A DNA stretch of 64,000 nt from Alphaproteobacteria bacterium (GCA_965248835.1 CBDFLJ010000002.1:896001-960000); one strand, 5' to 3'; counted from the first letter of the stretch, positions 1 to 64,000 are shown. The notes: generated from the letters alone by a model not told the origin. Numbers and translations are program-made.

Positions 1-902
1 TTCTTCATGTCGAAGGTTTCGGCCTGGATCTCGAATATCTTGAGGAGGTTGTTCACGGCCTCGTAGTCGCCCTTCTGGCGGACATAGTAGTCGAGGTAGT
101 CGCGCGCCTCCTTCTCGGTGTCGCGGCAGACGACATAGACATGGATCCAGCTCTGGATCTCGCGTCCGGCCTCGCGCGCCATGGCTTTGAGCGACTGGAT
201 CTGTGCCTTGCCACCCTCGATGTCGTGCTCGCTCAGGATGACGAAGTTCATGTCGGCCTGGGTGGCGGCGAACGCCCGACCGGCCGAGGACCCGCCCGCG
301 TTCATGATCGGCATCACCTTCTGGACCGGCTTGGGCTGGCTCCAGACGTTGCTGGCGGTGAACCAGCGGCCCTTGAAGTCGAACTCCTCCTCCTCGGTCC
401 AGATCCGCCGGGCGAATTCGAGCCATTCCGTGGCGTATTCGTAGCGCACGTCGTGCTCGCGCCACTCGGCGCCGAACATCTCGAACTCGTTGCGGAACCA
501 GCCGCAGACGATGTTGAGCGCGAACCGCCCGCCGGAGATGTGATCGATCGTCGCGCACTGCTTGGCCGCGGCGACCGGATGCACCAAAGGCACGTGCGAG
601 GTCGAGAAGATGCAGCTGTAATCGGTCACTGCGGCGACCGCCGAGGCCCAGGTATAGGTCTCGAAGGTGCGGTTGTTGAAGTTGGTCGGCCCGCCATAGC
701 CCTTCCAACGGCCGACCGGCAGCAGCACCTCGAGCCCCGCGCGGTCGGCCATCACCGCCACCTCGCGCGTGTCCGGCCAGGTCATCTCCCAACTGTTCTC
801 GGCCATGGTGATGGTCGAGCCGTGGCTGCAGTTCATCGCGATGATGCCGAGCTTCATCGCGTTGTCGCCGAACAGCGGGTTGGTTGTCTCAGCGCTTGGC
901 AT
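1..902 (-). CDS. LLM-class (luciferase-like) flavin-dependent monooxygenase, runs off window start
   Basis: Own translation MPSAETTNPLFGDNAMKLGIIAMNCSHG...ADRAGLEVLLPVGRWKGYGG...STSHVP...DHISGGRFALNIVCGW; RBS GGAGA upstream; not in ORF track because it is truncated. Confidence 0.85.
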   Translation of the reverse strand, partial: MPSAETTNPLFGDNAMKLGIIAMNCSHGSTITMAENSWEMTWPDTREVAVMADRAGLEVLLPVGRWKGYGGPTNFNNRTFETYTWASAVAAVTDYSCIFSTSHVPLVHPVAAAKQCATIDHISGGRFALNIVCGWFRNEFEMFGAEWREHDVRYEYATEWLEFARRIWTEEEEFDFKGRWFTASNVWSQPKPVQKVMPIMNAGGSSAGRAFAATQADMNFVILSEHDIEGGKAQIQSLKAMAREAGREIQSWIHVYVVCRDTEKEARDYLDYYVRQKGDYEAVNNLLKIFEIQAETFDMK

Positions 903-1023
903 CGGGTGGTCTCCTTCCGCGCCAGTGTGCCGAATTTCCCGTCCCGTTGCCAGGGGCCACGGGGTGCAAAGCCGGCACCGGGCGCCTAAGATCGGGCCGC
1001 GCAACCAACGGGAGGCAGCGCCG

Positions 1024-1599
1024 ATGCAAGTCCGCAAACTGTTCACGGTGGTCGAGGAGACGATGTCGGAGATGGGCCGCGAGGCGAACGAGCCGCTGAA
1101 GAAGGTCGCGGTCGTCGCCGTGGTCAAGAACCCGCTGGCCGGCAGCTCCTATGTCGAGGATCTGTCGGCGCTGACCGAGGCCTCCACCGCGATCGGCCAG
1201 CGGATTTCCGCGATGGCGGTGGCGGCGCTCGCGCCCTTTGCGCCGGACAGCTATGGCAAGGCGGCGCTTATCGGCACCGCCGGCGAGCAGGAGCACGGGG
1301 TGGCCATGCTGACCACCGTCTACGGCAACGCGATGCGCGAGGCGGTCGGCGGCGGGGCGGCCTGGATCTCTTCGTTCACCAAGCGCGCCGCGCCGGGCCA
1401 GGCGATTGACATCCCGCTTGCCCACAAGGACGCGCTCTACGTACGCTCGCACTACGACGGCATGACCATCCTGGTGCCCGACGCGCCCCTCGAGGACGAG
1501 ATCGCGGTGATCTGCTGCATTGCCAACCGCGGCCGGCTCAACCACCGGGTCGGCGGGCTGGCGAAACAGGACATCAAGGGCGAGGACGGACTGGTCTAG
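1024..1599 (+). CDS. Amino acid synthesis family (DUF1185-type) protein
   Basis: MQVRK...VVKNPLAG...SYGKAALIGTAGEQEHG...IDIPLAHKDALYVRSHYD...GRLNHRVGG; GGAGG upstream of ATG 1024. Confidence 0.8.
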   Translation: MQVRKLFTVVEETMSEMGREANEPLKKVAVVAVVKNPLAGSSYVEDLSALTEASTAIGQRISAMAVAALAPFAPDSYGKAALIGTAGEQEHGVAMLTTVYGNAMREAVGGGAAWISSFTKRAAPGQAIDIPLAHKDALYVRSHYDGMTILVPDAPLEDEIAVICCIANRGRLNHRVGGLAKQDIKGEDGLV

Positions 1600-1613
1600 A
1601 AGGGAACGTTATC

Positions 1614-2813
1614 ATGAAGACCGCAATCGTGAACCTGGCGAAGATCGTCACCGGCGACTGGCGCGAGCCGATTGCGCCGGGCGATTCGATCCTGATGGAC
1701 GACGGCCGCATCGTCGAGGTCGGCACCATCGAGGCCGCCAAAATCGAATCCTGCGACGTGGTGCTCGATGCCGGCGGCATGACCGCGATGCCGGGCATGA
1801 TCGACTCCCAGGTCCACAACACCTTCGGCGACTACACCCCGCGCCAGAAGACCGTGGGCTTCCTCGAAAGCTATCTGCACGGCGGTACGACCACCTCGAT
1901 CACCGCCTGCGAGGTCCATGTGCCGGGCCGGCCCTCCGACCCCGAGGGCGTCAAGGCGCTCGCGGTCGCGGCCAAGAAATGCTTCGACAACTACCGACCG
2001 GGCGGCATGCGGGTGCATGCGGGCGCCATCATCCTGGAGCCCGGCCTCGAGGCCGCGGACTTCGAGGAGGTGGCGGAGAAGGGCGTCTGGCTCGCCAAGG
2101 CCGGCTTCGGAAAGTTCCAGTCGCCGTTCGAATACACCCCCCTGGTCCGAATGGCCCAGAACGCCGGCATGATCGTCAACTGCCACACCGGCGGCGCCTC
2201 GATCCCCGATTCATCGGCGATCACCGGCGCCCATTTGATGGACATGCGCCCGGACGTGTCCTTCCACATCAACGGCGGCCCGGTCGCGATGCCGGACGAG
2301 GATTTCGCGCCGATCGTCAACGAGACCGACATCGCGCTCCAGATCTGCCAGGCCGGCAATATCCGCACCGCGCTGCTGTGCCTGAAGCTCGCCGTCGAGG
2401 CCGATCAGTACGACCGCTTTCTGATCGCCACCGACACGCCGACCGGCACCGGCGTGATGCCGCTCGGCATGATCAAGTCGGTGTGCGAGATGTCGTGCCT
2501 GTCCGAGCACCCGGCCGAGATGTTGATCGCGGCGGCCACCGGAAACGTCGCCAAGATCTATCGGCTGGATTGCGGTTTCCTCAAGCCCGGCCACGACGCC
2601 GACGTGCTGGTGCTGGACAACCCGCTCGGCTGCTCCAAGGACGACGCGCTCGGCGCGATCAAGAACGGCGACTTCCCGGCGATCGCCGCCTGCTTCACCG
2701 CCGGCGAGCCGCGCTTCATCGGCCGCAGCCGCAACACCCCGCCGTCCACCCGCAAGGTCGCCATCGCCCAGAACAACCAGCCCAACCTGTTCACCCCGGC
2801 GGCTCATGTGTGA
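1614..2813 (+). CDS. Metal-dependent amidohydrolase, enamidase-like
   Basis: MPGMIDSQVH, GDYTPRQ...ESYLHGGTT, CEVHVPGRP, HTGGASIP, HINGGP, TDTPTGTGVMPLG, GRSRNTPP. Confidence 0.8.
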   Translation: MKTAIVNLAKIVTGDWREPIAPGDSILMDDGRIVEVGTIEAAKIESCDVVLDAGGMTAMPGMIDSQVHNTFGDYTPRQKTVGFLESYLHGGTTTSITACEVHVPGRPSDPEGVKALAVAAKKCFDNYRPGGMRVHAGAIILEPGLEAADFEEVAEKGVWLAKAGFGKFQSPFEYTPLVRMAQNAGMIVNCHTGGASIPDSSAITGAHLMDMRPDVSFHINGGPVAMPDEDFAPIVNETDIALQICQAGNIRTALLCLKLAVEADQYDRFLIATDTPTGTGVMPLGMIKSVCEMSCLSEHPAEMLIAAATGNVAKIYRLDCGFLKPGHDADVLVLDNPLGCSKDDALGAIKNGDFPAIAACFTAGEPRFIGRSRNTPPSTRKVAIAQNNQPNLFTPAAHV

Positions 2814-2919
2814 GCGAGGCGGCCTTCAGGATGCCTCCTCCTCACCCGCGCGCCGCGGCGCGCCGCCCGGCCGGGGCAATGACCCGGAAATCGGTGAGTG
2901 CATTTAGGGGCGGTGCCAT

Positions 2920-3786
2920 TTGAACGACACCCTGCGCGGCATCCTCTGGATGGTCGTGGCATCGCTGTTCTATTCGCTGATCTATATCGCGGTGCGCAAG
3001 CTGACGGCGGAGTATGCCGTCTCCCAGGTCGTGCTTTTCCGCTCGCTGCTTGGCGGCGCGATCATGCTCTGCTGGCTGCTGTCGACGGGCCTGCGCGTCC
3101 TGCGGACGCGGCGGATGGGGCTCTACCTGGTCCGGGTTGCGATCGCCTATACCGGCACCGTGGGCTGGATGTACGGCATCGCCTGGATGCCCCTGGCCGA
3201 TGCCAATGCGCTGCTTTTCCTGATGCCGCTGTTCACGGTGGTCTTCGCTTCGCTGCTGTTGCGCGAGCGCGTCGCGCCCGACCATTGGATCGCGACGGTC
3301 GTGGGCTTCCTCGGCGCTCTGATCATCATCCGGCCCGGCATCGTCGATCTCGGTTTGCCGGCGCTTGCGACCATCTGGGCCGCGGCGAGCTTCTCGCTGG
3401 CGCTGGTGATGACCAAGTCGCTCACCCGGACGGAGGCTCCCAACGCGATCGTCTTCTACCTGTACGCCTTGATGATTCCCTTCGCGGCCGGGCCGGCAGC
3501 GCTCAACTGGCAGCCCATAACGACAGCCTCGCTGCCCTGGCTTGCCGCCCTCGGTGCGATGACGGTGGGTGCCCAGCAATGCTCGACCCGGGCGTTCGTC
3601 GCCGCACCGGCCAACGTGGTCGTCCCGATCCACTACCTGCAATTGCCGCTGATCGCTGTGCTGGCCTATTTCGTCTTCGGCCAATCGGTCGACCTCTGGA
3701 CCTGGGTCGGTGCCGCGGTCATCATCGGCTCGACCTATTACGTCACGCGCAGGTCAAGCCGCCGAGGAGACGATGATCGGAATTAG
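2920..3786 (+). CDS. DMT/EamA family transporter
   Basis: About 10 hydrophobic segments, LLLRERV and GFLGALIIIRP motifs; TTG start. Confidence 0.85.
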   Translation: MNDTLRGILWMVVASLFYSLIYIAVRKLTAEYAVSQVVLFRSLLGGAIMLCWLLSTGLRVLRTRRMGLYLVRVAIAYTGTVGWMYGIAWMPLADANALLFLMPLFTVVFASLLLRERVAPDHWIATVVGFLGALIIIRPGIVDLGLPALATIWAAASFSLALVMTKSLTRTEAPNAIVFYLYALMIPFAAGPAALNWQPITTASLPWLAALGAMTVGAQQCSTRAFVAAPANVVVPIHYLQLPLIAVLAYFVFGQSVDLWTWVGAAVIIGSTYYVTRRSSRRGDDDRN

Positions 3787-3864
3787 CCCTGTATTCGGGA
3801 AATCTCGGGTGAAGCCGGAGACGACCACGACGGGCAAGCCAGGCGCGCGGTCGCGGTCGAGAGC

Positions 3865-5487
3865 ATGACAGGGACCGAACATCCCTCGACGGCAGGTGTC
3901 GAACGACTCGATGCGGTCGTCGTCGGCGCGGGGTTCGCCGGGATCTACATGCTGCACCGGCTGCGCGAGACCGGCTTCAACGCGCGGTTGTTCGAGGCCG
4001 CTCCCGGTGTCGGCGGCACCTGGTACTGGAACCGGTACCCGGGCGCCCGCTGCGATATCGAGAGCATGCAATATTCCTTCCAGTTCTCCGAGGCGCTGCA
4101 GCAGGAGTGGGCGTGGACCGAGCGCTACGCCTCGCAGCCGGAGATCCTGTCCTATATCGAACACGTGGTCGAACGGCTCGACCTGGCCCGCGACATCCGT
4201 CTGAACACGCGGGTCGAGGCGGCGTTGTTCGATGAGGCGAGCAACGAGTGGGTCGTCGAGACCGATGCCGGGCCGAGCGTGCGGGCACGCATGTTCATCA
4301 TGGGTGTCGGCTGCCTTTCCGCGGTCAACACGCCGCATTTCGAGGGCTATGACGATTTCGCCGGGCCGATCTACCATCCCGGCCGCTGGCCCAAGGAGGG
4401 CGTCGACTTCAGCGGCATGCACGTGGGCATCGTCGGCACCGGATCGTCGGCGGTGCAATCGATCCCGCTGATCGCCGCCCAGGCCGAGCACCTGACCATC
4501 TTCCAGCGCACCGCGAACTATGTCGTGCCCGCCCAGAACCGGCCCCTGAGCCCGGAAGAGGTCGCTGAAATCAAGGCCGACTACCGCGGCTTCCGCGCGC
4601 GGGCCAAGCAGCGGCCAACCGCGTTCCTGTTCCCCTATCACACCGAGTCCGCGCTCGATACCTCGCCCGAGGACCGGCGTGTGCGCTACGAGGAGCAGTG
4701 GAAGGTCGGCGGCCTGCCGTTCCTGGGCGCCTTCGCCGACCTGTTGACCAGCGAGGATGCCAACAGGACCGTCGTCGCGTTCTGGCGCGGCAAGATTCGC
4801 GAGGTCGTCAAGGACCCCGAGACGGCCGAAACCCTGACGCCGGACGAGGTGTTCGGCTGCAAGCGGCTGTGCGCGGGCACCGACTACTACGAGACCTACA
4901 ACCGGTCGAACGTCACCCTGGTCGACGTGAGCGGATCGGGCGTCGAACGGTTCACGCCGACCGGGCTTCGCGCGGCAGGGCGGGACTATGCGCTCGATGC
5001 GATCATAACCGCCACCGGGTTCGACGCGATGACCGGCGGCGTGACCCGAATCCGGATCACCGGTATCGGCGGCCTTACGATCCAGGAGAAATGGCGCCCC
5101 GGCCCGAGCACCTATCTCGGGATGACGGTCTCCGGCTTCCCCAACATGTTCAACATCGCCGGTCCGGGAAGCCCCTCGGTGCTGGCGACCATGGTCACCG
5201 GGATCGAGCAGCATGCGGATTGGATCGCCGCGTGCATGTCCTGGATGCGCGCGAACGGCAAGACCCGCATCGAAGCCACGCCCGAGGCCGAGGCGGCGTG
5301 GGGCGAGGAGGTCGAGGCGGCGGCGCAGGCCTCGCTGCGCTCGACCTGCGATTCCTGGTATGTCGGCTCGAACATCGCCGGCAAAGCCCGCGTCTTCATG
5401 CCCTATATCGGCGGCTTCCCGAAATACGTCGCGATGTGCGATCGCGTCTCCGCCCGGGGCTACGAAGGGTTCACCTTCCAGGAATAG
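3865..5487 (+). CDS. Type I Baeyer-Villiger monooxygenase (cyclohexanone monooxygenase family)
   Basis: GAGFAG, GGTWYWNRYPGARCD, BVMO fingerprint FAGPIYHPGRWP, GTGSSA, ATGFD. Confidence 0.93.
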   Translation: MTGTEHPSTAGVERLDAVVVGAGFAGIYMLHRLRETGFNARLFEAAPGVGGTWYWNRYPGARCDIESMQYSFQFSEALQQEWAWTERYASQPEILSYIEHVVERLDLARDIRLNTRVEAALFDEASNEWVVETDAGPSVRARMFIMGVGCLSAVNTPHFEGYDDFAGPIYHPGRWPKEGVDFSGMHVGIVGTGSSAVQSIPLIAAQAEHLTIFQRTANYVVPAQNRPLSPEEVAEIKADYRGFRARAKQRPTAFLFPYHTESALDTSPEDRRVRYEEQWKVGGLPFLGAFADLLTSEDANRTVVAFWRGKIREVVKDPETAETLTPDEVFGCKRLCAGTDYYETYNRSNVTLVDVSGSGVERFTPTGLRAAGRDYALDAIITATGFDAMTGGVTRIRITGIGGLTIQEKWRPGPSTYLGMTVSGFPNMFNIAGPGSPSVLATMVTGIEQHADWIAACMSWMRANGKTRIEATPEAEAAWGEEVEAAAQASLRSTCDSWYVGSNIAGKARVFMPYIGGFPKYVAMCDRVSARGYEGFTFQE

Positions 5488-5576
5488 CCAAGCGACTCCG
5501 ACGTTGATCGTCCAAGGGTGCACGGCAATAATCGGGCGGTCTCCGCAGATGCAAGGCCCGACATGGGAGTGGCCCG

Positions 5577-6812
5577 ATGAACGAGTTGGTGCGCCGCTGG
5601 GAAGCGCCGCCGGACCTTCCGGCTACCCACTATCTCGATAATCGGATCCATACCGATTGGGAGGTCTTCAGGACCGAACAGCGAAAGCTGTTTGCCGATT
5701 GCTGGAAGTTCATCTGCCTGGACACCGAGCTTCCGGAGCCGGGCGATTATCGGGTCTCCGAGGTCGGCGGATTTCCGATCGTCACCGTTCGATCGACGGC
5801 AGGAGAGCTGCGCTCCTTCTTCAATGTCTGCCCGCACCGCGGCGCTCCCCTGGTTCGCGACGAGAACGGCCGTCTCGGGCGCGGCTTCCAATGCATGTAT
5901 CACCTGTGGACGTTCGATCTCGACGGCCGGTGCACATCGATCTCCCGCGTGGAGGGCTACAAGGCCGCCGGGCTGAACAAGCATAAGGTCGGTCTTCGTC
6001 CGGTACGGACAGCGGTGATCTGCGGCCTCGTGTTCGTCAGCATCAAGGACGATGTCGAGCCGATCGAAGACTTCCTCGGCCCGATGCACGATCATATGAA
6101 AAAGCACCTCGCGGCCGAGGCGCTCGAGGTGTTCCACTATCACCGGGCCGAAGTGCGCACCAACTGGAAGCTCTGGGTCGACAACAACTCGGAGATCTAC
6201 CACGACCTCATGCACGTGCTTAACCGCAAGACCGGTGTCGCCCATCCCGAGTACCACGAGCGCCGCTGGCGGCTTTATCCGAACGCCCACCACGTGATTC
6301 TCGAAGGTGCGATGAACTACCAGAGTGCCGGGCTGGACGGCAGAGCCAGCAACACCATTCCCGGAATCAGCCCGGACGGCATGATGATCATGGAGGTTTT
6401 TCCCGACGTGATGATCAACATTCGCGCGACCGCGATCCGCATCGATTCGATCACACCCATGGAACCGGGCCTCTCGCTGGTGGAATACCGGGGCGTCGGG
6501 CTCAAGAGCGACTCCGAGGATGTCCGCGAGATGCGCATCCGGCACCACAACCAGATCTGGGGGCCGGCCGGGCGCAACCTCCCCGAAGACATCGCCTGCG
6601 TCGAGGCGCAGTGGCGCAACATGTCGGTCGGCGCCTCGCGCTACAGCATCTTTGCACGCGAAGAGGACCTGCGGCCGCACGACGACTCCAACCTCCGCGC
6701 CTATTACCGGGAATGGGGTCGGCGCGTCGGCTACTGGCCGCACGACATCGACGCCCCGAGACCGGCCGAGCCGGTGAGCTTTGCACCGACCGGGCATGCG
6801 TTGTCGTCGTGA
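5577..6812 (+). CDS. Rieske non-heme iron oxygenase alpha subunit (MsmA-like)
   Basis: CPH-x18-CMYH Rieske motif; NWKLW..NNSEIYHDLMH mononuclear Fe site; GRNLPED. Confidence 0.85.
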   Translation: MNELVRRWEAPPDLPATHYLDNRIHTDWEVFRTEQRKLFADCWKFICLDTELPEPGDYRVSEVGGFPIVTVRSTAGELRSFFNVCPHRGAPLVRDENGRLGRGFQCMYHLWTFDLDGRCTSISRVEGYKAAGLNKHKVGLRPVRTAVICGLVFVSIKDDVEPIEDFLGPMHDHMKKHLAAEALEVFHYHRAEVRTNWKLWVDNNSEIYHDLMHVLNRKTGVAHPEYHERRWRLYPNAHHVILEGAMNYQSAGLDGRASNTIPGISPDGMMIMEVFPDVMINIRATAIRIDSITPMEPGLSLVEYRGVGLKSDSEDVREMRIRHHNQIWGPAGRNLPEDIACVEAQWRNMSVGASRYSIFAREEDLRPHDDSNLRAYYREWGRRVGYWPHDIDAPRPAEPVSFAPTGHALSS

Positions 6813-7282
6813 TCCACCGGCTTGAAATGCTCGAACAGCGCGAGCACATCCGCTCGCGGGTCGGCCTCAGCGTGCGGCTGCTGGACGCGTGCGCGTTCGA
6901 CGAGTTCGTTGCGCTGTTCGCTGAAGAGGCCGAATACGCGATCGAGGTCGCGACTCCGGAGATCAGACGCCAGTCCACCTGGCTTCGGGCGGACCGGGCG
7001 GAGCTTTCGAGACTCTTGTCCGAATCCTCCCAGCACATTCACGATCTTGCCTCGCGCTTTCATTTCGTGAACGTGGAGGAGATCGACATCGATCGCCAGG
7101 CGGCGTCGAGCCGTTCGCGCTTTATCGTCGTGCGCACCGATCTCCGCGGCCGCTCCGGCGTATACGCGATTGGCACTTACGAGGATGAATGGGTGTCGCG
7201 CGGGCAAGCGTGGATGATCGCCAAGCGCACGGTGAAGCTGCAGACCCGCATGATGGAGGCGCCAACACCCATGCCTCTGTGA
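6809..7282 (+). CDS. Oxygenase beta subunit (SnoaL/NTF2 fold, MsmB-like)
   Basis: GTGA overlap with alpha subunit; LLDACAFDEFVALF, GTYEDEW, RTVKLQTR. Confidence 0.75.
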   Translation: MIHRLEMLEQREHIRSRVGLSVRLLDACAFDEFVALFAEEAEYAIEVATPEIRRQSTWLRADRAELSRLLSESSQHIHDLASRFHFVNVEEIDIDRQAASSRSRFIVVRTDLRGRSGVYAIGTYEDEWVSRGQAWMIAKRTVKLQTRMMEAPTPMPL

Positions 7283-7511
7283 AAAGACCCGACGCGGCTT
7301 CGTGCGAGACCGGGTAAGACGACGCGTCGGCCAACCCGGCCAGGCCGCGCAAACGTTCCCCCTGACGGCCCGGGACGGTGCCAAGGGTTCACGCTGGTCT
7401 TCGCCCGCCGGGACCATGTTCCGTCACGATGCGGACGGGTCTGGGCTGGCGGGGCGCCAGGCTGTATTCTGCGCGGCGGCACGGGCCGGCACCGGCCGGC
7501 AAGGAGGGACG

Positions 7512-8849
7512 ATGGACGGAACGGCCTTTCCCGATTCCTTCCGCGACATGGTCGATGACCGCGTGGAGGAGGGCATCTTTCGGGTCGACCGCTCGGTCTA
7601 TACCGATCAGGCGGTGTTCGAGGCCGAGATCGAGCGCATCTTCGAGGGCGGCTGGGTCTTCCTGTGCCACGAAAACCAGGTCGAAAAGCCCGGCGACTAC
7701 TACGCCACCGAGATCGGCCGCCAGCCGGTCTTCGTGATGCGTGGCAAGGACGGCACGATCGGCTGCTTCATCAACGCATGCTCGCACCGCGGCGCGGTGC
7801 TCACGCCGCTCAAGCGCGGCAATGCCCGGGTGCTGACCTGCCGCTTCCACGGCTGGGCCTACGACATGGGCGGGCGCTGCATCAAGATCAAGAACGAGGA
7901 AGGCGGGTTCACCGCCCCCGACTTCTCGCGCGAGCGGTTCAACCTGCGCCCCGTCGCGCGGCTCGAAAGCTACCGCGGCTTCGTTTTCGGCAGCCTGGTC
8001 GAGGACGTGCCCCCGCTCACCGACTATCTGGGCGCCGCGGCCCGCTGGATGGATCTGCTCGATGCCCAGGCGCCGGACGGGCTCGAGGTGGTGCCCGGCA
8101 GCTCGACCTACGTGATCCGCGGCAACTGGAAGCTGCAGGCCGAGAACAGCGTCGATGGCTACCACGTCACGACGGTCCACCGCGTGTTCGGCAACACGAT
8201 CGCCAACCGTGAGATGCGCGATGCGACGTCGGGCTTGCGCCAGACCGAGGCCGGGCGCATCAAGGGCAACGTACCCACCAGCGCCTACGATCTGGGCAAC
8301 GGCCATATGGCGATCTGGGCGCTGCACACCACGCCCGAGGTCCGGCCGATCTACGAGGCCAAGGCGCGGCTGGAGGCGAGCCTGCCGCCGGCCGAAGTCG
8401 ACTGGATCCTCAACCGCGGCCGCAACCTCTATCTGTTCCCCAACGTGATGCTGATGGACAACCCCTCGACCCAGATCCGGCTGATGAAGCCGATCTCGCC
8501 GGACAGCGCCGAGGTGACCGTCTATTGCATCGCCCCCAGGGGCGAGAGCGACAGGGCGCGCGCCGCGCGGCTGCGCAAGTTCGAGGATTTTTATCTCACC
8601 GCAGGGATGGCGACGTCGGACGATGTCGCGGCGCTGGAGGCGAGCCAAGACGGCGCGCAAGCCCGGCTCAGCAGATGGAACGATTTCGCCCGCGGCATGC
8701 CCGATATCATCTACGGCCCCGACGCGGCGGCCCGCGAACTCGGCTTCGAGCCGGTGAGCTGCTGCCCGGACTGGGACCACGAAGGCCTGTTCCACGGCTT
8801 CTACCGTGCCTGGCTGGAGCGCATGGAGAACGGGAGCGCGCGGGGGTGA
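7512..8849 (+). CDS. Benzoate/anthranilate 1,2-dioxygenase-like Rieske alpha subunit
   Basis: AAGGAGG RBS; NACSHRGA..CRFHGW; GNWKLQAENSVDGYHVTTVH; RNLYLFPNV; GMATSDD. Confidence 0.88.
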   Translation: MDGTAFPDSFRDMVDDRVEEGIFRVDRSVYTDQAVFEAEIERIFEGGWVFLCHENQVEKPGDYYATEIGRQPVFVMRGKDGTIGCFINACSHRGAVLTPLKRGNARVLTCRFHGWAYDMGGRCIKIKNEEGGFTAPDFSRERFNLRPVARLESYRGFVFGSLVEDVPPLTDYLGAAARWMDLLDAQAPDGLEVVPGSSTYVIRGNWKLQAENSVDGYHVTTVHRVFGNTIANREMRDATSGLRQTEAGRIKGNVPTSAYDLGNGHMAIWALHTTPEVRPIYEAKARLEASLPPAEVDWILNRGRNLYLFPNVMLMDNPSTQIRLMKPISPDSAEVTVYCIAPRGESDRARAARLRKFEDFYLTAGMATSDDVAALEASQDGAQARLSRWNDFARGMPDIIYGPDAAARELGFEPVSCCPDWDHEGLFHGFYRAWLERMENGSARG

Positions 8850-9343
8850 GCGTCGACGCCGATCTCGAACGTGAGGTCGCCGCCCTGATCAACCGCGAGG
8901 CGATGCTGCTCGACCGCCACCGCTGGGAGGAATGGATCGACCTCTACAGCGAGGACGCGGTCTACTGGGTGCCGTCCTGGGCGAGCGAGGAGGAGACCAC
9001 GACCGACCCCGAGACCCAGCTCAACCTGATCTATCTGCGCAACCGCGGCGGGCTGGAGGATCGCGTCTTCAGGATCGAAAGCCGGGACTCCTATGCCTCG
9101 GTCCCGCTCGACCGCACGGTGCACGTTATCGGCAACGTCCTGGTCGAGCGCGCCGCGGGCGACGTGGTCGAGGCATCGGCCAACTGTCTCGTCCACACCT
9201 ACGGCAAGAAGGGCGCCAGCACGCGCGGCGGCCTCTATGACTTCGCCTTCCGGCGGGACGACGGCGTGCTCAAGATCACCCGCAAGAAGATCACTTTCAT
9301 CGACGATCGGCTCGAAGGGCCGATCGACATCTACCATCTGTGA
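8846..9343 (+). CDS. Aromatic ring-hydroxylating dioxygenase beta subunit (BenB-like)
   Basis: GTGA overlap; REAMLLD..RWEEW, YWVPSW, GLEDRVFRI, IDIYHL. Confidence 0.88.
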   Translation: MSVDADLEREVAALINREAMLLDRHRWEEWIDLYSEDAVYWVPSWASEEETTTDPETQLNLIYLRNRGGLEDRVFRIESRDSYASVPLDRTVHVIGNVLVERAAGDVVEASANCLVHTYGKKGASTRGGLYDFAFRRDDGVLKITRKKITFIDDRLEGPIDIYHL

Positions 9344-9350
9344 GGGGCCG

Positions 9351-10388
9351 GTGCTGGCGCTGTCCAAGATAGCGGCGGAGCCCGGCGGGATCGCGCTCGG
9401 CGAGGTCGCGCCGCGCGCGCCGGGGCCGGGCGAGGTCCGGCTCGAGGTCGGCGCGGCCGGGATCTGCGGCACCGACATGCAGATCTACAACTGGGCGCCG
9501 CGGATGGCCCGCCGCATGGCTCTGCCCCGCGTCCTGGGCCATGAGGTCAGCGGCACGGTCGCGGCGCTCGGCGAGGGGGTCGAGGGACTCGCGCTCGGCG
9601 ATTGCGTCGCGCTGGAAAGCCACATCTTCTGCGGCACCTGCCGGGCCTGCCGGCTCGACCGCGCCCATCTGTGCCACAACACCCGCTATCCGGGGATCGA
9701 TATTGACGGCGCGTTCGCCGAACAGGTCACGGTGCCGGCACGGATCGCCTGGAAGACACCGCCCGGCATGAAGCATGAGACCGCGGCCATGCTGGAGCCG
9801 TTCGGTATCGCGGTGCACGCCTGCCTCGCCGGATCGGGCGTTGCCGGGCAATCGGTGCTGGTCGACGGCTGCGGGCCGATCGGGCTGATGACGGTCGCCG
9901 CCGCCAAGGCGCTGGGCGCGCTCACGGTGATCGCCTGCGACGTCAACCCGCTGCGGCTGGAGGCGGCCGTCCGGATGGGCGCCGACCGGACCGCCAACGC
10001 GGCCGAGGACGGGCTCGCCGGGGTCGTCGCCGATGCGACGCGCGGCGCCGGGGTCGATGTCGGGATCGAGTATTCCGGCAGCGAGGCGGGGTTCGGCGCG
10101 GTGTTCGATGCGCTCGCCAAGGGCGGCGACTTCCGCCTGGTCGGCGGCCCGCCCGAGGCGATACCGGTCGACTTCACCTACTGGCTGCTCAAATGCCCCG
10201 TCATGCACACCATCCACGGCCGGCGCATCTGGCAGACCTGGCAGCGCGCGGGCGAGCTTCTGGCTTCCGGCGCGGTGGATCTCGGCCCCGTCAGGAGCCA
10301 TGTCCTTCCCTTGTCGGAGGCGCCGCGCGGTTTCGAGCTGATCCGCACCGGCCAGGCGCTGAAGCCCATCCTGGTCCCCGATCGATGA
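9351..10388 (+). CDS. Zinc-binding MDR dehydrogenase (threonine 3-dehydrogenase-like)
   Basis: GICGTD, GHE, structural Zn ligands C-C-C-C (CGTCRAC...C), EPFG, GCGPIG. Confidence 0.85.
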   Translation: MLALSKIAAEPGGIALGEVAPRAPGPGEVRLEVGAAGICGTDMQIYNWAPRMARRMALPRVLGHEVSGTVAALGEGVEGLALGDCVALESHIFCGTCRACRLDRAHLCHNTRYPGIDIDGAFAEQVTVPARIAWKTPPGMKHETAAMLEPFGIAVHACLAGSGVAGQSVLVDGCGPIGLMTVAAAKALGALTVIACDVNPLRLEAAVRMGADRTANAAEDGLAGVVADATRGAGVDVGIEYSGSEAGFGAVFDALAKGGDFRLVGGPPEAIPVDFTYWLLKCPVMHTIHGRRIWQTWQRAGELLASGAVDLGPVRSHVLPLSEAPRGFELIRTGQALKPILVPDR

Positions 10389-11410
10389 GCAGCCATTCCG
10401 TCACCCTGGTCTTCGAGGACGGCCGGACCGCGCAGTTCGAGGCGAACGAAGACGATACGATTTATCTGGCGGCGCTGAAGAACCGCATCCGGATCGAGAC
10501 CGATTGCCTGGAAGGCGCCTGCGCGACCTGCAAGGGGGTCTGCACCACCGGCGCGTACCGGATGGACGAGTACAGCGAGGAGGCGCTGAGCGCCGAGGAG
10601 GCAGCCCGCCGCGAGGTGCTGACCTGCCAGATGCATGTGCTTTCCGATTGTGTGATCGAATACCCCTACGAGTCCGGGATCGCCATGAAGGCGCCGCCGG
10701 TCACCCGACCCGGGCGTGTCGCCGAGGTCGAGACCGTGGCGGACAACGTCGTCCGCCTGGTGGTCGAGCCCGATGACGCCGACGCCGGCCCGCTGTCCTT
10801 CCTGGCCGGCCAATACGTCCATCTCGGCATCCCGGAGACCGAAGAACAGCGTTCGTACTCCTTCGCCAACCCGCCGCGGATCACCGATCGGCTCGAGTTC
10901 TTTATCAAGGTGCTGGAGACCGGCGCGATGAGCGAGTATGTCGCCGGGCGGGCGAAAGTCGGCGATCCGATGCCGGTCACCGGCCCGTTCGGCCGCTTCT
11001 ATCTGCGCCCGCCGTCGCGCCCGGTCCTGATGATCGCCGGCGGCACCGGGCTTGCGCCGATGCTGTCGATGCTCGATCACATGCTCGATGCCGGCCACAC
11101 CGGCCAGGCCGTCCATCTGCTCTATGGCGCCAACACACCGTCGGAGCTTTTCGCCGCCGGTGCGCTTGACGCCTATGCCGGGCGCGGCCTTGCGCTCACC
11201 ACCGAGCTCTGCACCGTCGAGCCCGATGCGGCCTGGACCGGCGCCACCGGCCACGTCACCACATTGCTGCGGCCCGAGCTGATCCATGGCGGGGCGTGCG
11301 ATGCCTATCTCTGCGGCCCGCCCCCGATGATCGACGCCGGCACCGAATGGCTGCGCCGGGCAGGCCTGGAGTCCGCCCGCATCCACAGCGAAAAATTCCT
11401 GCCGAGCTAG
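10385..11410 (+). CDS. Dioxygenase ferredoxin-reductase component (BenC/XylZ-like)
   Basis: N-terminal 2Fe-2S motif DCLEGACATCK..LTCQ; RSYS; GAMS; AGGTGLAP; YLCGPPPM; EKF. Confidence 0.9.
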   Translation: MSSHSVTLVFEDGRTAQFEANEDDTIYLAALKNRIRIETDCLEGACATCKGVCTTGAYRMDEYSEEALSAEEAARREVLTCQMHVLSDCVIEYPYESGIAMKAPPVTRPGRVAEVETVADNVVRLVVEPDDADAGPLSFLAGQYVHLGIPETEEQRSYSFANPPRITDRLEFFIKVLETGAMSEYVAGRAKVGDPMPVTGPFGRFYLRPPSRPVLMIAGGTGLAPMLSMLDHMLDAGHTGQAVHLLYGANTPSELFAAGALDAYAGRGLALTTELCTVEPDAAWTGATGHVTTLLRPELIHGGACDAYLCGPPPMIDAGTEWLRRAGLESARIHSEKFLPS

Positions 11411-11532
11411 CCTGATATTCCTGATTTTTGGTTCTGGATTTCTTCGTAAGGCATTGTTTTTCATAGGATGGCGACAGGCGGAATTATGTGACTTGCCGCT
11501 ATGCACATCGCGCGCTCGGCCTTTGGGCCAGG

Positions 11533-11850
11533 TCACGTCACTGCGCGCTCTCCCGCATGGCGACGGACTCGCGCACGGATGAGCTCTCCGTTCTCGACAA
11601 GCTCCTTCGACAACTCGTAGGCTTTCTGTGCGTTCATCCAAAACTCCGGTGTCTGTCCGAAATACGCGCCCAGCGCGATCGCCGTCTCTGCGCTGATGCC
11701 GCGTCGCTCATGAACGATCTCGTGCAGGCGCGTCGCCGGCAGGTCGATATCCCGGGCAACCCGGTGGACGCTAAGTCCCATTTCCTTGATCTGCTCCAAA
11801 AGCAGGGCGCCAGGATGGGTTGCAATCCGGTTCGTCGGTGCGCGCACCAT
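11533..11850 (-). CDS. higA: HigA-family antitoxin (Xre HTH)
   Basis: THPGALL...RLHEIVHERRGISAETAIALGAYFGQTPEFWMNAQ. Confidence 0.9.
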   Translation of the reverse strand: MVRAPTNRIATHPGALLLEQIKEMGLSVHRVARDIDLPATRLHEIVHERRGISAETAIALGAYFGQTPEFWMNAQKAYELSKELVENGELIRARVRRHAGERAVT

Positions 11851-11866
11851 TTTCTCGCTCCGTTCC

Positions 11867-12151
11867 TCAGTCGTAGTGGTTGTTCAGCTCCACTTGGAAT
11901 GCGTCGCCGTCCCGCCACTCAAAGCATATGCGCCAGCTCCGTGAGACGCGAATGCTGTGCTGTCCATCACGGTCACCGACCAATCGCTCGAGATGGTTTC
12001 CCGGCGGTACTCGAAGATCGTTGATGTCAACCGCATAGTTGATCCGGTCCAGCTTGCTCCGTGCCCGCTCAAGGACCGATGCCGGAATCTTGCCCTCGCT
12101 CACACCGTTGAAGACGTTCTCGGTGCGCTTGTCGGCAAATGATCGAATCAT
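11867..12151 (-). CDS. higB: HigB toxin (RelE/ParE superfamily)
   Basis: MIRSFADKRTE...DLRVPPGNHLERLVGDRDGQHSIRV..WRICFEW; toxin-first gene order. Confidence 0.9.
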   Translation of the reverse strand: MIRSFADKRTENVFNGVSEGKIPASVLERARSKLDRINYAVDINDLRVPPGNHLERLVGDRDGQHSIRVSRSWRICFEWRDGDAFQVELNNHYD

Positions 12152-12219
12152 ATCGGCTCGTGTTATACGCACAGAATAATACGGACATAATATGAAATAG
12201 CCTCGCCCCCGTCCAGGGC

Positions 12220-12310
12220 GACCCCACGACTTCAGCGATCCTGCCCGCGATGCGGTTGGCAGCAGACTTGACGGGATCATCGGCGAGGTGGGCGTAGCGG
12301 GCCGTCGCGT
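12220..12310 (-). pseudogene. C-terminal remnant of a tyrosine recombinase/integrase
   Basis: TARYAHLADDPVKSAANRIAGRIAE, the catalytic Tyr box; no upstream body. Confidence 0.65.
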
Positions 12311-12365
12311 TTTCGTTACCGCTCGGCGCCACCGGTAGTCGTGAGCTTCGCGCCGCAAGCCAGGA

Positions 12366-12509
12366 ACGCGGATTACCGCGCGCAGAATCCGCCGCGACCC
12401 GTCCTCGATCGCGCTCAACCGGCGGATCGCCGATCGCGACTACCAGATCGAATGCATCGAGGCGCTGTCGGACAAGATATCGCAAGGCCGGCGCAAGCTG
12501 CTGGTCGAG
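12366..12509 (+). pseudogene. Fragment of type I restriction enzyme R subunit (HsdR)
   Basis: Own translation TRITARRIRRDPSSIALNRRIADRDYQIECIEALSDKISQGRRKLLVE, which breaks just before the expected MATGTGKT Walker A. Confidence 0.6.
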
Positions 12510-12640
12510 ACGTGGAGATCTGGACCATCTTCAACGGCATCCGACCCTTTCTGGCGGCAACGCTGCTCGGGTTGGCGCTCATCTGCGCGTTCCCGCAAAT
12601 TGCACTCTTCCTGCCGGACCTGATGTTCAACCTGAGATAG
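12509..12640 (+). pseudogene. C-terminal remnant of TRAP large permease (DctM)
   Basis: DVEIWTIFNGIRPFLAATLLGLALICAFPQIALFLPDLMF. Confidence 0.65.
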
Positions 12641-12662
12641 CCGGTTTCATCCTGCCGGGCGG

Positions 12663-13505
12663 TCAGAAGGCGCTTGGCGGCAGGCCTCCGCCGTCGATGG
12701 GTATCGCCTGTCCGGTGATGTAGCCGGCGTCCTCGGAGACCAGGTGGGCGACGGTCGCGGCGATCTCCTCCGGCCGGCCGTGGCGGCCCGCCGGGATGTG
12801 TCCGGCCCGCTCGGCAAGACCGGCATCGACATCGCTCCAGCCGGCCCGCAGCGTCGAGCTGATCGCGCGGTCGGTGCGGATGGAGCCCGGACAGATAGCG
12901 TTCGCCGTAATGCCGTGCGGTGCGAGATCATAGGCGAGCGAGCGTGTCATCCCGATGACGGCCGCCTTGGAAGCGCAATAGGCCGCCCGTTCAGGCAGTG
13001 CCGCCAGGCCGCCGACGGAGGACATCGACACGATCCGGCCATAGCCCTGCGCCTTCATATGGGGCACCGCGGCGCGGATCATCAGGAAGACGCCGCGGAC
13101 ATTGACCGCCATGACGGCTTCCCATGCCGACAGCGGCACGTCCTCGATCCGGCCGCGGTCGGCTCCGTGCGGAGCGCCGGCGTTGTTGATCAGGACATCG
13201 AGGCGCCCGTAGGACTCCACGGTCCGGGCAAGCAGATACGCCGCGCCATCCTCGTTGGACACGTCGCCGATCACGCCCAGCGCCGCGCCGCCGGCCGCCT
13301 CGATCCGCGCGACCAGCGTGTCCAGCCCCTGCCAGCCGGAGGCTTCGCGCGCCGCCGCGTTGTCGTTGTCGAGACCCCCGGCCGCCACGTCGCAGACGAC
13401 GACGATGAAGCCGTCCGCCGACAGGCGCTGCGCGACCGCAGCCCCGATGCCGTTCTCCTTGCCGCAGCCGGTGATCAGCGCCACGCGCGTTTCCTGCCCG
13501 CTCAT
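12663..13505 (-). CDS. SDR family oxidoreductase
   Basis: TGCGKENGIG, NNAG, YCASK, CPG, YITGQ..IDGG. Confidence 0.9.
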   Translation of the reverse strand: MSGQETRVALITGCGKENGIGAAVAQRLSADGFIVVVCDVAAGGLDNDNAAAREASGWQGLDTLVARIEAAGGAALGVIGDVSNEDGAAYLLARTVESYGRLDVLINNAGAPHGADRGRIEDVPLSAWEAVMAVNVRGVFLMIRAAVPHMKAQGYGRIVSMSSVGGLAALPERAAYCASKAAVIGMTRSLAYDLAPHGITANAICPGSIRTDRAISSTLRAGWSDVDAGLAERAGHIPAGRHGRPEEIAATVAHLVSEDAGYITGQAIPIDGGGLPPSAF

Positions 13506-13671
13506 CGCGTTCGTCCTCTCGATCCCGTGCCCGGACCTTAGCGGGCATGCCGAGACGGCGCACCGATTGCGTCGCTTTTTCGTGGGCAGGTTCGGTTGAC
13601 ACTGCCCGGCAGAACGCTATTTTCCCAATCAGCACCGATTAAGTCCTGATTTCCCGATGGGGACGGCAGCG

Positions 13672-14136
13672 ATGATCAAGCTCAGCCGGATGGCCGATTA
13701 CGGGGTCGTGCTGATGACCCAGCTCGCGCGCGAGCCGCAGGCGTTGCGCACCGCGCCGGATCTCGCCCAGGCCTGCGGGCTGCCGCTGCCGACGGTGAGC
13801 AAGATCCTCAAATTGCTGGCTCAAGGTGGGCTGCTGGAGTCCCAGCGGGGCGTCAAGGGCGGCTATCAGCTCGCAATCGATGCGGAAGGGATCACGATCG
13901 CCGATCTGATCGGCGCGCTCGACGGGCCGATCGCGCTGACCGACTGCATGGACGCCGACAGGCTGGTGTGCGAGATCGAGGCGCTATGCCCCACCCGGAC
14001 CAACTGGCGGCGGATCAACGATGCGATGATCGAGGCGCTGAGCGGGGTGAGCTTGGCCGACATGGCCCTTCCCACGATCGATTTCGAGCGGCGGATGCCC
14101 AGCCGCGAGGCGCCGCCGATGGGCATGATGCGATAG
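13672..14136 (+). CDS. SUF system Rrf2-family Fe-S cluster assembly regulator
   Basis: MIKLSRMADYGVV, SQRGVKGGY, three Cys (TDC..VCEIEALC); heads the suf operon. Confidence 0.9.
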   Translation: MIKLSRMADYGVVLMTQLAREPQALRTAPDLAQACGLPLPTVSKILKLLAQGGLLESQRGVKGGYQLAIDAEGITIADLIGALDGPIALTDCMDADRLVCEIEALCPTRTNWRRINDAMIEALSGVSLADMALPTIDFERRMPSREAPPMGMMR

Positions 14137-14139
14137 GGG

Positions 14140-15608
<1,469 letters not shown>

Positions 15609-15609
<1 letters not shown>

Positions 15610-16367
15610 TGCTTTCGATCAGCGACCTGCACGCCAGCGTTGACGGCAAGGAGATCCTGCGCGGCATCTCGCTCGAAGTGGGCGCGGGCGAGGTGCACGC
15701 GGTCATGGGTCCCAACGGCTCGGGCAAGAGCACGTTGTCCTACGTGCTGGCCGGGCGCGCCGGCTACGAGGTGACCAGCGGCAGCGTCACGTTTGCCGGA
15801 CAGGACCTGCTGGACATGCCGGTCGAGGCCCGCGCGGGCGCCGGCATCTTCCTCGCCTTCCAGTACCCGGTGGAGATCCCCGGCGTGTCCAACCTCACCT
15901 TCCTCAAGACCGCGCTCAACGCCGTGCGCAAGGCGCGCGGCGATGCCGCGCTCGACGCGATCGAGTTCCTCAAGCTCGCGCGCGCCAAGGGCGGACTGTT
16001 GCAGATGGACGACGCGCTGCTCCAGCGCGCGGTCAACGAAGGCTTCTCCGGCGGCGAAAAAAAGCGCAACGAGATCTTCCAGATGGCGATGCTGGAGCCG
16101 CGTCTGGCGATCCTCGACGAGACCGATTCCGGGCTCGACATCGATGCACTCAAGGTCGTGGCCGAGGGGGTGAACGCCCTGCGCGCCCCGGACCGCGCGA
16201 TGGTGGTGATCACCCACTACCAGCGCTTGCTCGAATACATCGTGCCCGATCATGTCCATGTGCTTTCGGGCGGGCGGATCGTTGCCTCCGGCGATGCCGC
16301 GCTGGCCCACGACCTGGAGGCCAGAGGCTATGCCGAGTTCGCCGGGCAGGCGGGGGCGCCGGCGTGA
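15609..16367 (+). CDS. sufC: Fe-S cluster assembly ATPase SufC
   Basis: MGPNGSGKST, FQYPVEIPGV, NEGFSGGEKKRNE, LDETDSGLDID. Confidence 0.97.
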
Positions 16368-17664
16368 GGGCCGCGACCGATCAGGACACCGCGCCGTTCA
16401 TGGCGGCCTATTCGGCGGCGAAGGCGGGCCTTCCCGGCGGCGCCGACGCGCTGCGCGAGACGGCGATCGCCCGGTTCGCCGAGATCGGCCTGCCGCACCG
16501 CCGAATCGAGGGCTGGAAATACACCGGGCTGCGGACGCTCCGGCGCCTGGATGCCGATGCCCTTGCCGGGACCGGCGGACCCTCGGCGGAAGATGTGGCC
16601 GTCCCGGCATCGATCGCGGCGCTGGATGCCTACCGGATCGTCCTGCTCGACGGGCATTATTCTGCCACTATGTCGGCGCATGGCGGGCTCCCGCCGGGAA
16701 TCGTCCCGCTGTCGGCCTGGCTTAGCGCCGAGACCGCCGACATCGCGCTGTGCAGCGCGGGGTTCAGCGCCGAGCATGCGGGGCTCAAGGCGCTCAACGC
16801 CGCGATGACCCGCGACGGGCTGGTCCTCGAGGTGCCCAAGGGCGCCGTGCTCGAAAAGCCGGTCGTCGTCGTGCATGCGATGAGCGCACAGGCCGGGACC
16901 CGGGCGGTCCATCCCCGCACGGTGGTCCGTGTCGGCGAAGGCGCCGAGGCCGATTTGATCGAAGTGTTCACCGGCCAGGCCGGCGCGAGCGGCTGGACCA
17001 ACGCCGTCCTCGACGGAACCCTCGACCAAGCCGCGCATCTTCGCCACGTGGTGCTGGTCGAGCAATCCGACAATGCGACCCATACCGGGCTCGGGACGCT
17101 CGCGGTCGGCCGGGACGGGTCCTATCGCGGCCTGGTTCTGTCGCTCGGCGGGCGTGTCGCCCGGACCGAGACGATCGTCAGGCTGGCCGGGGAGGGAGCG
17201 CATTGCACGCTCGCCGGCGGCGCCCTGGTGGACGGACGGCGCCACGTCGATCACACCAGCGAGATCACCCACGCCGTGCCGCATACCGGCAGCACCCAGG
17301 TCTTCCGCAACGTCGTCGATGATTACGCGCGGTCGGTGTTCCAGGGTCGGGTCGTGGTCGATGTCGATGCCCAGAAGACCGATGCGCATCAGTCCTGCCG
17401 CAACCTGCTGCTCTCGCCGGGCGCGGAATCCGACAACAAGCCCGAGCTCCGGATCTTCGCCGACGACGTCAAATGCAGCCACGGCACGACCGTCGGCGAC
17501 CTCGATGAAGATGCGCTGTTCTACATGCGGGCCCGCGGCATCTCCGAGGCCCAGGCGCGCGCGCTCCTGACCCGCGCGTTCGTTGCCGAACTGTTCGATC
17601 TGGTGCCCGTGCCCATCGCCCGGCCGGTGGTCGAGGGCGCGGTGGACAAGTGGTTGGCGCGGCC

Positions 17665-17668
<4 letters not shown>
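16364..17668 (+). CDS. sufD: Fe-S cluster assembly protein SufD
   Basis: EGWKYT, FQGRVVV..AQKTDA, KPELRIFADDVKCSHG, LFYMRARGI. Confidence 0.95.
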
Positions 17669-18899
<1,231 letters not shown>

Positions 18900-18903
<4 letters not shown>

Positions 18904-19355
18904 TGGACCTTCGCGAGCTCTATCAGGACGTGATCCTCGATCACAGCAAGAACCCGCGGAATGCGGGCCCGCTGAAGTCCCATTCCCATACCGCGCGGGG
19001 CAACAACCCGCTGTGCGGCGACCGGATCGACGTCTATCTGGCGGTCGAGGACGAACGCATCGCCGAGGTCCGGTTCGAGGCCAAGGGCTGCGCGATCTCC
19101 GTCGCTTCGGCCTCGATGATGACCGAGCTGGTCGAGGGCAGGGGGGTCGAGGAGGCCCGTGCCGTCTTCGAGCGGTTCCACGAGGTCCTAACCCGCAAGG
19201 GAGAGGTCGGCGCGGACGAGATCGAGAGCCTGGACAAGCTCGCCGTCCTGATCGGGGTGCGCGACTTTCCGATGCGGGTGAAATGCGCGACCTTGCCTTG
19301 GCATACCATGTCCGCGGCGCTCCTCGCCGAGGGCGCGGAAGTGACCACCGAATAG
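18900..19355 (+). CDS. sufU: SUF system NifU-family protein SufU
   Basis: LYQDVILDH, NPLCGD, GCAISVAS, PMRVKCATLPW. Confidence 0.92.
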
Positions 19356-19384
19356 GGCCGCCGCCGAAACTGGAGCTTGGCAGC

Positions 19385-19756
19385 ATGGACGATAACGCGA
19401 TTGAGCCCGCCGCCCCGGGCAAAGCCGCCGGAGACGGCCCGGTCGATGAGACCGCGGCGCTCCATGCCGAGATCGTCGAGGCGGTCAGCACGGTCTACGA
19501 CCCGGAGATCCCGGTAAATATCTACGAACTCGGTTTGATCTACGACATCGCGGTCTCGCCCGGCCGCGACGTCGAGGTGGTGATGACGCTGACCTCGCCG
19601 ATGTGCCCGGTCGCAGAGTCCCTGCCGATCGAGGTCGAGACCCGGGTGCGCGGGATCGAGACGGTCAACGATGTCCATGTCGAGCTCACCTGGGACCCGC
19701 CGTGGACGCCCGAGATGATGACCGAGGCCGCCAAGCTCGAGCTTGGCTTCATGTGA
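19385..19756 (+). CDS. sufT: SUF system DUF59 protein (SufT-like)
   Basis: VYDPEIPVNIYELGLIY, MTLTSPMCP, WDPPW. Confidence 0.9.
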   Translation: MDDNAIEPAAPGKAAGDGPVDETAALHAEIVEAVSTVYDPEIPVNIYELGLIYDIAVSPGRDVEVVMTLTSPMCPVAESLPIEVETRVRGIETVNDVHVELTWDPPWTPEMMTEAAKLELGFM

Positions 19757-19785
19757 GCGTGTGATCGGATTGCGCAGGGGTTGAT

Positions 19786-20124
19786 ATGATGGACAAGCAG
19801 GTCATGACCTTGACCGATGCCGCGGCGGACCGGGTCCGCCACCTGTTGGCCAAGCGCTCGGAGCCCGCCGTCGGGCTGCGGGTCGGCATCCGCACCGGCG
19901 GTTGCTCCGGCATGGCCTATCAGATGGAGTTCGCCGCCGAGCAGGCGCCGTTGGACGAGATGGTCGAGGACAAGGGGGTCACCGTCCTGATCGACGGCAA
20001 GGCGCTGATGTTCCTGATCGGCACCGAAATGGACTACGTCGAGGACAAGCTTCAGTCGGGTTTCGTGTTCAACAACCCGAACGAAAAAGGCCGCTGCGGC
20101 TGCGGCGAATCCTTCCACGTCTGA
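19786..20124 (+). CDS. sufA: A-type Fe-S carrier (SufA/IscA, HesB family)
   Basis: GGCSG, GTEMDY, FNNPN, CGCGESF. Confidence 0.92.
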   Translation: MMDKQVMTLTDAAADRVRHLLAKRSEPAVGLRVGIRTGGCSGMAYQMEFAAEQAPLDEMVEDKGVTVLIDGKALMFLIGTEMDYVEDKLQSGFVFNNPNEKGRCGCGESFHV

Positions 20125-20140
20125 GCGCCGGGCCGCCGCC

Positions 20141-20743
20141 TTGCCCAAGGTCTATGCCCTGGACGGCGTGACCCCCGTCGTCGATTCGAGCGCGCATGTC
20201 CACCCCTCCGCCGTCCTGATCGGCGACGTGGTCGTCGGGCCGGGCTGCTACGTTGCGCCGTGCGCCAGCCTGCGCGGCGATTTCGGCCAGATCCGCATGG
20301 CCGAGGGCTCCAACATCCAGGACAACAGCGTCGTGCATTGCTTTGCCGGCGGCGAGACCTCGATCGGCGCTTATGCCAGCATCGGCCACGGCGCGGTGCT
20401 GCACGGCTGTTCGGTGGGCGCGCGCGCCCTGGTCGGCATGAACGCCGTGGTCATGGACGGGGCGGTGATCGGCGAGCATGCGATCGTAGCCGCACTCGCC
20501 TTCGTGCGGGCGGACTTCGAGGTGCCCGCGCGGGCTATCGTCGCCGGCACGCCCGCCCGGGTCTTGCGCGAGATCACGTCGGCGGAAGCCGCCTGGATGG
20601 TTGCCGCAAACGCCGATTACCACGCGGCGCGGGACCGCTCCATGGCGACGCTGGAGCTCGTCGAGGCGCTGGACAGGCCCGATGTAGACGGCCCCCGCCT
20701 CAGGATCGAAGGCGCGAAACCGCTCTACCAGAGCCGGACTTGA
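20141..20743 (+). CDS. Gamma-carbonic anhydrase-like hexapeptide protein (PaaY/CaiE-like)
   Basis: VHPSAVLIGDV, ASLRGDFG, NIQDN, IGHGAVLHGC; TTG start. Confidence 0.85.
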   Translation: MPKVYALDGVTPVVDSSAHVHPSAVLIGDVVVGPGCYVAPCASLRGDFGQIRMAEGSNIQDNSVVHCFAGGETSIGAYASIGHGAVLHGCSVGARALVGMNAVVMDGAVIGEHAIVAALAFVRADFEVPARAIVAGTPARVLREITSAEAAWMVAANADYHAARDRSMATLELVEALDRPDVDGPRLRIEGAKPLYQSRT

Positions 20744-20762
20744 AGCTTATCCGGAACGCGCT

Positions 20763-21005
20763 CTAACTGAACGCCTTGAAGGTGATCAGAGTAAAGGTGT
20801 CCTTGACGCCGGGCAGGAGCTGGACCTTCTCGGTGACGAAATGGCCGATGTCCTGGCCGTCAGCCAGGTAGAATTTCATCAGCAGGTCGAACTGGCCGGA
20901 GATCGAGTGGACCTCGGAGGCCTGCTCGATCTGCTCGACGGCGTCGGCGGCGACCTCGTAGGCCTTGCCGAGCTCGCATTTGACCATCACGAATATCGTC
21001 TGCAT
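20763..21005 (-). CDS. Stand-alone Lrp/AsnC ligand-binding domain protein
   Basis: MQTIFVMVKC..EVHSISGQFDLL..GVKDTFTLI. Confidence 0.85.
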   Translation of the reverse strand: MQTIFVMVKCELGKAYEVAADAVEQIEQASEVHSISGQFDLLMKFYLADGQDIGHFVTEKVQLLPGVKDTFTLITFKAFS

Positions 21006-21012
21006 CGGCGCC

Positions 21013-22441
21013 TCATTGCTCACGGACCGGCCGCTGCATGAACGCCGGCACGTGGGCGCCCATGCCGAGCACTGGGTCATTGACCGTCGCGCGGTCGCGT
21101 CCCTCGGGCCGCCTGGGCTTCGATTTGCCGTTCGCGGCCTCGCCTGGCTTGGCCGATTTGGCGGGTCTTGCGGGCTCGGCCGGCTTGGCGGATTTGGCGG
21201 GCTTCGGCCGGCTTAGCCGATTTGGCGGGTCTTGCGGGCTCGGCCGGCGCCGGATCGCGCGTCTTGCCGCCGCGCCGGTTCCGCCCGCGCCTGCCGTCGG
21301 ATGCCTCGAACGCGGCCGACTCTAGGCCATCGACATAGTCCCGGGGGATCTCCTTGCCGATCAGCCGCTCGATTGCCGAGACCGAGTCGGTATCGCCCGG
21401 CGCGGCGATCGAGAACGCCCTGCCGTCCTTGCCGGCACGGCCGGTGCGCCCGATGCGGTGGACATAATCCTCGGCGTGGTAGGGCACGTCGAAATTGAAG
21501 ACATGCGACAGGTCTTCGATGTCCAGCCCGCGGGCGGCGACATCGGAGGCCACCAGCAGCCGGACCTCGTTGTTGCGGAACGACGCCAGGATCTCCATCC
21601 GCGTCGACTGGGGCATGTCGCCATGCATGGCCGCGACCGAGAACCCGTGCTTTTTCAGAGATTTGTGCAGGATGTCGACATCGCGCTTGCGGTTGCAGAA
21701 GATCAGCGCGTTCTGCACGTCCTCGCTGCGGATGATCGCCCGGAGCGCCGCACGCTTGTCGGCCTGCGGGACGACGACCAGGCTCTGCCGGACGGTCTCG
21801 GCCGGGCTCGCCGGCGGCGTGACCGCGACCTCCTTGGGGTTCATCAGGAACGCATCGGCGAGGCGCCGGATCTCCTTCGGCATGGTCGCCGAGAAGAACA
21901 GCGTCTGGCGGATGCGCGGCAGTCGGCCGACAATCTTCTCGACATCGGGGATGAAGCCCATGTCGAGCATCCGGTCGGCCTCGTCGATCACCAGGATCTT
22001 GATGTCGCTCAGGATCACCCGCCCGTTGCCGAAATGATCGAGCAGCCGGCCCGGCGTGGCGATCAGCACGTCGACGCCGCGGCCGAGCTTCCTGATCTGG
22101 TCGTCCATCGAGACGCCGCCGATCAACAACGCCTGGGTCAGCTTGTGGTACTTGCCGTAGATCTCGAAATATTCCGAGGTCTGCATCGCCAGCTCGCGCG
22201 TCGGCGTGAGGATCAGCGAACGCGGCATGCGCGCCCGGGCGCGGCCGTTCGACAGCACCTCGATCATCGGCAGCACGAACGAGGCGGTTTTGCCGGTGCC
22301 GGTTTGTGCGCAACCCAGGATGTCGCGTCCGGTCAGCGCAAATGGGATTGCTTGTTCTTGTATCGGTGTCGGCGTCTGATAGCCGGCATCGACGATGGCC
22401 CGGAGCACATCCGGCCCGAGCCCCAAATCATGAAACGCCAT
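21013..22441 (-). CDS. DEAD-box RNA helicase (RhlE-like); frameshifted near 21203, stops at 21077 as read
   Basis: PTPIQ, AQTGTGKT, PTRELA, DEAD, SAT, HRIGRTGR; conserved-looking tail VLGMGAHVPAFM lies in another frame ending at 21013. Confidence 0.9.
21149..21248. repeat. Tandem repeat of 36+28+36 nt encoding AEPARPAKSAKP-type units
   Basis: ttggccgatttggcgggtcttgcgggctcggccggc / ttggcggatttggcgggcttcggccggc / ttagccgatttggcgggtcttgcgggctcggccggc. Confidence 0.9.
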
Positions 22442-22615
22442 GCACTCTTATCGGGAATAATGAAATATGCCGGTCAAGCCGGTCTGCGCTTATGTGGGCC
22501 CTTCGCCGGCCGAAGTCAAATGTTCACCGCGCTTGCCGGGCGAAATATTTCTCGGGCGTTATCGCGGCTGCGGCCTGCGGGCCGGTCGGACGCGCCCGCA
22601 ACAGACGCCGAACTT

Positions 22616-24601
22616 TCAGATGTCGACGTCCCGGACGTCCGCGGCGTGCTCCTGGATGAAGGCCAGCCGCAGCTCGGGCTTGCGGCCCATCAGATGCTCG
22701 ACCAGCGTGGCCGTGCGTTGACCCGACTCGCCGTCGGCGGCTTCCGGATCGGTGAGGCTGACCCGCAGCAAGGTGCGCTTGCCGGGGTCCATCGTGGTTT
22801 CCCGTAGCTGGCCCGCCGGCATCTCGCCCAGCCCCTTGAAGCGGCTCACCTCGACCCTGCCGCGCTCGTTGAACGCGTGCTCGATCAGCCGGTCCTTCTC
22901 TTCCTCGTCGCGCGCGTAGAGCGTTTTGCCGCCTTGGCTCAGCCGGTAGAGCGGCGGGGCGGCGAGATACAGGTGTCCGTTCTCGATCAGCTTCGGCAGC
23001 TCACGGTAGAAGAAGGTCATCAGCAGCGATGCGATATGCGCGCCGTCGACATCGGCATCGGTCATGATGATGACCCGGTCATAACGCAGCTTGGTTTCGT
23101 CGTATGACGATCCGCTGCCGCAGCCCAGCGCCTGGACCAGATCGGCGAGGTCCTGGTTCTGACGCAGCTTGTCCGCGGTCGCGCTGGCGACGTTGAGGAT
23201 CTTGCCGCGCAACGGCAGGATCGCCTGGGTCTCGCGGTTGCGCGCCTGCTTGGCCGAGCCGCCGGCCGAATCGCCCTCGACCAGGAAAATCTCCGTGTCC
23301 TGGGCCGAGCCGCGGCTGCAATCGGTCAGCTTGCCCGGCAGGCGGACTCTGCGGGTCGGCGTCTTGCGGGCGAACTCCCGATCCTGTTTGCGCCGAAGCC
23401 GATCCTCGGCGCGCTCGATGACATGGTCGAGCAGCCGGTTCGCGCTGTCGGGATCGCCGGTGAGAAAGTGGTCGAAATGGTCCTTGACCGCCGTATCGAC
23501 ATGGCGGGTGATCGAGACCGTCGAGAGCCGCTCCTTGGTCTGGCCCTGGAACTCCGGGTCGCGGATGAAAACCGACAGCAGCCCGCAGACGTCGCCCAGG
23601 GCGTCCTCGGCGGTGATCTGGGTGGCGCGGCGGTTGCCGGTCATCTCTCCGTAGGCCTTCAGCCCGCGGGTGAGCGCCGCCCGCAGGCCGGCCTCATGGG
23701 TGCCGCCCATCGGCGTGGGCACGGTGTTGCAATATGACCGCAGGAACGTCTCGCCGCCGTCGACCCAGGACAGCGCCCATTCGACCCGCGCGCCGTCGCC
23801 GTTGAGCGCCGCCTCGCCGGCGAATGCAGCCGGGCCGATGGTCTGGCGTTCGGCCAGGACGCCGCCCAGATAGTCGGCGAGCCCGCCCGGGAAACGCAGG
23901 GTCTCGCGCGCCGGCACGTCCTTGCGCCCGCGCAGCCGGGACTCCGCGCAGCGCCAACGGATCTCGACACCCTTGAACAGATAGGCCTTGGAGCCCGCCA
24001 TCGCGTAAAGCCGCTCGGCCCGGAAGGCCGCGTCGGGACCGAAGATCTCCGGGTCGGGATGGAAGCTGACCGCGGTTCCGCGGCGGTTGTGGACCGCGCC
24101 CTTGTTCTGGAGTTTGGTGCCCGCCTTGCCGCGGACATAGGTCTGCACCCACAGTGTCTGGTCGCGCACCACCTCGACCGTCATGCGGTCGCTCAGCGCG
24201 TTGACCGCCGAGATGCCCACGCCGTGCAGCCCGCCGGCGGTCCGGTATGCTTCGCCGCCGAACTTGCCGCCGGCGTGAAGCGTGGTCATCACAACCTCCA
24301 GGGCCGAGACGTCCTGGAATCTCGGATGGGGCTCGACCGGGATGCCGCGGCCGTTGTCGCGCACGGTGACCGAGCCGTCGCCCTCGAGCTCGATGTCGAT
24401 CCAGCTCGCATGCCCGGCGACCACCTCGTCCATCGCATTGTCCAAAGCCTCAGCGGCCAGGTGGTGCAGTGCCGCCTCGTCGGTGCCGCCGATATACATG
24501 CCCGGCCGCCGCCGGACCGGTTCCAGGCCCTCCAGCACCTCGATGTCCTTGGCGGAGTAGCGTTCGCTCGGCGCGGTCTTCTTTGCGGCTGTCCGGGGCA
24601 T
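22616..24601 (-). CDS. parE: DNA topoisomerase IV subunit B
   Basis: LEGLEPVRRRPGMYIG, DNGRGIP, GGLHGVG, VEGDSAGG, PLRGKILNV, MTDADVDG, RFKGLGEM; 661 aa without the GyrB insertion. Confidence 0.93.
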   Translation of the reverse strand: MPRTAAKKTAPSERYSAKDIEVLEGLEPVRRRPGMYIGGTDEAALHHLAAEALDNAMDEVVAGHASWIDIELEGDGSVTVRDNGRGIPVEPHPRFQDVSALEVVMTTLHAGGKFGGEAYRTAGGLHGVGISAVNALSDRMTVEVVRDQTLWVQTYVRGKAGTKLQNKGAVHNRRGTAVSFHPDPEIFGPDAAFRAERLYAMAGSKAYLFKGVEIRWRCAESRLRGRKDVPARETLRFPGGLADYLGGVLAERQTIGPAAFAGEAALNGDGARVEWALSWVDGGETFLRSYCNTVPTPMGGTHEAGLRAALTRGLKAYGEMTGNRRATQITAEDALGDVCGLLSVFIRDPEFQGQTKERLSTVSITRHVDTAVKDHFDHFLTGDPDSANRLLDHVIERAEDRLRRKQDREFARKTPTRRVRLPGKLTDCSRGSAQDTEIFLVEGDSAGGSAKQARNRETQAILPLRGKILNVASATADKLRQNQDLADLVQALGCGSGSSYDETKLRYDRVIIMTDADVDGAHIASLLMTFFYRELPKLIENGHLYLAAPPLYRLSQGGKTLYARDEEEKDRLIEHAFNERGRVEVSRFKGLGEMPAGQLRETTMDPGKRTLLRVSLTDPEAADGESGQRTATLVEHLMGRKPELRLAFIQEHAADVRDVDI

Positions 24602-24766
24602 GTCCGTGTGCGGCTACAGGATGCGGTATAGGAGCGATTGGAGATAACAAGATCATGTGGAGGTGGCAAGCGCGCTGTCACACCCGATGCCGCGCCCGAG
24701 GTTCATTTCGGCGACGCGGTGACCTGCTATCCCGATCGAGGCCCGGGCGAGCGGGCGCGTCTTGGC

Positions 24767-26176
24767 TCAGACGCTGTAGTACATGGCGAATTCGATGGGG
24801 TGCGGTGTGTACTCGAAGGCTTGGATTTCCTCGCGCCTGAGATCGAGGTAGCCGTCGATCAGGTCGTCGGAGAACACGTCGCCGCGCTTGAGGAACCCCC
24901 GGTCGGCATCGACCGCCTCGACCGCCTCGCGCAGCGAGTGGCAGACCGTCGGGATGTCCTCGAGCTCCTCCGCCGGCAGGTCGTAGAGGTTCTTGTCCAT
25001 CGGGTCGCCCGGATGGATCTTGTTCTCCACCCCGTCGAGACCGGCCATCAGCATGGCGGCGAACGCCAGATAGGGGTTCGCCGAGGGGTCGGGGAAGCGG
25101 ACCTCCACCCGCTTGCCGTTGGGGCTGGAGGCGAACGGGATGCGGCACGCCGCCGAGCGGTTGCGCGCCGAGTAGGCCAGCAGCACCGGCGCCTCGAAGC
25201 CCGGCACCAGGCGCTTGTAGCTGTTGGTCGTCGGGTTCGAGAAGGCGTTGATCGCCTTGGCGTGCTTGATGATCCCGCCGATATAGTGCAGCGCCGTCTC
25301 CGACAGATCGGCATAGCCCGAGCCGGCGAAGATCGGCCTGCCGTCCTTCCAGATCGACTGGTGGACATGCATGCCCGAACCGTTGTCGTCGATCACCGGC
25401 TTGGGCATGAAGGTGGCGGTCTTGCCGTAGGAATGGGCGACCGACTGGACGACGTATTTGTAGATCTGCACCTGATCGGCGGTCTGCAGCAGATCGCCGC
25501 CGCGCATGCCCAGCTCGTTCTGGCTGGGCGCGACCTCGTGATGGTGCTTCTCGATGGCCACCCCCATCTCGCCCATCACGGTGAGCATCTCGGCCCGCAG
25601 ATCGGCCAGCGAGTCGACCGGCGGGACCGGGAAGTAGCCGCCCTTGACGGCCGGCCTGTGGCCGACATTGCCGCCGTCGAAGCCGCGCCCGGTGTTGTAG
25701 GGGCCTTCCTCCTCGTCGATCGCGTAGAAGGTGTGGTTCATCGACACGTCGAAGCGGACGTCGTCGAAGACGAAGAACTCCAGCTCGGGGCCGAACATCG
25801 TGGCGTCGCCGACCCCGGTCTGATTGAGATAGGCCTGGGCGAGCTTGGCCGTCGAGCGCGGGTCGCGCGAATAGGGCTGGCCGGTGGTCGGCTCGAGCAC
25901 GTCGCAGAACAGGATCAGCGAGGTCTGGGCGGAAAACGGATCGAGCACCGCGGTGGCGGGATCGGGCATCAGGCACATGTCGGATTCCGAGATGTCCTTC
26001 CAGCCGGCGATCGAGGAGCCGTCGAACATGATACCCGAGGCGATCATGTCCTCATCGACCGTGCGCACCGCCTGCGCGGTGTGCTGCCACTTGCCGCGCG
26101 GGTCGGTGAAGCGGAAATCGACGTACTTGACGTCGTGCTCCTTGATCATCTCAAAGATCTTCGAGGCATCGGACAT
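24767..26176 (-). CDS. glnA: Glutamine synthetase type I
   Basis: [42 protein letters not shown], adenylylation site KNLYDLP. Confidence 0.98.
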
Positions 26177-26234
26177 CGCGGGCGCTCCTCACACAATCAC
26201 GGGTGGGATCTGACGGCGGTGCAATAAGGCGCGA

Positions 26235-27229
<995 letters not shown>

Positions 27230-27230
27230 G

Positions 27231-27716
27231 TCAGAAATCCTCCATCAGCGTGCCGACGACCGCCGTCGGGGCCTCGCCGACGATCAGCGCGGCCTCGATC
27301 AAGGCGAGGCTTCCCGGATCGGATCCCGGCCCGGGGGCCAGGAAAATACCCGCCCAGACCCCCGCTGCCGCGGCGGCGGTCATCGCCAGGCCGCGGGCGA
27401 GAAATGGCAGCTGCAGCCATGGGCGCCGGCTCTTGGCGCGGCGCGGCTGCTCCGCCGCCGGCTCCAATGCGGCGACCGCTTGCCGCAGCCGCATGGACGC
27501 GGGCGGCGGGGCGGGCAGGCGGGCCAGGGCGGCATCGAGATGCCGCGCCGCGGCAAGGATCTCCCGCGCCGCTTGCGAGCCGGCGAGCAGATCCCGGGCC
27601 GGGCCGCGTTCCGCCTCGGGCCAACGGTCGATGGCGCCGCCATAGGCATCGGCGAGCGCGCCGAACCGTGCAGGAGTCATCGGCCCGGCCGGATCGTGGG
27701 TTCGGTGGTTGTTCAT
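27231..27716 (-). CDS. Putative membrane anti-sigma factor
   Basis: MTPARFGALADAYGGAIDRWP, single TM segment; overlaps the ECF sigma gene. Confidence 0.7.
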   Translation of the reverse strand: MNNHRTHDPAGPMTPARFGALADAYGGAIDRWPEAERGPARDLLAGSQAAREILAAARHLDAALARLPAPPPASMRLRQAVAALEPAAEQPRRAKSRRPWLQLPFLARGLAMTAAAAAGVWAGIFLAPGPGSDPGSLALIEAALIVGEAPTAVVGTLMEDF

Positions 27717-28309
27717 GGTCGGGTTTCCAGCAGATCGTGGGCGTCCGCGGCCAGCGCCTTGCGCATGTGTCGGCGGCCGCGTGCAAGCAGGGATTCCACG
27801 GCTTCCTCGCCGACGCCCAGCGCTTTGCCGGCCTCGCGCCCGGTCATGCCGTGATAGTGGACCAGAACCAAGGCAGCCCGCTGACGCGCGGGCAGGGCCG
27901 CCAGGGCGCCGCGCACCGCGCGGGTGATGGCGATCGATCCTTCGAGCGGCGCGCCGCTGGTGTCCGCGATATTCTCCGCGTCCTCGGCGCCTCGCGGCGC
28001 GCGCGCCCGGGCGCGGTGGCGGTCGATGCACAGGTTGGTCGCGACCCGGAACAACCAGGCGCGCAGGCCGGGTTCGCCGGGCTGCCAGATCGCGGCCTTG
28101 GAAAGCAGGCGCATGAAGGTTTCCTGGGCGACATCCTCGGCATCGGCGCGGTTGCCGAGGTTGCGCCAGGCAAGGCCGAGGACGCTGTCCAGGTGGAGCG
28201 CCGCCAGTGCCGCCATCGCGCCGTCCTCGCCGCGCGCGAGTGCGCGCACCAGCGCGTCCTCGTCCGCCCCCGTGCCGGCTTCACTCACATCTGCCCGCAG
28301 CGCCCGCAC
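27713..28309 (-). CDS. ECF sigma-70 family factor
   Basis: DAEDVAQETF, WLFRVATNLCID, LPARQR, AVESLLARGRR. Confidence 0.9.
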   Translation of the reverse strand: MRALRADVSEAGTGADEDALVRALARGEDGAMAALAALHLDSVLGLAWRNLGNRADAEDVAQETFMRLLSKAAIWQPGEPGLRAWLFRVATNLCIDRHRARARAPRGAEDAENIADTSGAPLEGSIAITRAVRGALAALPARQRAALVLVHYHGMTGREAGKALGVGEEAVESLLARGRRHMRKALAADAHDLLETRP

Positions 28310-28315
28310 CGCGGC

Positions 28316-28804
28316 TCAGCGGCGCGGTCCGCGCCCGCCGCCGCGGCGATGCCATCGGCGCCGGGGCAGCTCCTCGGCCGCCATCGCGCCGTCGCCGTTG
28401 ACGTCATAGCGTGCGAACCAGCGCGCCGAGGGAGCGGCGAGCTCATCAGCGGTGATCTTGCGGTCGCCGTCGGTATCCAGCATGTCGAACAATGTCGTCG
28501 TGCGCAGGCTCTGGATCAACCGGCCGCGGCGGCGGAATTCCTCGACCGACAGCGCGCCGTTTCCGTCGACGTCCACAGCACCGAGGATACGCTTCTGCTC
28601 GGCCCTGATCTCGTCCATCGAGACGGTCCCGTTGCCGTCGGTGTCATAGATTCGCACGAAATGACTCGCATGGCGCGGAGGCATGTCGGCCCGTTCGGCC
28701 TGCGTCCCGCCGCCGGCAGTGCCCGACTGGGCGAAGGCCGCGCCGGCGGCGATCAGCGTGACGCCAGCCAGCCAGGCAGCGCCGATGGTCCTTGCGGTTC
28801 TCAT
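28316..28804 (-). CDS. Exported EF-hand calcium-binding protein
   Basis: Signal peptide; four EF loops DTDGNGTVS, DVDGNGALS, DTDGDRKIT, DVNGDGAMA. Confidence 0.85.
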   Translation of the reverse strand: MRTARTIGAAWLAGVTLIAAGAAFAQSGTAGGGTQAERADMPPRHASHFVRIYDTDGNGTVSMDEIRAEQKRILGAVDVDGNGALSVEEFRRRGRLIQSLRTTTLFDMLDTDGDRKITADELAAPSARWFARYDVNGDGAMAAEELPRRRWHRRGGGRGPRR

Positions 28805-28875
28805 GTCGGGGTCTCCAATTCTTGCCGGTGTACTGTCCTTACACGCACGGCAGCCTTTCGATCCGTCGCGCCAAT

Positions 28876-28907
28876 TCGATGGACTGTCGATGGACTGTCG
28901 ATGGACT
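28876..28907. repeat. Three tandem 11-bp direct repeats TCGATGGACTG (third lacks the final G)
   Basis: tcgatggactg tcgatggactg tcgatggact in the divergent intergenic region. Confidence 0.85.
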
Positions 28908-29003
28908 CGGCGGACCCTGTTCCATAGACTTCGACCGCCGATATCGTGGCGGCTTCCGTCCTCCGACCTATCCACCGGAATCTTAGAAATTCAAGGCAAC
29001 AGT

Positions 29004-30071
29004 ATGGAATTCGGTATTTTTTCCAATGGGTTTCGCGCGCATACCAGTGCCGCCCAGACCTACGAGGAAGACATCCGCGAGATCGTGCTGGCCGACAGGT
29101 TGGGGTTCTCGGTCGCCTATATCAGCGAGCATCACGGCGAGCGGCCCTATATCAACCGGGTCGATACGATCCCGGTGCCCGAATTGATGATGTGCAAGGC
29201 GGCGGCCTTGACCGAGCGGATCCGCATGGGGGCCGCGGTCAAGCTGATCCACCTGCATCACCCGCTCGATGTCGCGATCCAGGCAGCGGTGACCGATCAC
29301 GTGGTGGGCGGGGGGCGTTTCATCTTCGGCTTCGGCTCCGGGTTTCCCAACCCGCTGTTCTCCGAGGAGCGCGGCCTCGGCTACGATGACCGCTACGCGC
29401 GACTGGCCGAGTCGCTCGACTTCATTTTCAAGTGCTGGACCAGCGACGAGCCGTTCGACTGGGAGGGCGAGCACTGGAAGGCGACCGGCGTTGTCGCCTT
29501 GCCGAAGCCGCTCACCCGCCCGCACATGCCGATGGCGACGGCGACCGAGTCCGAGCCGACGATCCGGATGGCGGGCGAGCGCGGCTATACGCTGCTCTCG
29601 GCGTTCCTCGAGCCGGCGGCGATGCTGCGCCGCAAGGGCGAGATCTACGCCGAGGCCGCGCGCGCGGCCGGCCGGCCGGCGCCGCTGCGCGACATCGCCG
29701 CCTCGCGGATCGTCTACATCGCCGATTCCGAGCGCGATGCGATCGAGGACCTCAGACCCGCCGTCACCCACGAAGTCGGCGTCCAGGCGGAGCGCGGCTT
29801 CCTGAAGATGCTCAAGGCGCTGTTCGATATCGAGGTGCCCAACGACCGCAACGCCATCGAGGCGCTGATCGAAGCGGGGATGTACTTCCTCGGCGACTGC
29901 GACCAGGTCGCAGCCCAATTGAAGGAATTTCACGACGCGGCCGGCGGGTTCGGCACGCTCCTGATCGTCACCGGCAAGGATTGGGCCGACCGCGGCCGGC
30001 GCGAACGCTCGATGCGGCTGTTTGCGGACAACGTCGTCCCGCAGCTCCGCGAACTCGGCCCGGCCGATTGA
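29004..30071 (+). CDS. LLM-class flavin-dependent oxidoreductase
   Basis: MEFGIF, ADRLGF..AYISEHH, TERIRMG, GRFIFGFGSG, SMRLFADNVVP. Confidence 0.88.
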   Translation: MEFGIFSNGFRAHTSAAQTYEEDIREIVLADRLGFSVAYISEHHGERPYINRVDTIPVPELMMCKAAALTERIRMGAAVKLIHLHHPLDVAIQAAVTDHVVGGGRFIFGFGSGFPNPLFSEERGLGYDDRYARLAESLDFIFKCWTSDEPFDWEGEHWKATGVVALPKPLTRPHMPMATATESEPTIRMAGERGYTLLSAFLEPAAMLRRKGEIYAEAARAAGRPAPLRDIAASRIVYIADSERDAIEDLRPAVTHEVGVQAERGFLKMLKALFDIEVPNDRNAIEALIEAGMYFLGDCDQVAAQLKEFHDAAGGFGTLLIVTGKDWADRGRRERSMRLFADNVVPQLRELGPAD

Positions 30072-30102
30072 CCCCGCCCGCGGTCCCGACCACGATCGCA
30101 CC

Positions 30103-31209
30103 ATGAGAATCATCGATGCCGACAGCCATCTGGTCGAGGATTTCGACAGGCTCCATGCGCTGACCGATGCCCGTTACCGCGCCTACGCGCCTCGGCTGGT
30201 GCCCCACGGTCCGGCCGAAATGGTCCAGATCGGCGGGGTCTATCAGGCCCAGGCGCCGGGCATGACCTGGGGCGACACCAACTCGCGCCGCGGCCTGGAC
30301 GGCGACAAGCGCCAGATGCGCAAGTGGAACGAGGGCGACGAGGTCGGGTTCGATCCCATCGCCCGGCTCGCGCTGATGGACGAGATCGGCGTCGACGGCT
30401 CGATCATCTTCCCATCGGCCGGGATCGGGGTAGGTGCGATCCAGATCCCCGAGATCGCCGCAGGCGTCTGCCGCGGCGTCAACCGCTACGTCGCGGAGTA
30501 TTGCGCGGCCGACGGCGCCAGGCTGTGGCCGGCCGCCAACATCCCGCTTGCCGGCCGCGACGCCGCGGTCCAGGAGGCGCGCTACGCCGTAGAGGAGCTC
30601 GGCGCCAAGGCACTGTTCGGCCTGTCGGGCGAGCACGGACCCGAGCGGCTCTACCACCCCTATTGGGACCCTTTCTTCGAGACCGTTTCCGCGCTCGGCG
30701 TGCCGTTCTGCACACATGGCGGCGGCGGCGCGGTGCGCGGCGGGCTCGCCGCCGAGCGGTTCCCCGGCCAGTACGCGCCCTATCACATGACCACCCACAC
30801 GATCGAGGCGATGCTGGTCTGTCTCGGGATGATCGCCGGCGGGCTGTTCGAGAAATGGCCGACGCTCAAGGTCGGCTTCTTCGAGGCCGGCGCCGGCTGG
30901 ATGCCGTTCTGGCTCGACCGGCTGGAGGAGAAATACGCCCATCTCGGCTGGACGCTGCCCGAGCTGCACCACTCCCCGATCGAAGTGTTCCGCGAGCATT
31001 GCACGGTCACCGCAGAGGTCGAGGAGGGCGGGATCGCAGCTACGCTCGCCTTCCTCGACGGGCGCGGGGTGATGTGGTCCTCCGACCTGCCGCATTTCGA
31101 CTGCGAGGACGATGGCAGCCCGCGCCGGCTGGCCGAGAACGAGGACCTGCCGATCGATCACCGCGCGCGCGTGCTGGGGCTCAACGCGATCGATTTCTTC
31201 GGGCTCTGA
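30103..31209 (+). CDS. Amidohydrolase_2 family protein (decarboxylase/hydratase-like)
   Basis: IIDADSH, MDEIGVD..IFPS, FEAGAGW, WSSDLPHFD. Confidence 0.85.
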   Translation: MRIIDADSHLVEDFDRLHALTDARYRAYAPRLVPHGPAEMVQIGGVYQAQAPGMTWGDTNSRRGLDGDKRQMRKWNEGDEVGFDPIARLALMDEIGVDGSIIFPSAGIGVGAIQIPEIAAGVCRGVNRYVAEYCAADGARLWPAANIPLAGRDAAVQEARYAVEELGAKALFGLSGEHGPERLYHPYWDPFFETVSALGVPFCTHGGGGAVRGGLAAERFPGQYAPYHMTTHTIEAMLVCLGMIAGGLFEKWPTLKVGFFEAGAGWMPFWLDRLEEKYAHLGWTLPELHHSPIEVFREHCTVTAEVEEGGIAATLAFLDGRGVMWSSDLPHFDCEDDGSPRRLAENEDLPIDHRARVLGLNAIDFFGL

Positions 31210-32000
31210 GGGCGGCGACCACGACCAGGCCGCCGGCCGCCGGGATCAGCGCCAGCGGATCGTCGTTGCCGATCCAGATCGTCGCGCTGCCGACCGCGAC
31301 GGCACCGATCAGGCATGACAGCCCAAGCGCCGCCTCGACCGGCCCGCGGCCGCCCATCAGCCCGGACATCTGACCGATCAGCAGCCCGGCGGCGGCCGCG
31401 GTCAGGACGACGATTACCACCGCCGTCCCGGAGCCCTGGAGCAGCAGTGCTGGGTTGTAGACCCACAGGAACGGCATCAGGAAAGCCGCAGCCGCGAGCT
31501 GGAGTCCGATGAGGCCGGTCTTCCACATGTCCGCGCCGGCGAGGTCCGCGGCCACCATCGAGGCGATCGCGACCGGCGGGGTCAGCATGCTCAACAGTCC
31601 GAAATAGAAGATGAAGAAATGCGCCGACATCTCGGGGATCTCCATCTCCACCAGGGCCGGGGCGATGATCGAGACCAGGACGACGTAGACCGCCGCCGTC
31701 GGCATGCCCATCCCGAGCACGATGCAGACCAGCGCGGTGAGCACCAGCATGACCAGCATGCCGGCATTGGCGCCGACCGTGGTCAGCACCAGCGAGAGCT
31801 GGAAGCCGAGCCCGGTCGAGTTCATCAGACCGATGATCACCCCGGCCCCGCCGCCGATCATGATCAGGGGGATCAGGTTCTCACCGCCGCCGATGAAGAA
31901 ACCGCGCCATTCGGCCAGGTTGGGCGGACGCCGGTTCTTGACGATCATGAGCACGAACAGGACGCCGCAGGCATACATGCCCGACAGCCCGGCGCGACGC
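31181..32000 (-). pseudogene. C-terminal part of a TRAP 4TM/12TM fused permease, N-terminus deleted
   Basis: IVLGMGMPTAAVY, AHFFIFYFGLLSMLTPPVA; only about 270 aa, abutting the TAXI gene. Confidence 0.75.
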
Positions 32001-32889
32001 CGCGCAACGGGCCGTACGCCTTCTGAAGCTTCGCCCAGCTCTGGTGCACGACCCGGTAGGCGAGTTCGACTTGACGACCCGGTAGGTCGAGTTCGTTGGA
32101 GACCGTCGGGCCGGCGGTGAAATAGGTGTCGATCGACAGCATGGCGAGCGGCTCGGTGACATAGGGGTAGCGCTTGGCGGGCTTGGCCTGGTGCGGCGCC
32201 ATGCCCGGCTTGCCGAGGATGTATTCGTCGGTCCCGCGCGGGCCGAGCGGCAGGAAGCGGATCCCGCCGGGTATTGTCGCGTGCGCCTTCCGGACCTGTG
32301 GCATGCCCATGCCGACGACCGCGGCATCGGCCCGGCCCTCGACGACCATGTTCACGCTGCTGACGATGCCGCCGGACTTCAAGGCGATCACGTCCCCGAC
32401 CGAGATCGAACCCGACCCGAGAAAGTGCCGGGTGATGATCCCCATCGAGACGATGGTCTTGATGTCGGTGATCACGCGCTTGCCGCGCAGATCGGCGAGA
32501 GACTTGATACCCGAGTCGCCGCGCACCAGCGCGCCTTCAGGGATGATCCACACCCGCGCGAGCACCCGGACATTGTCGAGCTTCTTCCTGAACGGCGCTT
32601 GGCCGCGCACCGCCGCGGCGGTATCCATCGAGTTGTTGAGCCCCATGGTGATCTCGCCGTTATCGATCAGCGGCAGATAGACCGAGGAGCCGGCATGGGG
32701 CTGCGCGGTCGATCGGATCTTGAGGTTCTGCTGAATGTGTTTGGCAAAGCCGCTGGCCAGCAGGAAGAACACCGAGCCCTGCCGGTTGGAGCCGATGGTG
32801 ATCCGCTTGATGTCGGCTTGCGCAGCGCCGGCGCACATCAAAGCCAGCCCGGCCGCGGCCAGGGGCACCATTCCGATGCGTTTGATCAT
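31945..32889 (-). pseudogene. TAXI-family TRAP solute-binding protein, C-terminally truncated
   Basis: Signal peptide, TIGSNRQGSVF, QPHAGSS, SGIKSLADLRGKRV; runs into permease sequence out of frame. Confidence 0.75.
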
Positions 32890-32988
32890 GCTTCGAGCCT
32901 CCCTTCTTCCGTGCGCCATTTCTGGCTAGCCTTGGCCCGCGTTTGGACGTGCTGAGTCACGTGAAGTCAACGAGGGATGGGCGGTACC

Positions 32989-33750
32989 ATGACGGGACGA
33001 CTGGACGGGAAGGCGGCCTTGGTGACGGGCGGCGCCGGGGGTATCGGATCGGCGACGGCGCGCCTGTTTCAGGCTGAGGGCGCACGGGTCGCGATCCTCG
33101 ATCGCGATCCGGACAGGCTGGCTCAGGCGCGGGACGACATCGGCGGCGAAGTGCTGGCGATCGTCGCCGACATCGCCAAAGAGGCCGAAGCCGAGCGCGC
33201 GATTGCCGAAGCGCTGTCCCGCCTGGGCGGGCTGTCGGTCCTGGTCAACAACGCCGGGGTGCGCGAATACGGACCGCTGGCCGAGGCCGACGCCGAGTCC
33301 TGGCGGCGTATCATCGCCGTCAACCTGATGGGCACGGCCTATTGCACCAAGGCTGCATTGCCGGCGCTGCGGGCGGCCGAGGGCGCGGCCATCGTCAACG
33401 TCTCCTCGGCGCACGCGATCGTGCCGCGCCGCGGCATGGGCCAGTACGATGCGACCAAGGCCGCGATCGTCTCGATGACCCAAACGCTCGCCTGGGAGGA
33501 GGCCGCATCCGGCATCCGGGTGAACGCGGTCTGCCCCGGCGGGGTGCTGACGTCCTATCACATCGGGCGCTACGCGGCGCAGGGCGTAGAAGGCCAGGCG
33601 CTCAGGGACCTGCAAAAGGATGCGAGCCTGATGGGCCGCTGGGCCGAGCTGGAGGAGATCGCCTATCCGATCCTCTGGCTCGCCTCCGAGGAGGCCTCGT
33701 TCATCACCGGCACCGCGATCATGGTCGACGGCGGCAAGCTGGTGAATTGA
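32989..33750 (+). CDS. SDR family oxidoreductase
   Basis: TGGAGGIG, NNAG, YDATK, VCPG, FITGT..VDGG. Confidence 0.9.
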   Translation: MTGRLDGKAALVTGGAGGIGSATARLFQAEGARVAILDRDPDRLAQARDDIGGEVLAIVADIAKEAEAERAIAEALSRLGGLSVLVNNAGVREYGPLAEADAESWRRIIAVNLMGTAYCTKAALPALRAAEGAAIVNVSSAHAIVPRRGMGQYDATKAAIVSMTQTLAWEEAASGIRVNAVCPGGVLTSYHIGRYAAQGVEGQALRDLQKDASLMGRWAELEEIAYPILWLASEEASFITGTAIMVDGGKLVN

Positions 33751-33754
33751 GCCT

Positions 33755-34870
33755 TCACACCGGGAAGGCGAGCGCGTCCTTCGGGATGGCGGTCCGCTTG
33801 CCCCCGCGCTGGGCTAGGAAGGCAGCCTTGATCTGGCGGCGGAGCTTGACCGTCTCCTGATCGACGTTGAACAGGAACTCGTTCTTGCGCGCGTCGACCA
33901 GGCTGCCCTGGGCGGCGGCGATGACCGCGTCCTCGGCGGAGACCTGGCGGGCGCGAGGCTGGGCGACCTCGTGGAAGAACCTTGTCAACCGCTCTCGCTC
34001 GGCCGGGTCTTTCGCCCGGAAGCTCGCGAAGCGGGTCACCAGCGTGCGCTCGGCGTCGATCGGTATCTGCCAGACCCGGACGATATAGGGATCGAGCTCC
34101 GATCTGGGCTGGATCGGGTTGGTCGAAAGACACGGCAGCACGAACCGGTCGCCCTTGACGTCGGCGAAATGTCCCTGACCGATCGGATTGCCCGCTGCAT
34201 CGGTCGCCACCGCGCGGATACCGTAAGAGGTGTCGAGGATCTTGACCCGCCGCTCGGCCAGCGGGGCGACGGCCTCGCCGTCCGCGGCGGCGACCGACTG
34301 CGATCCGGCATGAAGGGTGACCGAGTGATAGGCATCCTGGCCGTCGAGCGTCAGCAGCCAGTTCGCCTGCCAGATCTCGGTCGGGAAGCGGAACCAGATG
34401 AAGTTCCGCTCATCCAGCAACTCTTCGGGGACCTCGTCTTCCAGCGGCGGCGGCGGAAATTTCTCGGCGTCGCCGATATAGACCCAGATGTAGCCGCCGA
34501 GCTCCTCGGCCCGGAAGGCGCGGACCGCGATCTCCTCGCGCAGCCGGCTGTCCTCGGGCTCCCACGGGATCAGCGCGCAACGCCCGTCGCCGTCGAACCG
34601 GATGCCGTGGAACAGGCACTGCAGCCTGCCGTCAAGCACCCGGCCGATGGCAAGCTCGGCGTTGCGGTGCGGGCAACGGCCATGGACCGCGCAGACCTTC
34701 CCGGCCGCGTCGCGCCACAGCGCCAGCTCCTCGCCCAGCAAAGCAACGCCGATCGGCTCATCGCGCCCCAGCGCGTCCGAATGGGCGATCGGATACCAGT
34801 AGTTGCGCAGCCCGACCTCCAGCCCCTCCGGCACATCCGGGACGATCTCCTTGATCTCGGCTTTGCTCAC
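33755..34870 (-). CDS. Rieske oxygenase alpha subunit (VanA/phthalate-type, no beta subunit)
   Basis: GGAGG then GTG 34870; GLRNYWYP, CPHR..CLFHG, NW...DAYHSVTLH. Confidence 0.87.
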   Translation of the reverse strand: MSKAEIKEIVPDVPEGLEVGLRNYWYPIAHSDALGRDEPIGVALLGEELALWRDAAGKVCAVHGRCPHRNAELAIGRVLDGRLQCLFHGIRFDGDGRCALIPWEPEDSRLREEIAVRAFRAEELGGYIWVYIGDAEKFPPPPLEDEVPEELLDERNFIWFRFPTEIWQANWLLTLDGQDAYHSVTLHAGSQSVAAADGEAVAPLAERRVKILDTSYGIRAVATDAAGNPIGQGHFADVKGDRFVLPCLSTNPIQPRSELDPYIVRVWQIPIDAERTLVTRFASFRAKDPAERERLTRFFHEVAQPRARQVSAEDAVIAAAQGSLVDARKNEFLFNVDQETVKLRRQIKAAFLAQRGGKRTAIPKDALAFPV

Positions 34871-34956
34871 TTGCCAGGCCCTCCAGCCGGGTCGCAACGC
34901 GGCACCTGAAGCGCTATCGTCGTCCAAACGCCCTGCATCGGCAAGCGGACGGGGAC

Positions 34957-35877
34957 TTGGGCACGAACCTCGATATCATCATCGTCGGCGGCGGCATCGC
35001 CGGGCTGACGGCGGGGCTGCAGTCGGCGCGGCTCGGGCTGTCCTGTCTGGTGCTTACCGGCGAGATGCCCGGCGGCCATCTGCTGAGCATCGGCCGGATC
35101 GATGGCTATCCGGGATTTTCCGACGGCGTTGCGGGCTACGATTTGTGCCCGGGGATCCAACTCGAGGCCGCGGACTGCGGCGCGGCCTTCGCCGCGGCCT
35201 CGCTCGAGACCTTGGAGGTCGGCGCGAACGGGGTCGTCGTCTCCACCGGACGGGACAGCTATGCCGCCCAGGCTGTGATTCTCGCCACCGGGACGCGATT
35301 CAGGACGCTCGGCGTCCCGGGCGAGGACCGGCTGCGCGGCAAGGGTGTCAGCCAGTGCGCAAGCTGTGATGCGCCGTTGCTGCGCGACCGTGTGGTCGCG
35401 GTCGTCGGCGGCGGCGACTCGGCCCTGCAGGAGGCGCTGACGCTCGCCGAGTTTGCCGAGCGCGTGGTGATCGTTCATCGCGGCGCTGCCCTCGGCGGGC
35501 AGCAGGCCTACCGCGCGCGCATCGCGGCTCACCCGAAGATCGAGGTGCGGCTCGGCACCGCCGTGGAGGAGATTCGCGGCGAGGAGGCGGTCGGCGCCAT
35601 CACACTCACCGATGGCGATCTGGAGGTCGCCGGGGTGTTCATATACATTGGCCTTGAGCCGAATACCGGCCCTCTGCGCGGCCTCGTCGGGCTCGACGAG
35701 GCGGGGCACATCCCGACCGGCGTCTCGATGGCCACCGGTCTCAAGGGGGTTTTCGCGGCCGGGACGGTGCGGGCCGGGGCGGCCGGACGGGCGGCGGCCG
35801 CGGCAGGCGATGGCGCGGCCGCTGCGATTGCTGCCGCGCGGTATCTGAAGAGCGGCGTTTGGGAGGATCTCGAATGA
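34957..35877 (+). CDS. Thioredoxin reductase-like FAD/NADPH oxidoreductase
   Basis: GGGIAG, ILATG, GKGVSQCASCD redox CxxC, VVGGGDSA, VHR; C-terminal AAGD motif reads AAGT. Confidence 0.88.
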   Translation: MGTNLDIIIVGGGIAGLTAGLQSARLGLSCLVLTGEMPGGHLLSIGRIDGYPGFSDGVAGYDLCPGIQLEAADCGAAFAAASLETLEVGANGVVVSTGRDSYAAQAVILATGTRFRTLGVPGEDRLRGKGVSQCASCDAPLLRDRVVAVVGGGDSALQEALTLAEFAERVVIVHRGAALGGQQAYRARIAAHPKIEVRLGTAVEEIRGEEAVGAITLTDGDLEVAGVFIYIGLEPNTGPLRGLVGLDEAGHIPTGVSMATGLKGVFAAGTVRAGAAGRAAAAAGDGAAAAIAAARYLKSGVWEDLE

Positions 35878-37508
35878 GCGAACGGCTTGCGGTTCACGAC
35901 CCGCGCGGCAACCCGCCGAGCGTCACCGGCACCCGGCTCGCCCCCAGGCTGGAGAGCCTCGACGGCAAGGTGATCTACCTGGTCGACTGCCTGTTCGACA
36001 ATTCGGACACCTTCATGCGCGAGCTCAAGGACTGGTTCGGCGGCCACCTGCCGGCTGTCGAGACCCGGATCATCAAGCCGCGCGAGAGCTGGGTCGACGA
36101 TCCCGACATGCGCAATCGGATCGAGAACGACGGCGATGGGGCGATCCTCGGGGTCGGGTTGTGAAGCACCTGTAGCCCGACGGTCGTCGGGCTGGCATTG
36201 GATCTGGAGCGGGCCGGCGTCCCGACGGTTCCGGTCCACACACATGTTTTCGACCGGCTGGCGAAGTCGGTCGCGCTGGCCAACGGCATGCCGACCGCGC
36301 GCCAGGCGTTCGTGCCCCAGCCCGTGGTCGACCGAACGTCGGCCCAGCTCCGGGCCTATATCGAAGGGGCCGATCCGGTTTCCGGGCGCCCGTTCGTGCG
36401 CGAGGTGATCGAGGGGCTGACCCGCCCGCTCGACACGGCCGACCTCAAGGGCGTGTCGTTCGAGCGCAGCACGCCACGGTTGATCGAGCCCGACACCGAG
36501 GACAAGCTGCAGTCCTTGTTCGTCCAGGACCATTGGACGGACAATCTGCCGATCGTCCTGCCGACCGAGGCGCGGGTGGCCGCGATGCTCGAAGGGACCA
36601 GCCATGCCGCCGATGAGGTCGTCGGCACGCTGCGGCCGACCGCCTATCGCGAGGCCTGGGAGTTCACCGTCGAGAAGGCCGCGGTCAACGCGGTCATGGC
36701 CGGTGCCAGGCCGGAATACCTGCCGGTCATCCTGGCGCTGCTCGCCAGCGGCCAGACGGCGCGGTCCTCCAGCACCAACTCGTTCGCGGTCATTTCGGTG
36801 GTCAACGGCCCGATCCGTGCCGCGCTCGGCATGAACGACGGGATCGGCGCGATGGGCCCCTACAACCATGCCAACGCGACCATCGGGCGGGCCTACAATC
36901 TGGCTTCGATCAACCTCCAGGGCGGCTCGGTGCCGGGCGACACCTACATGGGCTCGCTCGGCAACTGGTACAATTATTCCGCCACCTTCGCCGAGGCCGA
37001 GGAACGCAGCCCGTGGGCGCCGTTCCACGTCCAGCAGGGGTTCGCGCCCGGCGACAGCACCGCCAGCGTCTTCTTCGGCGGCTGGTACACCCATGCCGGC
37101 TACGGCCCGCGCGAGACGTGGCAGGAAAATTTCAGACGCTCGCTGGCCGGCTGCGAGCACCATTTCCCGCCGCTGTTCGTCATCGATCCGATCTGCGCGC
37201 GCGGGCTGGTCGATCTCGGTTTCGACACCAAGGAGAAGCTGATCGACTGGCTGTCCGACAACGCCCGGCTGCCGGCCCGCGAGTATTGGGACAACCAGTG
37301 GGTCCAGACACTGGTCCACCCGCTGGCGGTCGCGGGCATCGAGCCTTTCGCAGGCAGGCTCGCCGCGGCTCCGGACGAGGCGATCCGGATTTTCGAGCCG
37401 TCCGACATCCATGTCGTCGTCGCCGGCGGCGAGACCCAGGGCGCCTGGAAAATGATCGCCGGGCGCTACGGCCCCAACGCGACGGTGTCGGTCGACGCCT
37501 GGCGCTGA
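35874..37508 (+). CDS. Predicted selenoprotein, 544 aa, Sec97 in UxxC (UGSC-like domain fused to an uncharacterised domain)
   Basis: Same-frame ORFs joined through TGA 36162-36164: ILGVGL-U-STCSPTVV..LERAGVPTV; SECIS-like hairpin downstream; ATGA overlap with the TrxR-like gene. Confidence 0.85.
36174..36193 (+). promoter_or_regulatory. Bacterial SECIS-like hairpin
   Basis: Perfect 8-bp stem AGCCCGAC/GTCGGGCT with GGTC loop, 17 nt between UGA and loop. Confidence 0.8.
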
Positions 37509-37554
37509 GCCGCGCACAGATTCGGGCGCGATGGCCATGGCCGTCGCGCGGCGG

Positions 37555-38631
37555 TCATTGCGCGGCTTCGTCCTCGTGCGCGGCCAGGGCGGCGACTTGA
37601 GCTTCGGCCTTATCGGCCATCAGCTTGCGCACGCGGGTCAGCCCGACATCGTGGTCGTAGAGGTGTTCGCGGGAATCGGCGTCCGGATCGATGGATTCCG
37701 CGACCAGCCGGTCCTGCTCCAGCACGTCCCAGTGCCGCGCTTCCAGCCGGTTCCTGTAAAGAAAGCGCCAGACGTCGCGCTGCCAGCCCGAAACCTTTCG
37801 GTGGCGCCAGAAGAAGCAGGCCGAACTTCCCTCGTCGATCGGGGTGATGTGGAAGACGATGCCGAAATTACCGCCCGGCCCGCCGGTGTCGGGGTAAGGG
37901 ATCTCCAGGCAGACGGCCTGGAAGTCGCGGTCGTACCACTCCGACCAGTCGAAGTTGAGGTCGCGCTGGCCCTTCTTCTCGAAGACGAAGCCGGTCGCGG
38001 TCTTGCGCATGCGGAAGGAAGCCTGATCCGCACCTTCGGCCATGGAATGGGAGACCCGGTGCAGGAATGCGCCGTGCATCGGGTCCATGTTGTTGTCGAT
38101 GATGTAGCGGTAGGGGCAGCGCCATTCGGCGTAGCACAGGAAGACGCCATATTCCTCGCTGCTCAGCCTCTCGGGCGGGGTGAACGGCGCGGGGTTCGCA
38201 TGGAGCGCATCGCCGTACCAGGCGAAGATCGCCCCGCGGTGCTCGATCGCCGGGTAGGTGCGGACGGCGCGGCAGCCGATCAGATCGGAGCCGGGCTGGC
38301 CGGGCAGCGCGGCCACAATGCCGTCGCCGGTGATCTCCGCGCCGTGATAGAGGCAGGTCAGCCGGTCGCCGTCATGGCGGGCGATCGACAGCGGCGCGCC
38401 GCGGTGGGGACAGCGGTCGTCCTGAAGATGGACCGCGCCCGCGTCGTCGCGCCACAGCACCAGCTTGCGGTCCCAGCGCCGCAGCGCGACCGGCCGTGCG
38501 CCCACCCGAGCCGAAGGGCAGATGCCGTACCAGCGGTTCCGGAGCCCGGTCGCCAGCAGCGTCCTCGCGTCCTCGCTCGCCCGGTGAAGCGGGTTAGCCG
38601 TCGCCGCCGCCCAGCCGGCGCATCTCCGCAC
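37555..38631 (-). CDS. Rieske oxygenase alpha subunit (start uncertain, GTG 38631)
   Basis: GLRNRWY, DRCPHRGAPLS..CLYHG, DNNMDPMHGAFLH, VLEQDR; track start 39165 is over-extended. Confidence 0.85.
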   Translation of the reverse strand: MRRCAGWAAATANPLHRASEDARTLLATGLRNRWYGICPSARVGARPVALRRWDRKLVLWRDDAGAVHLQDDRCPHRGAPLSIARHDGDRLTCLYHGAEITGDGIVAALPGQPGSDLIGCRAVRTYPAIEHRGAIFAWYGDALHANPAPFTPPERLSSEEYGVFLCYAEWRCPYRYIIDNNMDPMHGAFLHRVSHSMAEGADQASFRMRKTATGFVFEKKGQRDLNFDWSEWYDRDFQAVCLEIPYPDTGGPGGNFGIVFHITPIDEGSSACFFWRHRKVSGWQRDVWRFLYRNRLEARHWDVLEQDRLVAESIDPDADSREHLYDHDVGLTRVRKLMADKAEAQVAALAAHEDEAAQ

Positions 38632-39214
38632 CGAAGCTCGCCTCGGTCCACGGCTTGCCGTCCGGCGCCGCGATGCCGAGCGCGTTGAGCCCGGCGGCGA
38701 TTTCCGCCAGATCCTGGACGCCGCGCCGGAACAGCTCCTCCAGCGCATCGCCCAGCCGGTTCTCGGCCTCGTCCGGCTCTCCGGCACCGGATTGCCGGGG
38801 CTCCAGGGAGAGCCCGTTGTGGGGCAGGCGCGGGTGATCGCCGCCGCCGGCTCGGCTGTTGACCGGCCCGTCGGGGTCGGCCCAGGCCGTGCCGCGGGCC
38901 TTCGCTTCGCGGGCCAGGCGTTCGCGCACGCCGATGAAATCGTAGCTCGGATAGGTCTCGGTGCGGAAAACGCCCCAGGCCGATCGCTCCAGCTCGACGT
39001 TGACCGCCTGCAGCCTGGAGGGCGGCAGGCGTAGGGTGAGGATCTGGCCGACTCCCATGACCACGTTCCACGACACGATCTCGACGCCTTCGGGCGGGAA
39101 GCGCCCCCACCAGTCGCGCTCGTCGAGCTTGGCCTGAAACTCCTCCAGGCGCTGCGACTGGTCATGGCGCAGGAAGACGGTGAGCAGGATCTCCTCGCCC
39201 TTGATATCGTCCAT
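38594..39214 (-). CDS. Two-domain protein: uncharacterised N-domain plus recombinase-like HTH domain
   Basis: N: LLTVFLRHDQS..FPPEGVEIVSWNVVMGVGQ; C: ENRLGDALEELF..AAGLNA..PDGKPWTEASFGAEMRRLG. Confidence 0.65.
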   Translation of the reverse strand: MDDIKGEEILLTVFLRHDQSQRLEEFQAKLDERDWWGRFPPEGVEIVSWNVVMGVGQILTLRLPPSRLQAVNVELERSAWGVFRTETYPSYDFIGVRERLAREAKARGTAWADPDGPVNSRAGGGDHPRLPHNGLSLEPRQSGAGEPDEAENRLGDALEELFRRGVQDLAEIAAGLNALGIAAPDGKPWTEASFGAEMRRLGGGDG

Positions 39215-39471
39215 CAACGGTCTCCCGATTTCTCGTGCGCCAGCTTCGCACAGTCCGGCGTCTCGAGCAGCGGCCTCGTGTCCAGGCGTCGGCGCACGCC
39301 GCAGAACCGCCGGACCCGGCCATCCTCTTTCATACAGCGGTGAAGTACGCGAAGCGGTCCGGTTTCGCCGTCAAGACCGGCGGCCGGCGCTGTCCACCGA
39401 CCGGGCGGCGGTTTGACAAGCCCACCGCAGGGCTTGCATGCTCGCTTTCCAATAAAGCAAGGGAGAGGACG

Positions 39472-40551
39472 ATGAGGTTCAGCGGACGACGAGCGCCGGC
39501 TCTTCTGGGCGCCGCGCTGGCGGCGGCGATTGCGGTTCCGGCCGCGGCCGAGACCGTCAAGGTCGGGATGCCGATACCGGTCACGCTCACCGATCTCGGC
39601 TATTACGCGTTCGGCGAGGAACTCGGGTTTTTCAAAGAAGGCGATATCGATCTCAGGATCATCGTCTTCAAGGGCTCGGGCAAGATGGTGCCGCAGGTCG
39701 CGACCAAGAAGCTCGACATCGGCTGGGCTCTGCCCGGTGCGCTGTTCAAGACTTACCAGCCGGGGCGCACCCGGCTGCCGGTGGTCTATTTCTACAACAT
39801 CATGCCGACCTGGACGCTGCAGCTCTCGGTGCTGGCGTCTTCGAACATCAAGACGGTCGCCGACCTCAAGGGCAGGAAAATCGGCATCGGCGCGCTGACA
39901 TGGGGCACGATTCCGATGCTGAAGGCGCGGCTCAAGGACGCCGGGCTCACGGTGGGCGAGAATGTCGAGCTCGCCGCGGTCGGCATCCTGGGCTCCGGGT
40001 TCCTCGCGCTCAAGCGCGGCCGGATCGATGCGCTCGACTACAACAACACCTGGCAGGACCTGCTGGAGCTGTCGGGCACCAAGATCCGGCGCCTGCCGAT
40101 CAAGGAGAAGTTCCATAACCTGTTCACCAACGGGTTCATGGCCCACCGCGAGACGCTGGCTCCCAAGCGCGACATGCTGGTGCGGTTTGCCCGCGGTATG
40201 GCCAAATCCTCGATCGCTTGCCAGGAGAACCCGGCCGCCTGCGTGAAGGCATTCTGGCGCAAGCACCCGAACATGAAGCCCAAGGGCGATGAGGCCAAGA
40301 CGCTGCCGGCCTCGGTCAAGATGGTCAACAACCGGCTGGCGCTGATGAACGTCGGGCCCAAGGACATGGTCGGCAAGATGGGCCACTGGCCGCGCAAGTC
40401 GTTCGAGCACTACGTCAACGCGTATTATGAGAGCGGCTGGATAACGACCCGCGATATCGAGATCGACAAGATGTACACCAACGAGATGATCGCCGACATC
40501 AACGGCTTCGACGAGGGCGACGTCAGGGCGAAGGCGCGCGCGGCGAACTGA
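39472..40551 (+). CDS. NitT/TauT-type ABC transporter substrate-binding protein
   Basis: Signal peptide, ELGFFKEGDID, IKTVADLKGRKIG. Confidence 0.85.
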   Translation: MRFSGRRAPALLGAALAAAIAVPAAAETVKVGMPIPVTLTDLGYYAFGEELGFFKEGDIDLRIIVFKGSGKMVPQVATKKLDIGWALPGALFKTYQPGRTRLPVVYFYNIMPTWTLQLSVLASSNIKTVADLKGRKIGIGALTWGTIPMLKARLKDAGLTVGENVELAAVGILGSGFLALKRGRIDALDYNNTWQDLLELSGTKIRRLPIKEKFHNLFTNGFMAHRETLAPKRDMLVRFARGMAKSSIACQENPAACVKAFWRKHPNMKPKGDEAKTLPASVKMVNNRLALMNVGPKDMVGKMGHWPRKSFEHYVNAYYESGWITTRDIEIDKMYTNEMIADINGFDEGDVRAKARAAN

Positions 40552-41361
40552 ATGGCAGCGACCGGAACCGGAGTGGCCGCCGCCGCGTCGACCGCGGAGT
40601 CCGCTCCGGTCCTGGCTGCCGAGGGCCTGTCGCTGGTCTATCAGACCCGCCGCGGAACGATCACCGCGCTTGAGGCGCTCGACTTGGCGATCGGCCGGGG
40701 CGAGTTCTTTTCTTTGATCGGGCCGTCGGGTTGCGGCAAATCGAGCCTCCTCAAGGTCGCCGCCGGACTGCTGCCCCAGACCACCGGCACGATCACGCTC
40801 GACGGCATCGCGGTGACCGGGCCGCGGCGCGAGGTGGGCGTGGTCTTCCAGCGCCCGACGCTGCTGCCCTGGAAGACGGTCACCCAAAATGTGCTGCTGC
40901 CGGCCGAGACGCTGCAGCTCGACATGGCTGGCGCCAAGAGCCGTGCGGACGAGCTGCTCAGGCTGGTCGGTCTCGGGGAGTTCGCCGACAACTATCCGAA
41001 CGAGCTTTCCGGCGGTATGCAGCAGCGCGTCGGCATCGCCCGGGCGCTGATCCACGACCCGGCGGTGCTGCTGATGGACGAGCCGTTCGCCGCCCTCGAC
41101 GCCCTGACCCGCGAGCACATGATGATGGAGCTCCAGGACATCTGGCTGTCGACCGGCAAGTCGGTCCTGTTCATCACCCACTCGATCCCCGAGGCGGTGT
41201 TCCTGTCCGACCGGGTCGCGGTGATGTCGCAGCGCCCCGGCCGGATCATCCGCGAGCACGTCGTCGAGATAGCGCGCGCGCGCGATCTGGCGACGATGGT
41301 CGATCCGCAATTCAACCAGACCTGCAACGAGCTTCGCGCCGAGCTCACGGTCGATCTGTAG
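40552..41361 (+). CDS. ABC transporter ATP-binding protein (NitT/TauT)
   Basis: GPSGCGKS, LSGGMQQR, LMDEPFAALD, FITH. Confidence 0.93.
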   Translation: MAATGTGVAAAASTAESAPVLAAEGLSLVYQTRRGTITALEALDLAIGRGEFFSLIGPSGCGKSSLLKVAAGLLPQTTGTITLDGIAVTGPRREVGVVFQRPTLLPWKTVTQNVLLPAETLQLDMAGAKSRADELLRLVGLGEFADNYPNELSGGMQQRVGIARALIHDPAVLLMDEPFAALDALTREHMMMELQDIWLSTGKSVLFITHSIPEAVFLSDRVAVMSQRPGRIIREHVVEIARARDLATMVDPQFNQTCNELRAELTVDL

Positions 41362-41379
41362 CACGTTCGGGAGGCTGGC

Positions 41380-42168
41380 ATGCCTGACAGGTTCAGGACA
41401 GCGCTTTATCCGCTGATCACGGTCGCGGTCATCGTCGTCGCCTGGGAGCTCGCGATCCGCGAATTCGCGATCGAGGACTATATCCTGCCGCACCCGTGGC
41501 TGGTGGTGACCTCGATCGTCGACGGGTTCCGCCAGGGCGGCTTCATGGCGCATTTCTGGGCGACCGCCGAGGCGACGGTGCTGGGTTATGTCCTGGGCTG
41601 CGGGCTCGCGTTCCTGATCGGCGTCGCCGTGGCCGAATCGGTGACCTTCGACAAGTTCGTCTACCCTTGCGTGGTGGCGTTGCAGTCGATGCCCAAGGTC
41701 GCGCTGGCGCCGCTGATCCTGGTCTGGTTCGGCCACGAGATTGAATCGCGGATCATCATGGTCGGGCTGATCTGCTTCTTCCCGATGTTCGTCAACACCG
41801 TCGTGGGCATCCGCCAGACCGACCCGGAGCTGATCGATCTGTGCAAGGCGTTCTCGGCCTCGCGGCGTTACGTGTTCTTCAACGCCAAGCTGCCTTCGGC
41901 GGCGACCGAGATCTTCGCCGGCCTCCAGATCGGCGTGGTGCTGGCGTTGATCGGCGCGGTGGTGGCCGAGTTCGTCGCCTCCGAGCGCGGGATCGGCCAC
42001 ATGATCGATTCGGCCGCGGTCAGCCTGACGGTCTCCAACATGTTCGCCGGCGTCATCATCCTCGCGGTCATGGGCGTGGTCGGCACTGCGGTGGTGCGCG
42101 CCCTGCAGCGTCGCGTCGTCTTCTGGGAGGGCGGTTCGGCGCGGGTCAACTTGGAGCAGGCCTCATGA
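41380..42168 (+). CDS. ABC transporter permease (NitT/TauT)
   Basis: PKVALAPL..WFG, FFP, GAVVAEF. Confidence 0.92.
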   Translation: MPDRFRTALYPLITVAVIVVAWELAIREFAIEDYILPHPWLVVTSIVDGFRQGGFMAHFWATAEATVLGYVLGCGLAFLIGVAVAESVTFDKFVYPCVVALQSMPKVALAPLILVWFGHEIESRIIMVGLICFFPMFVNTVVGIRQTDPELIDLCKAFSASRRYVFFNAKLPSAATEIFAGLQIGVVLALIGAVVAEFVASERGIGHMIDSAAVSLTVSNMFAGVIILAVMGVVGTAVVRALQRRVVFWEGGSARVNLEQAS

Positions 42169-43592
42169 GCGAGCCCGATCTCTGCTATCTCGGCGGCGCC
42201 GAGGCCGCGCGACGGATCGCCGCCGGCGCGCTGTCCCCGGTGGCGCTGGTCGAGGCGATCCTGGCCCGGATCGATGCCGTGCAGCCGGCGCTGAACCCTT
42301 TCACGATCGTCTGCGCCGAGCAGGCGCGCGAGGCCGCGCACGCGGCCGAGGCGGCGCTGGAGCGCGGCGAAGCCACCGGCCCGCTCCACGGCGTGCCCTA
42401 TACGGCCAAGGACATGATCAATGTCGCCGGCCTGCGGATCACCTTCGGCTCGCCGATGTTCGAGGACAACGTGGCCGACGCCGATACCGTGGTCATCGCG
42501 CGGCTCAGACAGGCCGGCGCGATCCTGATCGGCATTACCAACATGGCCGAGTGCGGCCACAAGGGAACCAACGACAACCCGGTCTGGGGGATGACCCGAA
42601 ACCCGTGGAACCCCGAAACCACCCCCGGCGGCTCGTCCGGCGGGGCTGCGACGGCGCTTGCGACCGGCTGCGGCGCGCTGGCGCTTGGCACCGACCGTGC
42701 CGGGTCGGTCCGGATCCCCGCCGGCGCAACCGGCGTCCTGGGGCTCAAGCCCACGCTTGGCGTCTTCCCCTGTCCGGAGACGCCGGACCTGTTCGACACC
42801 ACGACCGTGATCGGCCCGATGGCGCGGTCGGTCGAGGACATCGCGCTGCTGATGAGCGTCTGCGGCGGACCCGACTCGCGCGATCCCTGGTCGCACGGCG
42901 CGGCCAGGAAGGACTACGCCGCCGCGCCGCGCGGCGACATGAAAGGCGTGCGCATCGCCTGGGCGCCGCTGGTCGGCAACGCGGCCATCGACCACGAGAC
43001 GCGGGCGATCTGCGAGGAAGCGGTCGAGGCCTTCCGCCGGCTCGGCGCCGAGGTCCGCGAGATCGACATCGACCTGTCGGCGGCGGTGGACATTCTCTAC
43101 GCCCTGGTCGGGGCGCTGGCACACGCGGCCTACGGCGAGAAGATGGACAGGTTCGGCGAGCGCATCGATCCCTCGCTGCGGCAGGGCATCGCGATGGGCG
43201 GTGCGCTGAGCGCGACGGACCTGGAAAAGGCGCTGTTCGGCCGAGCCGAGCTGTTCCGCAGGATCGAGGCGGTGCTGGCCGAAAACGACCTGCTGGTCAC
43301 GCCCACCCTGACCCGGCCGGCGATCGCCGCCGACCACTTCGCGTTCGACCCGGTGGTGATCAACGGACGACCGCACCGCTCGCCGCGCCATGATTGGTAT
43401 CCCTACACCCATCCGTTCAACCACACCGGACACCCGGCATTGGCTCTGCCGGCGGGCTGGACCGAAGACGGCATGCCGGTGGGGCTGCAGATCGTCGGCC
43501 CCTGGCATTGCGAAGACCGGCTGATCGCCGCCGGCGCCGAGCTCGAAGCCGCGCGGCCCTGGTCGGGGCGCCGTCCGCCCCTGCCGTCCTGA
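42165..43592 (+). CDS. Amidase signature family enzyme
   Basis: GPLHGVP..AKD, GGSSGG, GTDRAGSVRIP, YTHPFN.TGHPA. Confidence 0.92.
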   Translation: MSEPDLCYLGGAEAARRIAAGALSPVALVEAILARIDAVQPALNPFTIVCAEQAREAAHAAEAALERGEATGPLHGVPYTAKDMINVAGLRITFGSPMFEDNVADADTVVIARLRQAGAILIGITNMAECGHKGTNDNPVWGMTRNPWNPETTPGGSSGGAATALATGCGALALGTDRAGSVRIPAGATGVLGLKPTLGVFPCPETPDLFDTTTVIGPMARSVEDIALLMSVCGGPDSRDPWSHGAARKDYAAAPRGDMKGVRIAWAPLVGNAAIDHETRAICEEAVEAFRRLGAEVREIDIDLSAAVDILYALVGALAHAAYGEKMDRFGERIDPSLRQGIAMGGALSATDLEKALFGRAELFRRIEAVLAENDLLVTPTLTRPAIAADHFAFDPVVINGRPHRSPRHDWYPYTHPFNHTGHPALALPAGWTEDGMPVGLQIVGPWHCEDRLIAAGAELEAARPWSGRRPPLPS

Positions 43593-43595
43593 CTC

Positions 43596-45197
43596 TCAGG
43601 CGGCCTTGATCATGTCGGAGGCCTTCTCGGCGATCATGATCGTCGGCGCGTTGGTGTTGCCGCCGGTGATCGTCGGCATCACCGAGGCATCGACGACGCG
43701 CAGGCCTTCGATGCCGCGCACCCGCAGCTCCGGGTCGACCACCGAGTCCTCGTCCGCACCCATGCGGCAGGTGCCGATCGGGTGGAAGATGGTGTGCGCG
43801 TTCTCGCGCACCCAGTCCGACAGCACCTCGCCGTCGTCGATTTCGGGCCCGGGCATCCTCTCGGTCCCGCGATAGCGATCGAACGCCGGCGCATACATCA
43901 GCCGGCGCGCCTCCTGGAAGCCGCGCACCAGGGTGTCGAGGTCCTCGGACTCGGCGAAGAAGCACGGGTCGATCCGCGGCCGGTCCACCGGATCGGCCGA
44001 TTTCAGGGTTATCTCGCCGCGGCTCTTGGGGCGCAGCAGGGTCGCGCTGACCGAGAATCCGTGGCCCCAGCCGAACAACCTTCCATCCTTGCCCCGCTGG
44101 CCCGGCACGAAGCCGATCTGGATGTCGGGCCGCGGCGCGGTGGGGTCGGTCCGCACAAAACCGCCGCTTTCGATCAGGTTGGAGGTCCAGAAGCCGCGCC
44201 GGGAGACCGCGTAGCGAAGCACGCTCCAGGCCATCCACGGCATCGCGCGCGCGGACAGCCCATAGGGCACCAGGCTCGGGCTTTCGAACTCGACCCGCGC
44301 GGAGATGTGGTCCTGAAGGTTCTTGCCGACCGCGGGCAGCGCATGGGCAAGCGGGATCCCCAGCTCCGACAGCGCAGCGCCGTCGCCGATGCCGGACAGC
44401 ATCATGAGTTGAGGGGAGGCGATGGCGCCGCCTGACAGGATGACCTCCCGCCGGGCGCCGATCGATTCACCCTGCGCGCCGTTGGCGAGTGCGACGCCGA
44501 CGGCGCGGCGGCCTTCGAGCATGACGCGGGCGACCTGGCGACCGGTCTTGACCTCCAGGTTCGGCCGGCCCTTCGCCGGGGTCAGGAACGCGGCGGCGGC
44601 CGAGCACCGCCGGCCGTCCCGCTGTGTGACCTGGAAGACGCCGAACCCTTCCTGGTCGGCGCCGTTGAAGTCCTCATTGCGGCTGTATTGCAGGCTTTCG
44701 GCGGCTTCCACCAACGTCTCGCCCAGCGGGTTCGGACGGTCGACATAGGTCACGTTGAGCGGGCCGCCCTGGCCGTGCAACGCGCTGGCGCCATAAGTCT
44801 CGTTGTGCTCGGACTTCAGGAAATAGGGAAGCACGTCATCCCAGCCCCAGCCGGACAGCCCGGCCGCCTCCCATTCGTCATAGTCGCCGCGGTGGCCCCG
44901 GATATAGACCATGCCGTTGATCGAGCTCGACCCGCCAAGCGAGCGCCCGCGCGGGATATAGACCGCGGCCCCGTTCATCTGCTTCTGCGGCTCGGTCTCG
45001 AAGCGCCAGTTGAGCGTCTTGTGGCGCATCAGGGCGAACAGTGCGGCCGGAATATGGATCAGCGGGCTACGGTCCGGCGGGCCGGCCTCGATCAGGCAGA
45101 CGCTGGTTGCCGGGTCCTCGCTCAGCCGGCTGGCCAGCACGCATCCGGCCGAGCCGCCGCCCACGATGACGTAATCGAAATGTTCGCCGTTGCCCAT
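43596..45197 (-). CDS. GMC family oxidoreductase (choline/alcohol dehydrogenase-like)
   Basis: GGGSAG, GRSLGGSSSING, GKNLQDH, HPIGTCRMG, GNTNAP. Confidence 0.92.
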   Translation of the reverse strand: MGNGEHFDYVIVGGGSAGCVLASRLSEDPATSVCLIEAGPPDRSPLIHIPAALFALMRHKTLNWRFETEPQKQMNGAAVYIPRGRSLGGSSSINGMVYIRGHRGDYDEWEAAGLSGWGWDDVLPYFLKSEHNETYGASALHGQGGPLNVTYVDRPNPLGETLVEAAESLQYSRNEDFNGADQEGFGVFQVTQRDGRRCSAAAAFLTPAKGRPNLEVKTGRQVARVMLEGRRAVGVALANGAQGESIGARREVILSGGAIASPQLMMLSGIGDGAALSELGIPLAHALPAVGKNLQDHISARVEFESPSLVPYGLSARAMPWMAWSVLRYAVSRRGFWTSNLIESGGFVRTDPTAPRPDIQIGFVPGQRGKDGRLFGWGHGFSVSATLLRPKSRGEITLKSADPVDRPRIDPCFFAESEDLDTLVRGFQEARRLMYAPAFDRYRGTERMPGPEIDDGEVLSDWVRENAHTIFHPIGTCRMGADEDSVVDPELRVRGIEGLRVVDASVMPTITGGNTNAPTIMIAEKASDMIKAA

Positions 45198-45341
45198 GGA
45201 TTGATCCGTCCGACGTTTTGCTTCGCCCGGTGATCACTCTATCGCATCGTCGCGCCGGAGGAAGCCGGTGCCATCCCCTCCCTGGTACGTTGGGGGGTCC
45301 TGAACTAACATCGACGGAGAATCAATTTTGGAGCCTGGGGA

Positions 45342-47312
45342 ATGATCTTTCCGCGCCTGTTTTCGACCGCACGGGTCGGCGGCATCGAAATCCGCAACCG
45401 GCTTCTGATGCCGCCCATGCACACCAACCTCGGTGATCCCGACGACGGGATCTCCGAGGCCGGGATCGATTTCTACGTCGCCCGAGCGCGCGGCGGCTTC
45501 GGCATGGTCGGGGTCGGCATCATCGATTCCTTCCAGTTCGGCCATGCCAGCCCCGGCGAGTTCGTCCTGCACAACGACCGCCACGTGAAGGTCCATGCCC
45601 GCCTGGTCGCGCAGCTCAAGGCCGAAGGTGCGTTCGCCTACGCCCAGATCGGCCTGCGCCGCATCTGGCCGCTGCACGAGATGCGGCGCAGGCCGAAGCT
45701 GTCGGAGTTTCCCGGCCACGAGATCGAGATCTGGGTCGCGGCCGTCATCGATACCGCCAAGCGGGCGATGGAGGCGGGCTACGACGCGATCGATCTGCTG
45801 GGCAACGGCGGCGGGGCGATCAGCATCTTCATGTCCCAGGTCTTCAACGACCGCGACGACGACTGGGGCGGCGACGAGGAACGCAGGCTCGCCTTCCCGA
45901 CCGCGATCGTGCGCGGCATCCGCGAACAGGTCAGCCGCGAGGTGCCGATCTTCTTCCGGCTGCACGGCGCGGAGTTCCTCTCCGGCGGCTACGGCCTGGA
46001 CGGGGCGGTCCGCAATGCCCAGCACCTGGCGTCCGAAGGGGTCGGGCTGTTCAACGTCGCTGCGGGCGGGCATGCCACCACCGTGCCCAACCTCACCCCC
46101 GACGTGCCGGAATCCGGCTTCGCATTCCTGTCGCACGCGCTCAAGCGGGCCGGGGTGCCGGCGCTGGTCGCCGCCTCGACCCGGATCAGCGAGCCATTCG
46201 CCGCCGAGGAGATCCTGCGCAAGGGATGGGCTGATTTCATCTCGCTGGCCCGCCCGGCGCTTGCCGATCCCGATTGGCCGAACAAGGCCCAGGCCGGCGA
46301 TTGGCAGGACATCAGGCTTTGCATCGCCTGCAACGAGTGCCTGGATCTGTCGACCGTGCGCGAGGAGACGGTGCGCTGCCTGGTCAACCCGCGGGCCGGA
46401 CGGCATCGCGAGCTCGCCGCGGTGGCGCCGGCCGAGGCGCGCAAGAAGGTCGTCGTCATCGGCGGCGGCTGCGTCGGGCTCCAGGCCGCCATCACCGCGG
46501 CCGAACGCGGCCACGAGGTGCACCTCTACGAGAAGCGGCCCTATCTCGGGGGCAAATGGCTGATTTCCTATGCGCCGCCCGGCCGCGAGCCGTTGCAGGC
46601 GTTCCTGGTCTGGCTGGTCGGCCAGGCCAAGCGCGCCGGGGTGCAAATCCATCTCGGCGTGACCGCGACGCCCGCGTTGCTGAGCGCGGCGGAACCCGAC
46701 GAGATCATTGCCACCATCGGCGCCGCCCCGGTCCTTCCCGACATCCCGGGGATCGATCTACCCCATGTCGTGACCGGCGAAGAGGTGCTGATGGGCCAGG
46801 TCGATCTCGGCCGCAACGTGGTCGTCGCCGGCGGCGGCGGGGCGGGGGTCGAGGTCGCCCATTTCATCGCCACGCTGCATCGGCTGGACCGCAACCTGAT
46901 CTCCCACCTGGAGGCCTTCGACGGCTACACCGCGGTCAAGGACCAGGTCGAGGCGGGCCGGCGCAACGTGACCCTCCTGGGACGCAACCGGCGGATGGGG
47001 GCCGGGCTCGGTCCGGCCACCCGCTGGGTGCTGGTCCACGAGCTGACCAATGACGGGATCGAGGTGATGGCCGGTCACGCGCTGAGCGCGATCGGGCCCA
47101 ACGCGGTGATCGCGACCGCCATGGAGGACGGCACCGAGAAAGAGATCGAGGCCGACAGCGTGGTGATCTGCGCCGGATATAAGACCGATCCGGCCGAGCT
47201 CGAGCTGCTGCGGACCGCCGCCCCGAGCCTGCACGCGTTGGGCGACGTCAAGTCGGTCGGTCACGCAATCACCGGCATTGCAGAGGCGTACGACCTGGCG
47301 CTGCGGATCTGA
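45342..47312 (+). CDS. NADH:flavin oxidoreductase, 2,4-dienoyl-CoA reductase/BaiCD-like (OYE + 4Fe-4S + FAD)
   Basis: IRNRLLMPPM, ARARGG, LARPALADP, CIACNEC..CLVNP, GGGCVG. Confidence 0.85.
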   Translation: MIFPRLFSTARVGGIEIRNRLLMPPMHTNLGDPDDGISEAGIDFYVARARGGFGMVGVGIIDSFQFGHASPGEFVLHNDRHVKVHARLVAQLKAEGAFAYAQIGLRRIWPLHEMRRRPKLSEFPGHEIEIWVAAVIDTAKRAMEAGYDAIDLLGNGGGAISIFMSQVFNDRDDDWGGDEERRLAFPTAIVRGIREQVSREVPIFFRLHGAEFLSGGYGLDGAVRNAQHLASEGVGLFNVAAGGHATTVPNLTPDVPESGFAFLSHALKRAGVPALVAASTRISEPFAAEEILRKGWADFISLARPALADPDWPNKAQAGDWQDIRLCIACNECLDLSTVREETVRCLVNPRAGRHRELAAVAPAEARKKVVVIGGGCVGLQAAITAAERGHEVHLYEKRPYLGGKWLISYAPPGREPLQAFLVWLVGQAKRAGVQIHLGVTATPALLSAAEPDEIIATIGAAPVLPDIPGIDLPHVVTGEEVLMGQVDLGRNVVVAGGGGAGVEVAHFIATLHRLDRNLISHLEAFDGYTAVKDQVEAGRRNVTLLGRNRRMGAGLGPATRWVLVHELTNDGIEVMAGHALSAIGPNAVIATAMEDGTEKEIEADSVVICAGYKTDPAELELLRTAAPSLHALGDVKSVGHAITGIAEAYDLALRI

Positions 47313-47323
47313 GAGCCGGACGC

Positions 47324-48961
47324 ATGACGGCGATTCCGGAAACACGCGCGGCCGCGCGCCGCCGCTGGGTCGCCGATCTGGCCGCGCGCGACGACAATCC
47401 GACATTCGCCGACGCCTGCGACCGCAACGCCGAGGAACTGCCCGACCGGACCGCGCTGATCGACCGCAGCGCACGGCTTAGCTGGGGCGCGGTCAGGCAG
47501 GTCTCGGACCGTCTCGCCCAAGCGCTGCTGGAGCGCGGGCTGATGCGCCCCGACGTGGCGCTCCTCCATCTCGGGAACTGCGTCGAGCAGTTCCTGATCC
47601 GGCTGGCCTGCGAGAAGGCCGGTGTGCGGGTGATCCTGACCACAACCGCCTTCCGCGAGACCGAGCTGGTCTCGATCATCGAGCGCGCCAAGCCGGCGAT
47701 CGCCTTCGTCTCAGCGCGGCTCGCCGGGCGCGGGCACTACGACGTTCTCCGCCGGGCGCTGGAAGAGCGCGGCATCGCCCTCGGCTTCGTTCTGGTGGGC
47801 GGCGAAAATGTGGCTTGGGGCGAGACCTACGAAGCGTTGCTCGCATCGGCCGCCGCCGAACCCAGCGCGGGCCTTCTTGCACGGACCCGCTTCGGCTGGG
47901 GGGAGCGGTTCTATTTCACCACCACCAGCGGCTCGACCAGCGCGCCCAAGATTGCCGATACGATCTTCGGCCATCGGCTCTGGCTGTCCCTCAAGCATGC
48001 AGCAGGAGTCGGTCTGGCGGTCGGCGAGCGTCTAGCCGCGCTGCCGCCGATGACCTCGGGGACCTCCGATTCGCTGGTCCAGCACGCCGCGCCCTATTTC
48101 GCCGCGCCGGTCGTGCTCGAGTCCCGGTTCGCGGCCGTGGAGACCGCCCGCTTGCTGGTCGACGAAGAGGTCGCCGTCGCGACCGCGGTGCCGACGATGC
48201 TCGCCCGCCTGCTGGCGAGCGGCGCCGTCGAGCGCCTGGCCGATGCGCCGCTTCGCTGTTTTGCGACCTACGCTGACGCGATCGGCTACGACCTCGCCGC
48301 CGCGGTCGAGGAGCGCGGCCGATGCGCCGTCGTGCGCTGTTACGGCACGATGGATTTCGGCGGCATCTCGATGTCGACGCTGGATGATGACCGCGCGGCG
48401 CGCATCCGCACGGTCGGCAAGCCGTTTGCCGAGAACGACGTCCGCATCATCGACGCCGACGGCAACGAGACCGCCTCGGGCGTCGAGGGCGAGATCGTGA
48501 TGCGGCCGAGCCGGCTGGTGATGGGCGGCGGCTATTACCGCGACCTGGAGAAGTCACGCGCGGCCTGGGCCGGGGATTTCTATCGCCTGGGCGATTTCGG
48601 TCATTTCGATGAGGACGGCAACATCGTGCTCGCCGGCCGCGGCGAGGAATTGATCATCCGCGGCGGGCAGAACATCGTACCGGCCGAAGTGGAGGCGCTG
48701 ATGATCTCCCACCCCGATGTGATCGAGGTCGCGGTCGTCGGTCTGCCGGACGAGGAGATGGGCCAACGGGTCTGCGCCTGCGTAGTCTTGGAGAACGGCG
48801 CATCGCTGGCGCTCGAGGACGTGCGCCGTCATTTCGACGCGCTCGGCATCGCCCGCTTCAAATGCCCCGAACGCATCGCGCAATTCGACGCATTCCCGAT
48901 GGCCATGTCGGGGATGAAAATCGACCGCCGCCGGCTGGTCGACCTGGTCGGGCAGGGATAG
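47324..48961 (+). CDS. AMP-binding enzyme (acyl-CoA synthetase-like)
   Basis: TTTSGSTSAPK, YG, GD, IIRGGQN, EVE...HP, KIDR. Confidence 0.85.
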   Translation: MTAIPETRAAARRRWVADLAARDDNPTFADACDRNAEELPDRTALIDRSARLSWGAVRQVSDRLAQALLERGLMRPDVALLHLGNCVEQFLIRLACEKAGVRVILTTTAFRETELVSIIERAKPAIAFVSARLAGRGHYDVLRRALEERGIALGFVLVGGENVAWGETYEALLASAAAEPSAGLLARTRFGWGERFYFTTTSGSTSAPKIADTIFGHRLWLSLKHAAGVGLAVGERLAALPPMTSGTSDSLVQHAAPYFAAPVVLESRFAAVETARLLVDEEVAVATAVPTMLARLLASGAVERLADAPLRCFATYADAIGYDLAAAVEERGRCAVVRCYGTMDFGGISMSTLDDDRAARIRTVGKPFAENDVRIIDADGNETASGVEGEIVMRPSRLVMGGGYYRDLEKSRAAWAGDFYRLGDFGHFDEDGNIVLAGRGEELIIRGGQNIVPAEVEALMISHPDVIEVAVVGLPDEEMGQRVCACVVLENGASLALEDVRRHFDALGIARFKCPERIAQFDAFPMAMSGMKIDRRRLVDLVGQG

Positions 48962-48992
48962 CCCCGCCGGTATCAAGGAGGCTAAGCCAAGC

Positions 48993-49835
48993 ATGACCAC
49001 TCCCGAAAATCCCGAGATCGGCGCGTGCATCGAGGCTGCCGGGATCCGCACCAACTGCCACGACGCCGGCGCGGGAGCGCCGGTCATGCTGCTCCACGGC
49101 TCCGGCCCCGGGGTGACGGCGTGGGCCAACTGGCGGCTGGTGCTGCCCAGGCTGGCGCCCGAATTCCGGGTCATCGCACCGGATATCGTGGGTTTCGGCT
49201 ACACCGACCGCCCGGCCGATGCGGTCTACGACATGGCCTACTGGACCCGCCATGCGGTCGGCGTCCTGGATGCGCTGGACATCCGGACATGCGATCTCAT
49301 TGGCAATTCCTTCGGCGGCGCGCTTGCGCTCTCGCTTGCGGTCAACCACCCCGACCGCGTCGGGCGCATGGTGCTGATGGGCGCGGCCGGCATCGACTTC
49401 GCGCTGACCCCGGGGCTGGATGCGGTCTGGGGCTACGAGCCCTCGCTCGAGGCGATGGGCGAGCTGGTCGGGATGTTCGCCTGGAACAACGATATCGTTA
49501 CCCAAGACCTCATCCGGCTGCGCTACGAGGCGAGCATCAGGCCCGGCTACCAGGACTCCTATGCCAGCATGTTCCCCGCCCCGCGCCAGCGCCATATCGA
49601 CGCGATGGCTCAGAGCGAGGACGCGCTGCGCGCGATCGGCCACCCGAGCCTGATCGTCCACGGCCGCGAAGACCGCATCATTCCGCTCGATGCGAGCATC
49701 AGGCTCAGCCGGCTGATCCCGCGTTCGGAACTCCACGTCTTCGGACAATGCGGGCATTGGACCCAGATCGAGCACAATGCGCGGTTTTGCCGCCTGGTGG
49801 CGGATTTCCTGTCCCACACCGCCGATCGGACCTGA
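48993..49835 (+). CDS. Meta-cleavage product hydrolase (2-hydroxymuconic semialdehyde hydrolase-like)
   Basis: HGSGPGVTAWANWR, GNSFGG, HGREDRII, CGHWTQIEH. Confidence 0.9.
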   Translation: MTTPENPEIGACIEAAGIRTNCHDAGAGAPVMLLHGSGPGVTAWANWRLVLPRLAPEFRVIAPDIVGFGYTDRPADAVYDMAYWTRHAVGVLDALDIRTCDLIGNSFGGALALSLAVNHPDRVGRMVLMGAAGIDFALTPGLDAVWGYEPSLEAMGELVGMFAWNNDIVTQDLIRLRYEASIRPGYQDSYASMFPAPRQRHIDAMAQSEDALRAIGHPSLIVHGREDRIIPLDASIRLSRLIPRSELHVFGQCGHWTQIEHNARFCRLVADFLSHTADRT

Positions 49836-49853
49836 ATTTGGGAGGCAAAGACG

Positions 49854-50477
49854 ATGAAGATGCTGCACGATGTTGCGATTCCCGGCCGCGAAGGCGGCGC
49901 GTGGATCGTCCGCGAGGGCCAGCACATCAAGGTGACCGACGTCGATGGCGGATGCATCTGTGACTTCGTCAGCTTCAATGCGCACAAGCTGAAGGAGCGT
50001 TTCAGCCAGGCCCGCACCAAGTCCAACCAGGGCAAGATCCTGCTGTCGGTGGGCGACCATCTTTATACCCGCGACAACAACGTCCTGCTGACCATCACCG
50101 AGGACACCTACGGCGTCCACGACATGGAATACGGCATGTGCAGCGCCTGGGTGTACCAGAACATCGGCGGGGACTACGACAGCCTGGACGAGGGGTTCAA
50201 GATCGGCGGACCGCTCGGCTATCCAAGCTTCGGCTGTTACGAGGTGCTGCAGAAGGCGCTGGCGGACTACCCGATCGAGCCGGAGAACATCCCCGAGACG
50301 CTCAACCTGTTTCAGACGCTCGCCTTCGAGATGCCCGAGGGCAGGTTCCGCACCCGGGAGGGCGGCAGCAAGCCGGGCGACTATATCGATTTCGTCGCCC
50401 GGATGGACACGCTGTGCGCGGTCAGCGCCTGTCCCGCCGCCGGCCGGCCGCTCCGCATCCAGATCTACGAGCCCTGA
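49854..50477 (+). CDS. DUF1989 / urea carboxylase-associated family protein
   Basis: ITEDTYGVHD..GMC, GC, LNLF, SKPGDYIDF.A.MD..CAVSACP. Confidence 0.8.
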   Translation: MKMLHDVAIPGREGGAWIVREGQHIKVTDVDGGCICDFVSFNAHKLKERFSQARTKSNQGKILLSVGDHLYTRDNNVLLTITEDTYGVHDMEYGMCSAWVYQNIGGDYDSLDEGFKIGGPLGYPSFGCYEVLQKALADYPIEPENIPETLNLFQTLAFEMPEGRFRTREGGSKPGDYIDFVARMDTLCAVSACPAAGRPLRIQIYEP

Positions 50478-50533
50478 AGCACCGTCCGATCGGGCCGCGC
50501 TGCGCGGCCCCGACGGTGATGATCCTCGACATC

Positions 50534-51613
50534 TCAAGCCTCCGCGAGGTGGCCGTCGGGATGGGGCATCTCGTGGTAAATGCCAAGCGACTTCATGGCC
50601 GGGAAGTCGTGGATCGAGAACAGGACCGCGGGCTCACCGTTCGAATTACCATGCTCATGCCAGAACCAGGTCGGAACCACGAACAGGTCGCCCTCGGCCC
50701 AATCGAAGCGCTGATCCCCGACCATGCTATGGCCCTCTCCCTGGAAGACGTAATACACCGCGCAGCTGGTGTGCCGATGCGCCCGGGTCCGGACACCGGG
50801 CCTGATCATCTGAACGCAGCAGGTGAAGGTTGGATAGAGCGACTTGCCGGTCGCCGGATTGACGTATTCGAGGATCACATCGTCGAACGGGCTGACCTCG
50901 GTCTTGGCGAGGCGGCTGAGTGCCTCATAGGTCGACGCCCACCGGTAATGGATGAGCCCCACGCGGTTCGAGGTGCCGTCACTGTCCCACATCGGCTTCA
51001 GGCCGGCCGCGCTGTAGCGCTGCTCCGAGAGCCCTGCCGCCGAGCCCGATAACTGCTTCTCGGCCGACAATTCATAGCCGACATATTCACCCACGGTTTC
51101 GAGATAGCCCATCGCGTCGAGATACTGGACCAGCGGAAGGTCGAGCGCATCGAGCCACACGCCGGCCTCGTTGCCTTCGCCGCCATAGTCGTGCCACTCG
51201 CCGCCCGGCGTCACGATCAGGTCGCCGGGCTCCATGATGCACTTGTCGTTTTCGACCGTCGTGTAAGCGCCGCTCCCCTTGAGGAAAAATCGGATCGCGT
51301 TTGCCGTATGCCGATGCGGCACCGCGATTTCGTTGGGCAGAATCTGCTGGACCGAGACCGAGAGCGACTGGGTCGCGTATTTCCATCCCGGCGTTCCGGG
51401 GTTCGCAAGCCGCAGCATGCGCCGTTCGCCCAACGCCATGCTCGCCGCCTTTTCGGTCAATCGCTCAATCTCGGCCGCTTTCCAGTGATGCGCTTGAATG
51501 AGGTGTTTCTTCGGGCGGACGATCGGTTGCCCGGCCGAGCCCGGAAAGTCGAGCGCCGCGCCATACACCTCGGCGAGGAAATCGTCCTGCGTCGTCGTTT
51601 GCTGCTGCGCCAT
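50534..51613 (-). CDS. Bicupin ring-cleaving dioxygenase (gentisate 1,2-dioxygenase family)
   Basis: ERRMLRLANPG, PHRHTANAIRF, PGDLIVTP..WHD, WLDALDLP, HRHT, GDLFVVPTW.WHEH. Confidence 0.87.
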   Translation of the reverse strand: MAQQQTTTQDDFLAEVYGAALDFPGSAGQPIVRPKKHLIQAHHWKAAEIERLTEKAASMALGERRMLRLANPGTPGWKYATQSLSVSVQQILPNEIAVPHRHTANAIRFFLKGSGAYTTVENDKCIMEPGDLIVTPGGEWHDYGGEGNEAGVWLDALDLPLVQYLDAMGYLETVGEYVGYELSAEKQLSGSAAGLSEQRYSAAGLKPMWDSDGTSNRVGLIHYRWASTYEALSRLAKTEVSPFDDVILEYVNPATGKSLYPTFTCCVQMIRPGVRTRAHRHTSCAVYYVFQGEGHSMVGDQRFDWAEGDLFVVPTWFWHEHGNSNGEPAVLFSIHDFPAMKSLGIYHEMPHPDGHLAEA

Positions 51614-51880
51614 GTCCCGCTCCTCATGTTGCGCGATGGACGGGCCGGTCCCACACCGTCGCGGCGGGTGATATCGTTCGTCTTCGTGCCATCACATTAC
51701 AACCCCCGGAGTCTTGACGTAAACATGGACATGAACCAGTGTCGGCGCCCAATAATGTGGATCGGCGGCAAACCAGCCAGAAATCCCCAGGCGCGACCGG
51801 CACCCGGCGAGGCAGCGATCTAAACGCCCCAAGCCATGCGCGCCCGCGACCGACCGGCAATGCAATGCGAGGAGGCCCGC

Positions 51881-54280
51881 GTGGGACACAAGGACGGCAT
51901 CAAATATGCCCTCGGCCCGGCGGACGAGCAGGCGCATTGGCAGGAGGTCTATAACCGCCTGGTCGATCAGGCATTGAGCGAGGCCCATGGCGGCCCGCCC
52001 GACGTCAGTCAACGCGAAACCCGCTATGTCGGGGTGCCCACGCCGCGCAACGATGCGATCTACAAGGTACGGGGCCGTGCCGAGTATGTCGGCAATCTGT
52101 TGCCCGAGGGGGTGCTCCATGGCCGGTTCGTCCGGAGCGTCCACGCCCGCGCGCGCATCCTGAGGGTCGACGTATCGGCGGCCCGTTCGGCACCCGGCGT
52201 CGTCGACGTATTGACCGCCGATGACCTCGACCCCGCGCGTTCTCTGGTCGGCACCCTCCAACACGACACCCCCGTGCTGGCCAAGGAGGAAGTGCGCTAT
52301 GTCGGCGAACAGATCGTCGCGATCGCCGCCGAAACCGTGGAGCAGGCAGAAGCGGCGTGCGATCTGGTCGAGGTCGACTACGAGCCACTGACGCCGGTGC
52401 TGACGTTCGAGGACGCATTTGCACCAGACGCACCGCATGTCGACGCGGCCGGAAACAGCATTTGCGACTACAACATCGGCCGCGGCGACATCGAGGCCGG
52501 ATTCGCAGAGGCCGACGTCGTCGTCGAAGGAACGTTCAAGACCGAGCCGATCGACCATTGCTTCATGGAGGCGCAGGCTGGCATCGCGTTCGTCGATGAC
52601 GACGATGTCCTCACGCTCCTGTGCTGCACGCAATACCCCCACTACCATCAGGAGGAGCTGTCTCGCCTGACCGGCCTGCCGATGGAGAAGGTTCGGGTGA
52701 TCCAGACCATCACCGGCGGCGGCTTTGGCGGCAAGCTGGATGCGACGGTCGAATGCGCCGCCAGCCTGATGGCGTTGCGCAGCAAGCGTCCGGTCAAGAT
52801 GACGCTGTCGCGCGAAGAGGTGTTCGTCGCGACGACCAAACGGCACAAGTCCGAGATCCACCAGAAGCTGGGTGCGACCAAGGACGGCAAGATCACCGCG
52901 TGCGACGTTCGGATCCTGGCCGACGGCGGCGCCTACCGCTCCTACAGCGAGATCGTTGCCGGGCGGATGATGGTGCATGTGGGCATGCCGTATTGGGTCC
53001 CCAATTTGCGTGTCCATCTCACGACGGCGTTCACCAACCACGCGCCTTCGGGTGCAATGCGAAGTTTCGGCGTGGTGAAAGTCGCCTTTGCCAATGAATC
53101 GCTGATGAACGAGCTCGCGACCAGGCTCGGCATGAGCCCGATCGAAATTCGGCGGATCAACGGATTCGCCGACGGCTCCGAGACCAATACCGGCCAACTG
53201 TTGCAGGACGTCGGGTTGCACAAGACGTTCGATGCGATCGAACCGATCTACGAGGCACGCAAGCAGGAATTGGCCAAGGAGGCGGACCAGGGGCGCAAGG
53301 TCGGTCTCGGGATCGCCTCGCTGGCCTACGGCATCGGTTATACCGGCTATCCCAACCCCGCCGTCTTCACCATGACTGCGGCACCAGACGGGTCGCTCAC
53401 AGCCCATGTGGGGACGCCGGATTTCGGAACTGGCTCGGACACCGTGTTTGCGCAGATCATCGCCGAGACGACGGGGTTGTCGTTGTCACGAATCCAAATT
53501 CGAAGCGGTGACTCGAACACCTCGCAGGACGCCGGACCGACATCGGCCTCCCGCCTTACCTATTTCTGCGGCAATGCCGCTCATTTCTCCGGACAGGATT
53601 TCAAACGGAAGTTTGAGGCCGCGTTCGCGAGAAAAGTCGGCAGCTCCACCGACGATGTCGAGCTCAGGGACGATGGCGTCCGTCATCGCAACGAGCATAT
53701 CGGTTTCGATGAAGCCTGCGGGCTCCTCGGAGACGAGCTCGCCGAAATCGAGGGGTATGGCAAATTCGATCCCGAAGCCGGCGTCAATCTGGAAACCTTC
53801 AGGGGCAACCCTTATCCCACCTATACCTACGCCACCCACCTGGTCGAAGCCGAAATCGACGACGAGTTGGGCGCGGTCCATGTCCGGCGCTACTGGGCGG
53901 CCCACGACGTCGGCCGGGTCGTCAATCCGCCCGCGGCGGAAGGCCAGGTCGAGGGTGGCGTCGCGATGGGGCTCGGCATGGCGCTTTGGGAACGGGTGGC
54001 GCGCGAAGACGGCCAGACGCTCAATCCCAACTATCGCGACTATCTGCTGGCGGGGACACGGGACATCCCGCCGAAGATCGAGGCGATGTTCGTGACCAAC
54101 GAGGATCGAACCGGACCCTTCGGTGCAAAGGGGTTTGCCGAATCGACGCTGATCCCGGCACCGCCGGCGCTGGGGGCAGCAATCTATGACGCTATCGGCG
54201 TCCGGCCGAGGCAGCTGCCGATGGACAGCGAATACATCCACGCGCTGATCCGCGCGCGCGAGGGCGGAGGCGGATCATGA
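51881..54280 (+). CDS. Xanthine dehydrogenase family molybdopterin-binding subunit
   Basis: GAGGAGG RBS; RSVHARARI, VRYVGE, GGGFGGK, AMRSFG, EGQVEGG, GAKGFAE. Confidence 0.92.
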   Translation: MGHKDGIKYALGPADEQAHWQEVYNRLVDQALSEAHGGPPDVSQRETRYVGVPTPRNDAIYKVRGRAEYVGNLLPEGVLHGRFVRSVHARARILRVDVSAARSAPGVVDVLTADDLDPARSLVGTLQHDTPVLAKEEVRYVGEQIVAIAAETVEQAEAACDLVEVDYEPLTPVLTFEDAFAPDAPHVDAAGNSICDYNIGRGDIEAGFAEADVVVEGTFKTEPIDHCFMEAQAGIAFVDDDDVLTLLCCTQYPHYHQEELSRLTGLPMEKVRVIQTITGGGFGGKLDATVECAASLMALRSKRPVKMTLSREEVFVATTKRHKSEIHQKLGATKDGKITACDVRILADGGAYRSYSEIVAGRMMVHVGMPYWVPNLRVHLTTAFTNHAPSGAMRSFGVVKVAFANESLMNELATRLGMSPIEIRRINGFADGSETNTGQLLQDVGLHKTFDAIEPIYEARKQELAKEADQGRKVGLGIASLAYGIGYTGYPNPAVFTMTAAPDGSLTAHVGTPDFGTGSDTVFAQIIAETTGLSLSRIQIRSGDSNTSQDAGPTSASRLTYFCGNAAHFSGQDFKRKFEAAFARKVGSSTDDVELRDDGVRHRNEHIGFDEACGLLGDELAEIEGYGKFDPEAGVNLETFRGNPYPTYTYATHLVEAEIDDELGAVHVRRYWAAHDVGRVVNPPAAEGQVEGGVAMGLGMALWERVAREDGQTLNPNYRDYLLAGTRDIPPKIEAMFVTNEDRTGPFGAKGFAESTLIPAPPALGAAIYDAIGVRPRQLPMDSEYIHALIRAREGGGGS

Positions 54281-55158
54281 CGGCAGCCTGTCACTACGCA
54301 CGGCCCCGATCGGTCGAGGAGGCCATCGAGTCGCTCCAGGCAAGCGGTGGCGAAGGGACCGTGATCGCAGGTGGCGTGGCGCTCGGCATCCTGATGAACG
54401 AACGGCTGGTGCGCCCGACCTGGCTGGTCGATATCGCGCGGATCGAGCGATTGCGCGCGCTGGATTTGACCGCGAACGGCGAGCTCCGGATCGGCGCCAC
54501 TGTGCCCAATACGGAGCTCGAGCGGTCGGCGACGGTCGCCCGGGATTTCCCGTTGCTCCATGAGATGTCCCACGAGATTGCCTGCGGCCGCGTGCGCAAC
54601 CGGGGGACCGTCGGGGGCAATATCTGCCTCGCCGATCCTCAGGGAGATCCGCCGGCAGCGATGCTGGCACTCGATGCGACCCTCAATGTCCGCGGTCCAA
54701 ACGGCGCTCGCGCCGTCCCGATCTCGGAATTCTTTCACGATCTCTATACGACGGCGCTCGGCGAGACGGACATCCTCGAAGAGATCATCGTCCCGCCGAT
54801 TCCGGCGAACGCCGGTTACGCCTATGGCAAATACGGCGCCCGTCGGGCGATGGACTACACCGCGACGATCAGCGCGGCGGTGACGATGGTCCGCGACAAC
54901 GGCGGCGTCAGCGACGTCCGGATCGGGATGGGCGGGGTCGGTACCACACCGGTCCGGCCCTATGGCGCCGAGGCGGCGCTCCGGGGTCAAACCCCCGATG
55001 CGGAGGTCCTTGCGGCCATGGCCGCGGCGCTCGCCGAAGAGCTTACGCCGCTCGACGACGTCATATACTCCGCCGATTACAAGCGCCATGTCGCGTCGGT
55101 CATTCTGCGGCGCACCGTCGAACGCGCCTACCGACGGGCTGGAGGTCAGGCGGGATGA
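54277..55158 (+). CDS. XDH family FAD-binding (medium) subunit
   Basis: IAGG, RIGA, VRNRGTVGGN, ADYKR. Confidence 0.9.
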   Translation: MTAACHYARPRSVEEAIESLQASGGEGTVIAGGVALGILMNERLVRPTWLVDIARIERLRALDLTANGELRIGATVPNTELERSATVARDFPLLHEMSHEIACGRVRNRGTVGGNICLADPQGDPPAAMLALDATLNVRGPNGARAVPISEFFHDLYTTALGETDILEEIIVPPIPANAGYAYGKYGARRAMDYTATISAAVTMVRDNGGVSDVRIGMGGVGTTPVRPYGAEAALRGQTPDAEVLAAMAAALAEELTPLDDVIYSADYKRHVASVILRRTVERAYRRAGGQAG

Positions 55159-55616
55159 CCATCGATATTACACTCACCGTCAACGGGACCGACTATCCGG
55201 TGACGGTCGCCCCGACCGAGATGCTCGTCAATGTGCTGCGCGACCGGCTTCGGCTTACGGGCACGCATCGCGACTGCTGCATGGGTGTTTGCGGTGCGTG
55301 CACGGTCCTGCTCGAAGGCCGACCGGTCAGCTCATGCATCCTGCTTGCGGTCCAGGCCGATGGCGCCGGGATTACGACGGTCGAGGGCCTCGAGCAGGAT
55401 GGCGAGCTTCACCCGCTCCAGCACGCGTTTCTGACCCATGGCGCGGTCCAATGCGGCTACTGCACGCCGGGCATGTTGATGACCGCGAAGGCATTGCTCG
55501 ACGAGAATCCCAACCCAAGCCGGGACGAGATCATCGATTGCTTGCGGGGGAACATTTGCCGCTGCACCGGGTACATGAAGATCATCGACGCGATCGAGTC
55601 CCTGGCGAAGGCGTGA
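55155..55616 (+). CDS. XDH family 2Fe-2S (small) subunit
   Basis: CCMGVCGACTV..SSC, QCGYCTPG, NICRCTGY. Confidence 0.93.
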   Translation: MTIDITLTVNGTDYPVTVAPTEMLVNVLRDRLRLTGTHRDCCMGVCGACTVLLEGRPVSSCILLAVQADGAGITTVEGLEQDGELHPLQHAFLTHGAVQCGYCTPGMLMTAKALLDENPNPSRDEIIDCLRGNICRCTGYMKIIDAIESLAKA

Positions 55617-55620
55617 GCGC

Positions 55621-56190
55621 GTGGAAGTCAAGAAGGAGCGGGGTATCTCATTAGCGGTACCGGTCGCCGCAGCGTGGGATTTCATAAAGGACGTCGAGGC
55701 GGCGGCGAGCTGCTTCCCGGGCGCCTCGATCACCGAACGGCTCGGCGACACCAAATTCAAAGGCAAGGTTCGCCTCAAGCTTGGTCCGGTGACGGCCGAC
55801 TTCGCCGGTGCGGTCGAGATCGTCGAGATCGACGCCGCCGGGCATCGGATCGTGGTCGCCGGGAGCGGCACCGACAGCATCAGTGCCTCGCGCGCATCGA
55901 TGGAGCTCCGTGCCGTTGTCGAGGACCGGGGCGATGCCGGCTCGGAGGTGGTCGGCCATACGACAGTCTCGGTGACCGGGAAGCTCGCGACGCTCGGCGG
56001 GAGGATGATGGATAGCGTGGCGGACCGGCTGCTCGATCAGTTCGCCGCATCGTTTACGGAAAAGGCGACCGCACACGCGGCAAGCACGCCACCCGCCGAA
56101 ACCGCGCCGGCACCGCCTGGAGAACTGAACGTCATCGCGCTGATGCTCGGCGCACTGTGGCACCGGATCAAGCGTCTGTTCGGCGGATAG
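55621..56190 (+). CDS. CoxG-like SRPBCC protein
   Basis: ASCFPGA, KLGP, GKLATLGGRMM, C-terminal amphipathic tail. Confidence 0.85.
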   Translation: MEVKKERGISLAVPVAAAWDFIKDVEAAASCFPGASITERLGDTKFKGKVRLKLGPVTADFAGAVEIVEIDAAGHRIVVAGSGTDSISASRASMELRAVVEDRGDAGSEVVGHTTVSVTGKLATLGGRMMDSVADRLLDQFAASFTEKATAHAASTPPAETAPAPPGELNVIALMLGALWHRIKRLFGG

Positions 56191-56360
56191 GATTTCGGGC
56201 AGGGCACTGGCGCGCGCATCCGCAGGCCGCGGGTTTCCATTCCGGCAATGACCGTGCTTCTCAGCCCGGCGCCGGGATTGTCCCGCTTCACCGGTTCGCC
56301 CGGCGCACCATCTGCGGTCGTGTCACTTCCAGGACCTGGCCCGTAACGGATATCGACGCT

Positions 56361-57164
56361 TTACGCCATGCCTGTCGGTCCCGGGAACAGGCCGTGCCGC
56401 GTCAGAAACTCGATCATGAGGCGGTCGAACAGCCACGGCTGCTCGAGTTGGCAGGCATGGCCGGCCCCCGGAAGCACCTTCAACTCGCAATCCGGTATGC
56501 GCGCCTGAAGCGCGAACGCGCTCTGGTGGGCGGCGTCCTCGGTCCCGGTAAGGATTACCGTCGGACAGTCTATATTCTCATGATGACCCGCCGGCTCATC
56601 CTCCTGGAGGGCCCTGAACTGATGGAGAATGGTTTCGAGATCCGCGGCGTCGTTGCGTTCGGAAAATAGTTCGGCGAAGTAGTGTGCGAGCGGTGTCGCA
56701 CGAAATGCGGGGCTCATGTCTTCGAATGTATACGCCCAGCGGAAATCTATGCCGTTGGCGGTGTAGGACTCGATCCGCCGCGCTGCGAATTCCTTCCCGG
56801 GGATATACCCGGTGCCCGACAGGACGAGCGCCGCCGTCCGGTGCGGGCGATGATGGTACATGAACGGAACGATCGCCGATCCGACCGAACAGCCGACCAG
56901 GATTGCGGTCTCGTCGTGCAGCGCATCGTCGATCGCCTCCCAGCAAGCTTCAGCCATGTCCCCGGTGGTCAGGCCCGGGTCGGCTTTGGGCGAACGGCCA
57001 TAACCGGGGATATCGATGGCGATGCACCTGAACCAGGTCGAGAAATGCGCCATCTGAAAAATCCAACAGGACTGATCCATCGGGTTGGGATGGACAAAAG
57101 CGATGACCGGGCCGGTACGGCCCATCCGTTCGTAGTAGAGTGGCCCGTGAATGTGTTGCGCCAC
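56361..57164 (-). CDS. Alpha/beta fold hydrolase
   Basis: DIPGYGRS, nucleophile GCSVG, GTED, GAGH. Confidence 0.85.
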   Translation of the reverse strand: MAQHIHGPLYYERMGRTGPVIAFVHPNPMDQSCWIFQMAHFSTWFRCIAIDIPGYGRSPKADPGLTTGDMAEACWEAIDDALHDETAILVGCSVGSAIVPFMYHHRPHRTAALVLSGTGYIPGKEFAARRIESYTANGIDFRWAYTFEDMSPAFRATPLAHYFAELFSERNDAADLETILHQFRALQEDEPAGHHENIDCPTVILTGTEDAAHQSAFALQARIPDCELKVLPGAGHACQLEQPWLFDRLMIEFLTRHGLFPGPTGMA

Positions 57165-57267
57165 GATTTCCCTCCGTCACCAAAGCCGACCGTTTGGAAA
57201 TAGAAACATCTCGACGTGTTACTTGAAGGCCTCCTCGAAGCCCGCCTGTCGAGACAACGGTCTCCAA

Positions 57268-57555
57268 GAGGCTGCCCCGAAATTTACGTTGGATAACAGT
57301 GCCTTGCGATGCGCCGTGTGAGGAGGCGTATATCGGCGATGAGGAGCCAGGCTTGTGCGGAAGCGATGGATGCTCTCAATCTCTTGCGAGTCTTCGGCAT
57401 CCGTCATAGCCCCGGACGCCGCCGCTTGCGGCGGTTTCCACGCTCTGGCTGTCGATCACGCCGGCGCTCGGGCGGGCCTCGCGCCCCTCAAGCTCCCGCG
57501 CCGCCATGACCAGATGGTGGTTGATGGTTTCCGGCAACCCGTTGGCTCGCCAAAA
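57268..57555 (-). mobile_element. Degenerate IS5-family remnant with internal deletion
   Basis: TINHHLVMAARELEGREARPSAGVIDSQSV..GYD joined to CRRLARD..SIASAQAWLLIADIRLLTRRIAR; terminal GAGGCTGCCCCGAAA. Confidence 0.8.
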
Positions 57556-57556
57556 C

Positions 57557-58588
57557 TCAGTGCTTCTTAGAGACTTGCACCAGCAGGTCGTAGATCTGCT
57601 TGACCGCGGGTTTATTGGCGACCACGACCTCGCCGACAGTCGCAAGCTTGGCCATCATCTTACTGCGCTCGGATGCCGGGAAATCGACGATCTGCCCGCC
57701 GCCCTTGAGCCAGGCGCTGCGGAGCCCATTGTTGAAGGCGAGCGCCCAGGTATACATCTCGCCCTCGAGTGTTTTGGCTTCGTCGAGCATAACGGTGCGC
57801 AAATCCCTCGACAGCTTGTCCCACCATACCTTGCTCACGAAGGCCACACTGGGAAACACGGCTTCATGCGTCTCAGTCAGATATTTCCCGACGGTCCAGT
57901 ATTTGAACGGCACGAAGATCACCAAGGCCGCCTTGACGCCATCGATCGCACCGCGCTGCAGCGCGGGCAGTGCCTCCATCAACGGCAATGGTGTCGGCGC
58001 CGCGGCAAGGCGCTTGAGCGATAGCACTTCGATGTCGCTTGCGAGCACCCTGAGCTTCAAGCCGCGGAAGTCCTCGATCCGGCGGATCGGTCGGCTTCGC
58101 GTCACTACCGAAGCGTTGCTGGACGCCCAGATGCTGATGCCCAAGATCCCTTTGCGCTCGCCGAGCGGCAGGAAGACGTCGCGGAACGCCGGATCGGTTA
58201 TCGTTTGCTGGGCGTGCTCTTTGTCACGGAATAGGCCCGGGGTATCGGTGACCTGCCAGCGCGGCTCAACGCCTTTGACGAAACCCGGCGGGCCGACCCA
58301 CGACTCCACCGTACCGAGCTGCATACCCTCGATCTGGCGCGGGATCGCGCCGAGTTGGCTCGACGGGTACAGCTCGATCGAGATGGCGCCCTTGCCGCGT
58401 TTCTCGACGCGCTGCTTGAACAGCCTCATCCATTCGTTCTGATCGCCCCTCGGCGTCGCGGTGCCGATCTTCATGGTGAATTTCTGGGCCAAGGCCGGAG
58501 TCGCATACAACCCGCTGCAGGCGACCAAGGCGACCAGCCCTGCGTGACACGCCGCGCGCAGGCAGGATTCCAGGGGGTTTCCGTGCAT
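57557..58588 (-). CDS. TRAP substrate-binding protein DctP
   Basis: Signal peptide, YPSSQLG, DFRGLKLR, ALQRGAIDG. Confidence 0.9.
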   Translation of the reverse strand: MHGNPLESCLRAACHAGLVALVACSGLYATPALAQKFTMKIGTATPRGDQNEWMRLFKQRVEKRGKGAISIELYPSSQLGAIPRQIEGMQLGTVESWVGPPGFVKGVEPRWQVTDTPGLFRDKEHAQQTITDPAFRDVFLPLGERKGILGISIWASSNASVVTRSRPIRRIEDFRGLKLRVLASDIEVLSLKRLAAAPTPLPLMEALPALQRGAIDGVKAALVIFVPFKYWTVGKYLTETHEAVFPSVAFVSKVWWDKLSRDLRTVMLDEAKTLEGEMYTWALAFNNGLRSAWLKGGGQIVDFPASERSKMMAKLATVGEVVVANKPAVKQIYDLLVQVSKKH

Positions 58589-58718
58589 GATTTTCTCCTC
58601 GAAAGCGCCTGTTCTTCCTGTTCTTCGCACGGCGCATCGTTTTGCGTTGTCGATTATCGACAGGTCCCCCGGCGAAGTCGAGGGCCCGTGCCCGCGACCT
58701 GCGGGCCGCCGCCGGTGC

Positions 58719-60032
58719 TCACAGCAGCCCGAGCGCGAGCCACGGCACCGCGATCACCAGGACCAGCACCGCGAGCATGATCAGCATGAAGGGGAAGGCG
58801 CCGGCGAAGATGTCGCCGAGCGTGATGCGCTCGTCGTCCAACGTCGACTTGATCGCATAGACCACCAGGCCCAGCGGCGGGGTGACCGAGCCGGCTTCGG
58901 CGGCGATGATCGTGATGATGCCGAACCACACCAGATCGACCCCGAACCCGACCATGATCGGCGCCATGAACGGCAGCAGGATCAGCATGATCGAGAGCGC
59001 ATCGAGGATCGTCCCCATCAGCAGCACGACCACCACGTAGACCGCCAGGGTCTGGTAGAGCCCGAGCCCGAGCGCCGTCAGCCCCTCGACCGCCGATTCC
59101 GGAAGGCGGGTGAGGGTGAGAAGACGCGCATACATGCTGGCGGAGATGATCAGGAAGCCGATCGACGCGGTGGTGTGGCCGGTCTCGACCAGCACCCGCC
59201 ACAGCGTCCGCCAGCCCAGCCGGCGCCGCGCCAGCGCGAGCACCAGCGCGCACAGCGCGCCGAACGCCCCGGCGCCGGTCGGGGTGAACAGCCCGCCATA
59301 GAGACCGCCGAACACCGAAGCGACGATGAGGACGATCGGCAGGATCTTCCACAGCATGGCCAGGCCGGAGGCGGAACCGCCGTCATGCGCCCCCGGAGAG
59401 AGCGCCGCCCGGCCCATGAAGCCCGGGAAGTACCGGGCGATGACCACGATCGCCAGGGCGAAGGCAACCGCCAGCGTGATGCCGGGCAGGATGCCGGCGA
59501 TGAAGAGATGGCCGATCGACGTCTTGGTCAAGAGCCCGTAGAGAATGAGCAGCAGGCTCGGCGGGATCAGCATGCCGATGATCGAGCTGCCCGCGACGAT
59601 GCCGACAGCGAACCGGGGCCGGTAGCCGAAGCGCAGCATCTCGGGCACGGCGATCCTGGTGAAGATCGCCGCCGAGGCGATGCTGATCCCCATGATCGCC
59701 GCGAACACGGTGTTGGCGGCGACGGTGGCGATCCCGAGCCCGCCCTTGATGTGGCGGAAGACGCGGTTGGCGACGTCGAAGGCGTCCTTGCCGATCTCCG
59801 AGACGCCGATCAGCAGGCCCATCAGCACGAACAGCGGAACGGTGCCGTAGACGTAGTTGGCGATGGTCTCGTAGGAGGCGAGCGCGACCAGCTTGATCGC
59901 GAGGTTGAAATTCGTGATTGCGGCGATGGAAAAGAACGAAACCAGCGCCAGAACGAACGCCACATGCATGCCGGCGTAGATCAACAGGATCAGCGCCACC
60001 ACCGAGATCGCGGCTATCTCGGCGTGGCTCAG
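58719..60032 (-). CDS. TRAP large permease DctM (start uncertain, possibly CTG 60032)
   Basis: VPLFVLMG, GGLGIATV, GMLIPPS, GLFTPT, DLVWFG, TPPLG. Confidence 0.9.
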   Translation of the reverse strand: MSHAEIAAISVVALILLIYAGMHVAFVLALVSFFSIAAITNFNLAIKLVALASYETIANYVYGTVPLFVLMGLLIGVSEIGKDAFDVANRVFRHIKGGLGIATVAANTVFAAIMGISIASAAIFTRIAVPEMLRFGYRPRFAVGIVAGSSIIGMLIPPSLLLILYGLLTKTSIGHLFIAGILPGITLAVAFALAIVVIARYFPGFMGRAALSPGAHDGGSASGLAMLWKILPIVLIVASVFGGLYGGLFTPTGAGAFGALCALVLALARRRLGWRTLWRVLVETGHTTASIGFLIISASMYARLLTLTRLPESAVEGLTALGLGLYQTLAVYVVVVLLMGTILDALSIMLILLPFMAPIMVGFGVDLVWFGIITIIAAEAGSVTPPLGLVVYAIKSTLDDERITLGDIFAGAFPFMLIMLAVLVLVIAVPWLALGLL

Positions 60033-60613
60033 CGCGGGGCCTTTCGATCCTCGGGCGCGGTATCGTCGATGCCCCGGACGTCGCGCCATGCGAGCACCGC
60101 GAGCTGGATGACCGCCGCGGCGCTGCCGATCAGGATCATAAGGAGGAACGGCCAGGTGGCGAGCGCGAAATATTCGGCCGTTCCGAGATATTCTCCCTCC
60201 TCCCAGGCAAGCGTGAATTTGGGCCAGATCGCATAGAAGATGACGGCGAACAGGAACGCGCCGGCCAGGTGAAAGACCGCCTGAACCAACCCGCCCGCCA
60301 TCGGGTGCCGCCGCCTCAGGACGCCGAAGAGCGCGTCCGACCTTATGAAGGCCCCGTGGCGAAGCGAATGCGCGATCTGCAAGAAGACGATGCCGACGAT
60401 CGAGAGACTCACGATCTCGGTCGCCCCCTTGATCGGCATGCCGAACAGGGCTTGGCCGAAGATATCGCCGTTGATCAGCAGCATCAGACCGAAGATGCCC
60501 GCGGTGCCGATGCCGTTCAGAGCCGATGAAAGGAGATCGGTCGCGCCGGGAAGGCGGCGGGGGCCAACCTCCCGCCGCCCTTCCTCAGGCGCGGTTTCGC
60601 GCTCCTCGGCCAA
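60029..60613 (-). CDS. TRAP small permease DctQ
   Basis: Four TM segments, PIKGATEIV, FIRSD. Confidence 0.85.
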   Translation of the reverse strand: MAEERETAPEEGRREVGPRRLPGATDLLSSALNGIGTAGIFGLMLLINGDIFGQALFGMPIKGATEIVSLSIVGIVFLQIAHSLRHGAFIRSDALFGVLRRRHPMAGGLVQAVFHLAGAFLFAVIFYAIWPKFTLAWEEGEYLGTAEYFALATWPFLLMILIGSAAAVIQLAVLAWRDVRGIDDTAPEDRKAPR

Positions 60614-60667
60614 GGATTACACCATTATCCACTTGCGTGGGCCGGTGCCGCGCTCGCCGGCAAGGTT

Positions 60668-61744
60668 CTATTTCGACCAGTCGCGGATGATCTTGCCGCC
60701 GCGCTTGCGGACGCCGTCGATGTAGGCCGAGAGCACCTGCCTGCCGGGCAGGCCCTTGGCTTCGAGCGAGTCGGCCCATTGCCTGGCGACGTTGGGCATC
60801 TGCATGGCCCATTTGATCCGCTCGGCCTCGGCCATTGTCGAGACCTTCGCCCCGGCCTTGTCCATGGCACCGTAAATGTGGTTGCCGAGCCCGATCAGCG
60901 CGTCTGGATAGGCCTTGGCGTGGTCCTTGGCCGCCTCGCGGAAGGCCTCGCGCACCTCGCGCGGCAGGCCATCCCAGCGCTTCTTGTTGAAGCTGATGGT
61001 CGTTCCCCAGGCGGCGCCCAGATTGGCCTTCACCACGTAAGGGGCGGGCTCATAGAACTTGAAGGCGAAGGCGCCGGTCGGGAAGATGAGCTGAGCGTCG
61101 ATCATGCCCGATTTGAGCGCCTGGTAGCCCTCGGTGACCGGGTTGTGGACCGAGATCGCGCCGGTCCCCTTGAGCCAGGAGGCCAGGGGGCCGGCGAGGC
61201 CGAACTTCATCCCCTTGAGGTCCTCAACACCGCGGATCGGCGTCCGCGAGAAGATCTGGAAGCTGTTGATCATGGTGCCCGCGAGATAGATCTGGTTCTG
61301 CTTGTGCCAGCCTTCGTTGAGCTCGGGGATGTCGCGGTACATCTCGTCCTGCACCTCGCCCAGCACCCTGGGGTCGTAGCTCACGAAGGGCGCGACGTAG
61401 GTCACAATCGGCAGCGGCAGCTTGGCCTGCTCGAAGATGAACGGGACGAAGCCGATGTCGCCCAACCCGTCGGCCACCGCCTCGAGCGTGTTTTCCTCCT
61501 TGGCGATGGAGGCGCCGTAGGCGCGGGTCCAGCGGATCTTGTACTTGCCGCCGGCCTCCGCCAGGCGCTTCTCGACGCTCGGGACGAGGACGTCCTCGAA
61601 GACCTTGACGAAGATGATGAAGGGCGGAAACCCGGAAACGCTCGTCAGGTTGATCGTCTTCGCGGCATGTGCCGTGCCGGTGTGGATCGCCATCGCGACG
61701 ACGCCGGCGAGGCTGGGCAGCGTAAGCCAAAGAAGTCTTCGCAT
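60668..61744 (-). CDS. TRAP substrate-binding protein DctP
   Basis: Signal peptide, DGLGDIG, DLKGMK, YQALKSGMID, WDGLP. Confidence 0.88.
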   Translation of the reverse strand: MRRLLWLTLPSLAGVVAMAIHTGTAHAAKTINLTSVSGFPPFIIFVKVFEDVLVPSVEKRLAEAGGKYKIRWTRAYGASIAKEENTLEAVADGLGDIGFVPFIFEQAKLPLPIVTYVAPFVSYDPRVLGEVQDEMYRDIPELNEGWHKQNQIYLAGTMINSFQIFSRTPIRGVEDLKGMKFGLAGPLASWLKGTGAISVHNPVTEGYQALKSGMIDAQLIFPTGAFAFKFYEPAPYVVKANLGAAWGTTISFNKKRWDGLPREVREAFREAAKDHAKAYPDALIGLGNHIYGAMDKAGAKVSTMAEAERIKWAMQMPNVARQWADSLEAKGLPGRQVLSAYIDGVRKRGGKIIRDWSK

Positions 61745-62910
61745 CCTTGGTCCTCCCTGTCGACCTCCGCAGGCCTGTCGCCCATCGGAGCAATCGAACC
61801 ATACGCGAGGCCAGGCGAATTTGACAGGATAAGCTGCGCGCTGACCGGCCAGGCGAATACGGGCGGCGTCATGGGAGCGCTGCCCCCGCGGCCCGTTTTC
61901 CGATCTCTCCAAACGGGTTCACCGCGTGGGGAGTCCCCCCTCGCCGCAATGCCGGCCGCTCACGCCCTGCGACGCTGCGCTGTTACCTGCCGCTCCCTAC
62001 AGTGACGTTCGGGCGCCGCGCAACGGGCCGGTAACCGTTCCGCACATGCGCGGCGCGCGCTGCCGCTCTGTCTACTTATCGGTGGTACTAATCGAGGGGA
62101 GTGGACAGAAGGACGATGCGGACGCCGTTCGGCGGTAAGGGCTCACACCCGCCGCACCTCGGTGCAATCAGTGTCACGTCATCGACAGGTCTGCGTGCCG
62201 CTCCCCGCCCACCAGCATAAGGGTTTACCGGGTCGACCCGAGAGTACCCCTGCTCTCGCCCCGGTCCGGCTCCGAACCCGAGGATGCATTCGATGAGGTC
62301 GCTTCCCCGCTTCCCGTTGCGCCCGGAACGGACCTCGGCGCCGAATCCCGAGACTTCCGAGATCAGGCCATAGCGGACGGCACGTGGGATATCCAGGAGC
62401 GGATCTGGCTCCGTGGGCGTCCGGGTGCTACCGTAAAGGGCGAGCCCTTTCGGCGCTCGGGTGTGATTCTAGAATCGTCGGTCTGCGAATGGCCGAAACG
62501 ACCAGGGAGATACAGAGTGAGACGATCAATTTTCGCTGTCGCAGTGCTTGCGGCCGGTGCCACGGTTTCCTCGGGAGCGCTGGCACAGAAAACCTTCACG
62601 ATGAAGATCGGGATGCCGACGATCAACGACTCGAACCACTTCTCAGCCCTTTGGGTGAAGAAGGAGATCGAGGCCAAATCGAACGGGCGGATCCAGGTAA
62701 GGGTCTTCCCGGCCGGCCAGCTCGGCAAGATACCGCGTCAGATCGAAGGCATTCAGCTCGGCACACAGGAAGCAATCAACATCCCTCCCGGCTTTTTTGT
62801 CGGCATCGAACGCGCCTTTATGGTGACCGACGCACCCGGCCTCTTCGATGACATCAGCCACGCGCACAGGGCGGTGAACTATCCGCCGTTCCGCGAGAAG
62901 TTCGGAAAGC

Positions 62911-63982
62911 TAGAGCGTCCTTGGATTGAGTGGAATCAATTGGTGGATACCCATTCATGATGATGTGTGATTCCCTCTCACGACATCGATATGTTGTGGG
63001 AGGCGGACATGGCATGGCGACGCGGGCAGGCTTATTCGCAGGATCTGCGCGATCGTGTTCTCTCAGCGGTGGATGGTGGGCTGGGCGTCTATCGGGCGGC
63101 CGAGCTGTTCGATGTGAGCGTGTCCTACATCTACAAGGCGCTGGATCGTCGGCGCCGAACGGGCGAGAGCGGCGCGAACCCGAACCGGGGCCACCGCCGG
63201 CGCAAACTGTCGGCGGCGCAGGCGGTGGCACTGGCGGCGCATATCGCCGCACACCCGGACATCACCCTGGCGCGGTTGCAGGACTGGCTGGCGGCCGAGC
63301 ACGCGGTGCGGCTGAGTGACGGCGCGATCTGGCAGGCGGTCGACCGGCTCGGCCTGTCGTTCAAAAAAAACCCTGCGCGCCGCCGAGCACGATCGGCCCG
63401 ACATGGCCGCCCGGCGCCGGGCCTGGCGGGCGGCGCAGGGCTGGATCGACCCACGACGCCTGGTGTTCATTGATGAAAGCGGGGTGAACACCAAGATGAC
63501 CCGGCGCTACGGCCGCGCGCCGGTCGGCCGTCGTCTGCACGCCGCGGCCCCCTTCGGTCACTGGAAGACCATGACCTTCGTCGCCGCGCTGCGACAGCGC
63601 GGGCTGAGCGCGCCCTGGGTGCTTGACGGCGCCATGGACGGCGACGCCTTCAGAACCTACACCGCCGAGATCCTCGCCCCGACGCTCACGCCAGGCGACA
63701 TCGTGGTCATGGACAACCTGCCGGCCCACAAGGTCGCCGGCATCGCCGAGACCATCGCCGGACAACAGGCCCAGCTCTTCTATCTGCCGCCGTACTCGCC
63801 CGACATGAACCCGATCGAACTCGCCTTCTCAAAGCTCAAGACCGCACTCAGGGCCGAGCCGGCACGCACCATCGACACGCTCTGGCGGCGCATCGGCACC
63901 ATCCTTGATACCTTCACCCAAAGCGAATGCGCCAACTACTTCAATGCAACTGGTTATCAACTCTCAATATGAGAATGCACTA
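62911..63982 (+). mobile_element. IS630-family insertion sequence including both TA copies
   Basis: Imperfect terminal IRs TAGAGCGTCCTTGGATTGAGTG versus reverse complement TAGTGCATTCTCATATTGAGAG; TA duplication. Confidence 0.92.
63009..63972 (+). CDS. IS630 transposase, two ORFs joined at A8 run 63363-63370
   Basis: AYSQDLRDRV HTH; LSFKK/KTL junction; FIDESG, VMDNL..HK, LPPYSPDMNPIE DDE motifs. Confidence 0.9.
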
Positions 63983-64000
63983 GGCGAAAAGAAGGGCTTC

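Follow-up and report, generated by a model that had tools for sequence, protein, structure and literature searches.

Few selenoproteins of aquatic metagenomes are as numerous as the UGSC-containing proteins: the available part of the 2008 survey by Zhang and Gladyshev (PLoS Genet, PMC2398784) lists 255 sequences in 37 GOS samples, and in several non-marine samples they form the top family (Table 2). The fusion of a UGSC domain with a second domain, termed Unknown_1, was already printed there, with its function given as unknown, and the available text of a 2026 review (PMC13188914) counts UGSC with the proteins whose roles 'remain largely uncharacterized'. The accessible portions of the UGSC literature, PMC2398784 included, give neither a function nor a TrxR partner, and we found no paper that states a pairing of a TrxR-like protein with a UGSC selenoprotein. 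A selenoenzyme served by its own reductase is described for glycine reductase, as the grd operon has its own TrxA3 and TrxB3 (available sections of PMC10880999). The same sections name HRRxxxR and GxGxxA as the motifs marking NAD(P)H-dependent TrxRs, and describe Clostridioides difficile TrxB1 as an FFTR-type enzyme, which does not use NADPH and from which both motifs are absent.

In the window (the whole stretch of DNA analysed, 64,000 nucleotides from an Alphaproteobacteria bacterium), a TrxR-like flavoprotein gene (34957-35877, plus strand, 306 aa from a TTG start; product P0002) is followed on the same strand by a selenoprotein gene (35874-37508, 544 aa plus stop when TGA is read as U; product P0001) that encodes a UGSC domain fused to Unknown_1. 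Gene content, alignments and predicted structures make it fairly probable that this pair is a self-contained two-protein flavoprotein-to-selenoprotein reductase, to which the flanking Rieske oxygenase genes are unrelated.

The frame 35874-37508 contains a single in-frame TGA (36162-36164, plus strand), giving G-L-U97-S-T-C100. A TGA occurs at the homologous codon in all 41 full-length related loci, with the frame conserved on either side, and the Sec site reads U-S-[TS]-C in 41/41 relatives. Starting 10 nt after the UGA (nine bases lie between UGA and stem), a SECIS-type hairpin with an 8-bp stem and a GGUC loop is predicted by the minimum free energy fold (36174-36193, plus strand). When its 41 distinct sequences are aligned, 92.7% of cells are paired; the pair 18-27, for example, is GC in 25 sequences, CG in 11, UA in three and AU in two, and is never unpaired. 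The covariation score of the hairpin is 0.208, versus 0.082 in shuffles (none of the 500 reaches 0.208) and at most 0.056 in slid controls. Moreover, the same genome carries selA, selB, selD and tRNA-Sec, on another contig than the pair, so that everything by which a bacterial selenoprotein is recognized from sequence (a UGA, a conserved stem-loop with G/U in its loop, and selA, selB, selC and selD) is found. As the TGA is kept in 41/41 loci, the GGUC-loop hairpin covaries and the genome holds the Sec machinery, the TGA at 36162-36164 encodes selenocysteine and the gene is, on this sequence evidence, a genuine selenoprotein gene. Database searches detected more than 7435 homologues of P0001. 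With few exceptions, the top 120 measure 406-438 aa, a length that would result from gene callers ending the ORF at the TGA. The P0001 architecture is found in the 42 loci on which our comparisons rely, and also in database proteins of 530-570 aa.

The sequence-only reading had presented the protein as part of an undescribed module. This does not hold for P0001, which by its domain matches belongs to the long-known UGSC family. Residues 7-162 (35892-36359, plus strand) match Pfam PF24696 with 86 bits, against a 25-bit cut-off, and P0001, with a UGSC domain and then Unknown_1 in one chain, has the fusion arrangement printed in 2008. The earlier description of a UxxC domain with a second domain fused to it was accurate: the C-terminal domain, which is conserved, shares with P0001's published counterparts the block AVNxVMAGxxPEYxPV...VNGP, as printed in Fig. 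S1A of PMC2398784, and like other family members P0001 has a UxxC motif with a TGA-encoded Sec. Three differences from the published family can be noted. P0001 has the UxxC form of the literature definition but not the literal U-G-S-C, which is replaced by U-S-T-C. The Unknown_1 cysteine stressed in 'MAGC' in the available text of PMC2398784 is an alanine in P0001; among the 22 relatives aligned, only three (L022, L039 and L041) have the Cys. Finally, that text proposed a Trx-like fold for UGSC, whereas our AF2 model predicts a flavodoxin/CheY-like alpha/beta fold, residues 28-190 of which resemble receiver/Rossmann-like domains with VIA Z of 8-10.6. P0001 scores 61.2 bits on the NCBIfam equivalog model NF041046, below its cut-off of 125; with its 147 positions, this model corresponds in length to a stand-alone UGSC protein. 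The same genome encodes a second UGSC copy of this stand-alone kind, to which the Pfam model gives 153-160 bits, and close P0001 homologues carry the NCBI label 'UGSC family (seleno)protein'.

In the AF2 model, U97-S-T-C100 is placed between a strand (89-95) and a helix (100-113), so that U97 stands at a helix N-terminus after a beta strand, a position which we count in favour of redox chemistry. Such chemistry is not universal to this architecture, since a comparison with 18 full-length homologues that are more distant and have no TGA shows a CxxC at the Sec site in five and none in the other 13, which nonetheless keep both domains. These 13 homologues are one argument for regarding the partner domain as a non-redox enzyme (a hydrolase, lyase or isomerase), with a structural or regulatory UGSC-like domain whose Sec/Cys pair would be a redox switch and not a catalytic nucleophile. 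The partner domain itself (residues ~190-544, 36441-37505, plus strand, with a WTDxLP...PTE motif) also offers some arguments in this direction: the alignment of relatives reveals no conserved Cys in it and no metal-binding His pattern, and its model weakly echoes the folds of class I fumarate hydratase and cyclic-amide hydrolases (Foldseek E of 1e-3 to 5e-2 with TM of ~0.2; VIA Z of 4.3-4.9). These fold matches are at noise level, however, and Sec is kept in 41/41 close relatives despite the cost of a SECIS element. Conservation of Sec of this kind is typical of a catalytic residue in selenoenzymes, and we regard the redox switch as distinctly unlikely. The partner domain looks like a substrate-binding enzyme domain, as suggested by its many invariant polar residues, which include D223, T231, E267, S300, R339, E374, K453 and D541. 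It belongs to a family of 3943 representative homologues (clusters), and no match was found for it in Pfam, NCBIfam or PDB sequences. Its structure is confidently predicted (pLDDT 93.8, pTM 0.92); Foldseek yielded no solved relative (best E 1e-3, TM 0.2), and the best VIA score was Z 5.6 over 75 residues.

The upstream protein, P0002, has the main features of low-Mr TrxB: an FAD-binding motif (GGGIAG), a redox-active C135-A-S-C138 and a GxGxxA motif (GGGDSA). It also has a Trp close to the C-terminus. Pfam assigns it to Pyr_redox_2 with 118 bits. It differs from TrxB in scoring 264.6 bits on NCBIfam TIGR01292, below the equivalog cut-off of 343.45, in having HRGAALG at the HRRxxxR position, and in belonging to a separate clade. 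The genome's second TrxR copy, located elsewhere, is a canonical TrxB that scores 404 bits on the same model and carries HRRDRLR at that position. The TrxR tree was built from 42 sequences (21 selenoprotein-adjacent proteins, five from an unbiased class sample and 16 housekeeping TrxBs, the genome's own TrxB included), and it separates the 21 adjacent and five sampled sequences from the 16 TrxBs with 100/99 support. All 26 come from genomes that also have a UGSC fusion, and the clade was encountered in no others. P0002 is thus a member of a TrxR clade which, in these trees and genome comparisons, stands apart from housekeeping TrxB and is tied to the UGSC selenoprotein, in agreement with its initial description as an atypical TrxR.

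Motif checks of 21 members of this clade found the CxxC in every one, GxGxxA retained, and HRRxxxR in none. NTRs are defined by GxGxxA and HRRxxxR together, and P0002 lacks the latter, so that NADPH, proposed as donor from the sequence alone, is unsupported. The loss of HRRxxxR is shared with the clostridial, ferredoxin-dependent FFTR-type TrxRs, from which P0002 differs by still having GxGxxA. In a search of PDB sequences, low-Mr TrxRs came top (E 1e-55, ~38-40% identity over the full length), and P0002 is nearer to these NTRs than to 6gna and 6gnd (E 1e-25), which we take to be solved FFTR-type chains.

The two genes are tightly linked. The TrxR-like gene ends in ...GAA TGA and the selenoprotein gene begins with the ATG at 35874, so that stop and start share ATGA (35874-35877) and form a true 4-nt overlap, as had been noticed from the sequence; a ribosome-binding site, GGGAGGA, lies 7 nt upstream of this ATG. 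Of the 42 related loci, 20 carry a TrxR-like gene immediately upstream in the same orientation; by their record titles, these 20 belong to Alpha-, Beta- and Gammaproteobacteria and to a planctomycete MAG. Two more loci have the gene within 6 kb. Spacing was measured at 19 adjacent loci and is -4 nt (the ATGA overlap) in three and 2-88 nt in 15. No TrxR-like gene lies within 6 kb at the remaining 20 loci; at two of these the sequence available upstream is shorter than 900 nt, and one was matched only in part. In a sample of 400 Alphaproteobacteria genomes, selenoprotein orthologues (at least 64% identity) occur only in G030, G094 and G260. The same three genomes give the best TrxR-like matches (46-52%), and the next two TrxR-like matches (45%) adjoin more distant UGSC fusions. 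The neighbourhood comparison that the sequence-only reading had called for thus reveals a wide linkage. A WCGPC-type motif was found in a sizeable ORF within ~6 kb in only one of 43 stretches; as far as these sequences go, no thioredoxin gene accompanies the pair.

Whether the TrxR-like protein is a dedicated reductase, as initially proposed, receives a mixed answer. The linkage and the selenoprotein-tied clade speak for it, and yet all five genomes that we checked among those with no adjacent TrxR-like gene lack a clade member and have only a TrxR 36-38% identical to it. The selenoprotein can therefore work without the dedicated reductase, which is optional. This observation leaves room for another explanation, in which the general thioredoxin system reduces the selenoprotein, the TrxR-like protein mainly serves some other client or boosts general disulfide reduction, and adjacency reflects co-regulation. 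The housekeeping-type TrxR of those five genomes, the absence of the TrxR-like gene from about half of the loci, and the looser arrangement in some genomes (genes ~1.4 and 5 kb apart in two, on different contigs in one) are all compatible with it. We nevertheless judge it rather unlikely, given the restriction of all 26 clade members to UGSC-fusion genomes, the tight spacing with its ATGA overlaps, and the lack of an accompanying thioredoxin gene.

The pair is nested between two Rieske oxygenase genes on the opposite strand, as originally reported. Gene A, an alpha-subunit gene divergent from the TrxR-like gene (33755-34927, minus strand, probable GTG start at 34870), matches Pfam Rieske with 76 bits and Aromatic_hydrox with 26.5 bits. 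Gene B, with a VanA-type C-domain (37555 to ~38631, minus strand; Rieske 57 bits, VanA_C 48 bits), and the selenoprotein gene are convergent. The start of gene B is uncertain, as the GTG at 38631 overlaps the gene upstream. No ferredoxin or ferredoxin-reductase gene appeared in Pfam scans of the submitted ORFs over ~28.7-43.6 kb, as the earlier description had it, and the region has a catabolic look, with SDR, amidase and amidohydrolase genes and ABC and TRAP transporters. Position, surroundings and the missing ferredoxin or reductase in this 15 kb could together suggest that the pair serves the Rieske oxygenases, by supplying or protecting them or by reducing an S-O, N-O or S-S bond of their substrate or product in one catabolic pathway. 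We find this scarcely credible. Rieske homologues occur near the pair, and the nesting is reproduced, in none of the 42 related loci; the closest relative, L011 (selenoprotein 89% identical), has the TrxR-like gene, the selenoprotein gene and HTH_62 but neither Rieske gene, and gene B is missing from the space between selenoprotein gene and HTH_62. In addition, the pair and the Rieske genes lie on opposite strands, and Pfam detects no Fe-S or ferredoxin domain in P0002 that would make it a Rieske electron-transfer component. The flanking Rieske genes are, to judge from these comparisons, local neighbours in an unrelated catabolic neighbourhood, outside the module, and a misleading lead is thereby removed.

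Elsewhere, the pair has quite different neighbours, among them selA/selB/selD, TctC, DUF1989 and GMC oxidoreductase genes, which also argues against the Rieske connection. Proximity to selB and/or selA (in L034, L037, L038, L041, L043 and L044) or to a Pyr_redox_2-SelD fusion gene (in L027, L037 and L051) raises the question of whether the module handles selenium itself, for example by making or delivering reduced selenium for SelD, instead of reducing an organic substrate. Selenoprotein genes are often found near the Sec machinery through co-inheritance, and in our genome selA, selB, tRNA-Sec and selD are on another contig. The large conserved partner domain, with its resemblance to a substrate-binding enzyme domain, is another reason why we hold a role in selenium handling to be very unlikely.

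Returning to the two-protein reductase, electrons would pass from a pyridine nucleotide (NADH or NADPH, although another donor is possible) to the FAD of P0002, and from FAD to its C135/C138 dithiol. This dithiol would directly reduce the U97-C100 selenenylsulfide, with no separate thioredoxin, and the U97 selenolate would then act at the active site of the partner domain, reducing some small-molecule substrate. Going further, we suggest with considerable reserve a possible new type of selenoenzyme system. In it, a TrxR-clade flavoprotein that has given up thioredoxin as well as the NADPH motif would itself recharge the Sec/Cys domain of flavodoxin fold; the selenolate of that domain would reach into the partner domain, whose fold has no solved relative, for a reductive reaction on a metabolite. 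If true, this would provide a biochemical role for an orphan selenoprotein family that ranks among the most abundant in aquatic and soil metagenomes. The putatively co-translated flavoprotein reductase would offer a concrete biochemical handle on UGSC proteins, and the partner domain represents a large family with a confident predicted structure.

Compared with low-Mr TrxB, P0002 would differ in its client, which is likely a non-thioredoxin domain. The differences from the grd operon are several. According to the available sections of PMC10880999, that operon has a thioredoxin gene (TrxA3), of which there is none beside our pair, and its TrxB3 keeps the HRRxxxR motif that P0002 lacks. There are no equivalents of GrdA, GrdE or GrdC/D here, and GRDB (PF07355) gave no match to P0001 at E up to 10 and none in a genome-wide search where the controls were equally silent, which leaves room for a remote homology. 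The hosts also differ, a proteobacterium of a Defluviicoccus-like group as opposed to a Stickland fermenter. What both systems have in common, within what these sections describe, is a Sec-dependent reductase encoded with a dedicated TrxR-family flavoprotein, in which electrons would flow from a dithiol to the selenoprotein.

The TrxR-like flavoprotein (P0002) is encoded on the forward strand at 34957-35877 (TTG start, 306 aa), and its stop codon overlaps the start of the selenoprotein gene in an ATGA at 35874-35877, a Shine-Dalgarno sequence (GGGAGGA) lying ahead of the selenoprotein ATG. The selenoprotein frame, on the same strand, spans 35874-37508 and comprises 545 codons with a single internal TGA at 36162-36164. 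Two [2Fe-2S] Rieske oxygenase genes flank the pair on the reverse strand: Rieske A (33755-34927, with the GTG at 34870 as probable start) is divergent from the TrxR-like gene, and Rieske B (37555 to about 38631), which has a VanA-type C-domain, is convergent with the selenoprotein gene. Pfam scans of the submitted ORFs between about 28.7 and 43.6 kb identified an SDR, a luciferase-like monooxygenase, an amidohydrolase, TRAP and ABC transporter parts and an amidase, and no ferredoxin or oxygenase reductase. The sequence-only reading had thus described the layout accurately, including the ATGA overlap, the opposite-strand Rieske genes on both sides and the lack of a ferredoxin or reductase. A 536-aa ATG-started ORF (37555-39165) was rejected as the Rieske B gene, its first ~180 codons overlapping in another frame an HTH_62 gene (38594-39217, reverse strand) that has its own Pfam match of 80 bits. 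This gene, directly upstream of Rieske B, encodes a 207-aa product with a C-terminal 'recombinase-like' HTH_62 domain; no ATG, GTG or TTG occurs between its stop and the Rieske domain, and the nearest GTG (38631) overlaps it by 38 nt.

The internal TGA of the selenoprotein gene is a selenocysteine codon. A pattern scan retaining one genome per species yielded 42 related loci (58-89% identity), and TGA is found at the Sec site in all 41 loci covering it (L052, which matches residues 158-544 only, was excluded), in the context G-[LH]-U-S-[TS]-C and with the frame kept on both sides. A hairpin with an 8-bp stem and a GGUC loop (36174-36193) begins 9 bases past the UGA, and its pairing is kept in 92.7% of cells among 41 distinct sequences. 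One of its pairs is formed by two synonymous third-codon positions (GC in 25 sequences, CG in 11, UA in 3, AU in 2, never unpaired), and the covariation score is 0.208, versus 0.082 in shuffles (none of 500 reaching the observed value) and at most 0.056 with the partner slid. The same genome encodes the Sec machinery, with selA, selB and tRNA-Sec adjacent on contig 1 and selD at a separate place. The selD match (contig 1, 494681-495598) falls within an 817-aa open frame, which hints at a fused (Ndh-type) SelD, as with the 761-aa one in locus L051. More than 7435 homologues of the selenoprotein are found in the database; the best 120 are nearly all 406-438 aa long (most 434-436), as expected if gene calling ends at the TGA and resumes beyond it.

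Residues 7-162 of the selenoprotein match the Pfam family UGSC (PF24696) with 86 bits (cut-off 25 bits). With the NCBIfam equivalog NF041046 the score is 61 bits, under its 125-bit cut-off, and close homologues are named 'UGSC family (seleno)protein' by NCBI. The accessible part of PMC2398784 presents the UGSC-containing protein as a selenoprotein that is abundant in marine and freshwater metagenomes and has no known function, and a 'UGSC/Unknown_1' fusion is printed in its supplementary Fig. S1. As the printed block of this fusion (AVNxVMAGCxPEYxPV ... VNGP) is the same as in our protein, where it lies at residues about 270-315, the architecture of UGSC plus partner domain was already described in 2008. 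The redox module had been put forward as a candidate undescribed one, but the selenoprotein family and its fusion are already in print, in Pfam and in NCBIfam, and the copy studied here is one further member. The family is still without a function in the available portions of later reviews (PMC9312934, PMC13188914). Compared with the family as it appears in the accessible part of PMC2398784, the motif is here U-S-T-C, and the Cys highlighted there in 'MAGC' is an Ala, being Cys in only 3 of the 22 aligned relatives. The N-domain model adopts a flavodoxin/CheY-like three-layer alpha/beta fold (model residues about 28-190; VIA Z 8-10.6 and rmsd 2.5-5.4 A over 112-141 aligned residues), whereas a thioredoxin-like fold had been suggested in 2008, as far as that part of PMC2398784 goes; such Z values, obtained on a predicted structure, are middling and show a common arrangement only.

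The partner domain (residues about 190-544) matches no Pfam or NCBIfam family and no PDB sequence: a Pfam search relaxed to E 10 returned only noise, and PDB searches with the selenoprotein and with a 57-sequence C-domain profile returned nothing meaningful (best E 0.4). The family is nevertheless large, with 3943 representative clusters at E <=0.001 and 358 at 1e-30, and it occurs as full-length fusions with the UGSC domain (530-570 aa), TGA-truncated calls (~430 aa), stand-alone proteins (about 360-400 aa) and a ~710-aa form matched in two stretches. The latter form includes P0168, P0190, P0192, P0219, P0235 and P0243 (709-741 aa, no Pfam domain), in which the partner domain is apparently either tandemly duplicated or present in a two-domain form. 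The structural model built from the 57-sequence alignment is very confident (pLDDT 93.8, pTM 0.92), and Foldseek searches with the whole and C-domain models gave no match at E 0.001 or better. Class I fumarate hydratases recurred in both searches (TM 0.13-0.24) and were the top rows for the C-domain (E 1e-3, TM about 0.2). The best VIA-align hit against all representatives was an OmpA-like/FakA sub-domain (Z 5.6 over 75 residues), with fumarate hydratases at Z 4.3-4.9; we rejected homology to either, Z values of 4.3-5.6 reflecting common arrangements. The modelled fold thus could not be placed, a weak or missing match being no proof of a new fold. Conserved positions of the domain are mostly polar or Gly/Pro and include no cysteine; D223 and T231 belong to a WTDxLPxxxPTE motif, and the others are E267, S300, N334, R339, E374, W381, K453, D541 and W543.

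Distant full-length homologues lacking the TGA (n = 18) carry CxxC at the Sec site in five cases and no such pair in 13. The latter (P0132, P0135, P0142, P0143, P0152, P0170, P0179, P0185, P0200, P0201, P0217, P0250 and P0271) share 31-46% identity and both domains. The architecture thus also exists in forms incapable of dithiol or selenol chemistry at this site, which genuinely complicates any reading built on redox chemistry alone. These homologues speak for a non-redox role, which we hold to be improbable for a pair whose selenoprotein keeps its Sec codon throughout the closer loci.

The linkage of the two genes, also proposed from the single sequence, was borne out elsewhere. Using tblastn around the 42 related loci, we found the TrxR-like gene directly upstream of the selenoprotein gene, on the same strand, in 20 of them (L011, L012, L015, L022, L023, L028, L030, L033, L035, L036-L044, L050 and L051; matched in three pieces in L035). 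In L027 it is 1.5 kb downstream, and in L034 about 5 kb off on the other strand; it was not found within 6 kb in the other 20, two of which have <900 nt of upstream sequence and one of which is a partial match. By record titles, the adjacent loci belong to several families of Alphaproteobacteria, Burkholderiales, Gammaproteobacteria and one planctomycete MAG. Of the 19 measured, three have an intergenic distance of -4 nt (ATGA), 15 one of 2-88 nt and one a distance of 175 nt. In L029 and L034 (selenoprotein gene) and L035 (TrxR-like gene), the match is broken into two or three pieces that lie in different frames. They may be frameshifts, owing either to assembly errors in long-read MAGs or to decay of the copies.

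A link of the pair to the flanking Rieske oxygenases had also been put forward as a possibility. This link did not survive comparison and is very improbable: homologues of Rieske A or B (>60 bits) are present in 0/42 loci, and both are missing from L011, where the selenoprotein and the TrxR-like protein are 89% and 79% identical to ours. That Rieske genes border the pair in this genome is a local accident. In L011, an HTH_62 gene (71% identity to ours) directly follows the selenoprotein gene. Elsewhere, the neighbours of the pair are selB and/or selA (six loci), a Pyr_redox_2-SelD fusion (three loci), TctC receptors, DUF1989 (in a Defluviicoccus-like group) and GMC oxidoreductases. Adjacency to Sec genes (L027, L034, L037, L038, L041, L043, L044 and L051) suggests co-inheritance of the pair with the Sec machinery in those genomes. 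A selenium-handling role for the pair would draw on the same neighbourhoods; we regard it as improbable too. Eight loci (L012-L014 and L016-L020), Defluviicoccus-like relatives mostly without the TrxR-like gene, have a DUF1989 gene (211 aa, 129 bits) immediately after the selenoprotein gene; the window has no such gene.

The genome also carries a split second copy of the system ~38 kb ahead of the window (contig 2, 857829-859428, reverse strand; L094:5830-7428). It consists of two genes: one encodes a stand-alone partner domain of 350 aa, which shares 38% identity with our C-domain, and the next, directly after it, a stand-alone UGSC selenoprotein with the TGA in a canonical U-G-S-C motif (Pfam 160 bits). 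Upstream of them is an SDR gene, and the 14 kb around the copy showed no recognisable TrxR or Trx. Similarly, the fusion gene of L022 is followed ~2.5 kb downstream by a paralogous stand-alone partner-domain gene (10119-10790, reverse strand; residues 206-425 aligned at 35% identity).

P0002 is, by sequence, a low-Mr thioredoxin-reductase homologue: it matches Pyr_redox_2 with 118 bits, and bacterial TrxRs head its sequence matches in the PDB (about 1e-55). It scores 264.6 bits with TIGR01292, below the 343.45 cut-off, whereas the genome's canonical trxB, on contig 1, reaches 404. P0002 retains the FAD motif, CASC and GGGDSA, but HRRxxxR, typical of NTRs, is replaced by HRGAALG, the canonical TrxB having CATC and HRRDRLR. 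In an alignment of P0002 with 20 relatives from the related loci, CxxC is found in 21/21 and HRRxxxR in 0/21. GxGxxA and HRRxxxR are the motifs used for calling NAD(P)H-dependent TrxRs (PMC10880999, accessible part). As the clade has lost HRRxxxR, the proposal that NADPH is the donor is not established, and NADH or another donor are equally open alternatives.

A maximum-likelihood tree of 42 sequences splits 26 TrxR-like proteins (these 21 plus those of genomes G030, G094, G260, G240 and G367) from 16 housekeeping-type ones, including the canonical TrxB, with support 100/99; adjacent members were picked by adjacency, and those from the class sample by E-value alone. Co-occurrence with UGSC genes was assessed on the 26 clade members and this one sample. 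Among its 400 evenly drawn Alphaproteobacteria genomes, partner-domain orthologues (64-70% identity) occur only in G030, G094 and G260, exactly the three with the best TrxR-like matches (46-52%); the two genes are 1.4 kb apart in G030, about 5 kb apart in G260 and on different contigs in G094 (a 790-contig assembly). The next matches (45%; G240 and G367) have more distant UGSC-type genes (30% identity) next to them, and at the 15 remaining loci, from other genomes (37-42%; L065-L068, L070-L074 and L076-L081) no UGSC-type neighbour was found within 1.5 kb. No link between a dedicated TrxR-like clade and the UGSC fusion was found in the full-text literature available, which leaves subscription journals outside its coverage.

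Taken together, a two-protein relay from flavoprotein to selenoprotein is the best-supported reading and, on balance, a probable one. A pyridine nucleotide or another donor would reduce the FAD, which would pass electrons to the C135/C138 dithiol; this in turn would reduce a U97-C100 selenenylsulfide, allowing chemistry at the partner domain. Transfer would be direct, without a thioredoxin intermediate, Sec would be catalytic rather than regulatory, and the reaction is presumably a reductive one on a small molecule. Reduction of the selenoprotein mainly by the general Trx system is, in our view, unlikely, though less so than the other alternatives. It would suit the five genomes examined that have the selenoprotein and no adjacent TrxR-like copy (those of L013, L017, L018, L020 and L021, mostly Defluviicoccus-like closest relatives): in 5/5, the best TrxR match (36-38%) is the housekeeping enzyme, which counts against strict dependence on the TrxR-like protein. 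The distinct clade and its conserved adjacency point to a dedicated reductase. A six-frame scan of 43 stretches for WCGPC-type motifs returned one plausible thioredoxin (L031) and three chance-looking matches. For the two-protein relay, we compared the glycine reductase operon: its GRDB model (PF07355) has no match in our protein or genome (controls being blank too), and the other Grd proteins are all absent here. This operon is still the nearest functional precedent, as it encodes, according to the accessible part of PMC10880999, its own TrxA3/TrxB3, through which a selenoenzyme is served.
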